Source: a virus
Lineage: Duplodnaviria > Heunggongvirae > Uroviricota > Caudoviricetes
IMG/VR virus record: IMGVR_UViG_3300044618_002782
Location: 128,001 to 160,607 of that record
Length of the DNA: 32,607 bases
Strand: one strand, 5' to 3'
Position 1 is the first letter of the stretch, and the number at the start of each line of letters is the position of its first letter. The notes under the pieces are model-generated. The model did no database searches. It had not been told where the DNA came from and saw only the letters and a program-made list of their open reading frames with translations. The position numbers were made by a program, and so were the translations under genes. Below, in pieces: positions 1 through 32,607 of this stretch.

Positions 1-168
1 TTGTACCATATTGCTGGAATCACAGACGTCATTGACAGCACCACAGTCATGAAACTGTATTATTCTGGTAGTGTCTCTGATCTAGTTTGGAAATTCAACA
101 CTCCAGCCACAGGCGCCTGGCAATCAGGCGCACACTTTGATCTTTCTGGCACATATCAAGTAGCTTAA
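1..168 (+). CDS. 3' end of a gene truncated by the window edge; possible virion/tail-fibre C-terminal domain
   Basis: Frame 1 is open from base 1 to TAA 166-168 (LYHIAGITDV...GAHFDLSGTYQVA*). The beta-rich FxLSGTY ending resembles fibre/spike tips; weak call. Confidence 0.55.
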   Translation: MYHIAGITDVIDSTTVMKLYYSGSVSDLVWKFNTPATGAWQSGAHFDLSGTYQVA

Positions 169-171
169 ATA
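166..171 (+). promoter_or_regulatory. T4-like late promoter core TAAATA
   Basis: TAAATA ends 4 nt before ATG 176; no SD; overlaps the upstream stop codon. Confidence 0.55.
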
Positions 172-175
172 CCAT

Positions 176-613
176 ATGAAAAAACTCATCCTATTCTTAC
201 TCGTAGTGCCTTGCTTGGCACTAGCACAACCCAAACAACGACCTGGAGTGACCTATGACGCTGTGATCACCAGAGTCATAGACGGCGACACAGTGGGCAT
301 ACAAGCCACTTGGTTACCAGCACCACTCAAACAGGAACTCAGTATCCGTGTGTTCGGAGTTGACACTCCTGAAAAGGGCTTTCGTGCTCAGTGCCCCAGT
401 GAAGCACAGCGTGGCGAAGCAGCCACAGCGTTTACCAAACAAATGATTGCCAACTCACAAAAGCGTCAAATTGTGCTCATGGACTGGGACAAATACGGCG
501 GGCGTGTGTTGGGCGATGTGCTGTTAAACGGTGTTAGCCTACGCCAGCAACTGATTGCCAACGGATTTGCACGTGAATACTACGGTGAAGCCAAAACATC
601 TTGGTGCAACTAA
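176..613 (+). CDS. Thermonuclease (SNase-like) with N-terminal signal peptide
   Basis: VIDGDT, IRVFGVDTPE, DKYGGRVLG and GFAREY motifs; hydrophobic N-terminus ending ALA. Confidence 0.9.
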   Translation: MKKLILFLLVVPCLALAQPKQRPGVTYDAVITRVIDGDTVGIQATWLPAPLKQELSIRVFGVDTPEKGFRAQCPSEAQRGEAATAFTKQMIANSQKRQIVLMDWDKYGGRVLGDVLLNGVSLRQQLIANGFAREYYGEAKTSWCN

Positions 614-621
614 CTCGCCCG

Positions 622-627
622 TAAATA
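622..627 (+). promoter_or_regulatory. T4-like late promoter core TAAATA, inside palindrome CCCGT-AAAT-ACGGG (618-631)
   Basis: TAAATA ends 4 nt before ATG 632. Confidence 0.55.
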
Positions 628-631
628 CGGG

Positions 632-1780
632 ATGACGAATTTCTATTGTGCCGCACCCTGGCGCGGCCTACATATCAATCCCAGGGGCGATGTAAAAACC
701 TGCTGTGCAGGTAACCCCAACATGTTGGGCAATCTCAATCAAAATTCAATTGTGGAAATACTCAATAGTACACAAATGAAAGAAATTAGATCCAGTTTAT
801 CGCAGGGAATCCCGCACGAGTACTGCAGTAATTGTGTACGTGCTGAAAGATTTGGTGCTGATTCAGAACGCAAGTGGCACAACAATGTCAATCCTGATTT
901 TGATTATGCCGCTGCCGGCACTGAATATCACTATCCAGTGATTGTGGATGTGCGGTGGAATACCACTTGTAATCTCAGTTGCAACTACTGCGGAGAGTTT
1001 TGCAGTTCAAAATGGTCTGCTATAAAAAACATACCATTCAAGTCAGGTGCCCGTCCCTACTACGATCAAGTGTGCGACTTTATTGAGCAACATCAAGAAC
1101 ACATTCACGAAGTGGCATTAGTCGGCGGCGAACCCTTGTTGTTGCCAGAAAATGAACGCCTGCTGGATGTTATACCTGCCGATGCAATTGTTACGCTGAT
1201 TACCAACCTCAATGTCAATTTAGAAAATAACAAAATTTTCAAGAAGTTGACAACCAGGAATAAGGTAGGCTGGAGCATGAGTTTTGATAACGTCGGAGAT
1301 CGATTTGAGTATGTTCGACACGGCAGCAATTGGAATCTGTTAAAGCAAAATTTAGCTACAGTCAAAGATCTCATGACCACACAAGGGCAGTGGGGCGGTA
1401 TACATGCAGTTTATAATATTTACAATGCTACTCGTGTGTGTGAATTGAGAGAGTTTGCCGAAGAACAAGGTGTTAGTGTGTTATGGCAAAACTTATTCCA
1501 GCCTGAATATCTGGATCCGTTTTTACACAACGGACAATTGGCTGAGTTAGCTGCAGCCGAGATCGAGCGTTTCTATAATCTAGGAATTACTCGTGACATG
1601 GATCGCAATTTTTTTGATCAAGCTTTAAGAACCTATCAAGGCAAAATTGGATCAACATCTACTATCGCTGCCAAGTTCCGACAACACATTGTTGTTAACG
1701 AAACTCGATATCACCCAGACAAGGCCGGCGAATTTGTTGAACTATGGCCTGAACTGAAATTTTTAATAGACACTCAATAA
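632..1780 (+). CDS. Radical SAM protein with N-terminal Twitch/SPASM-like Fe-S domain
   Basis: CNLSCNYC (CxxxCxxC), GGEPLL, and N-terminal CAAPW...GDVKTCC...CSNC. Confidence 0.9.
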   Translation: MTNFYCAAPWRGLHINPRGDVKTCCAGNPNMLGNLNQNSIVEILNSTQMKEIRSSLSQGIPHEYCSNCVRAERFGADSERKWHNNVNPDFDYAAAGTEYHYPVIVDVRWNTTCNLSCNYCGEFCSSKWSAIKNIPFKSGARPYYDQVCDFIEQHQEHIHEVALVGGEPLLLPENERLLDVIPADAIVTLITNLNVNLENNKIFKKLTTRNKVGWSMSFDNVGDRFEYVRHGSNWNLLKQNLATVKDLMTTQGQWGGIHAVYNIYNATRVCELREFAEEQGVSVLWQNLFQPEYLDPFLHNGQLAELAAAEIERFYNLGITRDMDRNFFDQALRTYQGKIGSTSTIAAKFRQHIVVNETRYHPDKAGEFVELWPELKFLIDTQ

Positions 1781-1783
1781 ATT

Positions 1784-2584
1784 ATGACTAAAGATACAGG
1801 ATATACCATAAACATCGCACCATCACTTAGTGATCAACCACCATTTCAACACAATTATTTTTACAAAGGATCGACTATACATTGGAATGGGTCAGACCAG
1901 TTAGAACTTTATGAAAAAAACATGCAAACAAGTTCCGCTTATATCTTATTGCAGAAACACGGATGGATAAATTCGACCATAGAATATTCGTACAACAGTC
2001 ATGGATTCAGATGTTTAGAATTTGATGATAAGCCGTGTGCGCTAGCATTGGGATGTAGTTTTACTGAAGGAACAGGTTTACATCTGTATCAAACTTGGTC
2101 TCGCCGTTTATCTTCAATGCTAGATTTTACAGTGCGGAATTTAGGAAGCGGCGGCGGCACAATTGATACAGTATTTAGAATATTGGAACACTACATTGAT
2201 CGGTTGAATACAAAATATATTTTTCTGTTGATACCTCCTGTAAATAGACTTGAGTATTGCGACATCGAAAATGAATTTCCTGTAATACACCCATCCAATA
2301 TTAGGAATCATAAAAGTTTTGCCAAGGAATGGTTATCTCAACCGTTTAACGGAATTTATAACACAAAGAAAACCTTACTTGCTATAGAACAATTATGTGC
2401 AAAAGCTAACATTCCGCTATTTACATATTGCTCTCATGATGCACTTTCCGAGTATATTCATAATGACACTAGAAACACTGATTTTGCCAGAGATTTAATG
2501 CATCCAGGAGTTTCATATCAGGAATACGTGGCAAACATAATGTATTCAAAATTTCAATCTTTCAATAAAGCACACTATGGGTAA
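1784..2584 (+). CDS. SGNH/GDSL-hydrolase-like protein
   Basis: LGCSFTEG (block I-like), NLGSGG (block II), DLMHPG (DxxHP). Confidence 0.6.
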   Translation: MTKDTGYTINIAPSLSDQPPFQHNYFYKGSTIHWNGSDQLELYEKNMQTSSAYILLQKHGWINSTIEYSYNSHGFRCLEFDDKPCALALGCSFTEGTGLHLYQTWSRRLSSMLDFTVRNLGSGGGTIDTVFRILEHYIDRLNTKYIFLLIPPVNRLEYCDIENEFPVIHPSNIRNHKSFAKEWLSQPFNGIYNTKKTLLAIEQLCAKANIPLFTYCSHDALSEYIHNDTRNTDFARDLMHPGVSYQEYVANIMYSKFQSFNKAHYG

Positions 2585-4127
2585 CAACACAGAATCGGCA
2601 CTGGTCAAGTCCCCACATCAGAGAAATCTGTATACCGACCAACAAATACAAGAATTCATGGCTTGTGCTGACCCAGTAATGGGTCCTTTGTATTTTATGG
2701 ACAATTTCTTTTTTATACAGCATCCTACCCGCGGGCGCATGTTGTATCACCCATTTCCGTATCAAACTCGACTGATTGAAGTATATCATAACTATCGTTA
2801 CAGCATATCGATGATGCCAAGGCAAACAGGCAAGTCAACTAGTGCTGCTGGATATCTCTTATGGTATGCTATGTTTGTGCCAGATTCTACCATACTGGTA
2901 GCAGCACACAAGTACACAGGCTCTCAAGAAATCATGCAGCGTGTCCGCTATGCTTATGAAAGTGTTCCAGATCATATACGTGCCGGGGCCACAAACTACA
3001 ACAAAGGCTCGATAGAATTTGACAACGGAAGTCGTATTGTGTCAGCTACCACAACTGAAAACACCGGTCGAGGTATGAGTATTTCGCTCTTGTATGCTGA
3101 CGAATTTGCATTTGTGCGTCCCACTATTGCCACAGAATTCTGGACTTCGATATCACCTACCTTGGCAACAGGTGGTAAGGCCATTATTACATCGACGCCA
3201 AACTCAGACGAAGACCAGTTTGCCTTACTATGGAAAGGTGCCAATAAGTGTGAAGACGAGTATGGCAATCCAACTGAAGTGGGACAGAACGGATTCCGAG
3301 CCTATCGAAGCTTTTGGAATGAGCACCCCGACAGAGACGAAACCTGGGCTCAACAACAACGTGCTGCTTTAGGAGTTGATCGTTTCCGTAGAGAAATGGA
3401 TTGCGAATTCATTATTGCAGACGAAACACTGATTGCTCCTACTACACTAATTGACTTAGAAGGATGTAATCCTTTGTATAAGACCGGCGAAGTGCGATGG
3501 TATAAAAAACCCTCTGCAGATCGCATCTATGTAGTAGGACTTGATCCCAGTCTGGGTACTGGGGGAGATCCTGCTGCAATACAGGTATTCGAAGCAAACT
3601 CAACTGAGCAGGTAGCCGAATGGCGACACAACCGCACTGATATTCCATCACAAATTCGCATCTTAGCCGACATTATTCGACACATCAACGATGTAGTGCG
3701 TGATCCTAAAAGTATCTATTACAGTGTGGAAAACAATTCAATCGGCGAAGCTGCTCTAATCAGCATTGCTGAATACGGCGAAGAAAACATACAGGGCTAT
3801 TTCTTAAGTGAGCCTGGAAAAAATCGCAAAGGATTCAACACATCAAACAAGCCCAAATTGGCAGCTTGTGCAAAATTCAAGCATCTGATAGAAAGCAATC
3901 GAATGACAATTTCCAGTCCCAGTCTTGTAACCGAATTGAAGAATTTTGTAGCACACGGTGTCGGCTATGCAGCTAAACCAGGCGAAACTGACGATTTGAT
4001 CATGGCAACTTTGTTGGTAACACGCATGCTGCAGGTACTGCAAAGCTATCACAGTGAACTAGACACTCAAATGCGAGATCACCAAGACAGCATCATTGAA
4101 CCTTTGCCGTTCATTATGTCAATGTAA
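2577..4127 (+). CDS. terL: Terminase large subunit (T4 gp17-like)
   Basis: YQ adenine motif, PRQTGKST Walker A, YADEFAF Walker B, TSTPN, nuclease GLDPSLG and ETDDLIMA. Confidence 0.95.
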   Translation: MGNNTESALVKSPHQRNLYTDQQIQEFMACADPVMGPLYFMDNFFFIQHPTRGRMLYHPFPYQTRLIEVYHNYRYSISMMPRQTGKSTSAAGYLLWYAMFVPDSTILVAAHKYTGSQEIMQRVRYAYESVPDHIRAGATNYNKGSIEFDNGSRIVSATTTENTGRGMSISLLYADEFAFVRPTIATEFWTSISPTLATGGKAIITSTPNSDEDQFALLWKGANKCEDEYGNPTEVGQNGFRAYRSFWNEHPDRDETWAQQQRAALGVDRFRREMDCEFIIADETLIAPTTLIDLEGCNPLYKTGEVRWYKKPSADRIYVVGLDPSLGTGGDPAAIQVFEANSTEQVAEWRHNRTDIPSQIRILADIIRHINDVVRDPKSIYYSVENNSIGEAALISIAEYGEENIQGYFLSEPGKNRKGFNTSNKPKLAACAKFKHLIESNRMTISSPSLVTELKNFVAHGVGYAAKPGETDDLIMATLLVTRMLQVLQSYHSELDTQMRDHQDSIIEPLPFIMSM

Positions 4128-4133
4128 TAAATA
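4128..4133 (+). promoter_or_regulatory. T4-like late promoter core TAAATA
   Basis: AATAAATA ends 5 nt before ATG 4139; no SD. Confidence 0.55.
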
Positions 4134-4138
4134 CAATT

Positions 4139-5518
4139 ATGCAGAATTCACCACAAACTCAACTATACAATATCTTAATCACCCGGGACTTTGAGCCTGA
4201 GATTTTGGATGCCAAGGGCGTAGCCGTAGACAACCCAGACGAAGCTACAATGTTTAGTTTTGATTGGAAAACTGAAAACAAAAATTACGGAACTGTGGTA
4301 ATTTTATTCGGTGAAGACAACAACTTAAAAATATTTTTCGGTGATAATCTTGGTCGCAGCATGGAAGGTGCCGACAAAAGCGAATGGTACGAATTCTTAA
4401 ATCAAATAAAGGAATTCAGTGTTCGTAACAACTTAATGGGATTTGATATCGAAAATCTCAACCGTCTCAAGTACACCATGCAAGGCATTGCAGCCATCAA
4501 AGAAGGCCTGTTTGAAGGCTATTACGGTAACAAGAAGTTCAGCTACAGTGATCAACCCAAGCAGGTCAAACTGGTAATCAAACACAATCGTCCCTTGGGC
4601 GAAGGTGACAAGCGTTACAGAAATATTGAAAGCTTGTTTGTGGAAACACAGGATGGTGAACGATTCAAAGTTCCTAGCAAAAATCTTGCTCACGGAAGAA
4701 TGCTGTCGCGACATATCAGCGAAGGCGGAAATCCTTACGATGCTTTTGGTCAGCACATTAACGAAATTGTCAGCGAAATGAGTACACTGTCTAAATTTGT
4801 ACGAGCTGCTAGAAGCAAGCAGTTCAGTGGCGACGCTGCTGCTATGTGCGAAACTGCTATTCGTCATTATCAAGACCTCAAAGACAAAGCCAAACGAATT
4901 ATAAGTCAACGCGGGTATCATCGCGAATTAGAAAGCTACGATCCTGCAGCAGCAACCAATGCACAGGATCTAACTGATTCAATTAGAAACATGTTTATTG
5001 AGCAGTCACTGGACAGCAGAATTGAAGAAGCTATTCCGTTGTTGACAAAACTATCCGAAATGGGAAGATACAACGACATGAAAGAAGCAGATCAATTTGA
5101 ATCCTGGGCTGATTCAGTAACTGAAGGTACTTGGGCAACTCCCGACTCGCCTGCTAGTGAATCAAAATTGAAAGAACTCATGGCACAAGAGATGCCAGTG
5201 GGGCCAGATGCAACCAATGCCACAGAACAACTGTATGATGTGTTTGGCGACGACGAATTGTTCGATCAGCTGGCTGACTTGGCTGCTGAAGATGCCAACG
5301 CCGACGCTAGACCTTTGGTGCAAGCCAGATTGGCCGAACTAGGGATCAATATAGAGATCCCTCCCACTGACCCGACTGCTGCTGCAACACCACCCCAAGA
5401 TCAAGAATCAGTGCAAGCTGAGAATTTGGATGTGGATGGTGTTATGATGACCAAGCCCAGTAATATGAGCAGTGAGAGTGTAGAGCGTATTTTGCGATTG
5501 GCACAACTGCTCAAATAA
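4139..5518 (+). CDS. Hypothetical protein, possibly a head/virion-internal protein
   Basis: 459-aa ORF behind a late motif, next to terminase; acidic low-complexity C-terminal third ending ERILRLAQLLK. Confidence 0.6.
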   Translation: MQNSPQTQLYNILITRDFEPEILDAKGVAVDNPDEATMFSFDWKTENKNYGTVVILFGEDNNLKIFFGDNLGRSMEGADKSEWYEFLNQIKEFSVRNNLMGFDIENLNRLKYTMQGIAAIKEGLFEGYYGNKKFSYSDQPKQVKLVIKHNRPLGEGDKRYRNIESLFVETQDGERFKVPSKNLAHGRMLSRHISEGGNPYDAFGQHINEIVSEMSTLSKFVRAARSKQFSGDAAAMCETAIRHYQDLKDKAKRIISQRGYHRELESYDPAAATNAQDLTDSIRNMFIEQSLDSRIEEAIPLLTKLSEMGRYNDMKEADQFESWADSVTEGTWATPDSPASESKLKELMAQEMPVGPDATNATEQLYDVFGDDELFDQLADLAAEDANADARPLVQARLAELGINIEIPPTDPTAAATPPQDQESVQAENLDVDGVMMTKPSNMSSESVERILRLAQLLK

Positions 5519-5539
5519 ATTTATAAATTTTTACATAGA

Positions 5540-5547
5540 TATAAATA
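5540..5547 (+). promoter_or_regulatory. T4-type late promoter TATAAATA
   Basis: Perfect match to the T4 gp55 consensus in the intergenic region upstream of the endonuclease gene. Confidence 0.65.
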
Positions 5548-5564
5548 GTATTAAGATTTAAAAA

Positions 5565-5597
5565 CAACTTAAACAGGCAACTTAAACAGGCAACTTA
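5565..5597 (+). repeat. Tandem 13-bp repeat CAACTTAAACAGG, 2.5 copies
   Basis: Copies at 5565-5577 and 5578-5590, partial CAACTTA at 5591-5597. Confidence 0.9.
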
Positions 5598-5602
5598 TTA
5601 AA

Positions 5603-6331
5603 ATGATACCATATACATATCTCATCAGATGGACCCAGCTAAACATTAGTTACTACGGCGTTAGATACGCTCAAGATTGCGACCCAGGTGATCTTTGGAA
5701 TCCATACAAAACCTCATCCAAATACGTAGCAGAATTTATTGCTCGATACGGCGAGCCTGACGTTATCCAGGTGCGTAAAACATTTACGGACGTTTCTGTT
5801 GCTCAAAACTGGGAGCATCGTGTATTGAAACGGGCAAGGGCAGTTAGTAGTGATAAATGGTTGAACAGAACGGATAACAAGTCTATTGCTCCGCTATATG
5901 GAGTAGACCATCCGCACTACGGTAAAAAAGGTGAAGCTCATCATTCCTACGGTAAACCAAATACAGGAGCCTCAAAGGCACAAACGCAAAAGTGGGCTAA
6001 TTTTGTTGGTCAGCATCCTTGGAGTGATCCAGAATTTATATCTCGTAATGTAGCAAGCAAAAGTGGTGATAATCATCATATGAAAAAAGCAGATGTAGCA
6101 GAGAAAATATCTGGTAAAAATAACTGGATATACCAAAAGCCTGGTGCGTTAGAAGCAAGAAGCAAACAGTTTATAGAAATGAACAAGGCTCGCAAAGGCA
6201 CGCACTACCGTAGGGTAGACTGTAAGTATTGTGGCAAAGATTACTCCTCTGTACAAATCAACCAGCACGAAAAGAGATGCGAAACGAATTTAGCCAGATT
6301 AGTAGCAAACACGAAACAATGTCGTGTATAA
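5603..6331 (+). CDS. Free-standing GIY-YIG (Seg-like) homing endonuclease with NUMOD3-like repeats and C-terminal zinc finger
   Basis: YTYLI-x7-YYGVR, conserved E (NWEHRVL) and N (WLN); repeats GVDHPHYGK/GEAHHSYGK/GDNHHMK; CKYC-x12-H-x3-C. Confidence 0.75.
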   Translation: MIPYTYLIRWTQLNISYYGVRYAQDCDPGDLWNPYKTSSKYVAEFIARYGEPDVIQVRKTFTDVSVAQNWEHRVLKRARAVSSDKWLNRTDNKSIAPLYGVDHPHYGKKGEAHHSYGKPNTGASKAQTQKWANFVGQHPWSDPEFISRNVASKSGDNHHMKKADVAEKISGKNNWIYQKPGALEARSKQFIEMNKARKGTHYRRVDCKYCGKDYSSVQINQHEKRCETNLARLVANTKQCRV

Positions 6332-6332
6332 T
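6303..6332 (+). promoter_or_regulatory. Sigma70-like promoter for gene 32, embedded in the endonuclease 3' end
   Basis: TAGCAA (6303-6308), 18-nt spacer, TATAAT (6327-6332) overlapping the stop codon. Confidence 0.5.
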
Positions 6333-6345
6333 AGCATTGTAGTAA

Positions 6346-6406
6346 GGCAACATTTAAGACAACTTAACTTAAATCATATTAAATCAACTTAGAGAGAAAA
6401 TACAAA
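6346..6406 (+). promoter_or_regulatory. Putative gene-32 translational autoregulatory leader (A/U-rich, G-poor, CAACTTA/TTAAA repeats)
   Basis: GGCAACATTTAAGACAACTTAACTTAAATCATATTAAATCAACTTAG upstream of ATG 6407; the T4 gene 32 operator is an unstructured UUAAA-repeat region. Confidence 0.55.
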
Positions 6407-7399
6407 ATGGCCAGCTTAGCAGAAATCAGAGCAAGACTCCAAGCAGCAGAATCAAACAAAGGTGGACAATCATCCGGTGGTGGCGATAATGCAATTTATC
6501 CGCACTGGAATATGGAAGAAGGTAGTTCCGCACTCCTGCGTTTTCTTCCAGACGCAAACTCCAAAAACACATTTTTCTGGGTCGAACGAGCAATGATTCG
6601 TTTGCCGTTCAATGGCATCAAAGGAGAGATGGATTCTAAACAGGTACAAGTACAAGTACCATGCGTAGAAATGTGGGGCGAGGCATGCCCAATTCTAGCC
6701 GAAGTACGCGGCTGGTTCAAAGACAAGAGTCTTGAAGAAATGGGTCGCAAGTACTGGAAGAAGCGTAGCTACGTGTTCCAGGGCTTTGTGCGTGAGAATC
6801 CCATTACCGAAGACCGCACACCAGAAAATCCAATTCGTCGTTTCATTATCGGTCCGCAAATCTTTGCAACCATTAAGTCGGCTCTTATGGATCCTGAACT
6901 TGAGGAATTGCCAACAGACATGTTGCGTGGTCTGGACTTCCGTATTGCTAAAACCAGCAAGGGCGGATATGCCGACTACAACACAAGCAAGTGGTCACGC
7001 AAAGAATCAGCCTTGACCGAAGCTGAACAAGCAGCAGTTGAGCAATATGGATTATTTGATCTTTCTTCATTCATGCCCAAGAAACCAACTGATGTTGAAC
7101 TAAAGGTCATGAAAGAAATGTTTGAAGCTTCGGTGGATGGTCAACCGTATGACACAGAGCGGTGGGGACAGTACTACCGGCCGGCCGGAGTTCAGGCACC
7201 AGCAGGATCGTCAACAGAGTCAGCGACACCAGCAGTTGCAGCAGTAGCTAAATCTTCTGCACCAGTCGACGATGACGTTCCATTTGAGCCAGATGCTCCT
7301 GCACCTGCAGCAGCGGCGTCGCCGGTTGAAGCCAAACCAGCCGGCGGGCAAAATGCACAGGACATCTTGGCTATGATCCGGGCTCGTAATCAGAAGTAA
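6407..7399 (+). CDS. 32: Single-stranded DNA-binding protein (T4 gp32-like)
   Basis: LRFLP, CPIL, YWKKRSY, G(L)DFRI.K and GYADYNTSKW motifs; located beside uvsX/uvsY. Confidence 0.88.
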   Translation: MASLAEIRARLQAAESNKGGQSSGGGDNAIYPHWNMEEGSSALLRFLPDANSKNTFFWVERAMIRLPFNGIKGEMDSKQVQVQVPCVEMWGEACPILAEVRGWFKDKSLEEMGRKYWKKRSYVFQGFVRENPITEDRTPENPIRRFIIGPQIFATIKSALMDPELEELPTDMLRGLDFRIAKTSKGGYADYNTSKWSRKESALTEAEQAAVEQYGLFDLSSFMPKKPTDVELKVMKEMFEASVDGQPYDTERWGQYYRPAGVQAPAGSSTESATPAVAAVAKSSAPVDDDVPFEPDAPAPAAAASPVEAKPAGGQNAQDILAMIRARNQK

Positions 7400-7409
7400 A
7401 CTTAACTCA

Positions 7410-7432
7410 GCAGAGGATTAATAATCCTCTGC
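7410..7432 (+). terminator. Stem-loop downstream of gene 32 (terminator or mRNA-stabilising hairpin)
   Basis: GCAGAGGATT-AAT-AATCCTCTGC, perfect 10-bp stem; no clear U-tract. Confidence 0.5.
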
Positions 7433-7441
7433 ATCTATATT

Positions 7442-8341
7442 ATGTATTTTTGTTTGGCATTTGAGAACTCAGGGGATGTACTACCGTTTGAATCTGTTAA
7501 CTCAGAAATTCTTGAGTATTATGTTGATTGTTTAAATCAACTTAAAATTAATTATTTTAAGATTTTTAATCCCACAGCCGAGACGATCCAGCAAAATATA
7601 AATGGATTAGACTCAATTATACAAAAGTTTAATGATATGCCAATACAGCATATCATCAATACCGATATTCACAGACCAAACCATCTAACTTATTTAGATC
7701 AGTCTTATCTTAATAAATTACATGCAGATTGGGTAAGTTTTCAAAAACAGCAATACGTGATTGTGGATCAACGTAAAAGATATAACAATTCTGAAATAGT
7801 GGAACAAATACATAACATTTATCCAGACGAGTTGCCGGTTGTTCGGGTAGGCGATATTTTAGACAAATTACATGTCAAAAAAGAGTTCGATGACATAAAT
7901 CTTTATGTACATCAGCTGGAATCAATATTTAAATATGTTCGTGCTAAGTCCGAGATTGAGAATTGGATTGAAATGTCAAATCCTTTTCCTAAGAGTTGTC
8001 TCAGTAACAGTACTGCTAATTTATCAATAGACTTTAATCATTTAGGACGTACACTGTATGACAAGTTTCAAAACTTTGATACTGATTTGATGTACGACGA
8101 CGAAAACTCCTACAACGAATTATTAAATTACGTAGCCATTAGGATCAAACCTCCCGAGACAATTTCAATGAGCGTAGAGTATGTGGAGTCGTGTCGTCGG
8201 AACAATCGCGAACCAATTGGCAATTTTTTAAATATTGGTAATCTTATTAATTTAAATGATAACTTGACAAAGTACAGGCAAATCTTGTATAAAAATATAC
8301 AAGCGAATAATAGATTCTCAATTATATTACACAAGGAATAA
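7442..8341 (+). CDS. Hypothetical protein (AT-rich accessory gene)
   Basis: 299-aa ORF, no recognised motif. Confidence 0.75.
   Translation: MYFCLAFENSGDVLPFESVNSEILEYYVDCLNQLKINYFKIFNPTAETIQQNINGLDSIIQKFNDMPIQHIINTDIHRPNHLTYLDQSYLNKLHADWVSFQKQQYVIVDQRKRYNNSEIVEQIHNIYPDELPVVRVGDILDKLHVKKEFDDINLYVHQLESIFKYVRAKSEIENWIEMSNPFPKSCLSNSTANLSIDFNHLGRTLYDKFQNFDTDLMYDDENSYNELLNYVAIRIKPPETISMSVEYVESCRRNNREPIGNFLNIGNLINLNDNLTKYRQILYKNIQANNRFSIILHKE
8264..8293 (+). promoter_or_regulatory. Possible sigma70-like promoter for uvsX
   Basis: TTGACA (8264-8269), 18 nt, TATAAA (8288-8293); SD AAGGA before ATG 8344. Confidence 0.4.
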
Positions 8342-8343
8342 AC

Positions 8344-9408
8344 ATGGCAAAACCATTTGACGTAAGCAAATTCCGCAAGGAAATTACAAAAAGTATTGAT
8401 GGACTCAGTATCGGATTCAACGATCCCACAGACTGGATCTCAACAGGCAATTACGCACTCAACTACTTGATCTCTGGCGATTTCAACAAGGGTGTACCCT
8501 TGGGCAAGGTCACTGTGTTTGCAGGCGAGTCCGGTGCAGGCAAGAGTTATTTCTGCAGCGGCAACATTATCAAGAATGCACAAGAACAAGGCATCTTTGT
8601 TGTGTTAGTTGATAGTGAAAACGCCCTGGATGAATCATGGATGAAGGCCCTGGGTGTAGACACCAGCCCAGAAAAACTTCTCAAACTGTCCATGTCCATG
8701 ATCGATGATGTAGCAAAAACCATTGCCACATTCATGAGCGAATACAAATCTCTGCCCGACGGAGAACGTCCTAAAGTCTTGTTTGTTATTGACAGCCTGG
8801 GTATGTTGTTAACTCCTACAGATGTTAACCAGTTTGAAGCAGGCGAAATGAAAGGTGACTTGGGTCGTAAGCCCAAGGCCTTGACAGCCCTGGTTCGCAA
8901 CTGCGTCAACATGTTTGGTAATTACAACGTGGGTATGGTCTGTACCAATCACACATACGCTAGTCAAGACATGTTTGACCCTGATGACAAAATCTCAGGT
9001 GGACAAGGCTTTATCTACGCAAGTAGCATTGTTATTGCTATGAAAAAGCTCAAGTTGAAAGAGGACGAGGATGGTAACAAGATCTCTGATGTCATGGGTA
9101 TTCGAGCCGCTTGCAAGGTCATGAAGACACGCTATGCTAAACCTTTTGAAGGCGTCCAGGTCAAGATTCCGTATGAAACTGGTATGAATCCTTACAGCGG
9201 TCTAGTAGACTTGGCAGAAAAGCGTGGCTTACTAAAGAAAGACGGTAATAGATTGGCCTTTACCACAACTGATGGCGAAGTTATCAAACAGTTCCGCAAG
9301 GCCTGGGAAAGCAACGAAGATGGTTGCCTGGACAAGGTCATGCAAGATTTTTCCAAGCCAGTGGCTGAGGTAAGTACACCTGACGTTGACACAGAAGGAG
9401 ATGTATAA
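8344..9408 (+). CDS. uvsX: RecA-like recombinase UvsX
   Basis: AGESGAGKS Walker A, VDSENALD, VIDSLG Walker B, NHTY, SGGQG. Confidence 0.95.
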   Translation: MAKPFDVSKFRKEITKSIDGLSIGFNDPTDWISTGNYALNYLISGDFNKGVPLGKVTVFAGESGAGKSYFCSGNIIKNAQEQGIFVVLVDSENALDESWMKALGVDTSPEKLLKLSMSMIDDVAKTIATFMSEYKSLPDGERPKVLFVIDSLGMLLTPTDVNQFEAGEMKGDLGRKPKALTALVRNCVNMFGNYNVGMVCTNHTYASQDMFDPDDKISGGQGFIYASSIVIAMKKLKLKEDEDGNKISDVMGIRAACKVMKTRYAKPFEGVQVKIPYETGMNPYSGLVDLAEKRGLLKKDGNRLAFTTTDGEVIKQFRKAWESNEDGCLDKVMQDFSKPVAEVSTPDVDTEGDV

Positions 9409-9666
9409 ATGTCAGTAGATTTAGCAGCAGCAGTATGGGAAGAACTCAAACGTTATATCGGCACGTTAGACAGGACCGAAGCGGCCGATGCTATGGTCAA
9501 CCTGTTGATAGACAGCAACTTTGATTCTGACGAAATTCGTGACGCATTTAAAGGTGATCCTGAAATTAAAAAAGCACTCAATGCTTACGTCAGTGATCGC
9601 TCGGATGACGAAGAAGAATCAGATGATGAAGATGCTGACTACGATGACGACGAAGAAGACTATTAA
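9409..9666 (+). CDS. Small hypothetical protein with highly acidic C-terminal tail
   Basis: 85 aa ending DDEEESDDEDADYDDDEEDY; SD GGAG upstream. Confidence 0.8.
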   Translation: MSVDLAAAVWEELKRYIGTLDRTEAADAMVNLLIDSNFDSDEIRDAFKGDPEIKKALNAYVSDRSDDEEESDDEDADYDDDEEDY

Positions 9667-9668
9667 CC

Positions 9669-10121
9669 ATGTGGTATAATCGCATAGTCACTGATCTCGG
9701 TACTATCCCAGACTTTGTGTCCTACTACGAAAGTCAGCTGATAGATGCCAAGAAAGATTGTCGCCTTGGTGGCTATGTTGAAATCAATATCAAAGAATTG
9801 CCCGGCATTACTGAGCATCGTTATGGTCAGTTGCAGGAAATCGAAGCAGTGCTTAACTTTTTAAATATTCAATTGAGAAAAATACGACGTAGACATTTTC
9901 AAAAATATTTAGAAGGTTATGCACGAGCTTTGACCAGTAGGGATGCAGAAAAATATGTTGACGGTGAGGACGAAGTAATTGATTTTGAAACGCTGATCAA
10001 TGAAGTGGCATTGTTACGTAATCGATGGTTAGGCATCATGAAAGGTCTTGAGAGTAAGCAATGGATGTCGGGCCATGTTGTAAAGCTACGAACAGCAGGC
10101 ATGGAAGATATACAGGTATAA
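9669..10121 (+). CDS. uvsY: Recombination mediator UvsY-like
   Basis: 150-aa helical protein with DAEKYVDGEDEV and KGLESKQW...VKLRTAG, downstream of uvsX. Confidence 0.8.
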   Translation: MWYNRIVTDLGTIPDFVSYYESQLIDAKKDCRLGGYVEINIKELPGITEHRYGQLQEIEAVLNFLNIQLRKIRRRHFQKYLEGYARALTSRDAEKYVDGEDEVIDFETLINEVALLRNRWLGIMKGLESKQWMSGHVVKLRTAGMEDIQV

Positions 10122-10123
10122 CT

Positions 10124-10356
10124 ATGTTAATGCCCTTAGATAAACAAATGTACAATAGTGATACGTTCCGAGATCGTGCTGTATGGAGAATGAAATTTGC
10201 CTGGCGTCCTGTTCGATGCTATATATCAAACCGGTGGATCTGGTTGGAATTGTCCTATAAGGGAAGTGCCATGTGGTTTGGACCAGGCGAACCAGTAGTG
10301 GTGTATCGATGGGTCAAGTCAGATGAATATCTTGTGGCAAAAATCAAAGGAATATT

Positions 10357-10360
<4 letters not shown>
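10124..10360 (+). CDS. Hypothetical Trp-rich protein
   Basis: Start moved to ATG 10124, just after the uvsY stop; KFAWRPVRC...WIWLE; ATGA overlap with the next gene. Confidence 0.65.
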
Positions 10361-12518
<2,158 letters not shown>

Positions 12519-12524
12519 TTGAGT

Positions 12525-12530
12525 TAAATA
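12525..12530 (+). promoter_or_regulatory. Late promoter core TAAATA in a 19-bp divergent gap
   Basis: Ends 7 nt before ATG 12538; a TATAACTA variant on the minus strand (12529-12536) points at the divergent gene. Confidence 0.5.
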
Positions 12531-12537
12531 GTTATAT

Positions 12538-13281
12538 ATGTATAATTTCTCTCTCCCTTACGAATATCAAGGCCACAGTCAATTTGGAGAAACTGGAATA
12601 ATAGAACTAATATTGACTGGACTTAAAGATCCTCATAAAACTTTTGTTGAAATTGGATTCGGTACTGGCAATCAGAATATGACCATGGATCTATTAGATC
12701 GCGGATATACTGGAGTTGGCGTCGATGGCAGAGATTGGGATCTAGATACACCTAATCGTTGGGGTAATTCTATAACTAAAATACAACAAATGATTACAGT
12801 TGATGATGTTGTTGATTTACTAAAACCAGTAGCAGATTGGCAATGTGATTTTTTTAGTCTCGACATAGATAGTTTTGATTACGAAGTTGCAAAATTATTA
12901 TTAGAATCTGGATTTAAACCAGCTGTTGTATGTGTAGAAATTAATCCAAATTTTGGGTCAACTACAAAAGCCAGTTTCCCGTACATACCTAATGTTAAGA
13001 AAAAAACTTATACACGCCGACATTTTTGCGGCTCTAGTCTGAGCAAGTATACGCATTTATGGGAAACACATGGACTGAAATTTTTTACTCTAAACAGCAT
13101 CAGCTATCACAACGCATTTTACTACGATCCTGCTAGGGTTTCGTTGCCGGATGTACCAGTTATAACGCAAATTCAAGACAATCAGTTTGATCCGGTAATT
13201 TACAACGAAACTGAATTGAGAAAAATGATAGCAGAACACGCCTTCTGGAAAGATTATCAAGACGTTATTTTTAAGACATAA
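12538..13281 (+). CDS. FkbM-like SAM-dependent methyltransferase
   Basis: SQFGETG, FVEIGFG, FSLDIDSFDY, VCVEIN. Confidence 0.7.
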   Translation: MYNFSLPYEYQGHSQFGETGIIELILTGLKDPHKTFVEIGFGTGNQNMTMDLLDRGYTGVGVDGRDWDLDTPNRWGNSITKIQQMITVDDVVDLLKPVADWQCDFFSLDIDSFDYEVAKLLLESGFKPAVVCVEINPNFGSTTKASFPYIPNVKKKTYTRRHFCGSSLSKYTHLWETHGLKFFTLNSISYHNAFYYDPARVSLPDVPVITQIQDNQFDPVIYNETELRKMIAEHAFWKDYQDVIFKT

Positions 13282-13304
13282 ATTAATTTTCTACGGACAC
13301 CTCA

Positions 13305-14123
13305 ATGAAATACTCAGTAGTCACTACATTTAATCACAGCGGTTACGAACGCTATGCCAGCCGCATGATTGACACCTTCTTGCAAAACTGGCCTAGAGAA
13401 ATTGATCTATACGTCTACACTGAAGATTGTGCAATACATCAAAGCGCACCCAATCTTCATGTTAGAGATTTACATGCTGTAAGTCCTGAAATTGTAGCCT
13501 TCAAGCAATGCTGGGGTAATGATCCTAGAGCACGTGGCCTGATTGCTACTGGGCCAGAAGATCGCAAAGGTAAAGCACCGGGTATAGGTTTTCGTTGGGA
13601 CGCTATTAGATTCAGTCACAAAGCATATTCAGTATTTCACAGCGCGGCCAATTGCAATGCTGATGTGTTGTTTTGGATGGACGCAGACATGGTGTGTCAC
13701 ACACCTATCACTACAGAATTTATTGACAGTCAAATGCCGCCCAAGATTGGCTTGGCCTATCTAGGACGCGAACGAAAGTTTAGCGAATGCGGTCTGTACG
13801 GTATGAACCTACGTGATAACATTACATTGAACTGGCTTAAAGAGTTTCAGTTAGCGTATGATTCAGGACGTCTTATGACCATGGCTGAGTGGAATGACTG
13901 CTGGGTATTTGATGAAACTCGAAACGAAGTACAAGCGGCCCACCCTAAGTGGCGTCAGCTAAACTGGAGTCACGGGTTGATCAAAGGAGAAGGGCATCCT
14001 TTGATCAACACTGCTTGGGGTGCATACCTTGACCATCTCAAAGGCAAACGCAAAGAAACTGGCCGTAGTCCAGCTAAAGATCTTATTCAGCCTCGAAACG
14101 AAAGTTATTGGACAGTAAATTAA
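13305..14123 (+). CDS. GT-A fold glycosyltransferase
   Basis: RFSHK, WMDAD (DxD), SECG, DCWVFD, HLKG. Confidence 0.75.
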   Translation: MKYSVVTTFNHSGYERYASRMIDTFLQNWPREIDLYVYTEDCAIHQSAPNLHVRDLHAVSPEIVAFKQCWGNDPRARGLIATGPEDRKGKAPGIGFRWDAIRFSHKAYSVFHSAANCNADVLFWMDADMVCHTPITTEFIDSQMPPKIGLAYLGRERKFSECGLYGMNLRDNITLNWLKEFQLAYDSGRLMTMAEWNDCWVFDETRNEVQAAHPKWRQLNWSHGLIKGEGHPLINTAWGAYLDHLKGKRKETGRSPAKDLIQPRNESYWTVN

Positions 14124-14890
14124 AGATGGTCTGCCTGGACGCAATCAGGGTCAAAACACATATCATCTACATTGGATTTACTATATTCGGCCTTTGAGTG
14201 CTTGGCTTTGTGATGAATAAGATACTCGCCAAGCACTGTATGCCGCAAGGGTGTTTTATATCCTTTCTGGAATCCTGTACATAAATCGTTCACCATAAGT
14301 GGTTGTACCACATTTAATGCAGCCCCAAGTACATCGTTGTCGTAAAATCTACGTAGATCTTGATAATCTCTTTCGTGATATCTTCTGCAGTATTCGGCTC
14401 TGAACTGATTAAATTTTTCGTGCTGAGTATTAACTGCAAATATTCCTGTTTCAGGACACAACCATTTTCCAGGTTTGCCATCTTTGCTTGTGTCGTAGGT
14501 TACACCCATGTACATGCTTAAATATTCAGGCAATAACAAATCAGTCAACACTGACAACGGTAGTTTCTTAGCAGTAATCACATCAGCATCCAGCCATACT
14601 ATCCAATCAGCAGTTCTGTGATTCATGGCATGCATAAAACTGTATGCTTTTTTGGCAAACTTTTTGTCTGACTGTCTTAGTGTTGTATCCGCCTGATATC
14701 GAGCGTAATCTGGATCCAACTCAGAAAAATCAATCTGCTTAATTCTTTTACTGCGAGTAGATAATTTAAATTCCTCTACATAGCAGGTAAGAGTCAGCTC
14801 TTTGGGCCAGTGCTTGAGAAAACTTGCCATACTATCCTTGCCAATGAGATCGTAATATCGTTGATTAAAACTTGTAATAACCTGTATCAT
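14120..14890 (-). CDS. GT-A fold glycosyltransferase, paralog of 13305-14123
   Basis: ITSFN...F...WP, KFAKK, WLDAD, ETG, HHKA align with the convergent neighbour. Confidence 0.75.
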   Translation of the reverse strand: MIQVITSFNQRYYDLIGKDSMASFLKHWPKELTLTCYVEEFKLSTRSKRIKQIDFSELDPDYARYQADTTLRQSDKKFAKKAYSFMHAMNHRTADWIVWLDADVITAKKLPLSVLTDLLLPEYLSMYMGVTYDTSKDGKPGKWLCPETGIFAVNTQHEKFNQFRAEYCRRYHERDYQDLRRFYDNDVLGAALNVVQPLMVNDLCTGFQKGYKTPLRHTVLGEYLIHHKAKHSKAEYSKSNVDDMCFDPDCVQADHL

Positions 14891-15852
14891 TTAATTGCCC
14901 ATCCTTTCATATGCGCCCAGCACTCGCCCGATTTTAACTCGTCGTGACTCCAATGAACCTGCGAAATTTTTTCTATCCATTGTTGCCGATCAGGCATGAG
15001 TGGATTTTCAATTCTAAAAATATCACTGCAAGCAACTTCTTTTGCTTGGCTTCGTTCTGGATCAGTTACAAATACCGGAACACCTTCTATTGCTGCTGCT
15101 ACACCTGGGCTAGAGTTATGACTAACTACAGCCCAGCACTGTTTAAAATCGCGAGCAAGACTAGTACCTGACTCACTTAGGTGTACATTTAACAGCCTTC
15201 TTCCGACACAAAGTTTCAATAATCTTTCGCAGTATTTTACAGCTCTTCTATCGCCCGGGTGTGGTCTAATCCTAATAGGTCTGTCCGAATACTTTCTTAT
15301 CTCCGTAATAGTTTTAATAGCCCAGTCTAATACGTCCCACCCTGCCATACTCCAACCACCATCTCTCTGTAAGCATAGTAAAATATGATCACCTCGGGTT
15401 CTCCAGTTGGCCAACTTGACTCCCAACTGTTTTTGTATTTCTACCCATCTGACCGGATCAGGATTTTGGTTGCAATATTCTCCTGTGTTGGGAAATATTC
15501 CGTCGTAGCTGTAGCGTAACCAATATCCAGGATTGTTTGTATTTTTATACAGAAACAGATTTGAATCTGCTATGATAGTACGATTGTTTGATTGTTGTTG
15601 TCCGTCGAGAATGTCTTGTCGCAATTGCAAATGCGATGCAGTTTTTCCTTGTTCGTGTACCCATCCTAAGATTACAGCCACTGGACTTGGCTGATATACT
15701 GACGAATCTTCTACAATGCCTTCGTCACCGCATCTGGATACACCTTGAACAAAGTATCTAAGTGTATTGCTTTTATCTTGTGCTTTTTGCAAAGATTCAG
15801 GAGTATATATTTCTTTTTTGGGCAATGTGGCTGTATAACTTACGACTTTCAT
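14887..15852 (-). CDS. Capsule-polysaccharide-biosynthesis-like GT-B glycosyltransferase
   Basis: LCLQR, IRPHPG, AVVSHNSSPGVAAAIEGVPVF. Confidence 0.6.
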   Translation of the reverse strand: MKVVSYTATLPKKEIYTPESLQKAQDKSNTLRYFVQGVSRCGDEGIVEDSSVYQPSPVAVILGWVHEQGKTASHLQLRQDILDGQQQSNNRTIIADSNLFLYKNTNNPGYWLRYSYDGIFPNTGEYCNQNPDPVRWVEIQKQLGVKLANWRTRGDHILLCLQRDGGWSMAGWDVLDWAIKTITEIRKYSDRPIRIRPHPGDRRAVKYCERLLKLCVGRRLLNVHLSESGTSLARDFKQCWAVVSHNSSPGVAAAIEGVPVFVTDPERSQAKEVACSDIFRIENPLMPDRQQWIEKISQVHWSHDELKSGECWAHMKGWAIK

Positions 15853-16661
15853 TCTTGCATCATCCTAAATGCTGTGCCATTCTGAAGCTCTTTCACATGA
15901 TATTGACCATATGCCATACTGTGACACCAGGCATCTAATAGGTCTTGATCGGGCCAAAACGGATTGTCTATTGTGTCAAGCTTGGTATTTGCAACAGGCC
16001 GGGCCACATGACTTGGTGCTAGTACAAATGCCGGCACTCCTGCAAGTATAGCTTCTACTGCAGCAACACTGTTGAATGTCACTACGGCATGTACATCTTG
16101 TGTTAGTAATCGATTCAGTGGAGTGGTTACAATTCTGTCAATTCTTTTTGGTGCTCGTTGCCTTACTTCGATTGGCCGATCCGTTAATGTTTTAAGTTGA
16201 GCAACAGTTTCATCTACCCATGCAGCCTGATCAATGCCGTAGAACCTACAAGGTTTTTCGTCTGGTGCTGCCACAATAATTTTTGATCCTGTTCGACGAG
16301 GATGTGCAGTAATACCCAATGCTTGCCATCTATCTGCTGGACGTTGTTTTATTTCATTATGCTGCAAATCATTTTTTACTATTCTATGATAAAGTTTTGA
16401 ACCGTGACTATTCTTACTACTGACACTGTTGCCCACATACCCTGAATCAACATACCAAAAGTCGTGCTTACCAGCCAAACACTTGTGCATAACTTTATAT
16501 TTGAGTATTCCCCGCAGTACAACTTTTCTATGATCTACTTCGACATCATAATGAAAATCAAAGTAATCACCGTCAGTTGGTTCTGTGCCAGCACTACGAG
16601 CCAGCATGTTGATATATTCGTCTTGATTATTTTTACTTAGGAATACCCAATCTTCGTTCAT
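15849..16661 (-). CDS. Capsule-polysaccharide-biosynthesis-like GT-B protein (HP motif absent)
   Basis: TDRPIEVR, AVVTFNSVAAVEAILAGVPAF; paralog of two others in the cluster. Confidence 0.55.
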   Translation of the reverse strand: MNEDWVFLSKNNQDEYINMLARSAGTEPTDGDYFDFHYDVEVDHRKVVLRGILKYKVMHKCLAGKHDFWYVDSGYVGNSVSSKNSHGSKLYHRIVKNDLQHNEIKQRPADRWQALGITAHPRRTGSKIIVAAPDEKPCRFYGIDQAAWVDETVAQLKTLTDRPIEVRQRAPKRIDRIVTTPLNRLLTQDVHAVVTFNSVAAVEAILAGVPAFVLAPSHVARPVANTKLDTIDNPFWPDQDLLDAWCHSMAYGQYHVKELQNGTAFRMMQE

Positions 16662-17347
16662 TTAATATCTCTCTGTAAGCAATACTCTGCAAGCATTCGT
16701 TCACGATGCCACTCATCTGCCATTGGAGTAGTAGCAAAATCGTGGAAGCAAGGAGCGCCTAAGGTATAATGCAACAAGTCTGCATTGCAGTTAGGACCAT
16801 ACTCGTCTGGCAACCAATTCCATTCTGCAGGTAAATCACCAATTTTTTCATCTTTGATCCAGGTAAAACGATGTAGTTCTGCACCCGTGGATCGTTGAAC
16901 AAACTCCGGTGTTAGGCATTGATTAGCTGAGCTCTCACAATTCCAGATAATAACACTTGACCAGTTTTTGCGAGGGTAGTTTTCGTTCTTTGAACCCAGA
17001 TACTTTTCTTTCATGCATGTTTCGTAGTTGTGTTTAACTACCTGTACATCATAATGATTCTGCCGCCAGTCCCAAAGCTCTGCAATGTCACTACGCACAA
17101 TCATATCACCATCAATAAAAATAGCATGACCGGTGTAATCCATCAAGTGCGGCACTAAGAATCTGCTGTAGATAAACTGATTGCTACCATCTGTGTGAGT
17201 TTCGGTATAGTCGGTGAACAAGTTTAGTGCCAGCGGTATGATGCTGACAGGTCTACTGGCATGTCTAATAATGCTATTGGCACACACATGATAAGCAACA
17301 GCTTCACGAGGATCATAACCAATAAAAATAGGTATCAGTTTACTCAT
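16658..17347 (-). CDS. GT-A (GT8-like) glycosyltransferase
   Basis: IFIGYDPRE, FIYSRFLVP, FIDGDM, YPRKNWSS, WNWL, HYTLG. Confidence 0.8.
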   Translation of the reverse strand: MSKLIPIFIGYDPREAVAYHVCANSIIRHASRPVSIIPLALNLFTDYTETHTDGSNQFIYSRFLVPHLMDYTGHAIFIDGDMIVRSDIAELWDWRQNHYDVQVVKHNYETCMKEKYLGSKNENYPRKNWSSVIIWNCESSANQCLTPEFVQRSTGAELHRFTWIKDEKIGDLPAEWNWLPDEYGPNCNADLLHYTLGAPCFHDFATTPMADEWHRERMLAEYCLQRDIK

Positions 17348-18111
17348 GAGAATTTTCTCTCAATATCATCTTCCTCGCATCGGTCTCCGTATTGTATTTC
17401 TACAATTTTTAATGGATCGCTTTGTTCGTTAACGAGTTGATGCCATTTTTCTGACTCTATATGTAAATATTCGTGGCGATGATAATGTCCTTGAAATTCA
17501 GCATCGCTGGCCATGTTCAAAGTCATTACTGTTGCAACTCCGGCACTGACCAACCAGAATTCTGATCTTCCTTTGTGTCTTTGCATACTGAGTGCCGCAC
17601 CCGGATCCACTGTGAGTTCTTTGACTTTAACTCCCGGTGCTTCGTGCAGTACACGATAATATCCCCAGGGTCGGCGTGTTTGAGGAGCCTTCCATTCTTG
17701 CAGTATCCACGAACTACTGTTTCTTTTATCTTGACCACCTACGCCAAATACAAACTCGACGTTGTCATCTTTGATATCTTGTTCTAGTATATTTTCAGTT
17801 GTGCGATCACCACCGTTGGCAAAAATAATACGGTCATTGGGATAGCTCTGTCTTACCATCCATAATGCATTTCGTGCAGAACCATCACTGTCGTCAAAAT
17901 CAATTACAAAGTTGACATTTTGCATATTTCGTACTACGGCGACACGTTCTTTTAACGGCATAAATGCTCGACCTTTTTTTCTTTCTAGCCACGAATCTGA
18001 GTTGATGCCCACAATTAAAAGATCTCCCAATTTGCCGGCAGCCTGCAAGTAGGAGATATGGCCGGAGTGTACAGGATCAAATCCGCCAGTGACAAGTACA
18101 ATAGTTTTCAT
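17344..18111 (-). CDS. Cytidylyltransferase (HxGH family) fused to a mannose-6-phosphate-isomerase-type cupin
   Basis: Start moved to ATG 18111; GGFDPVHSGH, FANGGDR, SSS, then RPWG, LSMQRH..RSEFW, EIQYG..CEEDDIER. Confidence 0.85.
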   Translation of the reverse strand: MKTIVLVTGGFDPVHSGHISYLQAAGKLGDLLIVGINSDSWLERKKGRAFMPLKERVAVVRNMQNVNFVIDFDDSDGSARNALWMVRQSYPNDRIIFANGGDRTTENILEQDIKDDNVEFVFGVGGQDKRNSSSWILQEWKAPQTRRPWGYYRVLHEAPGVKVKELTVDPGAALSMQRHKGRSEFWLVSAGVATVMTLNMASDAEFQGHYHRHEYLHIESEKWHQLVNEQSDPLKIVEIQYGDRCEEDDIERKFS

Positions 18112-18116
18112 AACAA

Positions 18117-18124
18117 TATTTATA
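18117..18124 (-). promoter_or_regulatory. T4-type late promoter TATAAATA driving the minus-strand glycan operon
   Basis: Plus-strand TATTTATA; ends 5 nt before the ATG at 18111. Confidence 0.6.
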
Positions 18125-18138
18125 TGTATACATAATGG

Positions 18139-18144
18139 TAAATA
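18139..18144 (+). promoter_or_regulatory. Late promoter core TAAATA driving the plus-strand glycan operon
   Basis: Ends 4 nt before ATG 18149. Confidence 0.55.
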
Positions 18145-18148
18145 CATT

Positions 18149-18715
18149 ATGGAACATTTTTATCAAACAGTAGAAGGATTTATGGGACCAAGAAACATTA
18201 TGATGTTTGACTTGGTTATAAAAGATTTCCCTCAAGCAGGAACCTGGGTTGAGATAGGATCCTGGATGGGACGCAGCACAGCATATTGTGCAGTTGAACT
18301 ATTAAATTGCAATAAAATGGGAAAATTCTACTGCATAGATACCTGGCAAGGAGGCGATACTCTTGAAAATCATCAATATGTATTAGAAGGAAAACTCAAA
18401 CAGGTATTTCTTGATAATATTGCACCGGTGGCTGATTATATTACGCCCATTGAGAGTCTAAGCTGGGCAGCCGCTGACCAATTTGCTGATAGCAGCGTGG
18501 ATTTTTGTTACGTTGATGCATTGCACACATACGAAGCAGTCATGCAAGATTTAACAGCTTGGTGGCCTAAAATACGCCCCGGCTCGTGGTTTGCTGGCGA
18601 CGACTATACCAAAGGTTGGCCTGGCGTCCAGCAAGCAGTACAGCAGTTTTTTGGTGAACTCGGTGTAAGATACGATCGATGTGGACGTTGTTGGATAGTT
18701 AAAAAGCCTGAATAA
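18149..18715 (+). CDS. Class I SAM-dependent methyltransferase (Methyltransf_24-like)
   Basis: Start moved to ATG 18149; VEIGSWMGRS, IDTW, YVDALHTY, GDDY. Confidence 0.85.
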   Translation: MEHFYQTVEGFMGPRNIMMFDLVIKDFPQAGTWVEIGSWMGRSTAYCAVELLNCNKMGKFYCIDTWQGGDTLENHQYVLEGKLKQVFLDNIAPVADYITPIESLSWAAADQFADSSVDFCYVDALHTYEAVMQDLTAWWPKIRPGSWFAGDDYTKGWPGVQQAVQQFFGELGVRYDRCGRCWIVKKPE

Positions 18716-18716
18716 A

Positions 18717-19352
18717 ATGCCAAATTGGTTAGACACATATAAACATAATTACTACCCTCGTCTTGATTCCAATCTCAGTGGAGCCAAACGTGGACTTGTC
18801 GAAGGACTAGGACAACGAGCCCGTGGCTTTCAATTGATGTTCGAGTTGTTGCTGGCCAAAACTCAAAGTCAGTATCACATTATCGAAACAGGTACCTGTC
18901 GAAATCCAGGAAATTGGAAAGATGGGCAGAGTGCAGTGATATTCACAGATTTTGTTCAGCACACAGGAGGATCACTGCGTAGTGTAGACATAGATCCAGA
19001 TGCCTGTGCAGCAGCACGTAAACACATCACCAGTGGTCTTTTTCAAGTGACCTGCAGCGACAGTGTGCAATGGCTAGAACAACAGACAGATCTGGACCAG
19101 GTTGATCTTTTTTATCTCGACAGCTACGATGTAAAATGGAACAACGACTCTGCCAGTGCCGAACATCATTTACGCGAATTCCAAACAATTGAATCCAGAA
19201 TTCAGCCAGGCACAGTAGTAGCCATTGACGACAATGCTAGGTTTTTAAACAATAATGGTCGCACTGGCAAAGGACGACGGATAGTGGAATATTTAGAATC
19301 CAAAGGAATACAGCCGTTATATGATGCTTATCAAATAATATATCAATTATGA
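18717..19352 (+). CDS. SAM-dependent methyltransferase-like protein
   Basis: IIETGT, SVDID, SDSV, LFYLDS, AIDD. Confidence 0.7.
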   Translation: MPNWLDTYKHNYYPRLDSNLSGAKRGLVEGLGQRARGFQLMFELLLAKTQSQYHIIETGTCRNPGNWKDGQSAVIFTDFVQHTGGSLRSVDIDPDACAAARKHITSGLFQVTCSDSVQWLEQQTDLDQVDLFYLDSYDVKWNNDSASAEHHLREFQTIESRIQPGTVVAIDDNARFLNNNGRTGKGRRIVEYLESKGIQPLYDAYQIIYQL

Positions 19353-20140
19353 TAGTTGACACATTCATGTTCAATGACGAGTTTGACATGTTAGATATAC
19401 ATCTGGCAATCACAGATTCGTACGTGGATCGTTGGATTATATTGGAAGGCAACCGAACCTGGAGTGGAATATCAAAACCTTACTATCTTTTAAACTGCCT
19501 GGACAAATATGCAAAATACGGTGATAGAATACAACTAATCAGTCTAGACATACCCGACGGTTATGTGAATTGGCAGTGTGAAAATTACAGTAGAGCCAGT
19601 TTGCAGCAAGGAATCGATTGTCTAGATGACGAAGATATTGTTTTGCACGGGGATCTGGATGAAATATTAGACCCGACAAAATTTAGCAGTATAGTTGATT
19701 TGATGGATCTGCATGATCGTCCTGTAAATTGTTCTCTAGAAATGTTTATATATAGATTTGATCAACAAACTGATCGTCGATGGAGCGGAACTGTAGTGGC
19801 CCGAAAACACATGTTTGATAATCCTCAACAGTTATATAAAGGCATCAACATAAAGAAAAAAGATCGTAGTCATTGTGTAGCATATCCAGACACTGCAGGC
19901 TGGCACTGGACCTGGATAGGATCAGACCAACGAATACGCAGCAAGGTTGCAAGCTGTATTGAAAGCCAACATCGAGACCCAGAACAGGTGTTGAACTCTT
20001 TCAAACAGTTAGACACAGCAGCAGCTATAAATCACAAGTGTACCTCAACCACAGTTGAATACACTTACCCTAACGAAGTAAACAAAATACTTGAGCAGTA
20101 TCCTCAATATTGGAACATACCGTCATGTCAGACACAATAA
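19349..20140 (+). CDS. Glycosyltransferase family 17 (beta-1,4-GlcNAc transferase-like)
   Basis: DTFMFNDEFDML, ILEGNRTWSG..KP, GDLDEI, GWHWTW. Confidence 0.8.
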   Translation: MIVDTFMFNDEFDMLDIHLAITDSYVDRWIILEGNRTWSGISKPYYLLNCLDKYAKYGDRIQLISLDIPDGYVNWQCENYSRASLQQGIDCLDDEDIVLHGDLDEILDPTKFSSIVDLMDLHDRPVNCSLEMFIYRFDQQTDRRWSGTVVARKHMFDNPQQLYKGINIKKKDRSHCVAYPDTAGWHWTWIGSDQRIRSKVASCIESQHRDPEQVLNSFKQLDTAAAINHKCTSTTVEYTYPNEVNKILEQYPQYWNIPSCQTQ

Positions 20141-20826
20141 AACAGATCAACGGTTGGAATTTTCCAGCAGGAGACATAGGTCCTAGTACCTGGGCTGACT
20201 GTGAATGGGGAGAACCGATTCTCAACACCGTTATGTTTGAACAAATCTTGTTGGTGTTTGAGGGACGTGATCGAAAACATGCTTTAGACATCGGTGCTAA
20301 TATAGGCTATGTTACTTCCTGGCTAGGCAAACGTTGGCCGCGAGTGACCAGTTTTGAACCTACCCCAAACACTTATGAATGCTTGCAATTGAATTGTACA
20401 AGATCACACATACGTTTACATAATTTTGGGTTAAGCAATATCAATGGGAATCTTTGTTTTGCCATAAGCGATGCTAAACCTGATCAAAATCAAATAATTA
20501 CTGATGAAAGTAAATTACGTAAACATTGGGGAGTTACCCGTGTTCCGACTCGTAGATTAGATAGTTTTAATTTTAGTACGGTTGATTTTATTAAAATTGA
20601 TGTAGAAGGACACGAATACCAAGTGATACAAGGTGCTCTCAAAACTATACAGCGTTGCCGACCTGCTGTTGTTATAGAAATCAGTTATGAAGGGAAACTA
20701 CTGGATCATGATCTGTCGGCTGATCACAAAAAAACTGTGGGCTTGATAGAAAGCTTAGGTTATCAAACAGTTTGGCAACACAAGCATGATTGGTTATTGC
20801 TGCCCAACGATTGGTACAACAGATAA
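20125..20826 (+). CDS. FkbM family methyltransferase
   Basis: ATG 20125; LDIGANIG, SFEP, FIKIDVEGHE. Confidence 0.88.
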   Translation: MSDTIKQINGWNFPAGDIGPSTWADCEWGEPILNTVMFEQILLVFEGRDRKHALDIGANIGYVTSWLGKRWPRVTSFEPTPNTYECLQLNCTRSHIRLHNFGLSNINGNLCFAISDAKPDQNQIITDESKLRKHWGVTRVPTRRLDSFNFSTVDFIKIDVEGHEYQVIQGALKTIQRCRPAVVIEISYEGKLLDHDLSADHKKTVGLIESLGYQTVWQHKHDWLLLPNDWYNR

Positions 20827-20860
20827 AGCCCACTAAGTTAAAGGATACCTTTATAAACAA

Positions 20861-21673
20861 ATGAAGCACAATGTACCTGTATCACCAAAACAACAACACC
20901 AATTAGATCGACAACGTCACAGGGAGATGAAATATAACACGTCTGAATTGCCTGCCGTCGACTGTGCGTGTGTAATTCACGGCTCTGTGTATACATGGGA
21001 CTATGTAGAACGCTTGTATAGCATGCTGATCGCCAACAGCAGTAGAAAAATTCGCATGCACGTTTTTACTGAACCAGACCGAGTAGTACCGTCTTACATG
21101 ACCAAACATGTGCTGGAAGAGTGGCCGGGAATAAGCGGACCCAAGAAGTCCTGGTGGTACAAGATGCAGATGTTTGATTCAAACTATATTCCTGGACGTG
21201 TCTTTTATCTAGACCTGGATACAGTTGTGGTGGGCAATATTGATTGGATATGGGAGTTGAGCGATGACTATTTTTGGGCCATCCGAGACTTTAAATATCT
21301 GTGGCGCCCAGGTTGGCACGGACTCAACAGTAGTGTAATGACTTGGAATACTACCAAATTTGATTGGATATGGCGAGCGTTTTGCAAACAGGATATTGTG
21401 CTGTTATCTAAAAAATATCACGGTGATCAAAACTATTTAGATGCAGTGCTGACCGACAAACACTTGAGATTTATTCCCGACGGTGTGGCAAAAAGCTGGC
21501 GCTGGCAATGCAAGGATGGCGGCATGGATATGAAATCTCGTCAGTATCGTTCGCCAGGGTCGGGTACAAGTTTAGCACCAGACACTAAAATTGTAGTTTT
21601 TCACGGACATCCCAAGCCACACGAAGTAGCGGATCCCTTGATCAGCCAACTTTGGAAATTAACAAGCAACTAA
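20861..21673 (+). CDS. GT-A glycosyltransferase (GT8-like)
   Basis: WWYKMQMF, YLDLD, NSSVM, GDQ, VFHGHPKPH. Confidence 0.78.
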   Translation: MKHNVPVSPKQQHQLDRQRHREMKYNTSELPAVDCACVIHGSVYTWDYVERLYSMLIANSSRKIRMHVFTEPDRVVPSYMTKHVLEEWPGISGPKKSWWYKMQMFDSNYIPGRVFYLDLDTVVVGNIDWIWELSDDYFWAIRDFKYLWRPGWHGLNSSVMTWNTTKFDWIWRAFCKQDIVLLSKKYHGDQNYLDAVLTDKHLRFIPDGVAKSWRWQCKDGGMDMKSRQYRSPGSGTSLAPDTKIVVFHGHPKPHEVADPLISQLWKLTSN

Positions 21674-21687
21674 GTAACTGTCTAACA

Positions 21688-21705
21688 TGTTGTAAAAATA
21701 CAACA
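21688..21705. promoter_or_regulatory. 18-bp palindromic operator-like site TGTTGTAAAAATACAACA
   Basis: TGTTGTA/TACAACA inverted arms; degenerate copies at 21734, 21986, 22238 and 22652. Confidence 0.65.
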
Positions 21706-21711
21706 AAATTC

Positions 21712-21734
21712 AGCCCCGGTTTTGGGGCTTTTTT
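21712..21734 (+). terminator. Rho-independent terminator closing the glycan cluster
   Basis: AGCCCC-GGTTTT-GGGGCT followed by a T-run. Confidence 0.8.
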
Positions 21735-21816
21735 GTGGCTAAAACAGTACATTTTGGTAGACCAGAAACCGCCCAAATGCTATACTAGTTTTACAGTAAC
21801 AAAACAGGAGCTCAAA
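21734..21816 (+). promoter_or_regulatory. Early expression cassette 1 (palindrome, sigma70-like promoter, SD leader)
   Basis: TAGACC 21758-21763, 17 nt, TGcTATACT (-10 at 21781-21786), AACAAAACAGGAGC. Confidence 0.8.
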
Positions 21817-22008
21817 ATGACCAAGCAAGAATTAGGCGAGTTAGCAATGGAAATCCTCAACACAGCGGATACCAGCGGTCCTGACACAGAAGACGGCGTT
21901 ATCACTGTAGATTCCGACCTGTTGTTTCGCTACTACATTATGCGTGGTGTGGCTAACAGCGAAGCTAAAAAAGAAAGCAAAAAATTGTCGCATAAAAACA
22001 ACAGTTAA
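21817..22008 (+). CDS. Small hypothetical early protein (63 aa)
   Basis: True start ATG 21817 behind AGGAG; the C-terminus SHKNNS is encoded by the next cassette. Confidence 0.7.
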   Translation: MTKQELGELAMEILNTADTSGPDTEDGVITVDSDLLFRYYIMRGVANSEAKKESKKLSHKNNS

Positions 22009-22074
22009 CAAGTGGTAGACCAGTAATTCACTACCAGCTATAATGTTTATACAGTAACAAAACAGGAGCTCAAA
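21986..22074 (+). promoter_or_regulatory. Early expression cassette 2
   Basis: TGTCGCATAAAAACAACA; TAGACC 22016-22021, 17 nt, TATAAT 22039-22044; 29 nt identical to the cassette 1 leader/start. Confidence 0.85.
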
Positions 22075-22260
22075 ATGAGCGCAATTCTTAGAAAAGACAT
22101 TGGACGTGAGATCCTAGAGACACTTAGGGAATCTGCCAGAGAAGCCCTTCCGGATGCTACAGAAGCAGAACGTGAAGAAAGCATAGCCAAATTCCTAGGT
22201 ATTATGAGTGATGTAATGTTTGCTGGTCCAGCAAAAACGTCGCATAAAAACAACACATAA
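22075..22260 (+). CDS. Small hypothetical early protein (61 aa)
   Basis: Strong SD; C-terminus SHKNNT encoded by the next cassette. Confidence 0.7.
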   Translation: MSAILRKDIGREILETLRESAREALPDATEAEREESIAKFLGIMSDVMFAGPAKTSHKNNT

Positions 22261-22325
22261 AAAGTGGTAGACCGGAAATACCCAAATTGCTATAATGTAT
22301 ATACGCTAACAAAACGGGGTAAAAC
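22238..22325 (+). promoter_or_regulatory. Early expression cassette 3
   Basis: CGTCGCATAAAAACAACA; TAGACC 22268-22273, 17 nt, TATAAT 22291-22296; leader AACAAAACGGGGT. Confidence 0.85.
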
Positions 22326-22661
22326 ATGTTAAATGATAAAGATCTCAATAACAAGTCCGCAGGTCGCTTCTCGTTTGCTGCCGCAAGAGACGCTAATCGT
22401 TATAGCGATGAATGCCGCATGACGTTTACCCCTAGTCAACGTGCCTATGCAGAAACATTTAGAGATCTGCTGACGTTGGCATACAGTGCAAACGAAGTGT
22501 TTATTAACTTCCGCAAAACTATTATTAGCATTAAGCTCACTAAGCCTCAAGTGCGAGACCGCAAAATTGTACGCGAGCTCGATGAGCTTTGTGCAGAACG
22601 CGGCTATGTAAAAGCTCGTAGCGAGCAGGGCTTGCTGTACAAAATCCCAAAAGTTGCATAA
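22326..22661 (+). CDS. Hypothetical early protein (111 aa)
   Basis: ORF between cassettes 3 and 4; its stop lies inside the next palindrome. Confidence 0.75.
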   Translation: MLNDKDLNNKSAGRFSFAAARDANRYSDECRMTFTPSQRAYAETFRDLLTLAYSANEVFINFRKTIISIKLTKPQVRDRKIVRELDELCAERGYVKARSEQGLLYKIPKVA

Positions 22662-22740
22662 AAACAACACATAAAAAGTGGTAGACCGGTAATACAATAT
22701 CGGCTATAATGTACTTACACTAACAAAACAGGAGCAGTAA
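22652..22740 (+). promoter_or_regulatory. Early expression cassette 4
   Basis: AGTTGCATAAAAACAACA; TAGACC 22682-22687, 17 nt, TATAAT 22705-22710; 34 nt identical to cassette 3. Confidence 0.85.
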
Positions 22741-23760
22741 ATGACCCAAGTCCTAATCCGCAACGGCGTTTATCGCAATAAACCCGTACACAACGAAGTG
22801 TTTGAATTGGTCAAAGACTATACAGCCGGTGCTAAGGGTGGTTTTGTCACCATCGACAGCAAAGGATTTTTTGGACCCGAGTTTGGTATTGCTCGTGTCA
22901 AGGTAGACAGCATGGAAGACATTGAAATCCAAGGTGCTACAGCCACCACAGCGTCTGCTGTGAAAGCAGCACCTGTTCCAGAGGCTAGTGACGAAGAAGT
23001 CATGGCTCGTATCCGTGAGCGTTTTGAAATCCTAGACGAAATGACCAAGGCCGCTGTGGCCGGTGATGTCCGTGCCATGATTGTGTCGGGTCCTCCGGGC
23101 GTGGGCAAGAGCTACGGCGTGGAGAAAATTATCGAAGCTGCCTGTTTGTTTGACAAGATCTCTGGCAAGCGACTACGTGCTGAAGTGGTCAAAGGTTCAG
23201 CCACAGCATTGGGTCTGTACCAAACACTATACAAGTACAGCGACAAAAACTGTGTGCTGGTGTTTGATGACTGCGACAGCATCCTGTTGGATGACGTGGC
23301 CTTGAACTTGTTGAAAGGTGCCCTGGACTCAGGCAAGAAGCGTAAGATTTCGTGGTTGTCGGACAGCTCAGTGCTACGCCGTGAAGGTGTGCCAGACAGC
23401 TTCAACTTCAACGGTACAGTGATTTTTATTACTAATTTGAAGTTTGACAAGATGAAAAGCCAGAAACTGCGTGATCACTTGGATGCACTGCAATCACGCT
23501 GCCACTACTTGGACTTGACCTTGGACACCATGCGTGACAAGATCTTGCGTATCAAACAGATTGCCAACGACGGTCAGTTGTTTGAAGAATACGAGTTTGA
23601 CGCAGAAACGCAAGAGGAGATCATTGACTTCATGACGCACAACGCTACTCGCTTCCGTGAGATGAGCTTGCGTATGGCAATCAAGATTGCTGACTTGCGT
23701 AAGAGCTTTCCGCTCAAATGGAAGGCCATGACCGAAGTCACTTGTATGAAAGCAGCCTAA
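22741..23760 (+). CDS. AAA+ ATPase with an extra N-terminal beta domain
   Basis: GPPGVGKS Walker A, VFDDCD Walker B, IFITN sensor 1, ALQSR arginine finger. Confidence 0.85.
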   Translation: MTQVLIRNGVYRNKPVHNEVFELVKDYTAGAKGGFVTIDSKGFFGPEFGIARVKVDSMEDIEIQGATATTASAVKAAPVPEASDEEVMARIRERFEILDEMTKAAVAGDVRAMIVSGPPGVGKSYGVEKIIEAACLFDKISGKRLRAEVVKGSATALGLYQTLYKYSDKNCVLVFDDCDSILLDDVALNLLKGALDSGKKRKISWLSDSSVLRREGVPDSFNFNGTVIFITNLKFDKMKSQKLRDHLDALQSRCHYLDLTLDTMRDKILRIKQIANDGQLFEEYEFDAETQEEIIDFMTHNATRFREMSLRMAIKIADLRKSFPLKWKAMTEVTCMKAA

Positions 23761-23771
23761 GGAGTTAAACA

Positions 23772-23978
23772 ATGAACCAATCAATTCGCGAACTTGCTGA
23801 ACAGGCCGGATATGAAGCAGACTTGTTTGGTGTAGGGCATTGGAATATGCCCGAGTGTCAAAAGTTCGTTGAGTTGATTGTTCGGGAATGTGGCAACATT
23901 GCTTTTGAACATTGGGCTCTGACACACAGCAACTCACCTCAAGAGGCCATACTCAAACATTTCGGAGTTGAAGCATGA
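23772..23978 (+). CDS. Small protein, MNxxIRELAEQAG repeat family, unit 1
   Basis: SD GGAG; shares three blocks with the next ORF. Confidence 0.75.
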   Translation: MNQSIRELAEQAGYEADLFGVGHWNMPECQKFVELIVRECGNIAFEHWALTHSNSPQEAILKHFGVEA

Positions 23979-24211
23979 ATGAACGAATTCGAGAACTTGC
24001 TGAACAGGCTGGATTACCAAAGTATATCACACGAGAGATCGGTCCAACAATAATTCAAAAGTTTGCCGAATTATTGATCAAGGAATGTTATGAAAGTTGC
24101 CGAAGTCAGGTACTTGATAAAGAAACTGCTGACACAAACGAACTAACATATAATGATGCTGTCAGTGATTGTGCAATTGGGTTATTACAACATTTTGAGA
24201 TGATGGAATGA
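23975..24211 (+). CDS. Small protein, MNERIRELAEQAG repeat family, unit 2
   Basis: ATGA overlap; MNERIRELAEQAG / QKFAELLIKEC / LQHF blocks. Confidence 0.75.
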   Translation: MNERIRELAEQAGLPKYITREIGPTIIQKFAELLIKECYESCRSQVLDKETADTNELTYNDAVSDCAIGLLQHFEMME

Positions 24212-24261
24212 ACGAACGAATTCGAGAATTGGCAGATAGATTTTACCCGGATTGTCTGTAG
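24208..24261 (+). pseudogene. 17-codon stub of a third repeat-family unit (MNERIRELADRFYPDCL*)
   Basis: ATGA overlap and first 9 codons match unit 2, then it runs into a hairpin and TAG. Confidence 0.65.
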
Positions 24262-24323
24262 TAAACGCTCCTGTTTAGACAATCTGTTTGGGGCATCGTA
24301 GCAATACGGTGCCTCTTTTTTTT
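24233..24323 (+). ncRNA. Candidate 3'-UTR structured RNA displaying an anti-Shine-Dalgarno loop
   Basis: GATTGTC-tgtag-TAAAC-GCTCCT-GTTTA-GACAATC (24250-24284) followed by a terminator; GCTCCTGTTT is the reverse complement of cassette leader AAACAGGAGC. Confidence 0.4.
24290..24323 (+). terminator. Rho-independent terminator of the early operon
   Basis: GGGGCATCGTA-GCAA-TACGGTGCCTC (GNRA loop, two G-U pairs) followed by T8. Confidence 0.88.
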
Positions 24324-24350
24324 GACTTCTGTCTGCAAATAGTGTACTAT
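24322..24350 (+). promoter_or_regulatory. Sigma70-like promoter, probably leaderless
   Basis: TTGACT 24322-24327, 17 nt, TACTAT 24345-24350, ATG 7 nt later. Confidence 0.55.
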
Positions 24351-24357
24351 ATACATT

Positions 24358-25479
24358 ATGACCTTTTGCTATTCGCCATGGACCAATATTGACATCGACC
24401 CTAAGGGTAATATAGCTCCGTGCTGTAAGTTTCAGTTTGATAAAAATACAGAAAAATTTAACATTCAAACTCATACTATAAAACAATATTCAAAAAGCGA
24501 TTTTCTTCAACAAATTCGCAGCGAATTTATGCAGGGAAATTGGCCTGCTGGCTGTGAACGTTGTAAAATTGAAGAACAAAATAATATTGAAAGCAAACGA
24601 AACCTAGATAACACACGCTGGAAAGACCATTACAACCGATACAATTTAGACAGTAAAGAATTTATAACAGCAAGTATTGCATTTGGTAATACTTGCAATC
24701 TAAAATGCATAATATGCAGTCCGTATGCATCTAGTAAATGGCAAAAAGAGTACAAAACCATCTACGGAATTGATATTGCTCATAATAAGTTTTATAAAAA
24801 TAATTTTGTAAAAGATCTTGTCGAAGCTGCGCCAAATCTGATACATCTTGACATACCCGGAGGAGAACCATTGCTCAGTGGAGTGCCAGAACAAAAAGAA
24901 TTGCTTGGTTATTATATTCAATCTGGGAAGTCTCAAAATATGTCATTGCACTATACAACTAATGCCACTATATTTCCAGATCCGGAATGGTGGGAGATTT
25001 GGAGTTGTTTTCAAAATGTAGACATACAATTAAGTATAGATGCCATCGGTGATCGATACGAATATGTAAGATATCCAGCCAATTGGAAAACAACACTCCA
25101 CAATGTGGAACAATACATGCAGCGACAAAAAGATAACATCCAGTTAAGTATAAGTCATAGTGTAAGTGCCTATAATATATATTATCTTGACGAATTTTTT
25201 GAATGGTGCTATACTATGGGATTGCCGCGTCCTTGGATAGGGAGAGTACATACTCCTGCACATATGAGACCAAGTGTTTGGCATGATACTGCCCGCCAAG
25301 CCATTATAGATAAATTGTCACAAAGTCAATATTCGGATGTACATGCTTGGAAAGAGATGATTGCTAATTCTGATGATAGTGCATTATTTGAAACCTTTAA
25401 AAAATATCTACTACAACATGACCAATATCGTGGCACAAGTTTTGCTAAAGTATTTCCGGAACTAAACAAATACCTATGA
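24358..25479 (+). CDS. Radical SAM protein with N-terminal Twitch/SPASM-like domain (paralog of 632-1780)
   Basis: CYSPW...GNIAPCC...CERC, CNLKCIIC, GGEPLL. Confidence 0.9.
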   Translation: MTFCYSPWTNIDIDPKGNIAPCCKFQFDKNTEKFNIQTHTIKQYSKSDFLQQIRSEFMQGNWPAGCERCKIEEQNNIESKRNLDNTRWKDHYNRYNLDSKEFITASIAFGNTCNLKCIICSPYASSKWQKEYKTIYGIDIAHNKFYKNNFVKDLVEAAPNLIHLDIPGGEPLLSGVPEQKELLGYYIQSGKSQNMSLHYTTNATIFPDPEWWEIWSCFQNVDIQLSIDAIGDRYEYVRYPANWKTTLHNVEQYMQRQKDNIQLSISHSVSAYNIYYLDEFFEWCYTMGLPRPWIGRVHTPAHMRPSVWHDTARQAIIDKLSQSQYSDVHAWKEMIANSDDSALFETFKKYLLQHDQYRGTSFAKVFPELNKYL

Positions 25480-26252
25480 AATTATTAATTGCAGGATGTT
25501 CATATACTAACGGATGTGGCTTACCAGGAGAAAAAGATAATCCTAAAATTTGGCCCAATCAATTAGCCCAACGACTCAATGTTGATTCTATAACAAATGT
25601 TGCCAAGTCTGGTGCCAATAATCAAAAAATATTTTTAGAAACAATATCAGCAATGATTAAAAATCACTATGATCTAATACTAGTCTCGTGGTCAGTCATT
25701 GGTAGATTTAATTTCCATGTAGGATTAGAACGCTATCCAGTTGGAACATTATTAACAGATTCACACGATGTAAATATTGTTGGAGGCCAAACTATTTCAA
25801 AAAAATGGTTATTGGAAACAGGAGATCGTCTAAGAAAATTACATAACGACCATTGGGATTTATTGGAGTTAGTAAAGTATGTTAATGTGTTAGTTGGATT
25901 ACAAAAATCTTCCGGTGGTAAAATATTTTTTGTGAACGGTATTGGAAGTTGGTCTGATCAATATTTTGTTAAAAAACAAATTCAACTTCCGTCAGATCTT
26001 GACAGATACACCTACAATTTATTAGATGCAGACATGCGCGATGACGAAGAGATATTTGCATTGTACAACATGATACATCAACATTATAACGAATACGGCG
26101 GCATACAAGAAAATTTGTGGTTGAATCTATATCAATCATTGTTAAAGATGAAGATAGATTCAGTTAGTAATGATGATCTACATCCTGGAATATTAAGCCA
26201 GGACTTGTTTACTGATTTTTTGTATAAGCGCATAACTGAAAAAATAAAATGA
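25476..26252 (+). CDS. SGNH/GDSL-hydrolase-like protein
   Basis: IAGCSYTNG, NVAKSGANN, DDLHPG. Confidence 0.62.
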   Translation: MKLLIAGCSYTNGCGLPGEKDNPKIWPNQLAQRLNVDSITNVAKSGANNQKIFLETISAMIKNHYDLILVSWSVIGRFNFHVGLERYPVGTLLTDSHDVNIVGGQTISKKWLLETGDRLRKLHNDHWDLLELVKYVNVLVGLQKSSGGKIFFVNGIGSWSDQYFVKKQIQLPSDLDRYTYNLLDADMRDDEEIFALYNMIHQHYNEYGGIQENLWLNLYQSLLKMKIDSVSNDDLHPGILSQDLFTDFLYKRITEKIK

Positions 26253-27739
26253 CAACAGCAACCATAATCATACACGACGAAGTCAATATCAAGATTGAAG
26301 GCCTAGATCTTGATACTCGTCGCAAGCTGGTCAATCGATTCAAGTATCTGAACCCTGCTGCACGTTATCTACCTGCTGTAAGACTGGGACGATGGGATGG
26401 AAAAGTAGCTTACTTTCAATTGGGCGGCAGCACTTATGTAAACTTGCTGCCAGAAATTGTACCTATCTTAGAAGACGCTGGGTACGATATAGAACTAGAT
26501 GATCGTAGAACTTACAGCACTAAGTTTGAGTTTGCTGCAATGTCAGAAAACACGTTTAGTGATCGTGCGTGGCCCAAGGGACATGAACGAGAAGGGCAAC
26601 CCGTAGTACTACGTGATTATCAAGTGGAAATCATCAACGAGTTTCTTGCAAATCCTCAAAGCCTACAAGAAGTGGCAACAGGTGCCGGAAAAACACTTAT
26701 CACAGCAGCACTGAGCTGGCAAGCTGGTCACTACGGACGCACTATTGTGATTGTGCCCAACAAGAGTCTAGTAACACAAACTGAAATAGACTATCGTAAC
26801 TTGGGATTAGATGTTGGTGTTTACTTTGGTGATCGCAAAGAATGGGGCCGTCAACACACCATCTGCACTTGGCAAAGTCTAAACGTGTTGTTGAAGAACA
26901 CCAAGTCCGGCGAAGCTGATTGCACTATACAAGACTTTATTGAGGATGTGGTTTGTGTTATTGTAGACGAAGTACACATGGCCAAGGCTGATGCACTTAA
27001 AACTTTACTGACCGGAGTAATGGCTCATATTCCCATACGTTGGGGGCTGACCGGTACTGTGCCCAAGGAAGATTTTGAGTTTCAGTCACTGCATGTGAGC
27101 CTTGGTCCGGTAGTGGGGAGACTGCGGGCCAGCGAATTACAAGCACAGGGCGTACTTGCACAATGCCATGTAAATATTGTGCAACTGGTTGATCATGTTG
27201 AATACAAGGACTATCAAAGCGAATTAAAGTACTTGGTTACTACGCCGGAGAGAATTGATGCCATTGCTCGACTAGTTGATCGCATCAAAGATTCGGGCAA
27301 TACACTTATCTTAGTTGATCGAATTGAAACTGGCAAGATACTGCAAGCACATCTTAGCACACTGTTTAGCCTGCTGTCAGACCGACCCGATGTGGTATTT
27401 GTGTCAGGTGCAACCAAAGCTGCTGATAGAAAAGATGAATACGATGAAATTGCCACTAGTACCAACAAGATCATCATTGCCACTTACGGTGTGGCAGCAG
27501 TGGGCATCAATATACCGCGTATTTTTAACTTGGTCATGATTGAATCGGGCAAGAGCTTTACCAGAGTTATTCAAAGTATCGGTCGTGGAATTAGAAAAGC
27601 TGAAGACAAGGACCACGTGGAGATTTGGGACATTACAAGTACCTGCAAGTTTGCTCGTCGACACTTGACACGACGCAAGGCATTCTACAAAGAAGCAAAC
27701 TATCCTTTTAGTGCAGAAAAATTGGAGTGGCAAAAGTAA
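26249..27739 (+). CDS. uvsW: SF2 DNA helicase UvsW-like
   Basis: WDGK N-terminal motif, LRDYQ, ATGAGKT, DEVH, GLTGT, QSIGRGIR. Confidence 0.92.
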   Translation: MTTATIIIHDEVNIKIEGLDLDTRRKLVNRFKYLNPAARYLPAVRLGRWDGKVAYFQLGGSTYVNLLPEIVPILEDAGYDIELDDRRTYSTKFEFAAMSENTFSDRAWPKGHEREGQPVVLRDYQVEIINEFLANPQSLQEVATGAGKTLITAALSWQAGHYGRTIVIVPNKSLVTQTEIDYRNLGLDVGVYFGDRKEWGRQHTICTWQSLNVLLKNTKSGEADCTIQDFIEDVVCVIVDEVHMAKADALKTLLTGVMAHIPIRWGLTGTVPKEDFEFQSLHVSLGPVVGRLRASELQAQGVLAQCHVNIVQLVDHVEYKDYQSELKYLVTTPERIDAIARLVDRIKDSGNTLILVDRIETGKILQAHLSTLFSLLSDRPDVVFVSGATKAADRKDEYDEIATSTNKIIIATYGVAAVGINIPRIFNLVMIESGKSFTRVIQSIGRGIRKAEDKDHVEIWDITSTCKFARRHLTRRKAFYKEANYPFSAEKLEWQK

Positions 27740-28323
27740 TGGGACAAGTATTTAAACACGCAGTAAATTTTACAAAGAATATACAACCGTTTTCGGTGTT
27801 TGTAGAAATCGGCAGCGATCGATGGGAAGGCAGTACAGAATTTTTGGCCAACTTGGCAGCAGAACGCAATACTGTATTGCATTCTGTGGATATCAATTCT
27901 AGTGCCAGTGACAGGATTAACAATCCGTCTATTAAGTGGCATGTCGGATCTGGGTCAACTTGGTGTCAGCAGTATTCGGCTAATATAGGAAAACGTATAG
28001 GTTTACTGTACTTGGACAATTTTGATTATGACTGGGATATTAATCAAGTTAATAAAATGATACAAGATCAAAAAATTGAATACCTTAATAACTATGGTGT
28101 AACAATGAATAATCAAACTTGTCAAATCGAACACATGAAACAGATTATTGCATTAACGCCTTGGCTTGCTAGTCAGTGTATTGTTATGTTTGACGATACA
28201 TACCGTTATAATGATTGCTGGATTGGTAAATGTGGTCCTGCTGTTGTTTATCTATTGGCATTGGGATTTGAAATTGTCAGAGACGAAGAACGTGAATTCG
28301 GTATCATAATGATTCGTGGTTGA
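27739..28323 (+). CDS. SAM-dependent methyltransferase-like protein (paralog of 18717-19352)
   Basis: TAATG-coupled ATG 27739; FVEIGS, SVDIN, LLYLDN, MFDDT, GKC. Confidence 0.65.
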   Translation: MGQVFKHAVNFTKNIQPFSVFVEIGSDRWEGSTEFLANLAAERNTVLHSVDINSSASDRINNPSIKWHVGSGSTWCQQYSANIGKRIGLLYLDNFDYDWDINQVNKMIQDQKIEYLNNYGVTMNNQTCQIEHMKQIIALTPWLASQCIVMFDDTYRYNDCWIGKCGPAVVYLLALGFEIVRDEEREFGIIMIRG

Positions 28324-28349
28324 CTTTAGTAATTCATTTATTGTATAAT
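28320..28349 (+). promoter_or_regulatory. Sigma70-like promoter, probably leaderless
   Basis: TTGACT 28320-28325, 18 nt, TATAAT 28344-28349, ATG 6 nt later. Confidence 0.6.
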
Positions 28350-28355
28350 TAAAGC

Positions 28356-28856
28356 ATGAGAATACTTACACTTGACAACTTGGCTTATGATTTAGATACA
28401 CTTCCGGAAGAAGTGGATGACATGCGATTTGCTATTTTAGACAATAGCGATCCGCAAAACCCCGACTATCACTATATTCCTCTTATCTTTTTGGAAAGTT
28501 TTAATGCTCCGGCATTGGTGTTGCAAATCGGAGACCACACAATCAAAATGCCCATGGATTGGCGTATCCTTATTGGCGAACCCGACGGCGGTGACCTAGA
28601 AGTGTTGTCATTGACCAGTATCAATGATCGCGGGTTCAAGGCATTTCAGTTCAATCCGCTAACCAGTTTTCGTCCCAGTTTTCCCGACATTGAAATTGTA
28701 GATGTATATCACGACGTGGCTTGGTATGCACCCAAGCTGAAAAATGGACAAATGCTGAGTGTGCCGTTGGATGATACACACAAACCTGACTGTGTGTATT
28801 TTGTCAAGGACATCAGCAGAAACTGCGAAATTCTAGACTACAACAAGGCCTGGTAA
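28356..28856 (+). CDS. Hypothetical all-beta protein
   Basis: 166-aa ORF behind its own promoter. Confidence 0.8.
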   Translation: MRILTLDNLAYDLDTLPEEVDDMRFAILDNSDPQNPDYHYIPLIFLESFNAPALVLQIGDHTIKMPMDWRILIGEPDGGDLEVLSLTSINDRGFKAFQFNPLTSFRPSFPDIEIVDVYHDVAWYAPKLKNGQMLSVPLDDTHKPDCVYFVKDISRNCEILDYNKAW

Positions 28857-28857
28857 C

Positions 28858-29058
28858 ATGACACAATATTCCTCCAAAGAAAAACCACCGGTTGCCAAAA
28901 TTCAAGCTGCAGATTCTGCCAGCGAAAAAAAGCTTGATCGTCGAATTAGAAAATTAATCGACCAGGTGGAAGAGCAACAAAAAGTCATTGACAGAATGCA
29001 CAGAGATATAGTACGCTTGCGTGTAGCTATCAACGAAGTTTCAGCAAGGATCAAATAG
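28858..29058 (+). CDS. Small coiled-coil hypothetical protein
   Basis: Heptad pattern IRKLIDQVEEQQKVIDRMHRDIVRLRVAINEV. Confidence 0.7.
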   Translation: MTQYSSKEKPPVAKIQAADSASEKKLDRRIRKLIDQVEEQQKVIDRMHRDIVRLRVAINEVSARIK

Positions 29059-29060
29059 TC

Positions 29061-30194
29061 ATGCCACAAGTAGCCATGTACAATTGCTTATCCTATAATC
29101 TATTACCGCATGAGACTATTGATGTAAGTTTAATTAAAGTCTACAACGAAAATCCGCTTTCTAACTCGACTGATGAGTTAGAAAAATTTTTACTTGATAC
29201 AACTTCGATCAAGTTGGCTTTGGTGCATATAACTGATGATCTCAATTCTACCAAGACACGACTTGATCGACTCATTGGTTGTACACAAGTTATAGTTAAA
29301 GGTGTAGAGTTTAAAGCAGGCGTTCCAGAACTTGTCCTCAAGTACGATCTTCCCAATTTTGTATTCATACTTAACGGTTATTTAAATTTTGAGTTGCAAC
29401 ACGCAACAGTTGATCAAGACCTGTATTGGATTAAATCCACTACAGATCCATATATAAAAGATTGGGGTCATGTTTTAGAAAAAAATCTGCATCCTTTTGA
29501 CAAAAAACCTTTTATGTTTGATGTGCTGTACGGTGTTCCAAAATCTCACAGAATGTTTGTTAAGAAAAAACTTCAGACTATCGCAGACCCGACATGGTAT
29601 TATGAGTCACCGGTCTTTGTTAAACCAGGGGCAGATAGTAAAAATTGGGCCGGTTTTAATTTTGATCAGACTGATCTGTGGGAAGATAATATGGAAATCA
29701 ATATCGAGCAGACTTATCGCTGTCGATACCGCGGTAAAGAAATGCATATAAGTCAAGTTCTGCCACTTAAGATTTATAACAAGACAGCATACAGCATTGT
29801 TATGGAAACTTGGGCAGACAATCGTTACAGTTTCTTCACAGAAAAGATTGCCAAACCCATTTTGGGTCGCCGTCTGTTTGTAGTAATATCTGGGCAGCAC
29901 TTTCTTCGCAATTTACGACAGTTGGGATTTAAAACGTTTGACGGCATAATTGACGAGTCATATGATAGCATCCAAGAAAGCACAACACGCTGGGCAAAAG
30001 CTATTGAACAAACTAAATGGCTTTGCCAGCAGCCCCAGGAGAAGATATTATCGCAGATTGCACCAATAGTAATACATAACTTTGCAGTACTTAGTAATTT
30101 ACGTCTTTCACCAGTTGATGAATATGCTGAAAAATTTTTAATACAGAACGGATGCGCTAGTAAAGGAACAGTATATGAGTCAGACAACAGATAA
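29061..30194 (+). CDS. Hypothetical protein, possible GT-B (GT10-like) glycosyltransferase
   Basis: YSIVMET...FFTEKIAKP...LGFKTF...DESYD recalls the fucosyltransferase EN...TEK donor-binding motif. Confidence 0.45.
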   Translation: MPQVAMYNCLSYNLLPHETIDVSLIKVYNENPLSNSTDELEKFLLDTTSIKLALVHITDDLNSTKTRLDRLIGCTQVIVKGVEFKAGVPELVLKYDLPNFVFILNGYLNFELQHATVDQDLYWIKSTTDPYIKDWGHVLEKNLHPFDKKPFMFDVLYGVPKSHRMFVKKKLQTIADPTWYYESPVFVKPGADSKNWAGFNFDQTDLWEDNMEINIEQTYRCRYRGKEMHISQVLPLKIYNKTAYSIVMETWADNRYSFFTEKIAKPILGRRLFVVISGQHFLRNLRQLGFKTFDGIIDESYDSIQESTTRWAKAIEQTKWLCQQPQEKILSQIAPIVIHNFAVLSNLRLSPVDEYAEKFLIQNGCASKGTVYESDNR

Positions 30195-30477
30195 ATCGAC
30201 ACGCAGTCAGCGTATTCAACAAAAGAATCGACACATTGCACGGCAAGTACGAATTCGTCAGGCACACAAGTTTCCTGCGATCAATACCAGCAAGGTAGAC
30301 AGCCCGCATCGTTATCACAAGACAACAGGTGTAACCTGTGGCGATAGCCGCTGTGCCATGTGCGGAAATCCACGCAAGTTTTTCAAAGAACCTACTATGC
30401 AGGAAAAGCGTTGGTTACAGGACATGGATACCACCCGCGAACGTCGCAGCAACGGAACAATAAACAACGATGAGTGA
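30175..30477 (+). CDS. Basic hypothetical protein with Cys cluster (putative Zn-binding)
   Basis: H...CGDSRCAMCGNPRK; SD AAGGA. Confidence 0.7.
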   Translation: MSQTTDKSTRSQRIQQKNRHIARQVRIRQAHKFPAINTSKVDSPHRYHKTTGVTCGDSRCAMCGNPRKFFKEPTMQEKRWLQDMDTTRERRSNGTINNDE

Positions 30478-30919
30478 TAAACTAAACATTGCCAACGAAA
30501 TGCAGCAGTTGGACCTCAAAAACCGACAATTTTATAATGAGCTGACACCAGAGGAACGTAAAAAGTTTTCTAACTTTCTTATGATTCGCTGGGGCAGCAG
30601 TGTTCAAGGTCCTCGAGAGTTGCAGGAATACTATGTGCAAAGTTGCAATCATTACTTTAACAAACATTTCTTTTCTATAAACAAGCATCCCGAACTACAA
30701 TGGCTTTGTGCCACTGCTGTCAGTCCAGGCATGGGCGCACATCGACACCAGTGGATTGCACCCAAAAAGAAAGAAGGTAGTAACAGTGCTGTTAGAAAAA
30801 AATTAGCAGAGTTGCACCCCAGCATGAAAGACGACGAGTTAGATCTTTTGGCCAAGATAACAACCAAACAAGAATTGGATGAATATGTTAAAGCTCACGG
30901 TAACGAAGTAAAGAAATAA
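30470..30919 (+). CDS. Probable clamp-loader small subunit (T4 gp62-like)
   Basis: Size and KFSNFLMIRWGS...N...HPELQW...HQWI pattern; replication-gene context. Confidence 0.5.
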   Translation: MSDKLNIANEMQQLDLKNRQFYNELTPEERKKFSNFLMIRWGSSVQGPRELQEYYVQSCNHYFNKHFFSINKHPELQWLCATAVSPGMGAHRHQWIAPKKKEGSNSAVRKKLAELHPSMKDDELDLLAKITTKQELDEYVKAHGNEVKK

Positions 30920-30920
30920 C

Positions 30921-30949
30921 TTGTCCAACAAGATCTTCAGTGTTATACT
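30921..30949 (+). promoter_or_regulatory. Sigma70-like promoter with extended -10
   Basis: TTGTCC 30921-30926, 17 nt, TGtTATACT (-10 at 30944-30949). Confidence 0.55.
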
Positions 30950-30972
30950 AACCATTTTATCTGTGAAGAAGA

Positions 30973-31647
30973 ATGAAATTTGAATGTCAATACTGTAAAA
31001 AATCTTTTGCCAAAGAAACCACACTTATAGTACATGTTTGTGAGCAGAAGAAACGCTACCAAAGTCAAAATGAAACTGGTATACAGATAGGATTACGTGC
31101 TTATCAAAAATTCTATGACATGAGTCAAGGCACAGGGCGGTCAAAATCATTTGATGACTTTGCTGCCAGTCCCTACTATCGTGCATTTGCTCGTTTTGGA
31201 CAATACTGTGTCAGTGTACGTGCTGTCAACGTTCCGCGTTTTGTTGAATGGCTACTAAAGAACAACAAGAAAATTGATTACTGGTGTAAGGACAGTGTTT
31301 ACGAAGAATTCTTGGCAGAATATCTGCGAGTGGAAAATGTCATGGATGCCATATATCGAGCAATTGAAACCAGTATCGACTGGGCAGAAAAAACTGGCAA
31401 TCCAGCACATGATTACATAAGATTCGGCAACGACAATGTTATATGTCATGCTGTTTCGTCAGGCCGAGTCTCAGCTTGGGCACTGTATAACTCCACCTCC
31501 GGAGTAGAATTTTTATCTCGATTGAACAGTAATCAAATCAATCTGATTTGGCCGTATGTGGATGCTGACTTTTGGCAAAAACGGTTTCGAGACTACCCAG
31601 AAGACACAGCAGCAGCTCGTGACATTTTAAAACAGGCAGGATGGTGA
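30973..31647 (+). CDS. Hypothetical protein with N-terminal C2H2-like zinc finger
   Basis: FECQYCKKSF......LIVHVC. Confidence 0.75.
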   Translation: MKFECQYCKKSFAKETTLIVHVCEQKKRYQSQNETGIQIGLRAYQKFYDMSQGTGRSKSFDDFAASPYYRAFARFGQYCVSVRAVNVPRFVEWLLKNNKKIDYWCKDSVYEEFLAEYLRVENVMDAIYRAIETSIDWAEKTGNPAHDYIRFGNDNVICHAVSSGRVSAWALYNSTSGVEFLSRLNSNQINLIWPYVDADFWQKRFRDYPEDTAAARDILKQAGW

Positions 31648-32237
31648 TGTCAGCAGATATTGATATAGACCTGGCAGATCGTACTCAACTGTTGAACTTG
31701 ATCCGGCATACTACTGCACGACAACTGCATCAAGGACAGGTGCGTCGACACAACAGCGGAGTATATGTAACTGCTATTCCTCAGGATCCTGTAAATGGCT
31801 GTGCTGCGATCGATTATAACGAAGCAGAATCTCGCGGATATTTTAAAATCGATTTCTTAAACATGTCGGTTTATCAGCTGGTACGCGACCCTGAGCATTA
31901 CGAATCTGTGCTGGCAGCTGATGTCAACTGGGCACGATTGTGGACTGATCCAACCTGGGCAACACAACTGGTTCATGTGGGAAACTATGCGGATCTGCTG
32001 CAGACAATGAAACCAGATTCTATTCCTCGTATGGCAGCATTTATCAGCGTCATTAGACCTGGAAAAGCTCATTTGCAGAAATGTGCCTGGGATCAAGTAT
32101 TTGCGTCAGTGTGGGACGGCGACGACAGTCGAGGCTACACCTTTAAGAAAAGCCACAGCTTGGGTTATGCACGATTGGTTGCACTGCATATGAATTTACT
32201 AGAAGATGCAGAACGCAACTCTATTCAACCCGTTTGA
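31647..32237 (+). CDS. Minimal DNA polymerase III alpha (DnaE)-like catalytic domain
   Basis: DIDIDL, HNSGVY, KIDFL, IRPG, YTFKKSH...Y match DnaE PDxDxDF, HAGG, KxDFL, RPG, YxFNKSH; start is 31647 (TGATG coupling) or 31641. Confidence 0.8.
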   Translation: MSADIDIDLADRTQLLNLIRHTTARQLHQGQVRRHNSGVYVTAIPQDPVNGCAAIDYNEAESRGYFKIDFLNMSVYQLVRDPEHYESVLAADVNWARLWTDPTWATQLVHVGNYADLLQTMKPDSIPRMAAFISVIRPGKAHLQKCAWDQVFASVWDGDDSRGYTFKKSHSLGYARLVALHMNLLEDAERNSIQPV

Positions 32238-32598
32238 CCAGAGTAACACTTTTTCTTTTTGATTTTTTACGACTCAGGTCGCTTAGGCTACAAACAGGTC
32301 CGCATAAAATTGTTAGATCTTTGTTGACAAAAGTACGACGATACTGCCGGAATGGTTCCCATTCTGACTTCAAAAAAATATTAATAGGTATGCTTCTATT
32401 GCTTTCCCACCACCATACCGCTGCCAACTCAATAAACAACAATTTGAGTTGAGTATCTTGTATGTTGCCAAAGTCGTAAATGGTGGTAATGGTTTCGTCG
32501 CGATTTTGTACGATGCCAACATATTCCATGTTGGCATAAATGCATAGAGACATGAAAGGATATTTGGCAGTAAGCTGTTCTATTATGTTGTTGCCCAT
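32221..32598 (-). CDS. Hypothetical protein
   Basis: 125-aa ORF (YPF...EYVGIVQN...WWWESNRSIPINIFL); AATA 5 nt before its ATG at the window edge fits a truncated TAAATA. Confidence 0.75.
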   Translation of the reverse strand: MGNNIIEQLTAKYPFMSLCIYANMEYVGIVQNRDETITTIYDFGNIQDTQLKLLFIELAAVWWWESNRSIPINIFLKSEWEPFRQYRRTFVNKDLTILCGPVCSLSDLSRKKSKRKSVTLVKRVE

Positions 32599-32607
32599 GC
32601 GGGTATT

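Follow-up and report, generated by a model that had tools for sequence, protein, structure and literature searches.

The full-length hok message is silenced by 5′–3′ pairing, with its 3′ end folded back. Folding also sequesters the Shine–Dalgarno (SD) sequence of the type I toxin mRNA aapA3 (PMC6733600). In Staphylococcus aureus, an anti-SD motif in the 3′ UTR of the icaR mRNA pairs with the SD of that same mRNA and blocks initiation; this case concerns a single gene in one bacterial species, with a complementary region of ~40 nt that is an RNase III substrate, and the study (Ruiz de los Mozos 2013) left open whether the pairing occurs in cis or in trans (PMC3868564). OppZ and CarZ of Vibrio cholerae are autoregulatory 3′-UTR sRNAs that act in trans and need RNase E processing and Hfq (Hoyos 2020, PMC7398697). 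T4 RegB is a protein nuclease that acts on the GGAG SDs of early mRNAs and has many targets (review PMC3014915). PAK_P3 sRNA1 and sRNA2 and lambda PreS are phage-encoded small RNAs proposed or shown to base-pair; PAK_P3 sRNA2 matches tRNA TpsiC loops, not RBSs (PMC4933390), and the lambda PreS preprint appears to concern host replication (bioRxiv 10.1101/2024.10.31.621285).

The element lies at the 3′ end of an early phage operon. It is like icaR in that a 3′-UTR motif complements the SD of its own transcription unit, with no terminator or promoter between the two in the window (the whole stretch of DNA analysed, which is the final 32.6 kb of a 160.6-kb linear virus record) or in any but one of its relatives. 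It differs from icaR in having a seed of 9–11 nt in a hairpin loop, in spanning an operon with changing cargo and in showing at least ten co-varying sequence pairs, with repression being predicted from sequence; a long (~40-nt) duplex of the icaR/RNase III type was not found, the phage duplex being about 7–11 bp in all loci. With OppZ and CarZ it shares an operon 3′ end that finishes at an intrinsic terminator and is complementary to the RBS of its own operon, whereas RNase E processing and Hfq are features of OppZ/CarZ that the phage element may or may not share. No Hfq was found in the record, which is 46% complete (CheckV). As in the type I toxin mRNAs, folding would keep an SD closed, but no antitoxin RNA, activating 3′ trimming or small toxin was identified here, and the predicted target is a 339-aa AAA+ ATPase whose translation is expected to be open during transcription. 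The element thus resembles icaR or OppZ/CarZ but fits neither class fully.

Since the 160.6-kb record is less than half complete, its source is probably a T4-like jumbo phage; the relatives are uncultured IMG/VR and metagenome contigs, from giant lake phages. The features of the locus are collected in Table 1. The fourth early cassette begins with the AAA+ ATPase gene, which is followed by two short paralogous ORFs, a 17-codon stub and an intrinsic terminator. Its promoter P4 is present in nearly all relatives, and the transcript start is inferred to be near 22717. The ATPase has ~31% identity to T4-group proteins, one of which is annotated nrdC.10; a fold search returned matches to generic AAA+ proteins only. 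Its N-terminal domain is small and beta-rich; it yielded a low-confidence model and had no match in the Atlas.

Table 1. Coordinates of the early cassettes, the AAA+ transcript and its 3′ element in the window.
Feature	Position	Strand	Basis or remark
Array of four sigma70-type early cassettes	21758–24323	+	Promoter scan
Leader 1, 10-mer AAACAGGAGC	21802–21811	+	Complementary to seed; predicted incidental target in window lineage
Leader 2, 10-mer AAACAGGAGC	22060–22069	+	Complementary to seed; predicted incidental target in window lineage
Leader 3, AAACGGGG	22312–22319	+	Weak partial match to seed
Sigma70-type early promoter P4 of AAA+ transcript	22682–22710	+	Promoter scan
Leader 4, extended RBS of AAA+ gene, AAACAGGAGC	22726–22735	+	Predicted conserved target
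AAA+ ATPase, 339 aa, phrog_1250, homolog of T4 NrdC.10	22741–23760	+	PHROG E=2.6e-84
17-codon stub ORF, MNERIRELA-type start	24208–24261	+	Stop 24259–24261, just past 5′ stem arm
Presenting hairpin	24248–24286	+	RNAfold; conserved in relatives
Putative anti-RBS seed GCTCCTGTTT	24267–24276	+	Exact complement of AAA leader; loop side of hairpin
Intrinsic terminator closing early operon	24290–24323	+	Terminator scan
Next sigma70-type promoter and leaderless radical SAM gene start	24322–24360	+	Outside the element

Several other features of the array were observed. An A/C-rich repeat block ends each early cassette and abuts the next promoter (21985–22015, 22235–22267 and 22650–22681); these blocks encode the last codons of the cassette ORFs, are probably a homology unit for cassette shuffling and could possibly serve as an upstream promoter element. 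Tandem short paralogs starting with MN(E/Q)xIRELA occupy 23772–24261, the third being the stub, left by a deletion, and relatives differ in how many of these genes separate the AAA gene from the element. In G000 (6050–6110), a 152-aa gene that matches no PHROG is preceded by a promoter-leader nearly the same as that of the AAA gene, but its operon carries no anti-RBS tail. The U-tract of the terminator provides the −35 box (TTGACT) of the next, leaderless promoter (24316–24360), and this junction is kept in most relatives although the downstream gene differs.

From the predicted fold, the hairpin consists of an 11-bp stem (24248–24258/24276–24286) and a 17-nt loop, in which the TAAAC/GTTTA segment forms a weak inner helix. 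The seed is the exact reverse complement of AAACAGGAGC in leaders 1, 2 and 4 (from 21802, 22060 and 22726), and the hairpin, seed and leader positions of the original prediction were all confirmed. The seed core has an unpaired probability of 0.87 in the window (mean 0.70 over loci), opening the full 10-nt seed costs ~3.2 kcal/mol, and the element region folds better than shuffled sequence (z=−2.95). In the whole 160.6-kb record, AAACAGGAGC occurs five times on the plus strand, always in early-promoter leaders (two beyond the window, at genome positions 6094 and 11071), and once on the minus strand, this copy being the element itself. No start codon lies downstream of the motif on the minus strand, again as predicted, which rules out a reverse RBS. 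No comparable element was found at the other terminators of the same genome, and Rfam holds no matching family, the best match being BjrC68 at 21.3 bits (gathering threshold 39), with a score driven by the terminator. The stub-ORF stop that the original prediction placed in the 5′ arm and the alternative stem that it proposed (24233–24242/24281–24290) both exist in the window, but neither is conserved. Since the full-length ORF of relatives ends at a stop equivalent to 24237–24239, immediately before the hairpin, the two look like products of a lineage-specific local deletion, and a switch built on them was rejected for lack of conservation.

To follow the element across relatives, 253 AAA loci were gathered, of which 133 were unique and had a leader and a terminator. 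The element was found ahead of the terminator that closes the AAA+ operon in about 129 of these 133; after checking, three loci were without it (L060, L216 and L217) and one was truncated. In a blind test, the 60 nt upstream of the first terminator, chosen without reference to any leader, were compared with the AAA leader of the same locus. The longest perfect complement averaged 8.4 nt over the 133 loci and reached at least 8 nt in 74% of them, against 6.3 nt with the tails of other phages, 4.75 nt with shuffled and 4.4 nt with same-sense sequence. None of 20,000 permutations, which ignore kinship, reached the observed mean, and most of the loci that failed proved to be terminator miscalls.

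The seed and the AAA leader change together in at least ten matched sequence pairs: leaders of the types AAACAGGAGC, AGGAGCTAGA, GGAGCCAACC, GGGCTAGAAA, GGGCTAGTAA, GGAGTTAAA, TGGAGCAACA, GGAGCGAAA, TGGAGTC and ACACGGA are each accompanied by their own complementary seed. Matched changes fall inside and beside the SD, at positions +1 (A-U/G-C), +3 (C-G/U-A), +4 (four pair types) and +6 (A-U/G-C/U-A). Kinship was taken into account by using tree-independent pairs on an AAA tree (FastTree). In register, leader and seed differed in the same way in 43 such pairs versus 3, and the off-register sums were 1/6, 5/10, 17/10 and 7/16, where the register was set by the best match and the summed counts overlap and are not independent; two single columns were significant on their own (p=0.03 and p=0.008). 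Between lineages, the shared segment shifts across the SD from its 5′ to its 3′ side. L108, L180 and L237 have wobble substitutions inside the duplex; the asymmetry of G-U versus A-C changes is mixed. In a few loci (L020, L011, L028 and L045) the pairing has drifted to 6–7 bp. The caution in the original prediction that a 10-nt match could be chance can be set aside, chance being excluded by the occurrence of the element in nearly all unique relatives, the blind test and the tree-independent pairs. We regard it as very probable that the seed pairs with the AAA RBS.

The seed keeps its position, 15–34 nt upstream of the terminator across loci. In 93 loci (class I) it lies on the 3′ side of a hairpin loop and in 19 (class II) it is single-stranded directly before the hairpin; its core is more unpaired than the other G/C residues of the tail in 111 of 112 loci. 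Stem sequences in the same place are wholly different between lineages. Among 12 close relatives, the 11-bp stem is 100% paired, with one compensatory U-A/C-G change and two A-U/G-U changes. As the latter keep pairing on the plus strand only, the functional RNA would be the plus strand.

These observations bear directly on readings that involve no RNA duplex at all. The inverted copy lies about 50 bp upstream of the next promoter, as a DNA operator might, and, read on the minus strand, the sequence gives a hairpin whose loop is AGGAGC, as in a CsrA/RsmA-binding RNA. However, the strand-specific G-U stem pairs, the sliding of the shared segment across the SD and the wobble substitutions all argue against such readings, and these, together with chance, are most improbable. 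A minus-strand CsrA/RsmA-type sRNA was rejected as a candidate, since the GGA is also lost in seven loci and the element is single copy. What the comparison identifies is a conserved RNA element of the plus strand; its exposed seed changes in step with an early RBS, and its tail very probably blocks the AAA RBS.

We also checked which leaders the seed follows. The AAA leader matched its own seed over 9.0 nt and foreign seeds over 6.3 nt, whereas the other early-promoter leaders (80 leaders, 51 loci) gave 5.5 and 5.4 nt, respectively (p=0.74), and the AAA leader match exceeded that of the other early leader in 77 of 80 comparisons. The co-variation expected from the original prediction was therefore found for the AAA leader and not for the other early leaders, and its feedback on a whole early RBS family is not supported. 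Among close relatives, the AAA leader is invariant and the other leaders vary, only 6 of 20 other cassette leaders matching the seed fully; in the window phage's own record, 4 of about 11 do so. The 10-mer AAACAGGAGC is a consensus common among cassettes: phages that have a different seed also carry it, in 13 of their 83 early leaders. Leaders 1 and 2 match because the seed of the window lineage covers the SD 5′ side, where this consensus lies. No terminator separates P1 from the element, so leader 1 would be in cis on read-through transcripts, but it is not conserved as a target among relatives. For leader 3, pairing is formally possible as first proposed, but weak: its duplex with the seed was −8.7 kcal/mol, or −2.4 net, against −10.2 net for the AAA leader. 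Five large relatives contain few copies of the 9-mer target; in G001, 16 of the 18 inspected copies were not early leaders, almost all being coding. The conserved target, as judged from these comparisons, is the leader of the AAA (NrdC.10-family) gene only, not the early RBS family.

Two further patterns were seen among the loci. The AAA leaders of L214 and L234 contain an additional GGAGT ahead of the segment that pairs with the seed; it may be a second SD, left partly free of the duplex. In L087 (~6700) and L095 (~5900), the 17-nt loop-plus-arm pattern occurs in unrelated context, without stem or terminator, probably by chance.

The original prediction was that an anti-SD RNA silences both the early family and AGGAG-led mRNAs of the host, with leaderless middle and late genes escaping. 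This would be an RNA-based early-to-late switch, and RegB would be its functional analogue. In its favour, the full 10-mer is found in five early leaders of the genome (two of which belong to other transcripts), several cassettes match wherever the seed of a lineage covers the SD 5′ side, leaderless late and sigma70-type starts exist, and RegB was not found in the incomplete record. The escape of late genes did not hold as a rule, however. By crude gene calling, 23 of 165 genes are leaderless (18 late and 5 sigma70-type) and 83 have an SD, these counts being rough, and the late structural genes for the major head protein (major capsid), tail tube and head-tail adaptor have GGAG leaders, which form seed duplexes of −7.8, −9.5 and −10.6 kcal/mol, respectively. 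A generic host AGGAG gives −7.7 kcal/mol, so that a seed silencing the host would hit these late genes as well. Moreover, seven seeds have changed CTCC to GCCC, following their own leader and losing the canonical SD match, which makes silencing of host mRNAs unlikely, and host-SD targeting was rejected as a selected function. With the other early leaders untracked, the 10-mer a common consensus and the 9-mer target rare in large relatives, the switch is largely refuted as a conserved function and as a reading highly improbable. A RegB-like general early shut-off was likewise rejected; both RegB and the element concern the GGAG SDs of early phage genes, but RegB is a protein with many targets and the element is an RNA that tracks one leader.

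The seed/AAA leader duplex (−16.8 kcal/mol) is predicted to be much more stable than that of the leader with an E. coli-type 16S tail (−6.6 kcal/mol), and we consider it likely that the pairing represses AAA translation. In the mechanism that we propose, the loop-exposed 3′-UTR seed would base-pair with the extended SD of the first gene of the operon, most likely on the same mRNA. Before the tail is synthesized, about 1.6 kb later, ribosomes would load freely on the AAA leader; once it is made, a duplex of 9–11 bp would outcompete the 16S anti-SD and shut initiation, so that each transcript would yield a short burst of ATPase, while the downstream cargo genes, with their own RBSs, would be spared from targeting. 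Such a 5′–3′ fold-back, icaR-like and most likely in cis, capping AAA translation, is our best reading, and we hold it with a little better than even confidence.

Whether the repression acts within one molecule is itself a question on which we lean, by a small degree, towards cis. With a single exception, each locus has the seed and the AAA leader on the same predicted transcript, and the AAA message looks monocistronic in 31 of 112 loci. The cargo between the AAA gene and the element turns over constantly (55–3269 nt), while the element remains part of the AAA transcript; a promoter scan of the loci detected no separate promoter near it, and the other leaders bear no trace of the seed, all of which favours cis. 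Folding of whole transcripts gave leader/tail pairing with P=1.0, but foreign tails also gave 0.1–1.0, and this analysis is non-discriminating. The example of OppZ counts against the cis reading, since its geometry is the same and it requires RNase E processing, not intramolecular pairing (PMC7398697).

The main rival is accordingly that the ~85-nt tail (hairpin and terminator) is cut by RNase E and represses the AAA leader in trans as a 3′-UTR sRNA, a negative autoregulation as with OppZ and CarZ, which we judge unlikely but worth serious consideration. The co-variation data fit it equally, the tail has a Rho-independent terminator and a U tail at its end, and presentation of the seed in a loop is well suited to starting a pairing between two molecules. 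In 59 of 94 loci (63%, versus 41% in coding background) the hairpin has an RNWUU-like stretch ahead of it, but an enrichment this small is what any AU-rich UTR would show. A diffusing anti-GGAG RNA should also have marked the other early leaders, by matching or avoidance, and none of this was seen; nor would it account for the element staying on the AAA transcript despite the cargo turnover. L243 carries an insertion just after the AAA stop, with a terminator-like hairpin and a new sigma70 promoter, and an intact seed is retained 983 nt downstream, past the inserted terminator, as a trans-acting RNA would allow. Relatives at 97% identity do not have this insertion, which may be too recent to tell cis from trans. 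In the window lineage, the targets of a trans-acting sRNA would also include the four further leaders that carry the 10-mer. It is conceivable, although distinctly unlikely, that in window-type lineages the slide of the seed onto the consensus AAACAGGAGC has turned the brake into a stable trans sRNA repressing several early cassettes; if true, such a multi-cassette repressor would give a lytic jumbo phage its own RNA counterpart to T4 RegB.

The sign of the effect is not told by co-variation, and the pairing could be real with a main job other than repression, either closing the mRNA ends so that the 5′ end or the SD is shielded from nucleases, or setting one state of a switch, which a protein, or ribosomes that terminate at the last stop codon, would open. 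The class II seeds fit this view, 16 of 19 lying at most ~18 nt from the last stop (mostly 5–10 nt) and thus inside the footprint of a terminating ribosome, whereas most class I seeds lie 15–45 nt or further from that codon. In every case, however, the SD core is within the duplex, and known SD-covering duplexes block initiation (PMC3868564; PMC6733600). We therefore rate a role other than repression as very unlikely, and retain the fold-back on the AAA RBS as the preferred reading.

Among cultured phages with the same ATPase, the element is absent from T4, KARL-1, BX-1, R10Z and E9.1, and T4 nrdC.10 itself has no anti-RBS tail. In Pseudomonas phage PA5oct (MK797984.1, L289:700-740 and 1888-1925), which has an nrdC.10 homolog of 50% identity, the nrdC.10 RBS and a stretch 20 nt past the stop can form 8 perfect and 2 wobble pairs, which is not significant alone; the same is seen in MIJ3 (L296). 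This stretch forms a hairpin arm with an RsmA-like GGA loop, with no terminator after it, and an element in PA5oct is doubtful. No description of the element was found in the searched literature, whose coverage is incomplete, and the searches returned no pairing of a 3′ UTR with its own SD for a lytic phage.

To our knowledge, very few bacterial examples of long-range pairing between a 3′ UTR and its own SD have been tested. Here, a whole phage lineage appears to keep such a pairing through repeated compensatory changes, even in the SD core, and the natural seed/leader pairs offer a ready orthogonal set for the question of cis versus trans. This conservation would imply tight selection on the amount or timing of a widespread NrdC.10-family ATPase, and a brake on this ATPase may provide a handle on a T4-like early function. 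Taken together, these results make the element very probably a single-gene brake and not a general early-to-late switch as had been proposed.
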